From positions 18,032,752 through 18,096,751 of the forward strand of contig OZ316898.1 of assembly GCA_973895155.1 (NCBI GenBank): a stretch of 64,000 nucleotides of DNA, given 5' to 3'. Made by a program: the position numbers and the translations under genes. Shown here one piece after another: positions 1 through 64,000 of this stretch. Source of the stretch: Marsupella aquatica. Taxonomy: Eukaryota > Plantae > Marchantiophyta. Below the pieces are notes generated by a model. The model was not told where the DNA came from. It made no database searches and saw nothing but the letters and a program-made list of their open reading frames with translations. Position 1 is the stretch's first letter, and each line of letters begins with the position of its first letter.

Positions 1-377
1 TGGGCACATCACCATCAAGAACTTAAATAGATGTAATACATCACCGCATTTCAGAATCTATTGTTACACCTTTCAAGATTCAACATTCTAAAGCTTTACT
101 TTTTTATATTCTTGTCATAGTGCAATGGTACAAAGAAGGAGTTAGACTTGAAAACTAAATCCTGACTCTAAACATCTAAGGGGTTTTCCTTTATATAGTT
201 TAGAAAGATGTGGATGAAGAGACACACCGCTTCACCTAAAATATCCTAAAGTATGGCAAATTGCCTAAGTCCATTAAATTCTCTTGCTCAAACTATAGCA
301 TTGGTTCCTCAATTAAATGATCAATGGTCCTCTCTACGGGTACCGTATCATCCCAACTCTAAGTAGAATCAGAAGGA

Positions 378-672
378 TAGGCCCAAATAGGCCATCCGAG
401 AAGGACTTAGCGAGGCACCAGGCTGGTGTCACGCAATTAGGACTTAGACTAGCTGAGGGCTGGTCGGGTCAAGGGGAAAAGGGCCGGGCTCATGGTCGAT
501 TGTCCGGACCCTCGAACAGACTTTGCGTTCTAAGGGCTTGAGTCAGAGCTCATCTTGGGCCCAAGGCCAATGGAGTTGAAGCCATGGGCAATGGACGCTT
601 GGGGCACGAGTTATGGCCCGATCCGGGTTTGGCCGATCGGGGGCCCTAAGCGGCAATGAGATCTGAGGGCCC
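378..672 (+). repeat. Internal fragment of the Ty3/gypsy LTR (third, partial copy)
   Basis: Nearly identical to 2796-3089, e.g. caattaggacttagactagctgagg...gagatctgagggcc; joined directly to pol remnants. Confidence 0.85.
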
Positions 673-2287
673 CATCATCTTGTCAATGGGATCACGATGC
701 TCAAATCCGAGTGGCCAAAGGTTCTGGCCGAGGCGAATAGGGATGACAGGTTAGCCAAGGAATGACAAAGTAATGGGGTAGCCAAGGCAAGGTGAGACAC
801 GTTTCATTGGGGTTGGATACCGCGCATAATGTCCAGTTATGGCAATACAAGCATAGGAGTGTGTACATCCCAAAGTCTCTAAGATTAGAGGTTCTACAAA
901 AGTACCACGACTCGCCCTTGGGAGGGCATGGCGGACAAGCTGCTACATATTGCAGCATGTCACGAGATGTGTATTGGCCAAACATGAAGCAATCAGTTCT
1001 TCGCCATGTGCAAAGTTATTACTCGTGCCAAAAGAACCGAACGGTCTAAAGGGCAAAAAGAGGACTTTTGCAACCCTTACCAGTAGTTGCGGCTCCATGG
1101 GAGTCCATCTCGTCCATGGACTTCATTGTGGGGTTACCTGATTCCCATGATAATAACTCCATCTTAACAATCGTGGATCATTTTTCCAAGATGACGTATT
1201 TTTTGTCGACTACAAAAATGGTTTTGGCCCGAGAGGTTGCCGGTCTAGTTTTTGACAATGTCTTCTGACAATTGGGATTGTCGTACGTTGCATATCCTGT
1301 CCAACTATGATACCAAGTTCACGTGCCATTTCTGGAAGTTGTTGTTTTGATTATCCAGAACATACCTTACTAGGGGATCAACGTATCATCATGAGACGGA
1401 TCGATGGCCAAATGGAATGGGTGAATGATATTATGGAGGACTACTTGCATCACTTTGTGACGGCCAATCAAAAGGAAAGGGCAAAGCACTTAACAATGGT
1501 CAAGTTTAGGTATAACTCGACCAAGCATTCAACGATGAGGTTTGTGACGTTTGTTTTGGCCATAGGGAGGATGCCAAGGGCGCCCTCCTAGTTCATAAAT
1601 CCGGAAGCTTGGTGGACAAAAAGCAAGGTTCTTTCTGCGAATAATTTTATTTGAGAGCGACACCTAGTTGTGGAAGCAGCTACCAAGGGTATGACCCTTG
1701 GCCAAAGTTGGTACAAGGAGCAAGGGGATAAACATTAACGCCAGGTAAGTTTTAAATTTGAAGTATCAAGGGAAGAGAAAGAAATCTTATATAACAACTT
1801 TGAGACGTATTAGTAAATCGGTAAGCTTTGAAATTGGGGAGAGCGTTTGGTTGCAATTGAGGCCTGAGTAATACCACGGGAACATAAGTACGAAGCTGGC
1901 TCCTAGATATGCGGGGCCCTATTGCATCATACGATGAGCCCACAAGGATAATCTGTTTTTGGTGGTGTTGGAGGCACCCAAGGAAATGGGCATAGGCAAA
2001 AGTTTCCATGTTAGCCAACTTAAGAAATTTGTCAAGACAATGATCCCACCCGGGATCAGGTCTTGCATCCGGACACCATGCTGGTGGAGGACGCTGAGGA
2101 GTTTGAAGTGGAGGCAATTCTGGACCACCGTTACAAACACAAGTTAGGAAGGCAAATCTTAGAGTATTTGGTGAAGTGGGTTGGCTATGATCAGGCCGAG
2201 AGTTCTTGGGAACCGGAAGAAAATTTGGGCAATGCCCTAGAGATCCTTGGAAACTATCGTAAGCAAAGCGGCCCACCGCCATTGTGA
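673..2287 (+). mobile_element. Degenerate Ty3/gypsy (chromovirus) pol 3' end: integrase plus chromodomain
   Basis: Frameshifted pieces: HHCC region (HDSPLGGHGG..YWPNM..SCQ, 792-1049), rve core (PWESISSMDFIVGLP...VDHFSKM, 1068-1268; DGQMEWVN, 1307-1591), FHVSQLK (1959-2147), chromodomain EEFEVEAILDHR...EYLVKWVGYDQAESSWEPEENL (2063-2287). Confidence 0.95.
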
Positions 2288-2710
2288 ACTAGTACACGCA
2301 ACTGTAGCTACCTTTGTGAGTTGTATCTTAGTTTCACTCCTCTCGGCCTCTTGAGAATAAAGTTGGATTGCGTGGGTGCTAGAGGTTGTTAGGCGGCCGA
2401 TTTGTATTTTGCGAGTGAAATTTGATGGTGCTCGCCTCACATCTGTGGGCGGGCCGGTTTGAACTAAAGGGGAGTACCCCATGGGGAGAACAATGGGTTC
2501 GACAAGTCTGGAGTTAGCTTACCCATTTGGATTGGCATCCTACTTGGATAAGTGGGATAGGTTGGAATTTCCTAAGTCTGGAATGCGCATACCAACCTAG
2601 TTTGCATCAGCCTTATGGGCAAATCATTTGTTACCTCATAAATTTTTAAGACCTAAAGTGGTCTAGGCTGCTGGAACGTTTACTTAGGTCCCACAAACAT
2701 GACCATTTTT

Positions 2711-2719
2711 AAGGGGGGG
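2711..2719 (+). promoter_or_regulatory. Polypurine tract of the chromovirus
   Basis: AAGGGGGGG just upstream of the 3' LTR and downstream of integrase. Confidence 0.75.
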
Positions 2720-2723
2720 TGCA

Positions 2724-4167
2724 AGTCGCGGAACACAACTACCTTAACACTTAGCTCCGGCGTTGCTGACTTTGACGTCGAGCTCCCTTATGGTATAGGC
2801 CATCCGGGGAGACTTGTGGGCAATGGGACGTGGCGCTGGCTAGTGTCATGCAATTAGGACTTAGACTAGCTGAGGGTTGGTCGGGTCAAGGGGAAAAGGG
2901 TCGGGCTCATGGATGATCCTCCAGACCCCCGGACGTACTTTGAGTTCTGAGGGCTTGACTGAGAGCTCATCTTGGGCCCAAGGCCAATGGAGTTGAAGCC
3001 ATGGGCAACGGACGCTTGGGGCACAAGTTATGGCCCGATCCGGGTTTGGCCGATCAAGGGCCCTAAGCGGTGAAGAGATCTGAGGGCCTAGGCATGAGCA
3101 CTGGGTTGGCCCGATTGCAACGGGCTAAGGCACTCCGCTTGCGGACGCCTAACTAGGAAGTTATGAGCATTGCCAATTAGTGGTGCGCCGAGAGGGTCCA
3201 AGTTGGGGGCCAAAAGTTTGGGGACCAAAGTTGGTCCGGGGGTGGCAGGTCTCCAGAAACATATATAAGGGGAGTGGTGTCTCCCTGGGGGCTAAGGGCG
3301 AGCCGAAGTCGTGAGCCGCGGCGATCGCGACACTAAAGGAAAACATCAAACAAAAATGACGATAACTTCCCAACGAGAAGTCCGTTGGGGGACTTCTTGG
3401 GTGCATTGGAAAGATCTCAAGGAGGGCTACATCCTCCTGATCTCAGCTGGGTCTGGAGGCACTATAGGTTCTCAAGGTTTGTAGGTGCTATCTCACCCGC
3501 TTGCCAAATCATGCCGAAACAACAGCCAAGCCGCGTTCAGTCTCTCAAGGGAGCTGGCATTGGGGAGGCAAGGCCAAGTAGGCATGGAGGTTGAGTTCCA
3601 AGGGCACTTGGCCCCTAGACCATGAGTGAGGCAAGAACCGAGAGTTGGTTGCTAAAGTCGGGGCCATTCTGGTCCCGACGTGTAGGGACAAGCTTGGGGC
3701 AAGCTTTAGGACAAGCTACGCTATTTGGGCCATGTGCATGTCTTGGGAGCAGGGCGGTCAGTTGGTGATGGATAGGTACGAGGAGGAACCCGGGCTGCGC
3801 CCTAGGAAGGAGCTGTTCTGGACAAACAGTGGGCGTCAAATCTGGCTCCGACTTATGGCATCGGGAGGCTAGGACCTATCGCTGACCTACTTACCAATGT
3901 TTGTTGAGCTTGAGTTAGGATGCTAGACTTGGGAGATCTAGATCCTGAAGGGTTACTTAAATCGAGACGTTGGGTTGCTTGTGTAGACAGTGAGGACCGT
4001 TGAGTAGCGGTCGTGGTAGAGCCCGGCAAGTGTAGCTTCATATGGGAGGGGCCGCTGGTGGTGCAAGGGGCACTAAGTTGCTTGCTTGTGGTATTCCATG
4101 GAGGCTTCGGGCACTTAGGCGTGGGTGCTGGGATTGGTGAGGGCGTTGGGTGGCAAGGTCCACCACT
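2724..4167 (+). mobile_element. 3' LTR (~1.44 kb) of the chromovirus
   Basis: Follows the PPT; colinear along its length with the reverse complement of 9337-10794; TATA-like acatatataagg near 3260; shared ends AGT...ACT. Confidence 0.9.
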
Positions 4168-4500
4168 CAAATTTACATTCTTGAATAACCCTTCGAGCGA
4201 TGCTACAACAGTGATGGCAATAGTTAACGTGATATATTTGCTTGGGTCTATCAAGATGGAAAATTGGATTCAGGAATTCAAGCCATCTATGTACATTAGG
4301 ATCAATACAATTATGTTCAATCTTCCATCCCTCTTTGCGCTTCCTATCCTCTAAATTGAAATACTTATCAGCAGCATTAGAAAAAGGGTTATTGGGATCA
4401 CACCAGCCATGTCCCGATACTCGTAAAGAATAACCTTGGCAATAAGCATTGTAGTCCAATTTAGAGGTTGAGCACGAATAGAACCCTTCACTCTTGTCGC
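4168..4500 (-). pseudogene. Truncated ORF remnant, probably TE-derived, cut by the LTR
   Basis: Protein-like frame (KEGWKIEHNCIDPNVHRWLEFLNPIFHLDRPKQI) that runs into the LTR end; family not identified. Confidence 0.3.
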
Positions 4501-4579
4501 ACGCGTTGTTGGGAGCAAATCAGTAATCAAACTTGAATTACTCACATTCTAGGGTAAGCGAAGGAAGGAGAGAAGCTCA

Positions 4580-6370
4580 CAGTACCTTCAATTGGGTTTG
4601 TGAAGATTTGAGCCTCTCAGTGAACACCATTATGATATGGAGTATAAATTATGGTGAAATGACAAGTTATCCTCTTTTTTGCACAAAGTGCTTTAAATTC
4701 CACTAATTAAAGTGTACTCCCCACTTGCTATTTGACCATAGACTTTTCACCCTTGTATCCAAGTTCATTTAATCGTGTCTCCACTCTAATTCCCCATCTG
4801 AGTCTTCTACTTCTAAATAATGGACAAGACATCAAACTTATGCGTCATAAAATAAATTCACACAAATCTTGAATAATTGTAAAAAAAAGGAAATATAGTG
4901 GAAGGGAAATATAGTCAAGGATGGACCCCATACATCACTGTATATCCTCAATAATTGATTTTGAATGAGTTCCAATACCAAAAGCGCACACGCCTATGTT
5001 GCGTTTTAAAATGCAATGTTCACAAAAATCTAATTGTATGATTGCAAGTAAACAATGATTGCATTCTTCCTCAAGATAGCCGAACCCTTCTCATTTATGT
5101 GGCCTAGTTGTGAATGTTAATATTGAGTCATTTTTATGAGATTTAGTTACATTGGCTTCTCCACATATCATAATATTGCCGTGTAGCACATACAAATTCT
5201 TCTGTCACCTTCCCTTTAAAATCATTATGTCTCTTGACATGACTTGAAATTCACCATTAATTACTCGTCATTAATCAATATTTGCATCCAACATATGAGG
5301 GAAATCAGATTTTTATGCATGCAGCCAGATACGTACCTAAATCCAAAACTTATGCGCATAGTGTCATCAAATATTTGAATCTTAAGAGACCCAATACCCT
5401 TAACTTGATAAAACTTGTGAATGTAGCAAACGTGAAAAAAAAATACAGTCAAGAATACACACATCATTAGCTTTCCTTGATAAGTCTTGATAAGTGCATC
5501 TAGGGCACCTTTATTTCACAAAGCATACTCATCATTGAGTAAATTAGCTTCTCCATCAGCCCTAGCCACATATGGCTAATCGGCCGGGTGGTTGACAAAG
5601 ATTTATTCAATTGTCGCACCTTACTATCCCTCTTCATGTGACCAACCTTGCCACACTTCTAGCATACCATCAACTTCCTCTCCTAGTACTTCCTCTTGGA
5701 AGCAAATTTTGTCCTAGATTACTTTAATCCATGTCATTTATGTGTTGCTGTAACCTCATACAATTCACATTCAAGGCAATACTAGACAACAACAATGGTT
5801 GACAAAGCGAGCATGGTCAATTTTTGCTGCAAGCTATTAGTCAATAGAGCACTTACAACCTTGTTGTCAATGATGGTTTTTTTGTCATGGTGAAACAACA
5901 CTTGCAAAAATAGCTAATATGATGAGGGCAAAGAACTGAGCAAGTGAAGAGATTGTCACTCATCACTTAAATTCTACTCTTGATTTTGCAAGTCAATGAC
6001 CAAGCCGTTGAAACCATCGATAATGGGTTTGAATCTTTGCATTGCTATCGGGATTGCTATCTTTCATCTTGAAGCTCATCAACGTTCAGGACAACTTGTA
6101 GAGCCAATTCAATAGCTCCTTCAGATGGTATTTCTGCTGCAATGTCGCAAATAATGTTGCACAATTGGCATGGTCTGCCAATTGCTTGATGATATTGGCT
6201 ATAAATAGAGCATCATCGTGCTCACAACCTGATTTTGCATGTCCTTGTCGGTCATCACTATCAACGTTGCTCGGTTGATCCTTCAATAGCTTAAGTACCA
6301 ATCCTTGTAGCATGGAGTACCCCCTTCACTTGTTGCTCCCACAACAAGTACTCCATACAACCATTGTATT
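4580..6370 (-). mobile_element. Degenerate Ty1/copia remnant (gag, zinc knuckle, protease, integrase)
   Basis: Minus strand in copia order: gag-like 6086-6313, decayed knuckle KCGKVGHMKRD ~5625-5668, RYV...KNLIS ~5300-5340, DVWGP ~4925, EFKALCAKKRITCHFTIIYTPYHNGV ~4625-4700; many stops and frameshifts. Confidence 0.8.
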
Positions 6371-8419
6371 TTGTAACCTCAAACTTAATTTGGGTCGCCA
6401 AGATTAATCGGCCCCATCCTGCTTGCCACTGACCGTAGTATCAGTGACCACAATTTTTCTAGCTCTTCCTCTTCCTCTCGCTCTTCCTCCTTAGACCGTT
6501 GCGGTTCTTCAGGGTCAAAGTCCTCGTTGACAATGAACCCTCCTCCAAAGTACTCTTGTGAGAAATCAAGATAAAACAATGTTTTCTCAATTTATTAAAA
6601 AATTAAAATTAGTCCGTGGACGACGCCTTGTTGATCCAAGGAATGGGTGTGTAATCAAGTAATGTTTTTTTTGGAACAAAGAATTGAATTTTTAATTTAT
6701 GCAAAATAGTTTTTTGATACATGAAGCTGGAATCCTGATCTACCTAAGAGTGCCTAAGTCCCCTCTAGGTGGCATTGTACTTGCACTTCAAAGAAGCGCC
6801 CACTGTCGCAATGTCATCCCTGTTTGGAGCATATTTGTTTTGCAGACACAACCTCTAATGATTGTCGTTGTTCTGGATATTGGAAGTGAAAATAAAGTGC
6901 TATTGGATACAGATAGATGGGAATGGTTGAATGTAGAGTAGTGTCTATAGTAGGTAGTGAAAATGCGTGCTTTGCAGCGGACAAGGTAGACTGAGGTTGG
7001 GACTGAGGTATGAAATCCATATATGTAAAGGCTGAAAATACCTTTGTATTCAATCATCTCATCTTTCCACTAAAATACTACAATTCGATGTCCAACCAAA
7101 CATGTCACAACCTACTTCTTACCGAAGATTATCAATGTTACTATGTTTGGGAGACATTTGGCTCATCTTGAAGCTTTCCATTGAATAATTTGAGAGCCGA
7201 CAAGAGAAAAATTAAGTTGTCCAGATAGACTGTTCATTTGCAACTTTTTTTGTGTAAGTTTACAATGTCGGGTCAAAATGGTGCACCGTACACAAATATT
7301 AAGCAAAGTCTATCTACCCATGAAGCCTCAATCTACCTTATTCTCTCACAAGTAAAAAACTAAGAGCTTACGTCCTTGCAATTGGAACCCAATAAAGTAT
7401 TGAGCTTCTTTCAACCCTTAGTGATAAGTAAGAGCTAAGATTTTCATTTGGGGGAATTGATCTACCCTAAAACCCTCACAAATTCCTCTCTCCAATCTTC
7501 ATCTTCAAGCTGTTAAATTTTGTGCCCTCCTCTTAAGTTATCTATAGTAAGTTTGAAAGCTTAACTATAATCCCTGATATGACCTTCTTTGTCATCTTCA
7601 ATGGAAAGGCACATCCAATTTGAATGTAGAGAGATATTTTGGAGTGGTACTATTTACAGATGGGTGATTTTATTTCCAAAATTTATGTGCCTCAGGTGTC
7701 CAATAAGCATGACAACAACATTCGGGGTAAATATGTTGAGTGTATGGACCTGATAATGTGACGTATTTGAAGGCCGCTTCAGTAGAACAAACAACAACAC
7801 CCATCCAAAAAAGAGACTTTGATCTGCCTCGTAAGCTTCTCCCTCACAACATCATATCCTCCAGTTCTTTGGTGTAATCTGGTAGCTGCAAATCATGAGC
7901 AAGGCAGTCTGCTTAGGAAATGCTCAACCTTCTCAAATTGCAATCCTAACCTACACCTCAATTTTGTAGAGAGTTGAAGATAGCTCAAAACAGAACTTTG
8001 AGCTACAAGTAAAGTAGCTATATTCTAGCACGTCGGTAAACCTGTGCATACTATCCGTCTATTGAACACAATAAACCTGTACTATATTCATGAGTGCAAA
8101 AAAACAAAATTAAGATTGTAACAAATTTGGCAACCGTTTTCTTTTTCAGTTGCCAAAGTTGAGAGTTTATTTTATATTTCAAAATTCAAAAAAGAATGGA
8201 AGCACAATTTATAAATGATTACTTTTGATATGACAAAAATGCAAATGTTCAAAAAATGGTTATGTTAAAGAGAAGATCCATCTCATCCTTAGTATTTTGT
8301 TACTTTTATTACTGCTTTGACTCTTAGTTTTGACAGCATGGCACACTTTATGTTACGACAAAACCGAGCCAAACACGACTGGGGGTAGTTAATATTTCTC
8401 ACAAACATGTCTACGTCCG

Positions 8420-8475
8420 TGCTGATGCTCATGTGCTAGAGAATTTGCAAGAGACCCCTCATTGGGGTCCGTAAC
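8420..8475 (+). repeat. Short dispersed repeat shared with 31185-31246
   Basis: gctgatg...tgctag(a/g)gaattt..gcaa..ga(c/t)ccct.at.ggggtccgtaa occurs at both sites. Confidence 0.55.
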
Positions 8476-9127
8476 TAATCGCCACAGCATAGCCCACAAG
8501 CTTAGCTATCCAATGCTAAAATCAAAATCAAAACCAAAACTTGACAAAAACTTTATTCACTTTTGGTTGGGGTGGGTAAAACTTGGAATTCTACCCCGTT
8601 TTGACCACCTCAAGGAGAACCAAAATGCAAACAAGAACCCAACATTGGAAAAGCAATTCGATTGATGCATTGTGTTGCCAACTCCAATGGTTACCACCTT
8701 GCCAAAGACAAACAAAAAAATTACCATTTTCCAGACAAAATCTTTGGAGGGCTGCCAAAAATAGCTCTTTGTTTTTTGAGAATATTCTCACACAGTTAAG
8801 TAAAGCTCACAAGGGGCTGTTCCCATTGTCCAAGAGGTTGAATTGGTGGGTGACCGGGCGCAGGACTAGCAACAACCAATGGGGAGGCAAGGAAAAACAT
8901 TTAAAGATGGGCTTAAAGGGGTTTAAAGGCCCCTAAGGAAAACATTAGGCACAAAAGGGGCGGCCCGGGTCGTAGGGGTACAAGTGGGGGTGAGGAGGGC
9001 AGCTGCACACGCAGCGGCATACATATACAAGCAAACCTGGGGCCAAAAAGAAGTGAGTCGCAAGCTGCAACATTGAAGCTGCCAAAAGCAGTTGTTGGCC
9101 TTGATAAGCTTGCATGGGGGAAAACCT

Positions 9128-10890
9128 CGGGGGCCTCAATCCAAGGGTTGTCCCATATCACGCTTGAAGTTTTGGGAGAATAAACACCCTAAAAGTTAAG
9201 TCAATAAAGGTTTTTTTAGGAATTTTTTACCCCTAACTTAATGGAATATTCCAAGAATATTCCCATATTTGATTAAAAAACCCTATGATTCTTATAATTC
9301 TTAAAATTGGATTAAAATAACCCTAATGTTCTTCAAAGTGGTGGACCTTGGTACCCAGCGCCCTCATTGATCCCGACACGCACGCTGAAGTGCCCTTGGT
9401 GCTCGAACGCCTCCACGAAATACCTCGAGCAAGCAACCTAATGCCCCCTTGCACTACCAGTGGCCCCTCCCATGCGAAGCCGCACTTGCTCTCTAGCACG
9501 ACCGCTACTCAACGGTCCTCACAGTCTGCACAAGCAACCAAGCACCTCAATAAGTAACCCTTCAGGATCTAGAACTCCCAAGTCTAGTATCCTAACTCAA
9601 GCTCAATAGACGTTGGTAAATAGGTCAGTGATAGGTCCTCCCGATGCCATAAGCTAGAACCAGAACCCACACCCACTGTTTGTCCAGAACAGCTCCTTCC
9701 TTGGGTGCGGCCCGGGTTCCCCCTCGTACCTATCCATCACCTACTGACCGCCCTCACCCCAGGATATGCTCATGGCCCAAATAGCGTAGCTTATCCTAAA
9801 GCTTGTCCCAAGCTTGTCTCAACACGCCGGGACCAAAATGATCCCGACTCTAGCAACCAACTCCCGGTTCACTCCACTGATGGTCTAGGGGCCAAGCACC
9901 CTGGGAACTCAACCTCCACGCCTACTTGGCCTTGCCTCCCAAACGCAAGCTCCCTTAGGAGACTGAACGCGGCTTGGTTGCTGTTTCAGCAGGATTTGGC
10001 AAGCGGGCGAGCTAACACTCGCAAACCTCGAGAACCCCTGACATCCCCAGACCCAGTTGAGATCAGGAGGACGTAGCCCTCTTTGAGAGATTTCTAACGC
10101 ACCCAAGAAGTCCTCCAACGGACTTCCCGTTGGGAAGTTATCGCCGGTTCCGTTTGACGCTTTCCCTTAGTGTCGCGACCACCGCGACTCATGATTTCGG
10201 CTCGCCCTTAGCCCCCAGGGTGACACCACTCCCCTCATATATGCTTCTGGAGACCTGCCACCCCTAGACCAGCTTTGGTCCCTAAACGTTGGGCCTCCAA
10301 CCCAGATCCTATCGCGCATATTGGGAGCGCCACCAACTAGCAACGCCCATAACTTTCTTGTTAGGCATCTGCAAACGGAGTGCTTTAGCCCGTTGTGATC
10401 GGGCTGACCCAGTGCTCATGCCTAGGCCCTCAGGTCTCATCGTTGCGCGGGGTCCCCGATCGGCCAAACCCGGATATCAACTCCATTGACCTTGGGCCCA
10501 AGAGGAGCTCACACTCAAGCCCTCAGAACTCAAAGTCCGTCTGAGGGTCTCGACGGTCGACCTTGAGCCAGGCCCCTTTTCCCCCTTGACCCGACCAGCT
10601 CTCAGCTAGCCTAAGTCCTTAGTGTGTGTCACCCGCTTGGCTCCTTGCCTTCGCTAGTGCCACGTCTCATTGCCCACAAGTCTCCTCATCTAAGTCCTCC
10701 TCGGATGGCCTTTCCGGGCCTGGACCATAAGGGAGCTTGGCATCGGAGTCAGCGACGCCGGACCTAAGTGTTAAGGTAGTCGAGTTCCGCAACTTTCAAC
10801 AAAAATTTAAAAGTATTTCACTAAACCCAATAAAAAACCCTATACTTATTCGCATATGATGGGTCGAAAGAAAATAAGTGAGGACACCGA
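9128..10890 (+). repeat. ~300-bp dispersed repeat (family A), split by the solo LTR
   Basis: 9128-9336 plus 10800-10890 rejoin to match uninterrupted copies at ~48585-48890 (-) and ~60405-60655 (+). Confidence 0.85.
9337..10794 (-). mobile_element. Solo LTR (1458 bp), same chromovirus family, TTCAA target-site duplication
   Basis: Reverse complement of 2724-4167; TTCAA at 9332-9336 and 10795-10799; no internal coding sequence. Confidence 0.9.
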
Positions 10891-12021
10891 GGGGAAAACG
10901 GGGCTGTGGGGCGGGTGGGACAAAATGGGAGGATGGGGGCAAAGAATTGCGTGTCGGCCGAAGTTGTGCAAGTCATTGGAGCCATGTTGCTACAACATAT
11001 GTGGGCGGAGGGGGGGGGTTCAATGTCAAGGCAGGAGGGGGTGAATTTGTACACATACACACCAAAGGGCTAAGAACACCCCTTTTAAACCAAACTTTTT
11101 GCTTTAAAAAAATGATTGTGTTACAAACCCTGTTGCTACCATTCTGAACAAGAAAAGTGCCAAGTGATGACGGGAAGAAGTTGTCACCGGCACCCTCAAC
11201 AACACCAACAGAGGAAAATAAATCCGTCGTCTGACTCTCTCTCACCGTCAAGTGCCAATCCATGACTTAAAATGATCGTCTTGCCATGATGTCTCCGTTG
11301 AGCCGTAGCATTTGATTCATGTTTCTTCCTCTGAGTTGAACGCAACGACAAGAAACCTATTCAGGAAAAAATAGACTCGGTCCATGGCCTATCAAAAACC
11401 AGAAATCATGTTTTGCTTGTTGCGTCGCACTCGTTATGCAAATGTCAGCAAACCAGGTACTGAAACGACCACCTCGTCTTGATAAACACACTGAGCTATA
11501 GATGATCGGGATTGAAAGTACATGATAGAAGGTGTAAATGGGTAGGGAGAGTTAGGCAAGAGCTATGTCAAGAGTTGGAGCCTGAGCCAGATAGAGGCTA
11601 ATTTAGATGTGAGGGCAGGTTGGGCAAAGGTGTTGAGCAGACACAATTTGATTGACCCCCTTTCCCTCCCCTTTCTTACCCGCGTCCCCTTCCTTACTCT
11701 CACATCTGCTACAATCCAGCCACAATAATGACATGACCACAAGGATAATTGGGCAATGCACAAACATTGGATTGGTATCAGGCATTGGGCTACCGTATAA
11801 TTAATCAAATCACTTCTCCAATACCAGGTCCTTAGTATTTCCAGCAATCCAGCCACTACCAAAATTCATGTCTTTAATTCCAGGTGATCATTAATTTCCC
11901 ACAAGGATTTTTATTTCTTACATGAGAAAAAATGGTTGTCTTAAGTTCCCTCCAGGAATAGTGTGGGATGAGAATCTAAGAATTGGAGAGGTTTGGCATT
12001 GCTTTGACTCCTTTGATTGTA

Positions 12022-12215
12022 CTCTATGCGCACTGCAATCATGCATAATGGTTGAATGGCTTCGATAAATAGAACCTGTCCTCTATGCGCACGGCAATCA
12101 TGCACAATGATTGAATGCCTAGAATGTTTGAATGCGTTTGATAGAATGATATAATCTCTCCCTTTTGCGCACTGCAATCATGCAGAATGTTTGGTGCCTT
12201 TGATGGATATAATAA
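12022..12215. repeat. Three degenerate tandem units (~60-80 bp)
   Basis: tgcgcac(t/g)gcaatcatgca recurs at ~12027, 12086 and 12166. Confidence 0.75.
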
Positions 12216-13285
12216 GTGAGTACCTTGCCCCTCTTGAATGAGTGTGACGAGTACTGTAAAAAGGAATGTGGGCAGACTGATTGTGGGTTTTCTGGGCCAT
12301 CATGTTCCGTAAAAAGGTAATTTTGATGATGTGTAAAGCTCAAGCTTCCATGAAGAAGAACTCGGAAGCCGGAACAATCGAATACAGTCGAACCCATCGC
12401 CCCTCATCCCCGGCCAGCATTTATTAGTGACACATTGATGTACCCTCCTCTCGCCCCCCAACATTTAATGTCCGTTTCACTCAAGAAGCTGGCAACGTCC
12501 GTTTGAGTTTTTTGTTCATCATTTTGAGCCGTGTCTTTGATTGCTGTGTTCAGAATCACTGTTCACAACCACTGCTATTGCCCCCACCTTCATAGAATTT
12601 TACATTGTGTTCTAATGTTCTGACTGGCAGGGGCTGTGAGAAGCAGCAGAAGGGAGGCAAGGAGTTGACCAGGGGAGTGATAGAGGAAGAAGAAGGGGTA
12701 AGAAAGAGACTCTCTTTTCCTTGACTGTATGGGTTTTAGGATGGCAGGGCCTCTCTTCCACTCTAGCACGGATAAAATTTGCTTTGGGGGAGAGACACTG
12801 AGATCTCTGCGGTGATCGTTCTGTCAGTAATGTTTAGGGTAATAGAGCACCCTATAACCTGCGCGGTGGGATCCAGCAGAGCCGAGAAATACTGGGCTTG
12901 GCAGCATCAAGCTCTTTTTCGAGAATGATGTCCAATTGGACTCTGCTCCAATTGCAGAATTACTGACCTATTTGAGCTGGGCAAGGGACAATAGCCTTTA
13001 GGTTTAGTACTGTAGATCTCCAAGGAGAATCCAAAGAGGTGGGCAAATTGGACGATTGCAGAAGGGCTGAGCAAGGAGAGTAAAAACAGCAAATTTCGGT
13101 GTTTAGTAGATCTGCAGAAAGAGTGGGTCAGGTGATTTGGTTTCAGAGTCCCAGTTGCAGAACTGCTGACGAAGACTCAAGGAGAAGAGAAGGAGCAAAC
13201 TTGTACAGTTTAGCGAAAAGATTGTCGGGGACTGGGTGAATTGGGTGGTTCCTTTGGAATTTGGAGGAGGAGGAGAGAGACAGAG

Positions 13286-15335
13286 ATGGCCGACTACCAT
13301 TTTGTGTACAAGGATGTGGAGGGGACGAGTACACAGTGGGATGATATTCAGAGGAAATTGGGGAACAAACCGGCCAAGCCGGCCCCCTTCAAGCCTCCTG
13401 CTTGGGAGGCTGCTGAGGACGAGGAGTCGAAGGTGAAGAACAAAGATTGGCTGAGAAGCAAGAACGCGGAGGAACTGGAGGAGCTTGCGGATGATCCAGA
13501 GCTGGACGACGATCGTTTCCTCGAAGAATATCGGTGAGTGTGGGGTTCGATTTTAGGGTTTGCAAATCAGTTGCGGAGTTGAAATGCCCACCAGATTGAA
13601 CACAACGGTCTCTGATCGAGTATGAAAATCGCATATCGTGGGAGCTTTCTTCCACCTCTTGTCGCCAGTAATTGGATGCCGAAATTTGGTATGCAGTGTA
13701 CTTTAGCATAGAATGCAAATGTTCAGCTGAATAAATGCAGATGCCAGCTACACTTTGTCTCCATTGTAGCCAGCAGTAGTTCGAATCCTTGAGATCAGAG
13801 GTAGCGTTCTTTTGCCGTTGAAATGCCAAGAACTGTTATACTTTGGTGCGGTTTGCTGCGTTAGAGCGTTGTTGATCCACATTGTTTTGGTTAGTGAATG
13901 CATGGTTTTCAACTTTGTAGTCCCGGGGACGCTTTCCGGAATGGTCCATGATCTCTCCCTATGTCCCCGGGACAAGGTCCGAGTTGGCAAGGCGATACAA
14001 CGCTGTCCGTATCCTCTTGGTAACTTGATTGTTAATAAGCGAGTCAGAATCATGGCTCTTGCTTTCTTGCTTCCGTCTATTATCTGGTTGTCGATGATAT
14101 GCTATTGGTCTCTGGCTTCAGGGAGTCCCTGTTTCATTTTCTGTTGGGACCAGTAGGTTTCGGAATCAGGTCATTCTTTCTTGCATCATTGAAATACCAT
14201 ATCCAGAGAAGGGAAGGTATATGCAAGCTTGATGGTGATTGACGTTTATTTTCCTTTCTCAGGAAGAAGCGAATAGCTGAGCTGGCTAGTAAAGCGAGGA
14301 AAGCCCGCTTTGGATCCGTTCTACCGATCACTGGAGCAGATTTCATCAGGGAGGTGTCCCAGGCTCCTTCTGATGTATGGGTTGTGGTCCACCTCTACAA
14401 AGATGGGTTAGTTCTATTTGACTTGTTGTAATTTTCTCCAGCTCACTTTGAGACCAAGTGGTGAAAATTATGTGAGGAGATGAGCTTGTTTATCTTTCTT
14501 CTTTAGTGCTTCAAGTTCAACTGTCATCCCAATTTACGTCAGAACGGTTGTGTTTATAGTAGGAAGAGTATTATGATTATTGCTACCTTTCAACATTCGA
14601 AAGTCAATTTATCCGACTCTTTATTGGGATTTTGTCGTCCCTCATTATGTCAAAAAGAATTTGATGCGAAGAAATTTGTCCTTTTGGTGGCAGGAATTCT
14701 TCTTCTGAACTGCTGGGCCAATGCTTTGACGATCTAGCTGCCAAATACTCAGGAACAAAGTTTGTAAAAATTGTTTCCACGGATTGTATCAAAGACTACC
14801 CAGATTTCAACTTACCAACAGTACTTATCTACAACGACACCAATGTCAAAGCCTCACTGGTTGGTCTTCATCACTTTGGAGGTCGAAAGTGTACGCCAGA
14901 AGGTTGGTATTGTTTTTCCCAGTACTGTGAGTAAGTAGGAAGTTGGAAAACTTTTACACTTGTTAATGCCGTTGTTGTAAGTGCATTAGTGTACGAATAA
15001 TCAAGAACGAAAACCGGTCAGTTTGTGTTCAGTTCAAGGATTTAATTAGAGGCCTTCTAGAACTTTAGAGGATCTTTTGCCTATTAATTTTAAGCTCGGC
15101 GATGATTACTTGACCTAGGAGTTGTTGGTCCGATAATTTATGGGTCTGAAATAATCTTTGAGTTGTTGCAGATGTGGCCTTCAAATTGTGCCAGATAGGA
15201 CCTGTTCTCACAGGCCCGGGAGATGATGGAGATGGTTCCCAGGAGACAATCAAACAGAAAGTGCAAAGAGACTACATAGAAAAGCTGGTTACTAAGCATG
15301 AACAAAGCCGGGATGATTCTGAGGAGGATGACTAG
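13286..15335 (+). CDS. PDCL3: Phosducin-like protein, PhLP2 subgroup (PDCL3/VIAF/Plp2-like CCT cofactor), 254 aa
   Basis: Exons 13286-13533, 14263-14406, 14694-14902, 15172-15335, all GT-AG, 765 nt in frame. Motifs MADYHFVYKDVEGTSTQWDDIQRKLGN, FLEEYRKKRIAEL, RFGSV, VWVVVHLYKDG, TKFVKIVSTDCIKDYPDFNLPTVLIY; acidic tail. Confidence 0.95.
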
Positions 15336-16268
15336 GTTGCAAGGTGTTGCAATACCAGCTGCTTACTGCCTAAATACTTTGCACTCTGATTGTGGACCAG
15401 TCCAGAATTATTGCAGGGTGTCAAGGAGATGATATTAGGTTTCTTGGATTAGGAGATGATTCTGGGGATGACTGCGCGGTTGCAAGGTATTGATTTTCTC
15501 TGTAGCTCCTGTGATTAATGAAGGCTTTTGCACCCTGATATCAATCAGTCTTAATGTAGAGCAACATGCGAAGTAACATCACGTTCAGTTTCCTGGATAA
15601 GAGTATTCTCCCAGACTAGATTATTTTGTCGGGTGATTCTGGGAGAGGTTTCAACAATATTACGGTAGCTGCTTGAGCATGGCGACGAATATTTGAATTG
15701 CTTTTACGGGATTGTAGATCTGGCCACAATGTTCAAGTTTATAATCTTTGCTGAGCGGATGTTGTATCAGGTGGAAAGTGCTGTGTGGATCTTTGAATGC
15801 ATAAATTTGGATAAGAATTGAGAAGTACACTGCTAAAACGTACACATATTTCATCGAGGTAAAATCATCTAGGCTTAGACACACCAATACGGCCCATCAA
15901 ATGACTGGCCAACGTACTCCCGTTAGAACTACAATTCAGATTACAGTGACTCAGAAGAGCGATCAATTTCATGATCCTGACTATATATGGAGCAAGAGGA
16001 ATCCTCTTGTGTGTGTTCGATTGGAGGCATTGTTATTCCAGCTTGGAATTTCAATAGCTACATCTGAAGCTATCATTGAGGGGATGTGTGAGAGGCTTAT
16101 TTTCTGCCTTCATTTGAGGCTTTTGATGTTAATAACAACACTGCCACATGTGAAGGAGCAAAGTTTTCACGCGCCCCATCTCGAGATCGAACGGCCTGAC
16201 ATAGGACGTAAGGGCACAAGCATGTAAAGTTCCCAAGATTATTTGGAATGGAAGGGCTTGCCTGTGTC

Positions 16269-19200
16269 TCAGATGAGCAGGGGAAACTTCATCCTCCATA
16301 CTGTCGCTTTCACCTTCAGGAGCGCTTTTCTCAGTTTTCTCATGGAGGAACTCTTCCTAACTTTTGCTGTCTCAATCTCTACCTCATTCTTTTTGTCTGT
16401 TGGGTTTCCCGGTTGCTGGCCACATCTTGTTTCCTCAGCTTCAATAATGCTTCTCTCAATCTCCAAAAATCTCCAAACTGACATCTCCCAGTCTGCTTGC
16501 AACACGGGTTGCAAGGATCATTCAACAGGGCCGAGATGTGAATAGAAACATCTGACTAGTATTGAGACAACTGATTCATCCTCATGAGGCATACATATTC
16601 TCACTATGCTATCAGCAGTTCAGAATATTATCCTACTACTGCTCTTATTTTATAGGGAGCACCATCAATGTGAGGGTAATATCATTTGCTTCGGTGACAA
16701 TTTTGTATGGACGTCCCCAACTGATGTATCGAACAGGAGTTCGCTAATTCGGGGAGCAAAAATGGCCTAGTACATGATAAGAAGCTCTTAACACCTGTGT
16801 TCCTATCAACATGGATGACAGGGCACTGATTGATTGCTAATAGCAGTACTGAACAATTCCCTCTGAAATAACCTCTCGTCCCCCAAGATCAATAACCTTC
16901 CCCATCCAGAACGTGCAAGAACTCCGTCAGAGCAAATAATCTCGATGGTCCCATGATGACAACAGCAGTGGCAGCCTGTATCCATGTGGAACCTGGACAA
17001 AATCCATCAGAGCAAACTGTCTCCATGGCTCAACGACGAAAGCAGCAGCGGTAGTCTTCCTCCATCGACGCTAAAAAAATTTCACCAGATCAAAAAAATG
17101 TAATGTACAAACAGATGACCAAAATCTAAGGTCCCTCAAGACCAGCACATCGCCAGTACAAAGCTCTTTGTGTTCCAGGAGAGGCTGTCCATTCAAAAAT
17201 GCCATGGCTCCTGGTGCGACCAGCCGGGCCACCACATACCCCTTCTTTTGCACGCACCGGTCAGCTGGCATATATATGAACTCAGTATGATCTTCTGAGA
17301 GCCCATTTACAAAGATATGAGCTCCCGTGTTTGATCCCAAGCGGTTGACTCCCTCTTTGAGGAAATGGACCGCGCGGCGACTTGGAAATCCGCACATTAT
17401 CTTGTAGGAGCCACTGCCTGCGGCTGGGCTACGGCTTCGTGCCACTCTTGTTCTCAGGAGAGAGCAGTTTCCCGAAGTTTGAATGAAGAATGGTGTAGTA
17501 GTTTGGAATGTTAGCCGCTCCACTCCAGAATACCGCACATGTCGTAACTTGGAAGGACGGTAGTACCTTCTCGACGCGAAACGCTGGTCATCAACAGCCG
17601 AATCGGAGAGGTAGCTCAAAATCCTGATCTTCCCTGGAGTTGCTAATGCCAAGAATGGTGGCCTTTTGACAGTCGGACGCTTTCCTTCCTGTACAGACCT
17701 TTTATCATGAGCAGCAATCCGCAAAATGATGAAGACCCACAACAAACAGATATGTTGGAGTGAATTAGATAGATCTGTTTTGTGATTCGTAGAATATCCA
17801 AGACCGAGGGCCGTTTGAGTTGCGACCTCTGCCTTGGAGGCATGTTGGGGTCGGGGAACAAGTCCACGGCATCTGTTTGCCGAGATGAACCTGGATTTCA
17901 AGCACTTTCTCTTAGAGCGATTGCTATACCATTCTATCCTACTCCTTAACTTGGCCAAAGTCCATAAAGAACACAAATGAAACGCTTCCTCGGCTGGTCC
18001 ATTCCCAGACCTTTTCTTTTGCCCAGTGAAGTCACGCAGCCAGGACAAGCAAACACTGTTCTGGTTCCTTACTAGTTGCCCATCAGGACATTGACCATTC
18101 TCGCATTCTCCGTGGACTTCCAAATTCTCCCCCGGGTTGCTGAATGGGTAATGCTGCTCGATTGTATGAGTTCGAGGAATGCTATCGACGAGGTCTCCAT
18201 CCCTTTTCGTTAAAAATCCAGTGTTAGTACTGACTGAGTCGAACCTTTCCTCTACAACGTGATCAATGCCATCCAGGTCCCCACTGCCTGGTTGTTGTCT
18301 AACTTGTGCCATTCCACAGTCTCTAGGGAACGCTTCAACACCACTTTCAACTACTCTGCAATGTGTGCGTTGTAGCAAACCCCCAACATTGCTGGCTCTT
18401 ACTTGCTTCAATTTGACATCCTGCAGAATCTCCATACCCGTTACATGGTCACGATAGCCTTGGGGGTTCTGATGTTTGCTGCCCGATGAAGCATTCCAAC
18501 TAGCTTCCTCATCGGTGTTAAGAGTCTCAGCATCGCTCTCTGTCACCAAGTAACTAGGCTCTGACAATGTAATTTCGTGATGATGCTGCCAATTTTGAAC
18601 CACAGAGTCTTTTCTCACCACTTGATGAGCTTGATGCTGCCATTGTTGAGCCAAAGAATCTTGCTCACAGTTCTGATATCCAGAGTTTCGGATCTTGCAC
18701 TCTTCCCAGTGACTTTGGCGCCCCACATGAATGTCCCCAAGGTCGACTGACACCCTTCCCCTGTTCTCAAGGTCAAGGGGCTTTGAGGCTTTGAATGCTC
18801 TGGAAAAGGTTTGATGTCTGAAGTCACTGGCTCCAAGAAGCTTCCAACACGCTTGATATTGCTCATGACAAGGATGCCCCTCCTCCCAGTTAACTTCACT
18901 GCCATTATCGCCAGCCTCAAGTACCTTGGGAGTCATGGGATTGACATCTGATGACACTCCCCAACAACCAGTTCTGGATGTCTGGAACTCACTAGCAGTA
19001 GCACAGAGATCTATCGAGCTCGTTTGCAGCCCAACATTTGCCTGAATGGGCACCGTGGTCGGTACAACGACAATGGAGTTATCTTGGGAGGCTCCACAAA
19101 ATCTACATCGAAAGCGATGCCATGCTTCTACAGCTCTGTATGTATCCGAATTGTTGCAATTAGCTTCAAGTGCAAAACTATCTGTTGACGTGCTTTGATG

Positions 19201-22200
19201 CCTTACATCTACGGAACCATGGTCCTCAAAATTTGAATCACCGCCAAACTGTACACCATTGTCAACCCTTTCGCCAAGTTGTGAGGCCCTAACACCGATG
19301 CTATCCCACTTGGTTTGAAGGCCAACATCAAGTGTCCCAAGGGTCGTCAAATTCGTTTGCAGCGTTGCATCTATAGCTCTACCACAATTATGCAATGCAG
19401 GTGGACAGCCAACATCGCCAGATGAATGTTTCAAGTCACTCTGGGATTCTTTATCGTCCCCTGCCCTAACTTTCAAGCTGGTATGCCCAATACTGACGGC
19501 CCCTCCGTCTCTCAGAGATGCGTGCTGCACCGCAGAAGTACCCGAGCACTTCAGTAGAGTTCTATGTTGGCCACACCGCACGCCACCTGAGGTTTTCCGT
19601 TCGAATTGTTCCTTTCTCTCCTCTACTAGACCAACTCTCAAACCTGCTTCATAGTTGACGTCAATAGCCCCTAAATTTGCCAGAACATTTGGATGGCCGA
19701 CGCCCACAGCACCGGTGCGTTTCCAATAACCATTATATGGATTCATAACAGGGCTTGCATCGGTTTCCTTTGAAATCATCATTGAGCTATAGTCATGTGG
19801 TTTAGATGAATACAAATACAGCTGCTCATCATCAGCCTTACAGTCGTTCAAGTTGTGAGGTTTCCTATGAGCGCCTTGGTCGTCCACTTCACCTTGGTGC
19901 CCCACATCATCAGCCTTGTAGTCGTTCAAGTTGTGATGTTTCCTATGAGCTCCTTGGTCGTCTACTTCAACTTGGTGCCCCTCATCTGATGTCCCAAAGT
20001 CTCTCCAACTATCTGAAGCCCCTAAGTCGACCAAGCTGACTTGGTTCCCGGCGTCTATGGTAGGAGGCTTTTTCAATGTAACTTGGAGACCAGCATCTGA
20101 TGCGCCAAATTCTCTCCAATCAATTTGGTGACTGACGTCCAATTGATTTACAGGGCAATTGGTTGCCTCCTTCACCCCATGGTCCTGGAACCTAGTTTGA
20201 TGGGCTGCATTTGTTGAACAATACTCAGCTGGATTTGTTTGCTCAGCGTCATTAAGCCCCCAACCTTTTCCTGTTGTTTGACTTCCAATATCAATGCCTG
20301 CAAGGGCTTTGTATGAAGTTTGCAATCCAATATTAGTAGGACTCCCGTGGCTCGATGAAATGCAACTCTCAGCTTGTACATTTCCCCAGTTGCGCGAGGT
20401 TATCTGATGCCCGTCATCAACATTCCCAGAATCTCGATGTACAATCTGATTTCCAGCATCAATGAATTCCCAGGTTGGCGATGTGATCTGATTTCCACCA
20501 ATTTCCCCACTGTTACGCATTTTGATCTGGTTTGCAGCATCAATGTGCTCCCTGTCCAGCATTGTAACTTCGTCGTTTTGCAAGGTAGCCCAAATCGTGT
20601 CATCAATATCCCCTCCGTCTCGCGAAGATTCTTGGTTCCAAGAATAAGCACCCTCCCAGTTTTGCATTGGTAACTGATTTCCAACATTACCATCCCTCCA
20701 GTCTCTCGAAGCAACCTGATTTCCGCAATAGACAGCTCCACCATCTCCCAAGTCAGTTTGCTGTCCAAGATAAACAGAACCACAACCCTGCTGGGTGCTT
20801 TGGAAACAGACGTCCTCGACCAAACAGTCTCTCAGAGTACTTTCCTCAGAGAGAGTGACAATTCCCAATTCTCTTAAGGCGACTTGAAGTCCTACATCCA
20901 TGCCCCCAAAGTCCTTGGCAAAGGCTTGATGCCCAGAATCACAAGCACAGACGTTCAAGATTAAGGTTTGATGCCCAAAGTCAACTCTCCCAGAGTCCTG
21001 GAGTGCAGTTGGATTACCCATGTCCATTGCTCCTCCGTCCTTTAGTGCTATCTGGAAGCCTGCATCGCAATTCTCATTTCTTGAGGTGGTTTGCTGTCCA
21101 TTATCTGCAGTGCAAGCGGCAGGGTAAGTGAAATGATGGCCTTAGCATCAAGTATGGATCTCATGGGCTACTCCCGACACCAATGTGAAAAGTCTACAAG
21201 AAAAGTGGGAACTAGCTAGCCATACCTTTGACATGGTTTTCCGTTTGACTTCCTCTGTCGACATGCTGAGGGAGCTTTTTCACACGACTACCATCACGGT
21301 CGAAACGATTGCGCTCAACCTGTTAAATGATGCAGGATGAGTGTATAGATTATCTTCATGAAGAGCAAGGTCCAGCGTCTCACAAAAATGCTGAGCTATG
21401 AGATCAAGTGCTAATCATTAAGTATACGATAGAGGTCCTTTTCCAGTTTTCTCTGGAGATAGATCACCCAAACAAACGCGAAAGATGATGGTTCTTTGAA
21501 TTCGTGCCGCCCCTTATAGGGATCCTTTGGCCTCAAGTCTCTCCTATTGTTTTCTTGAGTACGGCATTCACGTTGCAAAACGGCGAGAAATTGAGGAGAA
21601 GGGTAAAGAAAGGACCTGAAGACCAACATCTAAGCATGGAACTTTGAACCCTTGCAGTGAAGGACGCTGGTCAGAGGGAGCATTCTCTTTCACAGACGTG
21701 AAGGATGACAACAAAGTACGCAGAGTGCAGATTTCTTCCTTCAACGTTTTTATCAATTTGTTCCTTGGATCCTGATCCAGAGCTACTGGAGGCGGTATTC
21801 TGCTTGCTGTGGTGGCATATCGCAGTGTATTTATACTTTCTCGAAGGTCCTGAATTTGAACTCCGTGGACCAAAAAATTAGATATTCCAGCCAGAATATT
21901 TCTAGTGTAAAGTCTAATGTTCTATCTATGGAATCTGTAACTTCGAATGTCAAGAAGAAGATCGATAGGCGATTCATTTCTATCGGACTGAATGAAGTGG
22001 AGACAAGGCACAGACGATTCCTGAGGGAAGGTAATTCATTCCGCTGCCCGACCCGTTTGAGTTCAATTCTCTCGTGCCGTTAGAATAAGATTTCAGGAAT
22101 CATATATTAAGAAGATATATATCATCAATTAGCTACAGTGCCTTATTGTAGTGTATTATCCAATGTACCCATGTGATTTTAAGAACAGAACAGGGAAAAA

Positions 22201-25200
22201 TCCATACACAAGAGTTTGATAGTAATTAGATAATTGGCTCCCCAGACGAAGCTTCTTTGCCTTCCACCTAAGCTGCCAAGAAGAACCCGAAGCCAATCCC
22301 AGGGAATATCTAGGGTGGATCAGAGATGATCCAAGCTTTGAAACAGACCTTGATCCTCTACAGGTCTTAATTTTAATCATCAAGATCACGAAAGTACCTT
22401 CTCAGTAGGTGAGATGTTGGCCACCATGAAGGTCCGACTATTGCCTCCAAGTGACTCTTTCAAGAGCCAAGTCAGTACGGAGTTCCGATATGAAACAAAG
22501 CTGCTTTTCGACAGACTCAGAATCACCTGTTGCATAATCCATAGGCGAAGGTGTTTTCGTAAACAAGAAGCATCAAAAATCACCTTACACAACGAATATG
22601 CATGATTGATTCATATTTGGCACAACTTGCTTAGGAAGAGAGGCAAAACACCAATTGAAAGATGGGTGAGAGAAGTCGTCGGTCACGTCCTTTCACATTC
22701 TCATCCTGCTTTGGTTGTGGTCAAATTGACTGACAAGGGGACACGAACATGCGATGCGCCAAACAACTTTGCCATGTACCTCATTCAATTGTGAAAGGGA
22801 CCGGTTGATGCATCTTGATTCTTCCTGAGTTCGTTGACCTGTGACAGCTCCCGAGCAAAGCTTAGGTAGCTTCTCACTCCCTGCCAGTTTCAACAACATA
22901 CGAGGCCATGCAGAGGTGGTTAGCTCGCTTCAATTCGTCACCACTAGAATATAAACAGCCTCTTGACCTGGAAAACAAGTCCTTTACAGCACTGTGATCA
23001 TGCTTACCGGCAAGATCCACCAGGTTGATGTAGCTCACAGAGCTTGGATGGACCCCAAAGAGATCAGGTCCAAGTTTCTACACATTACATTGAGCTCTTA
23101 GATGAATGAAAACATCTTTCCACAGGACTCACGTCATGTCCTTGAAATACGGTCCTTAGTTCCCTACCTAAATCCATTTTGATCTTGGTGCTCTGCAAAT
23201 TAGATGCATAGTTGATGCTCATGACGAACCGTATGCCATCAAGTGTTTCAACAAAGCCCCCCTAAAGTAGAATTGCTCACTTTTGTCAACCTGATAGAGA
23301 ATACTGCATGGCTACGGCTTGACTGCTCGTTCATATCTGTTGCTGCAGTGGTCCGACTTGTAGAACCCTGTTTCATCAGAGTCTCCATATCATACCAGGT
23401 GCACACATCTTTCCACAATAGGCCTTCCACAAAGGGTCCTGTGATTGGATGTTCTCGTATTTTGAGGAAGTTTTGTTTTCTTACAGGGGAAGCTTCCTCT
23501 AAAACTGTTGGAAAAGTTCGATAATGTTTGTGAATTTTCTGTTTATTGAATACAGTATCAAAGGCAGGCTTGGTCTTCGGACTTCTAACTTTGTTCGCGG
23601 CTCCATCGTGAGCTGAGCTGTACTGTGATTTCTCGCGAGGAGACTTCTCTCCATCAGATTTAACTCTGTGGTGCCTTTGAGATGCGTCCAACTGCCGCTG
23701 GAGGGCTGCTTTGTTCAGGAATGAACTAGTGTACGAGTTCTCAGTCAGACTTCCTGCATAGGAGTGCATCACCCTCTCATCTAGTTTGTTGCCAGAACCA
23801 CCATGATACCTCATTTCTGTGTTGCTACCACGAGGACGGACCTTCTCGTTGCTGGTCATTCCACTTGAGTCCAAGAAACTTTGAGGGAGGGATGTTGCCT
23901 TGGACTCTTCCTCCACTTCATCCTCAGCTAAAAGATCTCGAATCTTCTCTTGGTATATCTCCAGATAGCTGACCTAAAACAATATATGCCAGTTTCTGTG
24001 CAATTTTTTAGACTGCAGTGTGAATAACCTCGAAAATCACAAAGCCATTTCAAGACTCAGGTGCGTAGGAGTCAATTCACGCAATACTTGTCATCTGCTT
24101 CCCATCCACGAAAGACCTTAAGCAACTGCTTTTGTTATTCATTTTCGTATGATATTCTTATCAAAAGTACACAACTTCAATAATCCATATATATGAAATA
24201 GTATCTGTCCAATCTCTAAGGAGATACTGCTGACTTGTTTTTCAAAGAGGATTTCTCTGATTCACCAGCCAGGTCTCGTGAACATGTGATGATCGACAAA
24301 GGTAAAGATTAGTGGTTGCAGTAGTACCTGAACAGTGTAGAGAACACCATTGGTGATCTCTTCATTGATCTTTGTCATGAGGTCACTGGCTAATCGAGGG
24401 ATCTGCACAATTGCGTCTGTTGGCATTTCAGATCCGAAGGATTTTCCTTGACACGAAGTAAGTTTCCTCTGATTGTTTGTGTCTCGAATTTAGTCTTAGA
24501 TATGGAGTGAGCAAAACGATGAATATTTCCTAAAATATTCATCTCAATATTCCTAAAAAAATTCAATTTTTTCGGACAGTTTGGGATTAAATCTTAAAGC
24601 TTCCCCGTAGTTCGGACAAGTCCATTTCATGTTAGTTTTTGCTACATCAGCAACGACCCCTTCGGCAGAAAACAATTGAGATATATTTAAGGTGATCAGA
24701 ATTGGAGAAAGATTGGGTATTTCTTCTTAGCTATGCGAAAGTGATTTTGAACTTACAAGACCTCTGCCAGATTTTGTGTTGTCACCCATCATGGTGTAAG
24801 TTTTACCCGATCCAGTTTGTCCATACGCAAGAATCTGTAGAGACGAAATATGGCTGGTGAGATTCGGTTTAGTTTACCTTTGCGTCATCGGTTTACAACA
24901 CGTTTTTTTAATTGAGAACAAATCCATTTTCAGTAAAAGTGAAAAAATTACAGTCCATTCAATGAAGGCTATTTCGCAGTTCACGTGTTACCCAATCGCC
25001 GATCAGGAAGTCATACACTCTAGAGAAGATACAGAGATCTCACTTAAAGGCAGGAAGGTATTCTAAGGGTAATCACAAAAGACATTCAGTGGAAGAAATG
25101 AATCTGAAACAAAAATTCCCCGGTAAATGCAAGTCCTCACTCCGGGCGAAGTCAAACAAGCAAATGCCTAATTTTTTAAGGAAGTAGGTGTCCGAAAAGC

Positions 25201-26350
25201 AGGCATGAAAAATACTGTAGTATTGTAGCCATCCAAAGCACTTTCTATACAAGGAACGCCAAGAGCGCCATACATCCGTTTCTGAGATTCTTCTTTGTGG
25301 GTATCGCTGTGGACTTGCAAGTAGCTATCATCCTGCATGTAGTCCACCTTAAACTCAATAGCCTCAGCCTTATGAGGATGCTCATTTGACATCCCCGTCA
25401 ACTTTTGGTCGAGGTCCCGCACAACAATTGTTTCGCCGATCAAGCATAGTACCTGCAGTGAATGGCATTCCTTAAACGAAGATACTATATTCTAATGGTG
25501 GTAACAATGGTGGTATCCGACATGATCGGAAAGCAAGTTGCAAAATAATGATGTTTATCACCTGCTCTGCTCTGTTTTGTTCTGTTTAATTTGTGAGTAA
25601 AATTTAACCGCACTTTGGTAGGATCATGAACGAAACATGCACACTTCGTACTGTGTAGTAGAATAATCAGGCACTACCAGCCAGCAACCGCATAGTACTA
25701 GAACAAAACTACCTTCGTGGGTGTCAAGTGTTGTGATCAACGGCACGTTTTTAGCTTAAATCCGAGACATTTCAGAGACAGAAATTTTAGCTGTGTTTGA
25801 CGTCCGAGGATACCTGTTTCAGTGGGCACACTTTTTCGGACTCGCTGAACGGTCTCATTCTCACGTAAACCGTCACCTGAACACTCAAAAAACCCTCCTG
25901 AGAATAGAAGCTCCAACAGTGCAAATATTTCACAGCGTCCAAGAACTAAACATCCTACTGTAGATTTCGCACGGGGTAGCTGGCCTAGAAGGTTTCGTAG
26001 ACATACCCTCGACTTCCTGATTAGTCAGATCATCGTGGATCCTGATAGACTCGGAACAAACAATAAAATGTTTCAGCGAAACGGTCTCATAAGAAACCAT
26101 TTTGACTCACTTTATCCTGCTTAGAAGTGCAGGCATTGGCAGTGGAAGCGTTTCTTCCTGTAGGAGATCTAGAGAACTGCGGGCTGCGCACAGAATCAAA
26201 TGTCCTCCCTACACAATCAATCGTCTCCGGAGGTCTATCGAGATGGACCATTAGCTCTGGGTAGAACTCGTCCATACTCCTCGAGCTCAGAGTTAGAGAC
26301 TCTGTTACTTCTCCAATTGGAGACCATCGAAACGCGCTGTTTGTGGCCAT
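16269..26350 (-). CDS. Kinesin-3-like motor protein with FHA domain and long repeat-rich stalk (~2000 aa; last exons uncertain)
   Basis: Phase-consistent GT-AG exons: 26350-26111, 25876-25814 (VYVRMRP), 25452-25216 (DGYNTT), 24834-24757 ([13 protein letters not shown]), 24402-24328, 23973-23281 ([14 protein letters not shown]...REHP..GPFVEGL...SSRSHAVF), 23077-23008 (INLVDLAG), 22880-22780, 22526-22398 ([20 protein letters not shown]), 21849-21616 (TLRYA...[13 protein letters not shown]), 21319-21226, and 21104-~17120 (giant exon ending in the FHA). A probable last exon at ~16490-16269 is unresolved; the start ATG is also tentative. Confidence 0.9.
17125..17375 (-). other. FHA domain of the kinesin
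   Basis: [12 protein letters not shown]...GLSEDHTEF...AFLNGQPL....LCTGDVLVL follows the kinesin-3 FHA pattern (YIKDGxTxVG...xxEHCxF...VNGxxV...LxxGxRI). Confidence 0.8.
19827..19982 (-). repeat. In-frame 78-nt tandem duplication in the kinesin giant exon
   Basis: Units 19827-19904 and 19905-19982 encode D(E/V)GHQ(V/G)[10 protein letters not shown](H/P)HNLND(Y/C)KAD. Confidence 0.95.
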
Positions 26351-28147
26351 ACTCAGTAAAGCACCTGTAACATCAAAGCAAGAGATCAAATTCGTAGCGA
26401 AGAGGTGACGACAAAAAACCCACAGAACATCCATATTCATTAGCGAACTGGTTGTCCACATCAACATCCTAGACAGCGTACTGCCAGTGGTTGATTTTCC
26501 AAAAAACTTGTGTCTTCGAATCGAACTAAGACTAGGAATTATATGTCCACGACAGCTTCAACTGGTTCAGTCGACGAAATCTCGATATAACCGGTACACG
26601 GTACCCACGGCCTGGCAAGCTTGGATACGGTTGCACGACAGCAGTCTACTCAGAGTTCAAATGGCTCTGTTAGACGTTCCCCCTGGATGCAGATCTATGA
26701 ATTCATTTCGACATCAGTTTTTTGGACACCACAATTGTATCATGCTTCACGGTGTCGTCGCATTATTCGTTTGTACTGGCTTGCATGCTCGGGTGGTCCC
26801 CGCCAGCAACGATACTCCAAACATCTGGCTTATCCAGTCACAAATGATGGCAAGCCTATAAATTTGTCAAAGTCAATAAATATCGTACCTCGCGAAATGG
26901 GCATTTTCGGAATCGATGGGTGTTCCAGCTTCGCTCAATAAGCTGGAGGAGGCACATTCACTTGGGATAAGCCCCTGGATTGCCGAGCACGTAGTCGAGC
27001 ATCGAGTGGAAAATACTCTTTCCTCAATCCGAATAGCATTGAGCTCTCTTCAGTCCTGCGTTTCATTCTTCCGAAATTATATCGGAAGACACAACACTGT
27101 TGAGATGAAGTAGCGATGGCGCATCATGGAGGTGGCATCACGTCAAATTGTGTCATGAACGAGCTTTGAGAACTCTGGGTCTTCGCTTTCTCTGACCAGT
27201 GCTCTTCCATATATCCATTTTCAAATACTGCGTTGGAGTTTTTAGATCCAATAATAACAGCCTCTGAAGTTATAACGATATTACTTCTTGCGTATAGAAG
27301 CAGAGGTTGTCGTAGAACCAACCATTCAGCTCTTTCAAGAAGCCGAGGAAAGGCAACGAAATCCTTCACCGACAGATTGGCATCGATAGATAGGAAGACT
27401 GACCGACGTCCAACCAGGCAGACCACGCCATTTTCGGATTCCAGAGGCTTCAAGAGCGAAATCCTTCATCTCTCAGACCTTTCGAGTTGATCGAACGCCC
27501 GCATTCCAAACACTCCTCTCTATCCTCAAAGGAATGAAATCTTCACCTCACAGACAACGTTGTGGGCCGAGAGGCGGATAGACATCCCGCCAACGAGACC
27601 GCGCCTTTGTTGTTTCTCAATAAATGTGGACCGACGTCAGGGACGTGATCGATCGGACCAGACAGATCTCTTCATCAGAACACAATTCACCAGAACGTAC
27701 GAATGATCTAGCCATCTAGCGAAAGAATTGGCAATCGAGCGCGTGACATTGGAGAGGATTGGTTGACGATGCGGGAACCAGCATGATTGAAATGTGACGA
27801 CACGAAACACATGCAAGAGTGAAAGATCAGTCCCCTTCGATCACGAATTGCGTGCCGAGATTTCCGAGAAGCGCACGAGCGGGCGGATGGCAGAGAGATC
27901 ATCATGCTCGCGATGCTGTCGGTCTTTCGTTCTTCATTCCCTTTAGAATCCTGGATTTCGAGGAAGTCGCGGGTCGCAGCGGCCCGAGCAATCTCGATGG
28001 ATCGACTCCACCATCGCTGATGATCTCTGATTCATTAGCGCCCCGCAAGGTTTCAGATTGATACTTTGCTTTACAGTGTCACCCTGTAAGGGAAGACACA
28101 ATGGACGTTTCTTTTCAAGCCATAATTACCAATGCTTTTAAAGTATA

Positions 28148-28460
28148 TTAGCCCCGACTACCCGTCTTTGAACCTAAATAGGGGATTACAAAAAATGTCA
28201 CCAAAAAATAATTTTTATTAGTATTTTTTAAAATATTAATGAAATGATAAAAAAAATCATGTGTATAATTATTTTAATAATCATATATAATATACCAGAA
28301 TCTTATTTAAGCATATCTTATTTTTAATGTAAACAAAAATCATAACAAAAAACATACATGCTTATCATTTGAACATATATCATGTTATGAGTTTTCACAT
28401 ACACATGATGATTAATGGAGTTATCATCTAGAGATTTCACTCTAAAAGTCTAGGCCCCAA
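28148..28460 (+). repeat. AT-rich dispersed repeat (family B, likely non-autonomous DNA transposon)
   Basis: tagccccgactacc...tttgaacctaaatag and tctagagatttcactcta match reverse complements of ~59870-60100 and ~61010-61045. Confidence 0.6.
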
Positions 28461-28590
28461 CACTAGCTTGTAGTTAGCACTTTATAAATAAGATTAAAAA
28501 CCTTGGCATATTTGTAAGTCTAGGTCCCAACACTAGCTTGTAGGTTAGCGCTTTATAAATAAGATTAAGAACCTTGGCATATTTGTAAGT
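28446..28590. repeat. ~70-bp tandem duplication
   Basis: aagtctagg(c/t)cccaacactagcttgtag...ccttggcatatttgtaagt occurs twice. Confidence 0.9.
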
Positions 28591-28699
28591 ACAAAAGACA
28601 TATTTGTAAATACAAAAAACATTTGGCACTATTGTCAATTAGAACATACCAAAACACATAATCTCACTAAGTGCATATAAAAATGTGACACCAAAGGAG

Positions 28700-30580
28700 A
28701 GAATCTCATTATTTGCACATCAAAACTTGACAATGAACTCTGTCATTCCATATCATGATAAATCCAATTATTCTCTTAAACTCAATGTTATCCTAAATAC
28801 ATATCTGGCTGTCAGTTTTTGATGAGCTAATTACCTAGACACCAAAATGACATAATAAGGGCAGCATCACAAAAGACCCAAACATTTGCCCAAATTATTA
28901 GATAGTCTCAAGTTTGTAACCAGGATAGACCTCCACTTTTGCCAAAATGATGTAATAGACTTAATTTTCCAACTAGAATGGACCTCCACATTTGCCAAAA
29001 GGATAGGTAAACTTGGGTTTGCAATAGAATGCACTTTTTGCTCACATGTTACACAGAGTCTGAGTGAAATGTGACAAGCAAACTTGAGAGTCATCTTTGG
29101 AAATTTGTAAGTTTCTCAATTCTCAATGAACTTTGATCATATTCGGCTCATTGGAAAGATATTTCCAAGCGGGTTCTAAGGATTGGAACCCAGAACAATT
29201 ACAGTAAATTCCATTGGATGTCAGGTACCTAATTAATGCATGTCAAAGTTAGCTGATCGAAACCAAAGTAAGCACTCCATTCATTTGGATATGAGGGAGA
29301 TGATGTCCAAGCTAGACGCTAGAAATTTTTTGTAAGTACAAGTGCGGACAGTAAGTGACTGGTAATCTTTAGAACTCATATAACTCTCTCAATTCTTCAT
29401 GAAAACTACAGACTTGGGATTTCCCAATTATTTTGTTCTCACTAGCCCAAGAAGTGCCAATTTTCCTGGATATCAAAGGAGGTATTGAAGGTTGAACTTT
29501 GCTGAGTGTTGAAAATGTTTTGGAACTGGAAGGGTGTCTAGAAAAAGTGATATTAGACTTGCAGGAAGGATCATGTTGGAAATTTCTATTTGTAATTCTA
29601 ATGGACCAAATTTCATCATTTCAAGGCTAAAAGTTCCAAAATCTAATATAGAAACACCTCTCAATATAATATACCCTTTAAAAGTTTTCAAAATTAAGTA
29701 AATAACAACTGAAGCCTGGCGCACCTACAAGTTTGCACAAATGCTCAGATTCATCCTTCCAACATGGATGGATTACAACTGTAAAGGCCTCATTGAACTG
29801 CTCATATAGTATACCTTACATGGATGAGTGAAACTTGGCAAGAAAACAAGATATTAAGGATCCTTGGAATATTGTAGGTCTGTCAATTCTCAACGCAGTT
29901 TGACTGTTTATTAGGCTGATTGGAAAGCCAAGCCCTTTCTAAGAAACCCAGAAAAAGCATATTCAACTTGGACTGATCCCGGGACTGATATCAAAGTTAA
30001 TAGTTGCTCAAACCTCGTTGGAAGCAAAAACGTGTGGTAAGTGAGTACCTAATGGAGTAATCTTTTGAATATTCAGAAGTTATTTCTCAGTTCCTTATGA
30101 AACCTAGAAATATTAAACAGGTTAGAAAGATCCTTCCAATTGCTTCTAATAAACCCAAGGAGTACAGATATGAACAATATAGCACAGACTGGTGACATCT
30201 CAAATGATCAATTGTTCGATTTTAGCCAGGTTGAGAATTATAGTGGTCCTACAGATTTTTGATTGTATCTTACTGATCCCTACACTACAATCCCAGATGC
30301 AGACACCTGAGAGAAAGGGCTTAGATTGTGAGGCCAATCTAGTAGGTAAGAGTTTGTTTGAAAATTGAGGCTCCCATTTTTGTTTGCCGTACTAGTTTAG
30401 TGATTTGTAGTGGCCTTTTGTAACTTGTAGTTCTATAGTTCTTCTGCAAGGAGACATTTTGGAATGCAAGCCAGATTGATTGAAGGATTTGCGCATTTTT
30501 GTTCTCCCTTTATGTGCTCAATGGTTGACAATTTGGAGTTGAGGCTGATAGTCTGGGTTTTAAACCCCACAAGTGGCGAT
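28700..30580 (+). repeat. Old degenerate repeat, possibly an LTR with internal sub-repeats
   Basis: Recurring tctcaattct...ttggaaag...tctaa motifs (~29115, 29385, 29882, 30085); ends in ...CA-AG-TGG (30570-30576); no coding capacity. Confidence 0.3.
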
Positions 30581-32211
30581 CAAGTCACTTGTTAGGAAAG
30601 GAATTGAAGATTGGAGGTTAAACATCAGCATTGACCCCCACTTTCAAGAGGTATGTACACTTGATTTAGTTAGGCCAGTACAAAGTTTGCTTGTGTCGTC
30701 CACAAATGTCTTAATGACAAAGTGTGAGTCAATGACGGCTCTTTAAGTTAGTGTGTGCAAGTTATACAATCATACGGTATCCACCATTCATCTCACAACT
30801 CAAACTCAAAACTCAGTCCAAGATTGTTCCTCCGTTTCTTCGACGCAATGTGACCGAATGGCAGTACCCTGTTCACAATCATCTCTTGTTGGTATTTCTG
30901 TCATCGAAAGAGTGAGGATCAGGTATGAGCCGTTACTTACTTACTTACTTATGTTATTTTAGAGGCAGTTATTTAACTAATTACATAGTAAAAAATTAAA
31001 AACACTCGAAAGGTAGCTAATACGATTACAGTGAAAAAATGACATCTCTTCCTTTGTATTCTGGTTCTTTTATGCTTAATACTTATGGCATGGCGGCCCA
31101 AAATTTACATGAATATGAATACAAACATGACAAGGCCTTTTTGTTTTCCAAAAAACCTGCTCTGTCCTGTTTGTCACCATCCTCGCTGATGTGGCGCATC
31201 CTCATGCTAGGGAATTTTGCAACGGATCCCTAATGGGGGTCCGTAAACACGGATTCAAGCCTCGATTCAAGCTCGACAACTGAGGAAGGCAACCATTCTT
31301 GCTTGTTGCCATGTCCAGTCACTATGATACAGACAATGATGTGCGAGTCACTAGTATCACCTCACATGCAAGGTTGAATTTGTGCGCTGTCTGGGGAATT
31401 GTTAATTTTTAATCAATTATCTTCCCCGCTAACCTAATGACTACTATGGTATTCAGACATTTTCTTTATGCCCTTTGTACTTGTACCATTTCACACTGAC
31501 TACCCACTACCCTTCACACTTGTATTGTGTTGCAACGTTTCAATCCACAAATCCAACATGAGACTCTATTTACCCTATATAAGATTAACATGAAAATATT
31601 AATTTACCAAGCGAACTAAACTAGAATACTTATAGTCACCATGAGAAGTCTAGGGTAGTTTGAAACTGCTATATGGTGATTACATCTTTCAGATATTGTC
31701 TTATTCAGAGTTTTGGTGTCATATATTTTTATTTCAATGTGCCTTATCAAGGGGCAGCCTGTGTATAGTATACATTTTTAATTAATTTATGGACCCCTTT
31801 AATTTACATCTCTATGTAATTAATGGACCCCTTTAATTTTTACGATTCTAGTCTAAGAGTATTTTTGACTTATTAGATGAAATAAACTGCTCCACCACTT
31901 GAAGAGTCTCATGAGCAAGAGAAATGATTCTGATTGTGTCTTAAGTTCCCCTTATGTCTTTCTTTCCTAAGTTTATGGTTTTTATTGAAATAAGTGTCAT
32001 TCATGAGTACATTGAATTAAGTGTACACATCATAACATCCTTGATTGTACTTTTCATTGGGCACTGTGCACCAATCCTTCTAGTTATGTTCTCATATTTT
32101 ATTTACTTTCAAATCACTACAAGACAAAAACTCAAGCATGTTCCAGAATGAGCATGCTATATGCTATATAGTCACCATGAGAAGTGATTTAGTTTTCACA
32201 AGGGAAACGGG

Positions 32212-32543
32212 TAATTGTAACATGCGAGCAAACAGTAAAAAATTTCCTCGCACGAAAAACAATTCCTACATGACCCCTATTTTTCTACATGCAACTGCCT
32301 CGCTATAAATTACCTGGTTGGTTACATCCCTTTTGGGGACTCCCTGTTTGCTAGCGAGCTCGCTAGCCATCTGCAGTCTTTAAAAAAACACAAAAAATGT
32401 AAAAGTCACCAAAAAGTAACTGATTTTTTTTATTTTTATTTTTAATTTATTTTAAAGTAACTGAAATTTGGAATCATTATTGTCTCGCTATCAAAATCAC
32501 CTTGTTATCAAAATCTCCTGTTTGCTCGCAACATAGAATACCT
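32212..32543. mobile_element. MITE-like element (family C)
   Basis: Inverted repeat tgcgagcaaacag (32223-32235 and 32518-32530); flanking 13-bp direct repeat caagggaaacggg; left part matches the reverse complement of 61105-61222. Confidence 0.6.
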
Positions 32544-32708
32544 CAAGGGAAACGGGCCTGTCCAGCTGCATGGCTTGAGGATGGGGAGGATTGCTATGGG
32601 AATATTGACCATTGACTATCCCCTGTTGACCAACTTTGGGGTTTATGCTTTTTTTTTGTTATTCTTTCACAAGAGTCCTATGGCTGAAACTTGTTGGACG
32701 TGCAGTGC

Positions 32709-32882
32709 TTTGTCATTCTTTCAAAACAGTAGGGGCCATGTTTTTGTCATTCTTTCAAATCAGTAGGGGCCATAAGTTTTGTCAGTCTTTCAAATCAGTA
32801 GGGCTATATTTTGGTCATTCGATCAAAACAGTACGGGTCATATTTTTGCCATTCGTTCAAAACAGTAGGGGCCATATTTTTG
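32709..32882. repeat. Five ~34-bp tandem repeats
   Basis: Consensus tttgtcattctttcaaaacagtaggggccatatt. Confidence 0.9.
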
Positions 32883-35074
32883 TTATGACTTGTGTGTAAA
32901 CTTTGATGATTTTTGCTAACATTGGTGCATAATGCCCTCTTTGAATTTTCATAGTGTAGTCTAGAAGGTTATGGGCCTGCCTGTAATCCTCTTGCCAAGT
33001 CAGTCAGCACCCCAAAGGAGCCTCAGACTGGCAGAGGAGGCCATGAAAGGGCAAAGTAAAAATTCAAAAGCATATATACAAGCATATATCAACCGCCAAT
33101 CTAATTTATGGAAAGTTTTCACTAATTTAGTGCCTTCACTAATTGGTTTTCTTGCCAACAAAAGTGACTATCAAAACTAGCATGGACCACCCCACCACTT
33201 ACCCGATTAAAATGGAAATAATTTGGTGTATGTGAGAGGTACGGTTTTCTTGGATACTAGAGCCCAAATACCAATGCTTATGAACAAGAATGGCTCCTTG
33301 TACCTAGACTGCCCCTGCTCATCCTCATTCACAAGCATAGTCTTTTTTATTTATTTATAAATTGATACCAGAAAAATTAGGACCTCTGGCTTGATTCACT
33401 CTATGAAATAGGCCATGAATAGTAATTTCTGATAGTGAAGTATAATACCTGAGATAGTATGATATTGGTCACATACTGGGTCACATACCAGTATGTGTTG
33501 TACTATATTTGTGTTTTGCATATGCCACCCAGCTAGTTCCGGCACCGGGAAAAATTTACGTTCATTTTAGTGTCACCTACAGTAGCTAGGTGGTGACAAA
33601 CCTTTTTAGCTAGGAAAGATTGAAATGGCCACCTGGGAATGTCTGGATGCAAGGTAAGATGACTTTGTGCTATCATCCAAGTTATGACTGAGGTAGTCCC
33701 CGAACTAAAAATCCCAGAGTACCTGTAGCACGCTCTCCAACCAAGTTATTGCTAAGGTACTGTAGACAGTCCCGGTACCTAAAAATCCCCGTACCTCCCA
33801 CTCCCGGTACTTACATGGGTACTAGCCAGAGTACTAAATGTTCCTGTACGTACTCTTTCCCTTGAAGTTTCATACTGGAGCCCATATGTGCCCCTGCCAT
33901 TGTTTTCCTTATATTTTGTGAGGAAGTAGGAGGCAAAACAATTGGGACCCACCTAGTTATATCTACCTATTTATAAACGTTACTAAAATTCTAACTAGAG
34001 AATTAATGATCTTTCCTCAATTTTAAACAGCTGCAGTCAGACCGGGCCTTGTGTGTGAAAGTTGAATTTTTGTAATCCTGATAAGAAAAAGTTATTTTAA
34101 CTCGAAGATAACACAATTTTAAGACAATGCCTGGATGCTGTGTTTGAATATAGTGTTGTGTTCAAATATGGCGTTGTGTTCAATTGTGGCTCTGTGTTTG
34201 AATGTTCAGGGTTGTGTTTGGCTTTTTATTTTTATTTTTATCTTGATGGCATTGAGCATAAAAGGTGCAAGCTCATGAATTTATTACAATCAAAGGATAA
34301 GCAAAGTAAACTAAAAGCCCTTGATAGCCTTCACATCTTGACAACAATGCTGGCAGCAATTTCTGGAGCAGTATTTCCCACACTTATACTCAAAATTTGA
34401 AAAGGCATTTGATAACTGTACTTCCTTGTGCAAACGCACCAGAAATTAGAAAAAGATCTTCTAAAGTGTCCCTAATTCTATTTTGTCTCAGTTTTGGAAA
34501 TTCATCACTGCCTAAATTTGAACATAGCACCACTATTTGAACACAATGCCACTATTCAAACACTGTCTATGCTGCAAGATAAAAAAAAACTCCAAATCAG
34601 AGTGTCAAAACTCAAACACAACGCCCTGGGCGCACTATTCAAGTGTAACGCCCCATGGCCCACTATTTGAATATAGTGCCCAGGCGCTGTATTTGGCGGA
34701 AGATGGTATACTAACCTCTGGTGAAATGAGCTACATATCTCTTGTGTTGACTACGTCTTCTGAGTAACAATCATTTCACTCAGTTGATTCTACATAACAT
34801 TTAATATAGAATTTTCTTGACATCCCTTGTGACATGCATCCCCTCATGACCAGTCCACATGACCTAGTATTTAAGTCCACTACAGTTAGCCCAATGTCGT
34901 GCGTGCATTGTACAGAAGATGTCAAGGCAAGGTAAAGAAAGTTGTTCATGATTGTATCTTAGATATGTGTAGCATGTTGTTGTTGGAGCCATATATGGTG
35001 TTACTCCGGCCATGAGTACGGTCAATGTTTGTGCATTGCATGCATAATTGTCATTGTGGGCTCACATCCCCTCC

Positions 35075-35112
35075 CCTTCCTCTCCTCTCCTCTCCTCTCC
35101 TCTCCTCTCTCC
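35075..35112. repeat. (CCTCT)n microsatellite
   Basis: Direct reading. Confidence 0.9.
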
Positions 35113-35249
35113 CTTGCTTGCCAACCCATAAATTGCCCTCCCTGAATTGTCATATCCCTACCCTTACTCATGTTGCCCAGTCATGTTGCCCTTACTCCCT
35201 TGTACATGGCCCTAAAACCAATGTAAGTGTGGCGCACAATTGTTAATGT

Positions 35250-35495
35250 ACCAGATCATGTTGTGTGCAAGATCATGTTGTGTGCAATGATTGCAGAGTG
35301 TCAATACTGCCGTGTTGTTGGTACTGCTGTCAGTTCTCAATGTTGTGGCCATGGTGTTGTTGTGGCCATGTTGTGGCCATGTTGTCATTGTTACCATGCA
35401 CTTTGTTATGGATATGTACGTAGTCATTGTCCAAGCGCACATTGCACAATATATTGCCTTTGCGGCCATGCAATTGTTGTGGCCATGTTGTTCTT
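35250..35495. repeat. Degenerate short tandem repeats (gttgtggccat)
   Basis: Motif recurs at ~35342, 35360, 35371 and 35477. Confidence 0.65.
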
Positions 35496-37319
35496 GATGG
35501 GGGTGAGACCCAAGGTGAAAGCAAGACCCGTGATGGTAGCCGCAGTTCTACCGCTGTAAGTGGAAGGGTGGCATTTCAGACGGGATTTCAGGTCCCCCAA
35601 CAGCCCTTCCTTGTCATGCCCTGTTGCCCTCACTCTTGCACTCCCCCGTGGCTGGGCAAGGATGTACTCCGGGATGTACTCCTTGGCTGGTGGTGCTTCC
35701 TTTTTGAGGATCCTAACATCTTTAGTTATCTTCAAGAAAATTGTTAAATTGCTGATTTATCTATCTACGTACGCCTGCACAATAGTCCTAAAAGCTTTCA
35801 ATCTAGTACTATATGGGAAAGGGATCTCAAAGTTGAAGCAACCTTATCCAATTTCTTTCCTTCTGGCTTTCCTTTAGCAGAGATTTGCAAGAACTTAGGG
35901 GTGGGGGCACTCTTCACCCCGTTCAAACGTGAGTTCCATTGCATACAGTATAGTTGAAATTCCTGAGCCTGTAAGGCAAGGGAAAATAAATGCAAGCTTA
36001 GACAGGACCAAATTAACTGTCCATTTCTTTAAACCACCTCGATCAAGAGGTGGTCTAAGTTTTTCATAAAAAGCATGGACACATCAGAAGTCTGAAGTGT
36101 TCCCACATTTGAATGGCTAGCATTGCATCTCATATCGCTAAGATTGCATCTCAGACATAGAAGAAAAACATGCAGTTCATCCAAAGTGAAGACTGGCCTG
36201 TAGGTTCCCAAACTCGAATGCTAAGCTTGCATGTCGGACATTGGGGAAGAAAAGACCAGCCTCGGATTTCTTGCAAAGCCCCTTAGTTTAGGAAAAATAC
36301 TTAGCTGCTCTGATCGAAGTTGGATTCGGAGGTCCCAGGCAAGGAAAAGCATGCACCACTAAGTGTTAGAACGGGGCCAGCTATATTAGTCGATAGAGAG
36401 CCAGGAGCCAGATGCTGTCTTGTACCGTAACGTGCTTTATAGAGATAATCCAAAAGGGATATCGAGATCGAGGATCGAATTTGCTTGTTGAACAAGCAAA
36501 GAATCATGTGATGCGTTCGAAGTGAGTCAATTCCTTTAATTAAGCTCCTAGTGTACTTGTCCCTAGTGTACTTGTTACATACTTATTCAAATATCTGCCT
36601 GTCACCATAGTACTGTAGTTGAATTGATCAACTAATACCAGGTACCTGGTCTAGTAACCAATACTGTAATCGTTAGAAGCCGGCATACAGATGTCTCCCA
36701 AACAAGAGGATGACCAGGTCCAGTTGAAAATTATGAAGGGACCTATCAGTCCTTGTCTTTACGATGGAATAGCTGTATTATATACATAATAATTATTATA
36801 TCTATCTATAGACATCGTCACTCGAGTGCTCCGCTGAATTGACTCATGAAGCAGGTTTCTGGAGATTCTTAAGGATTGTAATCTTTCAGTAACGAAGTAT
36901 GGGCTGTCTCACTGAAGTATGGGCTGTGGGTGACATTCTTGCTTTGCCTTTCTTGTCCAATTAGCAAATGAAATTATTACATAGGAAGGGCATGATTTTA
37001 TCTGCATGACGTGCACAGAACGATCCTGTCGGTGAGCTTCACATTTCTGAAGAAACCCAATTCAACTTGGTTTGGTTGGGTCTGTTCAACTTCACTTCAA
37101 TCTGATCACTTCAGCTTCACCTTCTCTCGTGTTCTTCTTTGTGGTACAGTACTAAACCCGCCGAGTGAATGGATAATGGTCTTGAAGTTTGTGAATGAGA
37201 GCTTGTTTGGGATTACTAGGATAGGAAGGTGTCTAGCTAGCCAGGAGCTAATTGAGCTGACATTTTGTTTGCGGGTGCTTGTGAAGGACTCACTGTCTCA
37301 GGGACGATTAATTGTAGCT

Positions 37320-38159
37320 ATGGGACGTCAGTCTGAGAATCGGAGTCTCTTCGATCAATTGCTACCTGTCCTTCTGGTTTTGGTGATAGGAGTACTCCTC
37401 AACAATGAAAGCTCCAACGCCCAGGAGCCTTACAAGGGCGACTATTATCTTTGCTCAAATGAAACGGTGAAGTGCAGCACATTTTCGCTGTACAGGGCTC
37501 AGAAGGACTACACAACCCTGACATCCATAGGAGCACTTTTTAACACCAATTCGACTACTTTGGCTGCTCTCAACGCATTGCCGGCGGACGGGACGTTGAC
37601 GCTTGGGCAGCCCGTTGTCGTCCCTCTGACCTGCGTCTGCTCCAATGGGACAACTTCGGCCAATTTCACTCACATTATAGCGTCTGGGGACAGTTACTTC
37701 AAGCTGAATATGAACGCTTTCGAGTCTTTGAGCACCGTCCCCGCAATCATCAGGGCCAATCCTACATTGAACTCTTCCGATCTCACCATCGGCACGCCGA
37801 TGATCTTCCCTTTGCGTTGCTCATGTCCGAATGCCACCCAGATCAGCGTTGGTGTTAAATCTTTAGTCACATATCCCGTAGTGAATGGGGATTCAATTAG
37901 CCAAATCGCCACTGACTTTGGTGTGTCTACAGAGTCTATCCTCTTCGCCAATGAATTGCAGGGACCTAGCCCGCTGATTTCTACTCAAACTACCCTTCTT
38001 ATACCCATCAGCAGTGCCACGCCAAACTACACAGGTGCTGTCGGTGCTTCTGCTCCTGCTGCTGAAGGACCAACATCTGCATCTGGTCGTCACAGCAATA
38101 GCAAGACGGGCGGGTATGTTGTAATAGCGGTCTGGTTTTTGTTGGCGTTGTCAATTTGA
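37320..38159 (+). CDS. Secreted or membrane-anchored triple-LysM protein (LYK5/LYR-type ectodomain, no kinase), 279 aa
   Basis: ATG 37320; signal peptide (LLPVLLVLVIGVLL); C-x6-C then YRAQ; three LysM modules separated by CVC and CSC; PLRCSCP..Q...GVKSLVTY...GDS...I...FGV...ANEL...TTLLIP; Ser/Ala/Pro linker; hydrophobic tail; several N-glycosylation sequons; intronless. Confidence 0.9.
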   Translation: MGRQSENRSLFDQLLPVLLVLVIGVLLNNESSNAQEPYKGDYYLCSNETVKCSTFSLYRAQKDYTTLTSIGALFNTNSTTLAALNALPADGTLTLGQPVVVPLTCVCSNGTTSANFTHIIASGDSYFKLNMNAFESLSTVPAIIRANPTLNSSDLTIGTPMIFPLRCSCPNATQISVGVKSLVTYPVVNGDSISQIATDFGVSTESILFANELQGPSPLISTQTTLLIPISSATPNYTGAVGASAPAAEGPTSASGRHSNSKTGGYVVIAVWFLLALSI

Positions 38160-40115
38160 TTCTGGTTTTTATTTTCCAGACTTCGAAGCAAGTCATATGC
38201 ACCACTAGTGACAATTGAGATCTGATCACGTTGGCCATGTTCTGCGGAGAGTGATGCTCCATTTCCAAGACAGATCAGATCAGTCTTGACGGTTTAGAAT
38301 AAAGTTTTCAGTTTTCTAATACATGTCAGATGCATGGGAAGCTATTTAAATCATTAACAGGGATTCCAATGTGGAGCCATTTAATTTTAGCTCAATTTGT
38401 GCCTATCATTCTCACATGTTTTGTTATGGATTTCATCCATGTGACGTTCAATTACTGCCGTCTCAAAAGAGGACTATCTGGATGTCGATTGCTACGGAGG
38501 CATTGTAGTTCTGCAGATTCTAAGATCCTGGTACACCTTCAGAAGATTAGGATATGAGCCCTGCAAAATTGTAATCATGGATCTCAAATAAAGTAGTGTT
38601 CTGCAACAGTCAAGAGTTCTCAATAAGCCACTGTCTGGAGAGAAATGCACATCTTCGCAACCGACTTGGCTGCTCGGAGGTACTAAGCCGGCCATCACTT
38701 TCTCTGTTCAGGACAAAGTGCTGCATCTCCTCATCTATTATCTGGACAGGACAGCCTTTTCGTAGCTAGGCCGCCCTAACTTGTGATATGTCCGAAAGGT
38801 AGAGGAGTTTCTACATTTCCAGACCATGCTCTGCGAGATGCTCTGTCAATGAATCCAATCAATTTCTGTTTTCGCTGAGCTACAAAGTAGCTGGTGGGTA
38901 GTGCATTATCCTCACAAGTTATCCATGACTGTTCTCGGGTCATCTACTGGAGTTAGTTGGGAGACATTGTCAAGATGGTCATGAAGGTCCAGTTTTGTTT
39001 GATTTTCTATGGAGAGGAAAGGCACTAAGGGCCCAGCTTTCATTTATTGACTCGGACCAAGTAGTAGAGAGTCCATAGATCATGGTTCTCGTTGAGCAAT
39101 TCACCCTCCTTTGTCTCTGGCGAGCTGCAGCTCATTAGGTGATTTTTCCAATTTATCATGACCATTGTAAACCCTTCAATAATCACTTATTAATACCCAT
39201 TTTCCCCCGCTCTCACCAAACACTATATTATTAGAGCTGTCTTGCATGTCTCCGGCCCTTCAATTTGGTACCCGAAATCAATGTTTAAGGAGTATATGAT
39301 TTAAGGAGAAAAAAGTGCCTGAAATGTCTCATCTGCCACCAGTTTCGACTGCTCCTAAAGGGGATGTCTTAAGTGCAGTCCCTACCTTTGAAAGACAAGA
39401 CAAGACGATCCTGTGGCCCTCACTCAAGGCGTCCCTCGGAAATTGAGGGAATGTTTTCGGGCCAAAGTGCCAGTTGCACGCAATGTAGTTAATATATCCT
39501 GCTCATTCTGGCGGATTGCTTGCTTATCAAATGTCATCTGGGTGGGAAGAAATCTTGGCCGTTCTCTGGAAAAAGGTTTTTTTGGTCACAGTTCAATCAG
39601 CAAAGAACACCATCTTTGTCGTCATCGATCTTCCAGCTCGCCCACTGCACCTTAGTTAGTACCTCACCCTCTGTGCCTCCCCTGCTTGTGCCATTCATGC
39701 CTCCCCCTTATTTATCGTCGAATGTACAGGCATTGGGCTTATTATCTTCCATCATATTAGACTGAGCAAAGCTGATTGAATGAACAAGGGACCAAAGTCT
39801 GACCAGTTTTATATTCTCAGAATGTTTGTTTTTGTTTTGTATGGAAGCCCATATAGAGAGTATTATTAGCCTCTGCCCAAATGCCTGCCCTTGACCTCTG
39901 CCCCAAAGCTTGCTCAGGACCTCTACCCATCTTACACTCTCTTGGGCATGCATGCACTTCTCCGCATGTGTTAATAAGTATGTGGAGTACCTTGCTGAGG
40001 AGTATGTGTGAACATTTGAAAATTGGATTTTATTCATTTTGAACTAATAATTATAATTCATTTTCGATAACAATATAACTTTTTATATAAAAATTTACCA
40101 TCCGTTTACAGTTGA

Positions 40116-40328
40116 TTGTCTCATAATTGGGTATAAAATGGTCTGTTTCCCTGTTATGTCCATGGGGATAGCTGGAGACAATGTACCAGTCCATCCAGGC
40201 TTTAGTGTTGGCATAGGGTGCTTGTCTCATGATTGGGTATAAAATGGTCTGTTTCCTGTCATAGTCCATGGGGATAGCTAGAGACAATGTACCAGTCCAT
40301 CCAGGCTTTAGTGTTGGCATAGGGTGCT
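40116..40328. repeat. ~106-bp tandem duplication
   Basis: ttgtctcat..ttgggtataaaatggtctgtttcc...ggcatagggtgct at 40116 and 40222. Confidence 0.95.
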
Positions 40329-40452
40329 TTTCATATTATTCGGCGCTTGTACGTACATAGCCCAACATGACGTAAATTTTACTTTGGACATTACAAGGTA
40401 AGTTTACGTTGTGAGAGCAGATGTAAAATGATAATTAATGTGTCTTCTTGAA

Positions 40453-41939
40453 GAGGTATATGCTTAATAGACCCCCTCTGGACTGTTTCTTACTTAATCA
40501 ACCCCCTATGTTCAGATCTGCCCCAATTAACCCCCTCTTACAATTTCTTACAATCATATAGTTCTTGGGAAGAGCAGTATAGAGAGACTTTACCACGGTG
40601 AACTCTAATTTTCTATCATATGAGCCCGTGGTCTCGTCCGCGGTATGCTGCAATTATGTCGAGATAAGAGTCAGCCCACAATCCACGCATGATAATATCA
40701 AATGACACCAGACGCAGTCATGGATACTTTTGTGTTTGAAGACAAAACCAGTATGGTCTTCAAACATTTAGGGGTCTCTAGCAGGGTCTCCATTTGTTTG
40801 AAGTTTAGAGGTAATAAAACTGGGCTGCTATCTCCATAATGTTCATATATAGTTGCTTTGTTGAGAATCTTTATCAGAGCATTCCACTAGAGACAAATCT
40901 ATGTTTGCATCCTCACTCACAAAAAATGCTTTGCTGGATCTCTTTGACACCGATTAATGTGCTAAATCGGCACACTTGCATTCAGAAATTATTAAAATTT
41001 CTCAAAATGTTTCCAATCTTTATACCGCAAGACCATTATGACAGCCAAGAATCCAAACACTTCTAAAATTCTCCAAAAATAATCCTTGGAAGTGTTTGCC
41101 GTTTTGAATTGAGTTGCCTTTGCTTCCATTACGAGCAATTGAACTAAGACACTTTGCATTATGTACTCTCGACAAAGTGTATTCACTAGAATAAACATAT
41201 CAACAACAATTGATGATAACATCCAATTCTTACACACTTTCTAGCTTATAGGCTTTCCCATCAGTTATCCTGGCCACATCCTAAACCCATGTGCAATTGT
41301 GTTTTTGGGCACGCTCTATCTTGTAGTGATAAAATGTCACATTAAAGAATGTCCACTTCAAATAGATCCCCTCTATGCCAAAGATGCACAATGACATCAA
41401 AATCTCCAACATTGATATCCCTACGTGTACCTCACACCACTACAATGTCATCTAGATTGCATGTACAAACTCTAACGAAAAGAGACTGAGCTTCCCAATA
41501 ACCCCCAATACAATAGATTCCCCCAAACCTCATGACCAACAGAAGTCATCATGACGTACAAAATGTGAAACAATGAACATTTGGACCAAGTTATGTGAGG
41601 ACAATTCAATAATGAACATGTGAAGACATAACACGTATTGTCTTCGCATCATTTATGAAATCCTTGATCGTCGCCGTCGTGGCGCGGCCGACCCTAAATG
41701 AAGCATTGGATGGTTGGCTCAAGTCGCTTGCACCCACGGACAGGTTCAGGTAGACTGCAATTGCAATACACGGCATGTCAGGAACCATAACTATCAAAGG
41801 GGGTTGATTGGGTAACAAACATACTTTGGGGGGTCGATTGGGGCAGATCTGAACATAGGGGGCCGATTGGGGCAGATTTGAACATAGGGGGTTGATTAAG
41901 CAGGAAACAGTCCAAAGGGGGTTGATTAACATATATCTC
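40453..41939. mobile_element. Non-autonomous Mutator-like element (MULE)
   Basis: ~90-bp TIRs starting GAG (40453-40540 vs 41850-41939); 9-bp TSD CTTCTTGAA (40444-40452) vs CTTCTTGCA (41940-41948); interior has no intact ORF. Confidence 0.85.
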
Positions 41940-43249
41940 CTTCTTGCATGATGCAAATGAATGTCGTGTTGTGTGAGTCTCTTTAAGGTGACCAGGGCAT
42001 CATAACACTTAAGACAGTGCGGCGTATCATATCGTGCAATTAATGTCTCATGTCTGAGACATTTTAAACAACTATGCTTGTGACATCATAAATGACCCAA
42101 GTCGATCCTGGTCCTTAAATTCCAAAGAAAATACCTGTATGCACACATTCTACATCTTATTTGGCATGGGATCTTATCTGAAGAAGGTCTGCTCTGTAGA
42201 CACAATGGCTAACACGTTTCAGGGATTTTTGTCATTTTTCTTTGTGATGGTGGATAGGATGTTTGACCGGTGTGTCCATGCACTGACGCTTAGTGGTGGG
42301 CTATGGGAGAAACATTTGTCTGCACAGACCACTCACATTGACACAACTGACTGAGACACTCTGATACTTTGGTTGGATGCATTTCCTCCCAGCATATCAG
42401 TTTGAGCACAATTATATTGTAACCTGGGACTGGGTATTTTCATGTAAGAAAGCAAATGCACTTGTAGATGTCTTGCCATTCAAGCTGCACCCAGTTCAGC
42501 CCGGGGTTCAGCCATTCAACCATGATTCCAACCATTCAGACTATAGAGGAGTGTGATTGCTTTAGGGACTTGCTGGTTGAGATCAATTAGCTCAACCAAG
42601 AAACCTTGCTCCCCTGGGCCCCCCAGAGTTAATAATAATGGACAGGACATGCAAATTAGGGGTGCCAGGGTTTTGGGTTGTACACTAACCCCAAAACCCC
42701 AAAACTTAACACAAAACCTGAGATGCCTTGAAGCCATGAGTTGTACCAAGCCTTAAACTAAGCCTGGGATGCCTGGGAGCCTGACTCAGACAAAGCCTGG
42801 CATGGGCCTTGACATCTTTTAGGGCTTTCACTTCAATCTTTCTTTTATGCAGCCACCGTTTGGATTTGGCTATGGAGGCTTTGACCTTGGTGTAACCCGT
42901 GAGTTCTACAAGCTTTGAAGGTCTGTGAGGCGCATGGCATACTGACAGTTGCAAGCTCCCGTGCAAGCCCTGGGCCCCCAGCATTATTAATAATGGGCCA
43001 GACGTGCGAATGGATGAAGGATGCAGCAAATTTGATTTGAGATTATTTTTTATAATTGGCTTAGAAGTATCAAGGGATGGTTTTATTCAAAGAACCCTTT
43101 CTAACTAATATAGGCTCATATAAATGTCGTCCAAGTTAATATGCTTCAAGAGGTGATGTAATATGGATGCGACAAGCGTCACAATAGGATTGGTTTGTGG
43201 GCCACCCTTTATTGGAACATGTGTATATGACATGTAATTGTGCTTGAAA

Positions 43250-45452
43250 CACTAGAAGAACACCCGAGCTCAAGAGGGTGCATCTGAATCCTCCAAGCAT
43301 GTAAGTTATATGAGTTCTGATTGGTAATTGAATGACCTGCATTGAATTTCAGGTGTACACTGTATATAACATTGATTGTGCATATATTGCCCAACATTTC
43401 ATATGGAGTGATTGAACCTATACCCCTGTGTCATGTAGGGAGGTGGATCTTCACTTACAGAGATAAGTGGTCGTTTTAAGGCTGTCGAAACATGTCTTCC
43501 AGAGATCAATGAACATTTGAATTCATTGACTGACTTGTTCCATGTGAACTTCAAGACATTAATGGAAGTTGTTATGTCGGTGAGAGATAAAATTGATTCC
43601 AATTCTGCAGGAGTTCCACCATCACCACTTGAGGTGGCAAAGTCGATGCACTCTTCTGGCATGCCAACGACATCTAGGCTTGAAGGTAAGGCCTTTACAA
43701 CTGTGTGGGATATGATTATTAAACGTATAGTTTGAATTGACATTGTTTGTTGAATGTGTAATTTTCAGTAACATATATTGTGGTTGTTGTGTCCATAGAG
43801 AATAAGACAGGTGCTGCAGAGAAGAAGTATGAGAACCTGGCAAAGACTCGCTGTAATTTAGAGGCAACAAAGTTGGAGTCTGTACATGCAACTTGTTTGA
43901 CAGAGGGCAGTCAACCATGTTTGGATGAGGATGACATTGGCAAGGGAGTGGATGATATCAATGTTGGGGCAAATGAGGATGTTAGCAACCATGACAATGA
44001 TACCATTGAGCCAGATTCATGCTATGTAGATCTTGACTCCATTGCAGAGATAAATGATTTGCAAAATGTATCATTCTCAATGACAGGTGTGCCTCTTGTT
44101 GAGATAAATTCAACCAAAGAGTTAGTTGGTATGACACTCCCAGGTGAGGAACCTGCTACTGTGACAGTCCTAACAGAGGAACCTATTGAGCCTAGCTTCA
44201 CTACTATGAAGAGAGGAAGCATGCGCACACGAAGCAAGTCTGCTGGTGGGAGCAGAGCCACGTCAAAGGTTTCATACAAACCTCCAAGAACGGTGCTGGA
44301 AGAAAGATCTAAGGTGGAAGTGGGGAAAGCACCTAATGCTAAGGGACAAAGTGGCTTGTTAGCTGTTGATGAGAGTGGAACACGAGTAGCTGTTGATGAG
44401 AGTGCAGGTTGGTTCTACAACGTTCCATGGCAAGAGGATTCCCCCAGGTTATTCAGTAGTGTTAGTCACATTACTAGTGAAACCTAAAGCTGTCCTTCCC
44501 ATTCCAAACACAAATGATGATCCTCCTCAGAAGACACTTGGAGATGCTGCAGGTTCTTTGGTATTATGGCCAAGCAAGTTCATAGAGGATCCATAACAAT
44601 GTCATGTCATTATTTGTTTGTAGTGTGAGTCATGTTATGTACATTTTAGATCTCAAGAAGCAGTACAAGAATCATGTCCTCTTGGAGATTCATAGTATCA
44701 TGCATGTGCTTTCAGTTATCTCATCCTGTAGTCATCAGTTATGAGTTCCTATTTTGTCTGAATTACATTGATCACATTGTAAACTATTCCATTGAAATTC
44801 AAATGATCTTCATTTTTTAGCAAGATTATGATTCTGTTTAATTCTTATGAATGTTTTATGTAGGATCTGCTTATATGATGCTTTGTTTCATGTGGATGTC
44901 ATTCATGCTATGTTCATTTCTTGTAATCAATGTGTTATATTTCTAAAGTTAGAACATCAGTGTTTCTATGTATTAAAATGTGGAGTGCTCTCTCTCCTTA
45001 TGAACTGTCCCTTTGTGTTCATTAGTCATGGTTACAACTTGCATGTGAACCTTATTAGTTATAAATATGAGTATATAGAGTCCCAAATGGTTCTGTTGTG
45101 TGACACCGGCCAGGGTCCCCATTGGTCTATCTTGTGACACTAAATGGTCGCAAGCTAGTCGTTGTTGAATGCGAGTAAGTCATGTATGTGACTTACCATG
45201 TGACTCGTTAAAGTCATATTGCAGTCACGTAGAAACAAGGCTAGACTCCACAATAAAGTCACAGATCAGTCACAAATGGGTATCAAGCAAGTTGCAAAGC
45301 CCAGTATCAATAGTGACTTCCATTTTTTGGTCTCAACTTTTGCAACTCCAAGGGTCACAGCGTGGGTCACGTCACGTTGAGTCACAATGAAGTCACATGA
45401 GCCAAAATGAGTCACATATTGCGGTCTCAGTTCACCTCGGATTCTTCTAGTG
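43250..45452 (+). mobile_element. CACTA (En/Spm) derivative with ORF2/TnpA-like remnant
   Basis: TIR CACTAGAAGAA (43250) and TTCTTCTAGTG (ends 45452); gtcac/gtgac subterminal repeats 45095-45420; spliced, frameshifted ORF ending FHGKRIPPGYSVV...LPIP..DDPPQKTLGDAAGSLVLWP, typical of CACTA ORF2 C-termini; TSD imperfect (AAA/CAA). Confidence 0.75.
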
Positions 45453-45699
45453 CAACATCTATGATTCAAAGTAGTTTAGGACTCTGGGGCTTTGAACCTT
45501 GACTACCCCGGCCCTAGGGTTCAGAAATGCCCAAAGTTGAAGTTTTGGGTTAAAGGGTCACGAACACAAAAATGTAAGTACCCAAAACCCTCCCAAAACA
45601 CTCCCTTCAATTTTGGAACCGTTTTCACGCTGATGACTTTATAACTTTTCAAGGCTTTCATAAATGGTGTAAAATGTGAAATTATAATATCTCAAAGGG

Positions 45700-46130
45700 G
45701 CAGATTTATTCTCCAAAATTAAGTTTTTAAGAATAATAAGAGAATTTTTTATAGGCTCCCAAAAATAATAAGGGGTACTAGGGAGGGGGATGTACGCACG
45801 TAACCTCTTTAGTTTACAAAGGCTGGGGGCCCAGGGCGTGCAAGTTATGGTAAAGACCAGTTGCTGATGCTATTGTCAATGTGCAGGAGGCATTACTGCT
45901 AAGGCGGGCTGTTGTGGAAGGTAGCATTTCTTCATCCCCACGTGTGTACCTACTTTCTATCATGGTATATCTCTAATGAATGATTGTACCACGCACGCAA
46001 AGGTTTATAAGGTTTGAAGGCCTTTGTCAATGGTGTGACGTGTGGATTTATGACTTCTCCAAGACGCAAATTTATTCTCTAAAACTAACTAAGTTTTTAA
46101 GAATAACTAGAGAAATATTTATTGGCTCCC
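45700..46130. repeat. Local ~60-bp direct repeat pair; nearby motif also at 47615-47680
   Basis: gca(g/a)atttattctc...taagtttttaagaataa...ggctccc at ~45700 and ~46066; tttagtttacaaaggctgggg at ~45808 and ~47646. Confidence 0.65.
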
Positions 46131-47059
46131 AATCCCTGGACCCTCACTAAGGGAAATGTAATGAGACATACTTGTGACCGAAGGCCCCCCAGGTTATATT
46201 TTGGAAGAACATTAAAATGTATCTTGTTCGTTCTAAAAAGAATTTTCAGTCCTATATAAAATTTACCTATGTTATTATAATCAGATAGATTTGAGGATTT
46301 AAAACACCCTTCATTTGTTATAAAACAAATCTTTTGGGAAGAGATTCAATCATGAATGCACATTTTATTTAATGTACCATAATTAAGTGGCAAGTATACT
46401 AAACAAACACATTGCCATATAATATTTGGCAATGTGTGAAAGCCATTGGGGCTTTAGCACACAAACATCTAATTTAAACTACATACGGGACTACATATAT
46501 CAAAGTTCTCCAGAAGATTCCAACAAAATCCCACTACAAGACATGCATTAGAGGTGACATTGCACTTAACAAGCCAAATAAGTTATCCACTACTCCCCTC
46601 TGTAAAATGCCAAACATCTTACTGGGCCATAGATTCTTAATGTTGCTCCATACATATGGGATCCAGGGAGCATTCACTTCTGAAAACTGAGAGCAAATAT
46701 TACAAATACTGGAATCACCACACTCAACACAAACCCATTGGGCTTCACTATTGTCCTTCTTGAAATTAGAACTCCCTAATCCACTGGTGTGATGACACGT
46801 AGTCCAATGAATAAGTGACGGGTGTCATTAGGTATTACCATGGCCCTTCAGTTCATTAACTTTGGTACACATTTTAAAAAACCCTTCACCTCTTCTAATC
46901 GGTTGCAAATATAAACAAGGACCTTGTTGCTTAGAACGGTGTTATATTATTATTCACGGATTTGATATTTAATACCCATCGGACGTTTGCATGTATGTTT
47001 TGTTATTTTGTAAGCTGAGGGCCCAGGGATCCCAATGCAAAAGTAGGAGGGGTATTTGG

Positions 47060-47210
47060 GATGTTAGATATTGCTCTAGTCTTGTGACTCGTGCGCTAAC
47101 CACAATTAGGCTAACTCGGGTTAGGACTTAGCTAATGTTAGCGGTAGTGTTGTTGTGTATTAAGCCAGGGCAATGCCAGACCCTGGTGGAACTTAGGCTC
47201 ATTGTTACGG
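47060..47210 (+). repeat. Dispersed repeat (family D), inverted copy at ~60730-60870
   Basis: tattgctc.tagtcttgtgactc...caattaggctaactc(g/a)ggttaggacttagct...atgccag.ccctggtgga is shared. Confidence 0.8.
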
Positions 47211-48584
47211 AGCTAATTGAGAGATAGGGAGAGCTTGTGCTGTGGATGCTTGGTATGGCCGGTCGGCCTAGAGTGCAGTCCCTGGGCCCTCACTCCATGT
47301 AAAAGAAGTGGACCCCCTACGATCAGGCCCTTTTCGTGTTTACCCCTTTTTATTTCTATTTTACTATTAAATTTCCCTTATTACCGGTAATAATTATAAT
47401 TATTAGTTCAAAATTAATAAAAACTACCCTTCAAGCATTCGCATGTCCTCCACGTATTAGTTAAGACTGAGGGCCCAGGGAGTGCAGTAAAGCTCTTGTG
47501 TGTTCCCGTGGATATAGCCTCATGTGGAGGTGAACCACATATCTCTTTGTGTCGACTCTTGTGCGTTGGATGGTTCATGGGCTTGCAGTTGCGAATGTCG
47601 TCTATGCTCAACATGGGAGGGGGGTGTACACATACAGTATACGCCTTTAGTTTACAAAGGCTGGGGACCTAGGGCCTTACTCTAGATACAGGAAAAGTAT
47701 GTCAGGAAGAAGATGTTGTTTAGAAATTGAAGGTTGTTGAAAAGAAGGCAGCGTGCTTTGGCAACAAGATGATGGCTGGAGTAAAAGTATTTCCCCTCCA
47801 GATTCCCCATAGTGCTCAGTGATCAGCAAGGATGTAGACTTCTTGGAGTAGACATAGCTTCATACCTTGGAAGACCGCTTCTCACTGTGGCACTTGTATC
47901 ACTTTCCATAAAGCATAAATGCCTAGCATCCTAACATTGTTTCTATTTAATGTAATCAATTTATGCCTCCTCAAATTGACCTCAATTCTCACTTCCCAAA
48001 GAACAAAAAGTGTCAAAGCATGAGACAAATTCAAATATCATAGTAGGGTGTCTCAAAGCATTATAGTTGCAGATGACGGTTTTTGGCCATAAACAAAAGG
48101 TCATAGCTTTTCACAGGGTAGTGTAAAGGGTTATTGTTTTTAGTAGCCTGTACAGTGACTTTTGCTACCATGACCAATCCTTATTGCCAAAAGTTATGAA
48201 TCACAAATTTGGTAGTCCGTAACTTTTTCTTAACTACTAAGTCAAGGGAGGGATATGCTTGGTAGACCCCCTACCAATAAAACTTTATTTGATCAGCCCC
48301 CAAAAAAAATTTGTCCTCATCAACCCCATCTTGATGAGTCATACACTCTATTCTTCTATAAGGCAAAAGTGCACAGGTCCCTACCATGCCTTACCTTGTC
48401 ACCGCAACAGTTGCCTCATGTGCTTGACCATGTCTCTCTGTATGCAATGGGGCCACAGTTTCCTGTTGTCGCACTAACTCAATTTCCTAGTTAGGATTTG
48501 AAGACAGTATATTATGTCTTCAAATCAATAAGTCTGCACACAGTGCGCTGTGGAGTGCCAGTGTCACTTTTACTTGTGGGCCCG

Positions 48585-48890
48585 GGGTCCTCAATTCTTT
48601 TCTTCCAACCCATCACCCCGCCCATCACTCGCAAGTAAGTATAGGGTTTTATTGCGTTTGGTGAAAGACTTTTAAATTTTTGTTAGAGAGCATTAGCGTT
48701 GTTTTAATCCAGTTTGGATAATTATAAGCATCATAGGGTTTTTAGAAACCAAATTTGAGAATATTCCAAGAATATTCCATTAAGTTAGGGAAAAAACTCC
48801 TCAAAAAAACTTGTTGACTTAAGTTTTAGGGTGTTTATTCCCCCAAAACTTCACACGTGATATAGGACACACCTTGGATTGAGGCCCCTG
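48585..48890 (-). repeat. Family A dispersed repeat, uninterrupted (empty-site) copy
   Basis: Reverse complement aligns across both flanks of the solo LTR. Confidence 0.85.
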
Positions 48891-49824
48891 AGCTTGTGGG
48901 TTCTAGGCGTTGTTCTCTCATGGGTTTAGGCAAGCACAATTATTTAGTCGGGTTGGGCAAAGGCGATGACAATTTCAGGAGGGCACGTAATCAGTAGTAT
49001 TTAGGTTTGAAGCAAGACTGTACCCCGAGTATAAACTAGCAAGCCATGTGGGAAGGACTCTTTTCTGAGAATTTTAATGTTTATGTTTATGGTGAGTCTT
49101 ATGTCCCTTATGCCTTTTGAGATATGTCATAATTTAGTCACGGAAATGCAAAAGCGTGTATTATTAACAATAACCATTCTCCCCAGGCCACAATAATGTT
49201 TATGGTTTAAGGTTCATGGTTGGAATCAAATAAATTGAGTGTAATTAAATTGGCAGTGTTTATTGCCACAAGCATGTCATTACCTTTAAATATTTCTGAT
49301 CATGATTCAATCTTGCTTAATATGAATGCAAGGAGAACCAGGCTATCAACTACTAACAAAATCCAATTACAGGGAAAATGCCAAAGAGTAAATCAGATAT
49401 GAACAAATAAAAAACCTTGTTTCAGTTGATATGAAGGTGTAAGATACTAGTGTCTCCATGTAAAGTAATGCATGACTACATCTGCTTTTTGCATTTGTCC
49501 AAAGCCCAAAGACCACCCATACCCAACTCTTGCATTACAAAACTAGCTGGTCAAATTTTTATGGGGGATATTCTCTGTCATTAAATGTAAATTGCATATA
49601 CATAAGAACCTTCAGTTTTGAGGTAGTCGTAAGGTTTGGGAAGTCCCTAGGCTCCACGCCATTCACCGATTTAAGGGCCCACCAATTGACAGGTAAGATC
49701 AGTAAATTGCAAGCGAAACACAAGGATTTATGGGTTTAGGGTTAAAAATACCGTAAACAATTCAACAAGGCAATATGAACATTGTCTTTATGGGCTTCTT
49801 TTTTTAAGAGAGAGTACCAGTCCT

Positions 49825-50175
49825 TTTGCTCACCAATGCCATGCAGAATGGTAGAGACTGGTGGTTTTCAAAGACATTGTGAAGATTGTCTTTAGATAAC
49901 ACTTAGTATTTTCTCATATAGCAAGTCAGAGTATTTTTTGCTAACCCATGCCGTTTGGGCCAGGGTAAATGGTCAACACTGGTGGTTTTTGAAGACATTG
50001 TGGACAATATCTTCAAATGGCACTTAGCATTTTTTCAGCAAAGTAGCTTGTGCTCACCCATGCCACTTGGGCAGACTAGGGGTGAATGGCTGACAGTGGT
50101 GGGTTTAATTGGAAAATATTGTGGACATATTGTGAATCAATTCACACTTAGCATTTATTTCAGCAATACTTAGTA
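49825..50175. repeat. Three degenerate ~120-bp tandem units
   Basis: tgct(c/a)acc(c/a)atgcc...tggtgg...attgtg...cacttag recurs three times. Confidence 0.75.
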
Positions 50176-50510
50176 GTTTTTGCAAAAAGGGGCCACAAAA
50201 TGATCTATTGAAAGGAAATTGTCAAAGCAAGAAATGATGTTCATGTGAATTTTTCAAAACAAGCAATGATCTTCATGTGAATGTCTTCACTAATCTTGTC
50301 GATTGGGCACTGCGGAACTGAGGCACCTGTCTTAAGAACCACAGCAATGACGAGCTCCCATTCAAGGCCTGTGGTTTGACCTTTGTGCAGTCACATCACA
50401 ATTGGGCAAAGCTCATAGTCAGGGCCACTAGTCACAGTCTATTGACCAAGTGTGGTCCTAGTATGCCTGAATCTTCATTAAGGAGATCATCTGCAAGAAC
50501 ATCTTGTAAG

Positions 50511-50990
50511 GCTCATTAAGAGGGGATTGATCAGAGAAAAAAGTAGAGAGGGGGGCTGATCAAGCAAAGTTTTCCTGTTTGGGGTCCACCAAGCATATCC
50601 CTCAAGTCAAGGTCCATCAAATTTTGAGTTTTGACACTTCCTAGTAGACTCATTAGCCAGTTTTGTTGGCTCATTAAGAGGGGATGATCAGGGCAAAAAG
50701 TACAGAGGGGGCTGATCAAGCAAAGTGTTTTTTTTTCTGTTGGGGGGTCCACCAAGCATACCCTCAAGTCAAGGTCCATCAAATTTTGAGTTTTGAAACT
50801 TCCTAGTAGACTCATTAGCCAGTTTTGTTGGCTCATTAAGAGGGGATGATCATGGAAAAAAGTAGAGAGGGGGCTGATAAAGAAAAGTTTTTTGTGTGTT
50901 GGGGGTCCACCAAGCATACCCTCAAGTCAAGGTCCATCAAATTCTGAGTTTTGAAACTTCCTAGTAGACGCATTAGCCAGTTCTGTTTGG
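50511..50990. repeat. Three ~160-bp tandem units
   Basis: Units start gctcattaagagggg at 50511, 50669 and 50831; inverted partial copy at ~48240-48345. Confidence 0.95.
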
Positions 50991-51187
50991 TCTCCTGTAG
51001 AGATCATTATCAACCTCTTGCGATATGGAGGACCCAGTCAGGGGTCAACTTACTGCTCTTCAGGAATGGACAATTACAGTATTTGCTCTCAATGGACTCC
51101 ACCACACACTCATTGCACTTGATTATCTACTCTGGAAGTGGATCCGCCAGCATGGCCACGAGCACAGTGTCTCGATAGGAGGCTCAT

Positions 51188-51346
51188 AACTTGATTGCTT
51201 TCCAGTGATGAATTCTGACGAAATCAAAGGATGGATTGACCTACTGTTCCCGGGACTGTTCCATCCACATCTATTCAAAACTTGATTGCTTAGTTTTCCA
51301 GTGATAGATTGTGAAGAAATCGAAGGATTGATTGACCTGCAATTCC
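51188..51346. repeat. ~90-bp-period degenerate duplication
   Basis: aacttgattgctt...ttccagtgat...gaaatc(a/g)aaggat(g/t)gattgacct occurs twice. Confidence 0.75.
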
Positions 51347-53365
51347 ACACCCATCTGCTTCTCGAACACTGTCTCGGTGTATGGCTACAGTGGTCTGTTG
51401 GCTGTAAGCTCCGTCAAGTCAAGTTGGTGCTCCCTGGGCTTACCTTGATTATAATTTCCTACGAGGGCTGGTCGAGGTTCCATTGGATGCCAAGGTTAAA
51501 AGGAACATCCTCTTCTCAAGCAACTTATTAGACTTCGCATCCTGAACTTTCAAAATTGATTGCCAACTTTTGTACCAGGTAAAGTACTCGGCAAGAAACT
51601 CTATGCTTAGATGAGAAGACTTTGTCGACTTCGAAAGCAGAATGTGCCCATAACGTCTCTGATTAAAATTTTATTTGCGGGCCTCTGAGAAACAGTTGCC
51701 AGGATCCATGAAATTCTGTTCAGGGAAATATTCCCATAGAGTTGAAAAGGAAATTTGGCCGTTCACCGACCTGCTGTAGCCAATCGGGAGAGAATCTCTT
51801 ACCATTGCCCAAGTGGCCAAACGAGAAGAATAACATCTTCAATTACATATTTTTCCCAAACCGTTGGAGAAACAAATGCTGGGGGGTCCACGAATTCTGT
51901 ACAGGAAGGAAACTTCCTAGTGTGAAACTCCACGTTGAGCAGCAAAAGAGGAAATCTATTGTAATACTCTATTGCACTGGTCTCTTCTCCATCTCCCTCC
52001 TCATCCGGAGCGTTTTAGACTTCAAGATGTATTTTCAGAAATCCAAAGAAAGAACTATCCATTCACTTCATACTGTTTCGTTCATTCAGTTGTAATCCAA
52101 AACAAATTCGTCCATTGATTCTCACAAACCCAAAATACAAAGAAAAATCCATCGACTCTGAAGAATTCAACGGAATTTGCCCATCGTAAGAATTGCTCCC
52201 GCAATGGGAGAGACCGAGGCAGTCAAAAGACAATGGAGAGTGGAAACTCGAGCATCATTGTATCTCCGAACCCATTATGCGAATACAGAGCAGCAATCCC
52301 GGTTGCGGATACCAACAATCGGCATTGAAGAGGCAAACACTTTATTAATGAACAATAATCTTTTCTTCGAGCAAACGGTCGTTTGCATGTACTGCATGAT
52401 ATCTATCAGTATCACAAGCATAGTTACACAGGAGAAGTGAAACACCAGCTCATTACACGAGAGGACGGGAAATTAGGATCACTTGCTGGAGGCGGTTGCA
52501 CACACCCCAGCAAAGCTTCAAATGTACGAATCAGATGGAGGTTGTGTGTAGTAGTTGTAATCGAGGAAGGATGAGCGCTCCTTGAAGAACGAAAAAGCTC
52601 TATCCATCTGCTGAAAAGCTCCCTACTTTCTCACGAAACATATACTAGCCGCATGCCACACGAAAGGGCTAGCTAGCCACCACACCACTAAAGTTCATTT
52701 AGCTATCTACGAGTATGTCCAACAGCTATGGAGTATTTCTTGGACCAACTTGTGGTGAGCCCCTATTCAAATCTGGCTCACCAATACTTTCCCCTAATTG
52801 TACTACTGCTGTAGAGAAGAGGCAAATTCTGTGCTTGAGAAGAATGACGTAGATCGGTGAATGGCCTCAAAGCAAAGTGGTAATATTTGTTAAATTTACG
52901 CTTCCTCAGGGGTTGAAGCGACCGGTACCGTCTTGGGGCCCCCTGGATGAATTCCTGTAACCCAAAGTGCAACAGCTGGGTAAATCACCATATCTCTACA
53001 AAAACCCTACATATTGACCAAAGAAATTGGAAGATGTTGCTGGGTTGGGAAATAAACAGCGACCCATGTTTGCCAGAGGACATGAGAGCACATTCCGCTT
53101 CATACTACAGAAATTTACTCGCGTGCGCGGCAAACGCTTCTCGACTATGTTATATCAATTATCAAATCGGCACTTGAGGATAATGGCATTGATCAATAAG
53201 AGCGCGATATTACACCCTACATTTAAGTGGACCTCTTGAACTGGTGATGAGCGGCCCAGCAGATGAGCGGCCCAGCAGTCTATTTCGAATGGAAAAACCT
53301 CTAAAAGTTCAAATCTAGAAAATATCTGTGCCAGGTCTACTTCAAATAACGAGAAGCCAAAAGAA

Positions 53366-56067
53366 TCAAAGTCGGACTGGAAGCGAAGTCTTGGTACCTG
53401 CTCCGACGTTCTGAAGCTGTGTGCCTCGGTTGGTATCATCCGACCAGCCGCCACCACCATGCTTGGACACATCAAACCGCTCACCATCACCCCACAACGC
53501 GTAGGCCTCCTCTCCATGCGCGGCATCATCTCCAATCAACAGGTGCTCTTCTGACATTCGCAGCGGCACAAAGATCTTGATAACTAAGCAGACGATCGAT
53601 GTCGCTACAATGTTCCACCCGATGATGAACAATGCACCACAAAGCTGCTTTGCAATCTGCAATCCTCCTCTTCGATGTCCGTAAATTGCCCCGCGCTCGT
53701 TGACGATCGACAGAAACAAATTAGACACGGTTGGTTGTGCAAAAAAACCAGCACACATTCCGCCCAGGGTCCCAGCCACTGCGTGAGTGTGGAAGACGCC
53801 CAATGTGTCATCGACGCTTTGAAGAATCTTCGATCTCCTGTGAAGGATCATCATCGTGAACCACGGGATACTTCCAGAGAGGATTCCCTCAACAATTGCT
53901 GCCCATCCCTGGATGACACCTGCGAATCGATCGGTACCAAACGTCCTGTTATGTCAGATTTTGACCAACCGGATCTGTTGGCAAACCCACCCGGAAGAGA
54001 AATTGAAATTCCTAGAACTATGACCCGGTGATAGCTCGTCAGGTCCTTCCTCCTCGTTGCAGGTGGCGTTGTGACCTGACAAAAGTAATCGGCATTTCTA
54101 GACTTACAAACTGCAACTGTTTCACAAGGAGTAGCGGGACGCATAGAAATCAAGTGAGGGTGGACGAAACAGAATTACCCGGTCAAAACGATTGACCAAG
54201 GCACAGTGCTATGTGCGACAAGTAGAGACAGAACAAATGAACAGTAGTAGGAGAATGTCTTTCGGGCGCACTTTACGCAGTAGAAAGCAGAGGAAAGCGC
54301 GAAAACGTAGTAATTCTCTTACCAAAGGAGCATAGTCCTGAGTAAACTCCCGAAAATTCACACAGATGGGAATGACGCGTATCTCTAGAAGGAGAACACG
54401 CAAGAGTTGGAATGCACAAAGAAACCAAAAATGGAAGGTTTTGATGGATCTATACTACACTGTCAAAGAACAAAAAGCAGAACAAAAAGCTCCAAAGAGT
54501 TAGGGAGACGCGATCCCAAACCCGGCAAACGGGTAAGGCAACAAAAATACCCCATGGGGGCGAACCAAATAAGCCCCGAGTCCCCAGCAACACGAAAGAA
54601 CTAAAACAGTACTGAGAAGCAAACTGACAAGATTTCTTGGCTCTAGTAGCAAGGAACCCGACTCATATCCTCATAAAAACTGTTCTTTAGCCAGAATCCA
54701 TTCTGTATAGACGCTACAAGCAAGCAGAAGACCAGCAGGAACACTTCCAGGCCACTCAAATATGGAAAACATAGCTCGACTTCGGTGAGATTCGAGTACC
54801 TGCGCCGGGAGTGATAACCACCAAACCCGTGATCATACCCTGGACGGCTCCAATCACGGAGGGCTTTCCGAAGAATATGACATCGAGACTAGTCCAGACG
54901 AGCATACTGGTAGCTGCGGCGATGTTCGTATTGAGAACGGCCAAGGATGCGTCAATGTTGGCAGAGTAAGGATCTCCTCCATTGAATCCAGCCCAACCCA
55001 ACCAAAGAAGCCCTGCCCCAGCGAGAACAAGGATGACATTGTTGGGAGCGAACGACTCTCGATCACGTGGCACTCGAGGACCCACCTGCATTAAGCATCC
55101 ATCAAACCAAGGCCGCCACTGAAATCAGTCCTTCTGAAGTGACAAAGTATTCAGATATTCCCTCGGCCACCCCTTGTATGCTTTTTACTTCCAGGTCCAA
55201 TTGACAGAACTGCTATCCGAAAACCAATTGACAGCGGTCGGAAAGGTGATTGATTCACCAGCGGAAGACATGAGATTGAACCATTCAGGCAGGGCACTTC
55301 AACTCTTCAGCTCAACATGTTTGAATATCTATAGATGTGCGAGCACTGGACAGAAGTGAATAAATGATAAAATTCATTTGTAAAAGAACGAGGTACAATA
55401 AGTGATTATGTCTTACCCAGAAAGCAGCAACAAAGCTAGCTATGCCCGCGGATAAATGAATGACATAACCTCCAGAGTAATCGATCACTCCCCATTGAAA
55501 GAGGAAACCTCCACCCCAGATACTAAAAGCACCAACGGTGTAGGAGAAAGTGAGCCAGAGAGGGACGAACAGCATCCAGGCGACGAAATTCATCCTGCCC
55601 AAAAGGGCGCCTGCAATGAGAACGAGAGTAATCGCTGCAAACACGAACTGAAAGTACACCATGGTTGCCTGTGGATATGCCAACGCCAGCCTTTGGTAAT
55701 CTTTCGTCCCTGAGGAGTACAGAATGGCTTGATGCAGTAAATCCTGTTGGTCGAGGGACGGTCCAGCTTTGCCCCAGAGAGCAAATAGCTTATGGCCAAA
55801 AGACATCTTGTAAGCCCACGACACCCAACAAAGGAGCACGGCTGCGAAGGCGTAGAATGCCATGAAAGCCGAATTGACGGCCCACTTCTTCTTCACAATA
55901 CTGCCGTATAAGATCACCAGCCCGGGCACACTCTGGAGTCCGACGAGAGTGGCCGATACCATCTGCCATGCGTTGTCACCTTTATTGAGCCAGTCCGGTG
56001 TAGAGGATCCCTCACCCCCACTTTGGTATCCAGTGGGTACAGTAACAACAGGTGCTGCGGCGGCCAT
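53366..56067 (-). CDS. AMT2: AMT2/AMT3 (MEP-type) ammonium transporter, 496 aa
   Basis: Exons 56067-55417, 55085-54800, 53919-53366 (1491 nt, GT-AG). Motifs [67 protein letters not shown]; Phe gate and twin His intact. Confidence 0.97.
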
Positions 56068-57102
56068 AACTCACTACTGTGTGTGAACGATACAGCAGCG
56101 GGCGCAAACTTGATCAGCCCAGAATTTTCTTCAAGTTAATTAGCTAGTGAAAGATCAGCAGCGAGACCCAGCAGAATTGACCTGCATCAGGTTTCTTTTC
56201 ATGTCAGCGGCTGGTTCTCCCCAACCTGCATTTGCACAAGCGATCCACCGGGGCACCTGTCAGGAGGGAATTTTCATAGACCTTCCCGAACACACATGCC
56301 TCCTACAAACCACGCATTCGTGAGCACAGTAGCCCTTCATTCTACTCCACATTCACCGACTTAAGATAAATTAGATTGTCAAATTGTCGAAGCCTGACAA
56401 CGAAGCTGGATGCGCAGCAGAAATCAACCACAATGCAAACGTGAAAGCGAGAGGAACCCACAAAGTGCGAATAAAGAGTAAAAGAAAACAGGGAGGTCAA
56501 CGTTCAACGCGAGTCGTTGAGTTGCGTCGTCTCCTCAGCCTGCCGGTAATCCACAGAAGAGCTTTCTTTGGGCGCGGACATATTTCAGTCTCACGTACTC
56601 AACTCCCGACTCAACTCGAAGCCCTCACGAGCTCGTCGACGGAGCGAGTATGTGCGTGTGTGTGACGGTTTAAGTGATTGTGAGATACAACGTAAGGCAG
56701 GCTCACCAGAACGTATCCTGACGACGCCGACGAATGCGAGAGGCATTCAGGGTGAGCGCAGGGACTCCTCTCTCTCTCTCTCTCCACCAGCGCAATCAGT
56801 CATAGCCCCTCACCGCACTCCGATGTATAGGGAGATAGAGAGGCTGGCGGTGCAGATTTTGCATGAGAATGAGCGAATGAATTCGAAAGGGTCCAAGATT
56901 GAGCTCTAGTAAACCAAAAGTAAAGAGGTTGGAGGCTGGAGAGGAGCACCACCGAACCAGGCAAGCAAGATTCACACATTGACACGGCAACGCAGCTGAG
57001 CCGAGCCCGAGAAAGCGGAGGGAAGGAATCTAAGCCCGGCCGCACGCTCCGGAACAAGCTTTACTATGAGCTCCCAGAATCATTCCAGCTAAGCCAAAGA
57101 AT

Positions 57103-57143
57103 CAGCCCAGCCCAGCCCAGCCCAGCCCAGCCCCGCCCAGCCC
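57103..57143. repeat. (CAGCC)n microsatellite upstream of AMT2
   Basis: Direct reading. Confidence 0.9.
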
Positions 57144-58074
57144 ACTCTTGGAATTCATCAGTCAGTCACAGCCAGCAATCCGCATCATCATACCACTGAG
57201 ATCCGCTGCTCCCTTTTGCTCGGGATTGTGGTCGACATTGCGCCGAGAATCATTTGTACAAGAGACAGAATCCTCCTCGCAATTTTCCAGAGAATGACCG
57301 AACGGGGGACAGACGACGAGCTGCGCTTTGGACTACTTCGATTCTGTTCCATCGAGCAACGGACTAGCCACACTCGATGCGGGGGAACGAGTCGCGCAAT
57401 CGTCGGGCGGGTAGGGCCGGGCGTGGCGGGCACGCCGGGCAGAGAGGCGGGCAGGACGGGTGAAAAACCGGGTGAACTAAGGGCGGGCAACAGTAATAAA
57501 TTCAACGGTCAGCCCGCCGGGGAAGGGCTCTGGATCACCGTAATCGTTAATTAAGATTTCCACTTTTTGCCAAGAGGGATTTGCTTCATTGATCACTAAA
57601 ATGAAACTTGTTAAGTCTTTTCCAAAAATTTTGGTCACGTCAATAATAACGACAATAAACAAGATTTGTTTATTTTGTGAATCAAATTTATAATTTTCAT
57701 TTATGTTTATATTAATTTGTATGTAAATTTTGGGATGTTATATCATAAAAATAAAAGTAAAAATATTGAAAATACAAAAAACAAGAGAATTAAAATTATC
57801 ACTATATAATCATTTTAATTATATTTCTAATTTTAAAATTTAAATTCAAAAATATTTTTTATATAATAAATAATGATTAATAATTAACTTGATAATTTCC
57901 TTGTTAAACCACAATTCCCAATATGTAAAGATATTTCATATTGTACGGCCATTAATGTTGAAAACAGCACATAAAAACCCAGGATCTAGGAGAAGGAATG
58001 GCTGGAATCTTGAAAGTTCATCGAATTTTATACTCAAAACTATTTACTCATTCTCAAAACAAAAAATACCCAAT

Positions 58075-58530
58075 CGTAGATCTCATTGAGATCTTTCTTT
58101 TGCACCCTAGATCGCCTTCTAACATGGATGAATAAGATTTTTAGAGGCATTACAAAATAGATGACAAAGATCGTAAAATCAACAAAATCGATGGCTAGGA
58201 AGGCTTGGATTTGTTTAATTTTTCATTTGAAAAATATTAACCCATTTGCAAAATGGACAGAACCCATCCATAGATCTATTTGAGATTTTTCTTTTGAGCC
58301 ATAGATTGGCCATTATAATGGACGGACGAGATTTTTGGAGATAAGAAATGGAGACAGCTCAGATCGACTCTTCCCCCTGATTTTATTAGCCAAGGGATCC
58401 ACGAACTAATTACTTGAAAGGTCCAGATTTGAGACTAAAAGGTCCATCAATTGTCCAGATTGGGAAAAAATATTCAGAGAGTTAATTAAGCAAACTTTTT
58501 GTAGAAGAGGGTCTATTAAACATATCTCTC
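58075..58530 (-). mobile_element. Orphan MULE end related to the 40453-41939 TIR
   Basis: Reverse complement of 58505-58530 (gagagatatgtttaatagaccctct) resembles gaggtatatgcttaatagaccccct; degenerate internal duplication 58078/58272; partner TIR not found. Confidence 0.45.
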
Positions 58531-58637
58531 CCTTTTGCCATAATGGTTAGTGTTTGCTCTTCTAAAGAGAAGAGGCTCAAAAGATTTTTTATCATCTTTC
58601 TATCTCTAATTCACTGCAGGTAATCACACATCAATAG

Positions 58638-58786
58638 ACATCAAAATGTGGTAATAGACTAGGTGCCCTTATTGATTTTTAAAAAATAATGGAGTTTATC
58701 CACATCAAAATGTGCTGGTAGACTAGGTGCATTTCATGATTCGAAGAAAATAATAAAATTTATCCACACCAAAATGTGATAATAGA
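58638..58786. repeat. ~64-bp tandem repeat (about 2.3 units)
   Basis: aca(t/c)caaaatgtg...tagactaggtgc...tttatcc repeated. Confidence 0.8.
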
Positions 58787-60096
58787 TTTATCATAGTATA
58801 CCACACATAAAAATATTTTAATATATTATGTGTATTTATTTATATATTTTAAAATTAATGAAGTTTATCATGCTATGGAATAATCTCATAATTTTTTATG
58901 TCATATTTTGATGGACAATTATGGGGACACATAAAAATTAGCTAATTTTGGCCAAAAGTGATAAAAAGCTTTTCGGAAGGTGTAATCTGGACAATTTTCG
59001 TCATAAAAAAAGCTGCTCTGGATCTCACCTCCCAACATCTGGGGAGAGTCGGGCAGCCGGGCAGGCAGGTACACAAGTACAGGTGACTGATCCGTACTTG
59101 TACTTGGTCAGAGATTTTCAACTGGAAAAAGCAGTTTTATTCTTTTCACTAGTGGTCATTTAAATTCTCATCAGTCAACAAGTTCTCTTAGAAGAGCTGA
59201 CACGTAAGCAAAACATGGCACTGTTTGCCAATTTCAACGCACTTTGCCTTACGTAAAGTGTTCCCTCCCCATTTCCCAAACTTGCCCCAAGTAGTCCAAC
59301 AACTTCGGAGAACGGGTGGTCGGGCAGGCAGGAACACTACTGTAGTCCCGGGAGCACAGTGATTACCATGTTACTAAAATGGTTTGCACAAATAATAAAA
59401 AACTGCCAAAATTCTACCTCTCAACAACAATGGGCTCGTTTAGTATATATCAAAGTGCCAAAAAATACAAACGAACCGGGAAAGAGGATCCCACAGATAA
59501 AGCAATCCAATAAAAGGAAAGAATCAGAAAAGCCAAGAGACCAAACAAAGCAAGAAGTCCCCTCTCACAACCAAAGATACACTACAAAAACCCAGAGCCC
59601 CCAATGGAGCAAGGAAGACACAAACACATGTTCTTCCCAGATATGCACAAAGGTCATAAGTTTTGAGTAGAATGTTGTAATCTGTAAAAGTTTTGATTGC
59701 ATTTTATCTTATGAATAAAAATAAAACTAAACTATAACCCCAAGAGCCACACCATGATGATGATGATGATGCACATGTATGATCATTTTTGTCATCATTT
59801 TTATTCATGTTAAAAAAATAGACATTCAAGCCCCATCTTATATATGAATGGCCAGGAAAGGGAGATATGAGTTCTAGATTTCTAGAGTGAAGTCTCTAGA
59901 CCATGATTATAGGATTCTACCATGTGGATAGAAAGTATTATCTTATGATATGTATGATTGTTAAAATGATGGGCTAGACATGGTTTTTATTTCATTGACC
60001 TTCAAATAATGAGAATAATAAATATATTTTGTTGACATTTATTGTCCTCTCCTAATTACTCTCTTGTATTCACTTTCAAATAGGGGGTAGTTGGGG

Positions 60097-60223
60097 CTAG
60101 TAAATATATAATCACAATCAAAAGTCACTCTTTTGTCTAGACTGAAGCTTGTAGTCTGGGCTGCCTAGTAAATATATAATCACAATCAAAAGTCACTCCT
60201 TTTGTCTAGATTGAAGCTTGTAG
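60097..60223. repeat. 68-bp-period tandem duplication
   Basis: ctagtaaatatataatcacaatcaaaagtcactc...tgaagcttgtag occurs twice. Confidence 0.9.
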
Positions 60224-60404
60224 ACTTTGCATCCAAGAACATAATTGACAATGCGAACAATGTTGAAAGTGAGAATTGTTGGGGATAATCCTTATCCCGA
60301 GACACCATGCACATGTAAACACCATACAAAATAGTTGACACAGTGAGTTCATGATTCACCTCACGACTGAGGCTACGTCCACGAGAAATCAAGAGACCTT
60401 TACC

Positions 60405-60655
60405 TTGGGGGCCTCACTATATGGGGACCTCTGAGCCATCACCTGTGACGTTTTTAGGCCTCGGACCCCCTCAAATATAAAACAAATTTAAAAATTTAAC
60501 CCCTATAGAGTTAGAACATGCTTGGAATATTCCAAAACGTAAATTAAAAAGACCCTAATGTTCTTACAAGTCTCAAAATTTAATGAAAAAGACCCTATTG
60601 TTCTTCTACAAAAAAAATTAAGTCTTCTCTTAGAACCAATAAAATGACCCTATCC
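60405..60655 (+). repeat. Family A dispersed repeat, diverged uninterrupted copy
   Basis: ggggcctca...gaatattcc...accctaatgttctta...accctattgttcttctacaaaaa...caataaaa..accctat. Confidence 0.65.
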
Positions 60656-61229
60656 TTCGTCGTCCGTGATATGTCATTTTTGTGGAAGTGAAACCCCCGA
60701 GACCTTTACTTCTCTCTTGCTCCACTCCAACAATGAACTGAAGATCCACCAGGGGCTGGCATCAACCATGGTTATATACAACATGCATCACTGCTAACCT
60801 AAGCTAAGTCCTAACCTGAGTTAGCCTAATTGCAATTAGTACTAGAGTCACAAGACTAAGAGCAATACTCAACCAGAATACAAACAAAGAAACATGGATT
60901 GGGGTGGACTATAAATCGCAATGCATAACTAAAAAAGAAAGGGGAGATGGGCAAGATAATGGCAAATAGTAATTAAAAGCAATTGCAACGTTCGTTGTTT
61001 TTGGCCACCTCCGCTATTTAGGTTCAAAGAATGGGTAATGGGACTACGGTAGTCTGTAAAAGTCTAGAAACAAATAAAATAAACTCCTGGCCCTATAACG
61101 AACCAAGTCACCAACCAGGTAGTTGATAGCGAGGCAGTTGGATTAGAAAAATAGGGGTCATGCAAGAATTTCTTTTTGCTCGTGCTAGGAAAAATTTTGT
61201 TGTTTGCTCGCACGTTACATTTGTAACCC

Positions 61230-62269
61230 ATAACTTATGTACTAAGTATTTAGCCCTTCTCACTCCTATATTCATTTGTTTCGTGTTTTGAAATACTTCT
61301 GTAAGGGAAGTAATACTTAAGGTACTTAATATTTGCTCTCTTTAGTTATTTTCTTTCAATTTTTTTGAATTACTCATACCTAAAAGTATTTCTCCAGAGC
61401 ATAGTCTTACCTGAACTTCAGGAAGGTGAACCAATGGTTTTGCGTGCTATCCAAGTGCTATTTTTTCAAAGTTGTTGTTAGCAAATACATCATGTGGGAC
61501 TTAAACAATTCTTTGATAATGTTTTTCCAAAAACATTTTTGGAAATATTTATGCTAGACGTGAGCATTTACTTGGTGTCAGTTGTGTGATATGTTCTTTT
61601 AGATGTGAACACCTAGGTAGAGTATATCAGGCAATTGACACAATGCCACTTGAAGAACAATTTTTATTCTTTAGCTTAGTACACAAGGCGTTAATTGAAT
61701 TCACAAGGCATCAATTGAATTCATGAAAATGAGCATATAGGATGCACATAGTAACAAATGTTAAAGCAGTGATATGACCATATAATTTTGAGCTCAATGT
61801 TGGTGCAACAACCACAAAATTAGCTATCAAAATCATATCGCAATTCACGTTAAGTTTACTCAAAGTTCACTAAAAAAATTCACTTTGCATGTCACACCCT
61901 ATGATATATCATGGACAGCAGCCAACAACCCTTTCTGGCTGTCAGAAATGAAAGGAATGTTTTTTGATCCAATCCCATCTATAGTTTTTTCAAGTAAACA
62001 AAGAAACCATGTCCAATTATTAGTACTCTCAACAAGAGCCACTCTATATGCAAGAATAACAATCCTCTGGTCTCGGTCTTGCACTGTTGTGAGAGATAGC
62101 TGCACAGGAAATTTTCTTTTTCTTTTTTGTATGAAAAGCACCAAGGGAGACCAATGGTTGGTAGTATTGCAAGGCATTTCAAGTGGCAGAAGGACAAACA
62201 AAAGCTCGTGAGTACATGAAACAAATGAAGATGGGCACTGAAGGGCTAAATACTTAGTATATAAGTTAT
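61230..62269 (-). mobile_element. MULE transposase fragment between inverted repeats
   Basis: ORF 61899-62201 gives LAYRVALVESTNNWTWFL..L...FISDSQKGLLAAV (MULE transposase core); 30-bp inverted repeat 61230-61259 vs 62240-62269 with 1 mismatch, extending weakly inward. Confidence 0.8.
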
Positions 62270-63844
62270 ATGTTTATTTTCAAATAAGAGTACACTGAAT
62301 TGCTTCTAGACAGTACATCTATAGTGGTTACATAGTATGGTACAATTAAAAAATATATAAATAATAATATGACAGGTCATGAGAAAGGGACAAGGGCCCC
62401 TTTAAGTATATTTGAGAAGTTAAGGGCTAGTAAGGAATATCTTTAGGTAGAGGGCCCCATCAAGTATTTTGCTGCAGGGGCAGGGCTGTGAGCTGGTCAC
62501 TGGTGCTATCTCAAGCTCAAAGCCCAAAACATCGGCAAAAAGTATTTTGGCTTTATTGCTCAATAAAAACATTTTAGTAAATGGCTGACAAATCAGACTT
62601 TAGCACGAGAGGTTGTTTTATTTCCCCAAACCTTGTTTCGGGCTTGGTCAGAAATATCGGACAGGTACGAGTTAGGCAGAATAAATGCAGCCTTGACTAC
62701 CTTGAGTTCTATACTTCTATTGTTCTAACTTCTAAGCTTCGTTCCTGTTCAATAAAAACATTTTTTAAAGGGTGTGACGAATCAGAGTTCAATAAGTGAG
62801 GTTGTTTTGTTCTCTTCGATGTTACTATGATTTTGTGAATGATTTCTGGACAGTAGCAAGCTTGGACAGGTGAATGTGCATCCATTTCCCTGGTTGGAAA
62901 CATTTGAAGCCTCATTAGCATTTACATTCACAGGTTAAATCTGAACTTGAAGTCTAGAGACTTACCTAGGTACAAGCTACTGTAGATGGTTGTTCAGAAA
63001 TTTGGGAAACAAAAGTAACATCTAGACTGTTCACTGTATTTAGTCTTACCTTTGAATTAGAGTTTGTAGGTAACTAACCTATCCTAGCCCTAATTTGTGA
63101 GTCCCTCAGCAAAAAAACTAACATGCAGTGTAGGTGGGTTTCCTTACTAATGTTAATTTGTTGCAATTCCATGATGGAGAGTGATTCACGTTTGTCAAAT
63201 CCTATGACTGCTCCACCATAGCAATCTTTCATTTTCTATTTTGCTCAAGATCTTGCTCCGGACACAAATGCGCACAATGTGTCTTCCTTGATTAATTCAT
63301 TATGCTCTGTGGCCAAGTTATGCTCCAAACAATTATGTGCACAAACAAATTCAGTATTAGCCTAATCTTCTTAATGATTAGTGTTAATCCATGTTAGCAT
63401 TGGTAGCTTACATTGAAGAGTAACAGGGAAACAAATCTGGACACTGTTGGTCAAGATCAATTAGGTTGAAGCTCAGAAAACCGGAATCTCCAGGTGGCAC
63501 TTTCACCACCTCCCGCCCCACAGATATTTCTTACAATATCTTTAATCATGGGCTTGCTAGCCATACCCTTCCATATGACCATATTGGTGGACTGTTCCTG
63601 GAAGCTTCATTTATTACAAGTCTTTGGGTCCCACTTTTAGATGTTGGGGGCCCGCCCATTGCCTTAAAAGCCTGACCTCTAATTTTTTGAAGTGTGCAAA
63701 GGGCTTTGGTGAGCCCCACTTTGGGTTGGGAGTTTTGTTCAAAAGTTCGTTGACTTTTAAAGCTTGAATTCACCTCACTTACCACAATGAAGACTACTAC
63801 TGTTTGGCTAAGCTACAGTAGCTTGCTAGGAAGACTACTGTGTA

Positions 63845-63917
63845 ACCCTAATCCACACAAATTGAGAAAGTGGCACTTATGTGGATACACCCTAATCCAC
63901 ACAAATTGAGAAAGTGT
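63845..63917. repeat. 28-bp direct duplication
   Basis: accctaatccacacaaattgagaaagtg occurs twice. Confidence 0.9.
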
Positions 63918-64000
63918 TGCCATAGACTGCCCTGGTTCTCTATTTGGAAGAGTACTAACTATTAACAAGGCACAAACTGGACATGCCAATCCAAAATTGA

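Follow-up and report, generated by a model that had tools for sequence, protein, structure and literature searches.

Gene structure and motor class

The window, a 64,000-nucleotide stretch of DNA from the leafy liverwort Marsupella aquatica, carries on its minus strand a predicted 12-exon gene for a putative kinesin-3-like motor. The ten upstream exons (21616..26365) encode an N-terminal extension, the kinesin motor domain, and the neck. We located them by tblastn with the annotated Calypogeia fissa protein P0001, with which they are colinear in pieces at 80 to 95% identity; the gene as a whole is colinear with P0001, and neighboring genes are common to both species. The neck exon ends at 21616 with a GT donor, and its last five codons (21630-21616, DVGLQ) open the first unit of a repeat array. 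Next comes a 94-nt exon (21319-21226) with AG/GT borders, which corresponds to P0001 residues 656-687 and encodes approximately two degenerate repeat units (…DRDGSRV…DRGSQTE…). The terminal exon (21104-17071, approximately 4 kb) contains the array, a tail, and a C-terminal domain. These splice junctions, including the one that follows DVGLQ, were proposed in an initial annotation of this DNA, and they agree with the annotated C. fissa protein.

Pfam Kinesin matched 23248-23916 (E = 1e-15), and the best PDB sequence matches of the P0001 motor were KIF1A, KIF13B, and KIF14 (E = 1.6e-73 to 1e-63), with an alignment to KIF13B that runs through the neck. The best class other than kinesin-3 scored 8.5e-51, which puts the top match more than 20 orders of magnitude ahead by E-value. 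These matches suggest that the motor is kinesin-3-like, a class that reflects the ranking of PDB sequence matches. Pfam Kinesin_assoc (PF16183) scored 18.3 bits (E = 0.0027), under its 29.5-bit cutoff. Shen et al. could assign no Physcomitrella kinesin to family 3 (PMC3472504).

The conserved C-terminal domain (17071..17532, with the stop codon at 17071-17073 included) is approximately 150 residues long and possibly FHA-like. Its ESM Atlas features are nearest to FHA clusters (0.92 to 0.93), which we treat as a lead only, and Pfam and PDB sequence searches returned no FHA match. Alignment of the tail to Sphagnum gave 36% identity, with many invariant columns. Like KIF1A, KIF13B, and KIF14, the protein has kinesin-3 motor scores and possibly also a neck-coil-like segment after the motor and an FHA-like domain. 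Unlike them, it has no coiled coil and FHA module directly after the neck, where approximately 1,100 residues, partly repeat and partly non-repeat, are found instead; the FHA-like domain lies at the extreme C terminus, the motor domain contains an insert of approximately 150 residues (in exon 23281-23973), and a search for the cargo-binding domains PH, PX, CAP-Gly, and START found none in the protein.

A 14-residue repeat conserved in liverworts and Sphagnum

We used identity autocorrelation of the translated terminal exon to examine the array, which had been described as approximately 40 units of 14 residues. The period is real: all the example units quoted in that description were found in frame, and the autocorrelation has its maximum at lag 14 (z = 10.5 when the first 760 residues are taken). 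The signal is concentrated in a dense array (19825..21104, exon residues 1-426), delimited by lag-14 score, unit layout, and position frequencies, which holds approximately 30 unit slots and gives z = 12.2 at lag 14, with harmonics at lag 28 (z = 5.9) and lag 42 (z = 6.7). A non-repeat interruption follows (19372..19824, residues 427-577), with z = 2.2 only, and is colinear with C. fissa. Relic units such as DATLQT, DVGLQTK, NVGLQTS, HVGRQS, and NSGYQN occupy 18604..19371 (residues 578-833), where the lag-14 signal is weak (z = 3.2, compared to 6.6 in the C. fissa counterpart). Periodicity is absent from exon residues 834-1343, which include the non-repeat tail (17533..18603), a region delimited also by motif positions and alignment.

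Each unit is built on the core D-hydrophobic-G-x-Q-[T/V/I]. Among 36 in-register units of the window, the consensus is D (50%), x, G (61%), x, Q (72%), and T/V/I (58%), followed later in the unit by a second D (39%), x, G (42%). Hydrophobic or hydrogen-bonding residues alternate at unit positions 14, 2, 4, 6, and 8, as they would in a single strand. Many units lack the core, and a recognizable one is present in 27 units of the terminal exon and 2 units of the upstream exons; the figure of approximately 40 was thus an overcount, and approximately 29 is nearer. The register was said to hold even in units without the motif, but at least nine odd pieces of 5 to 12 residues interrupt it, and residues 427-577 are not repeat. 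At the DNA level, Tandem Repeats Finder shows only one recent, in-frame tandem duplication of 78 nt, or 26 residues (19827..19986, 2.1 copies, 91% matches). This segment is single-copy in C. fissa, leaving a 25-residue gap in the pairwise alignment.

The same core occurs at the same place in the homologous kinesins of C. fissa and of the peat moss Sphagnum. The Sphagnum kinesins share the architecture and have a cleaner core, D-[IV]-G-H-Q-T (D 83%, G 86%, Q 94%, T 77% of units), in which the information is packed into four to five adjacent positions and the remainder varies. Unit number and arrangement differ between lineages, with a 42-residue triple unit re-amplified in Sphagnum, and indels between orthologues are not multiples of 14. 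We found no relative of the array in Pfam, the PDB, or the ESM Atlas, and the Pfam repeat families gave nothing even at E ≤ 10. The region after the neck is a conserved short-motif array without a known relative. Its motif is shared by two lineages of bryophytes, the Sphagnum mosses and the leafy liverworts.

Comparison with C. fissa gave dN/dS values of 0.66 for the array, 0.62 for the rest of the exon, and 0.26 for the C-terminal domain. Identity is 63 to 66% in the giant exon, compared to 80 to 95% in the motor exons. Overall constraint on the array is weak. Within units, Q5 is kept in 24 of 25, G12 in 13 of 14, and D1 in 19 of 21, while positions 7 to 9 change freely (pN/pS above 1); the difference in conservation between the core and the other unit positions is not significant between the two liverworts (P = 0.10). 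G3, Q5, and T6 are each encoded by a mixture of codons (third-position identity 0.34), indicating that the units are old and that the motif has been held by selection rather than by recent copying. In addition, T, V, or I occupies unit position 4 in only 1 of 88 core units from three species, where 16 would be expected (P = 4e-7), a sign of selection and not of drift.

Folded repeat or captured motifs

Our leading, still tentative, explanation is that the array is a series of multivalent strand-type linear motifs, mostly unfolded, each captured by a repeated partner. We infer the disorder, the capture, and the type of partner from several features. Periodicity is confined to the array, and the same core recurs in C. 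fissa and Sphagnum; the information sits in a few adjacent positions, with Q5 kept and positions 7 to 9 free, all of which argues for linear motifs. Because the register breaks and the indels are irregular, beads on a string fit better than a rigid fold. Disorder of the window array is suggested by AlphaFold2, which yielded no confident fold for the array alone (mean pLDDT 25.8, very shallow alignment), and by charge-hydropathy, which places it on the disordered side. Capture as a strand is suggested by the alternation within units.

A less probable but serious alternative is that the array folds by itself and serves as a rigid spacer or rod. The fold would be a beta-rich repeat, either a narrow solenoid or roll of beta-strands or a meander of beta-hairpins, and metal or Ca2+ bound at its D-x-G turns would perhaps stabilize it. 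Each unit has two conserved turn-like D-hydrophobic-G elements and a regular alternation of hydrophobic residues, which a folded repeat would explain. Units of the Sphagnum kinesins contain much Cys, His, Phe, and Trp. Charge-hydropathy puts the main Sphagnum array, which is richer also in Leu, on the folded side, and this counts against the motif array. So does the best AlphaFold2 model of the five made for the Sphagnum array, an all-beta structure with a pTM of 0.38 and pLDDT peaks every 14 residues. However, mean pLDDT for the Sphagnum array was 42.8, four of its five models scored 20 to 26, its alignment was also very shallow, and no residue reached pLDDT 70 in either the window-array or the Sphagnum-array model. 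Foldseek on the Sphagnum-array model returned no match at E ≤ 0.001, and its weak rows were all beta-solenoids. AlphaFold is prone to drawing solenoids for regular repeats. Confident stacked coils of fixed length were not seen in the array, given the low pLDDT, and the register breaks and non-14 indels would disrupt a solenoid.

Short-period beta-solenoid repeats (RTX beta-roll, insect antifreeze proteins, curli CsgA) resemble the array in their short period, in the conservation of Gly, Asp, Gln, and Thr, and in the alternation of hydrophobic residues, in addition to the low-confidence model and weakest-level Foldseek rows noted above. They differ in showing no sequence or confident structural similarity to it, and the register of the liverwort array is irregular and its host a cytoplasmic motor, not a secreted protein. 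If the array does fold alone, it would represent a new class of beta-repeat with a 14-residue period.

Comparison with LC8-binding motifs and remaining explanations

If the motifs are captured, the known type of partner that fits best would be LC8 or an LC8-like paralogue of plants whose -1 pocket differs. Most core positions and the linker fit, and KANK1 provides a precedent for weak sites. Multivalent LC8 clients include yeast Nup159 (5 sites), Drosophila ASCIZ (7 sites), and the L2 linker of human KANK1 (approximately 15 dimers). In the LC8 rule, the Q at position 0 is flanked at -1 and +1 by branched residues of middle size (T/V/I) that are buried, and the phage-display optimum, VSRGTQTE, has a small residue at -2 (PMC6607443). 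The array core agrees with these rules at -4, -3, -2, 0, and +1. Q is present at position 0 in 72 to 94% of units, and +1 is T, V, or I in 21 of 27 window units and 30 of 40 Sphagnum units. Position -4 is D or N in most units (23/27 in the window, 17/21, and 32/40 in Sphagnum), -3 is V, I, F, or L in most Sphagnum units and Ala in 7 of 27 window units, and -2 is Gly, consistent with LC8 flanks that are polar or Asp at -4, large at -3, and without a bulky aromatic at -2. With a motif of 8 residues, a period of 14 leaves a linker of 6 residues, short enough for stacked dimers and within the range of 6 to 9 residues at which ASCIZ linkers give homogeneous LC8 complexes (PMC10046861).

The anchor is where the array departs from this rule, and it counts against the motif array as well. 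Position -1, which is unit position 4, holds H, N, L, Y, C, or Q and almost never T, V, or I, whereas in LC8 complexes the -1 side chain is fully buried, anchor deviations yield non-binders, and LQT and most SQT peptides failed to bind (PMC6607443). KANK1 binds LC8 cooperatively through weak, non-canonical sites and forms a rod, but its named anchors TST, IGC, VNT, VMA, and VGE retain a beta-branched -1 residue (T/I/V). The array also conserves the Gly at -2 and, within the linker, the second D-hydrophobic-G more strongly than LC8 needs, which hints at turns in a folded repeat. Judged by its residues, the array motif resembles the canonical LC8 motif without fully matching it.

Kinesin stalks are almost always coiled coils. 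We regard it as rather doubtful, and somewhat less probable than a self-folding repeat, that approximately 30 canonical LC8/DYNLL dimers zip two kinesin chains into a ladder in place of a coiled-coil stalk, even though bryophytes have flagellated sperm and retained dynein components. We hold in similar doubt the version in which approximately 30 tandem D-hydrophobic-G-x-Q-T strands recruit stacked LC8 or LC8-like dimers, possibly of a bryophyte paralogue whose -1 pocket is altered, that would replace the coiled-coil stalk as the dimerizing, length-setting element. The array shares with LC8 clients a tandem arrangement of strand-type motifs with short, regular linkers, no confident fold when modeled alone, and a microtubule-related host in which pairing two chains would make sense. 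It differs in having, as candidate sites from sequence, approximately twice the sites of any described client, and in having a plant motor as host.

It is improbable, although the substitution data lend it some weight, that the array is a fast-evolving, weakly constrained spacer in which only length, charge, or flexibility matters and the periodicity is mostly a legacy of old duplications. The dN/dS of the array is near that of the rest of the exon and far from that of the C-terminal domain, identity is low in the giant exon, many units have lost the core, core and other positions are not significantly different in conservation, and lineages differ in unit number and arrangement; the dN/dS and the P value of 0.10 also count against the motif array. 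A spacer would not explain why mosses and liverworts have retained the same core of six residues, why D, G, Q, and T are kept while synonymous sites are randomized, why Q5, G12, and D1 persist between liverworts, or why T/V/I is avoided at position 4. It is very improbable that position-6 Thr is phosphorylated and makes the units ligands of the protein's own C-terminal FHA-like domain for autoinhibition or oligomerization, as MDC1 T-Q-x-F repeats are bound by the RNF8 FHA domain: the FHA-like language-model features and the frequent Thr at this position in Sphagnum fit, but window units have Thr there in only 25%, the V/I substitutes cannot be phosphorylated, and sequence searches do not confirm the FHA domain.

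Under the multivalent-motif explanation, the region after the neck would consist of tandem cores of approximately 8 residues separated by spacers of approximately 6 residues, the spacers often bearing the second D-hydrophobic-G. This acidic, largely unfolded segment would occupy the place of the coiled coil and FHA domain of other kinesin-3 motors and act through multivalency. A repeated partner, probably a dimer, would take up each core as a beta-strand; once bound, it would make a stiff rod of the segment, bring two motor chains together, or do both. Capture of a dimeric hub, LC8 for example, would be a novel means of dimerizing and stiffening a motor; with LC8 itself, it would be by far the largest LC8 ladder and would extend the LC8 motif repertoire at -1. 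Whether the units are captured or the array folds alone, the gene encodes an uncharacterized kinesin-3-like motor in land plants. A single canonical-looking motif, VATQT (17812-17826), lies outside the array in the non-repeat tail, where the initial annotation had correctly placed EVATQT at 17812-17829, and C. fissa has VATQT too.

Periodicity and layout of the array

The repeats begin at the end of the neck exon (...DVGLQ at 21616, minus strand, followed by a GT donor), continue in a 94-nt exon after it (21319 to 21226, minus strand), and lie mostly in the terminal exon, which runs on the minus strand from 21104 to the stop codon at 17071 to 17073 and contains 1,343 open codons. We measured periodicity as residue-identity autocorrelation against 500 shuffles. 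At a lag of 14 residues, z was 10.5 over the first 760 residues of the terminal exon, 12.2 over residues 1 to 426 (5.9 at lag 28 and 6.7 at lag 42), and 3.2 over residues 578 to 833; lags 13 and 15 were at or below chance, and no lag-14 periodicity was detected by autocorrelation in residues 834 to 1343. The orthologous segments in Calypogeia fissa were alike (lag-14 z of 10.3 and 6.6), and two Sphagnum arrays gave stronger signals, with z of 11 to 15.5 at lag 14 and higher still, 15 to 21.6, at lag 42. Because lag 42 also exceeds lag 28 in the liverwort array, the three-unit order may be ancestral. In the Sphagnum jensenii DNA, the two arrays are separate (9806 to 10309 and 11342 to 12385 of L002), form a 42-residue super-repeat of three units, and are rich in Cys at unit positions 7 and 11.

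Placed in register, the window array falls into ten blocks, with 36 unit slots in all. The frequencies in the window are D 50%, G 61%, Q 72%, and T/V/I 58% at unit positions 1, 3, 5, and 6, with D 39% at position 10 and G 42% at position 12. The Sphagnum units are more regular at positions 1 to 6 (D 83%, I/V 65%, G 86%, H 54%, Q 94%, and T 77%) and have L 40%, D 37%, F/C 62%, and G 57% at positions 8, 10, 11, and 12. The autocorrelation and the position frequencies together bear out the 14-residue repeat and the consensus proposed in the initial annotation. Its count of about 40 units was too high, since a recognizable core is present in 27 units of the terminal exon plus 2 upstream, and the register, which it described as holding even in units without the motif, is broken between blocks by odd pieces of 5 to 12 residues.

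Age of the units and selection

The window units are old at the DNA level. Their mean pairwise nucleotide identity is 0.36, and third-position identity at identical 4-fold residues is 0.34. Codon usage at the conserved G, Q, and T is mixed; the G at position 3, for example, is encoded by GGA in nine units, GGG in eight, GGT in three, and GGC in two. Given these mixed codons and low third-position identity, the core has been retained while silent sites were randomized. The same core occurs in Sphagnum kinesins of like architecture, in which the motor is 46% identical, the neck is the same, and the C-terminal domain is 32 to 36% identical. The sole recent duplication in the array is an in-frame 78-nt tandem (19827 to 19986; 26 residues, copies 91% identical) that C. 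fissa lacks, indicating that the array is still changing by unit-scale duplication. In Sphagnum, a block of three units (42 residues) has been amplified again, with nucleotide identity of 0.68 at the three-unit lag versus 0.54 at others.

Between the window and C. fissa, Q at position 5 is kept in 24 of 25 units, G at position 12 in 13 of 14, and D at position 1 in 19 of 21, and pN/pS exceeds 1 at positions 7 to 9; the difference in identity between the core and the rest of the unit was not significant (P = 0.10). Constraint on the array as a whole is weak, with dN/dS of 0.66 compared to 0.62 for the whole exon and 0.26 for the C-terminal 150 residues. Two public DNA runs (X3 and X4) contain a second strain or species approximately 97 to 98% identical to the window. 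Among the differences listed for this relative, the only terminal-exon indels are a 9-nt insertion and a 9-nt deletion (17423 and 17749), both in frame; the frame-breaking indels are intronic, as are those of 1 to 3 nt (21131 and 21581 to 21589).

Candidate partner and fold of the array

We favor reading these repeats as a multivalent linear-motif array that would capture a repeated partner, because conservation sits in one short strand-like core, changes in spacing are tolerated, and no confident fold was obtained. The initial annotation had proposed a stalk zippered by LC8; of the known types of partner, LC8 or a paralogue resembling it fits best, as a non-canonical and unproven candidate. 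In the published LC8 motif, an eight-residue strand, position 0 is Q and is flanked at -1 and +1 by mid-sized branched residues that are fully buried; -4 is polar, -3 is large, -2 excludes bulky aromatics, and +2 is preferably P, D, or E. Phage display gave VSRGTQTE as the optimum (PMC6607443). The repeat core agrees with these rules at -4 (D), -2 (G), 0 (Q), and +1 (T/V/I), and also at -3 (V/I), although this residue is often A in the window. The hydrophobic face of the unit (positions 14, 2, 4, and 6) is the one that would enter the LC8 groove, and the 14-residue period leaves a 6-residue linker, which is inside the range of 6 to 9 that gave homogeneous LC8 ladders in ASCIZ (PMC10046861).

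The misfit lies at position -1, which is unit position 4. The residues here are H (8 units), L (6), and N (6) in the window; H (6), L (6), and N (4) in C. fissa; and H (19), C (5), Y (4), N (4), and Q (4) in Sphagnum. Across the three sources, T, V, or I occurs at this position in 1 of 88 units, versus 16 expected from composition (P = 4e-7). In a peptide set from 2019, one LQT peptide and the majority of the SQT peptides were LC8 non-binders (PMC6607443). In KANK1, approximately 15 weak, atypical sites still build an LC8 rod cooperatively; however, its named anchors (TST, IGC, VNT, VMA, and VGE) retain T/I/V at -1 and differ at position 0 instead, the opposite of the pattern in the array. A single canonical-looking VATQT is present at 17812 to 17826, and C. 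fissa has the same. By our own estimate, a protein this large could contain one triplet of this kind by chance. A pattern scan of a metagenome sequence yielded a canonical, green-alga-like LC8 open reading frame of 91 residues (L005, 1419 to 1691, minus strand). Complex prediction with two LC8 copies and two copies of a well-conserved three-unit window fragment (20857 to 20982, minus strand) scored 0.36, 0.01, and 0.01, which counts neither way.

A serious rival to the linear-motif reading is that the array folds by itself into a beta repeat, as suggested by the conserved Gly, the second D-hydrophobic-G, and the abundance of Cys and aromatic residues in the Sphagnum units. The beta-solenoid that the initial annotation had offered as an alternative did not emerge as a confident fold when the array was modeled alone; a weak all-strand model was obtained for Sphagnum only. 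With four-row alignments, AlphaFold2 gave a mean pLDDT of 25.8 for the window array; the best of five models of the main Sphagnum array had 42.8 (pTM 0.38), with pLDDT peaks every 14 residues, and the other four scored 20 to 26. Foldseek with this low-confidence model returned no match at E <= 0.001, and its weak rows were beta-solenoids, which tells of the model rather than the protein. On the charge-hydropathy plot, the window array lies in the disordered region and the Sphagnum array across the boundary in the folded one. Searches for relatives returned no relevant Pfam match to the array, middle region, or C terminus at E up to 10, only the Sphagnum cluster among 1.84 billion representatives searched with HMMER using the array, and no look-alike of the array in the ESM Atlas (best score, 0.76). 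With the Sphagnum array and the C. fissa C terminus as queries, homologue searches that were capped and bounded by a word index and by length recovered nothing besides Sphagnum proteins and the query, and the known taxonomic range of the family reflects the reach of such capped searches.

We consider it less likely that the array is a tolerated spacer and nothing more, because the core is deeply conserved and T/V/I is avoided at unit position 4. Among other ligand types, PIP-box-like Q-x-x-L-x-x-F and gamma-ear-type D-F-G-x-F matches occur in every third Sphagnum unit only and do not cover the conserved core, and a phospho-Thr/FHA ligand was rejected given that T is freely swapped for V and I in the liverwort.

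Gene model and C-terminal domain

The kinesin gene is predicted to have 12 exons on the minus strand and is colinear with the annotated C. fissa protein P0001 over residues 9 to 2027, with identities of 80 to 95% in the motor exons and 66% in the terminal exon. The exon model was predicted from DNA; a search found no RNA run that contains the stretch, and the four public runs compared with it, over 5,901 nt, are DNA contigs without splice joints. Window exons were searched one by one; full-length comparisons refer to the database proteins P0001 and P0006. The best matches of the P0001 motor were KIF1A, KIF13B, and KIF14 (E = 1.6e-73 to 1e-63), and the best match of another class was 8.5e-51. 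C. fissa and Sphagnum jensenii share this giant terminal exon, and in both it ends at the homologous stop. A phosducin-like gene (13241 to 13537, plus strand) and a LysM-domain gene (about 37320 to 38159) flank the kinesin and are also its neighbors in the C. fissa DNA; this conserved order of three genes supports orthology and places the window in a liverwort related to C. fissa.

PDB searches with the C-terminal domain, run with a profile and with each of two sequences, gave chance-level rows only. Its ESM Atlas features are close to FHA clusters (0.92 to 0.93), an assignment not confirmed by Pfam or PDB sequence searches. No other part of the tail is as well conserved as this domain (17074 to 17532, minus strand; approximately 150 residues), which has many invariant columns compared to Sphagnum.

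A 54-nt piece of a kinesin intron (22253 to 22306) has a read-contig depth of 1,283 to 3,352, versus 18 to 70 around it, in three of the four runs (X1, X3, and X4). It sits on separate short contigs that run on into unlike sequence, had no match in Rfam, and is probably part of an organellar or very high-copy sequence. Within the motor domain, a Ser/Lys-rich insert of approximately 150 residues separates a strand from FLKIREHP (exon 23281 to 23973, minus strand); it is conserved in C. fissa, and the insert in the Sphagnum homologue is much shorter here.
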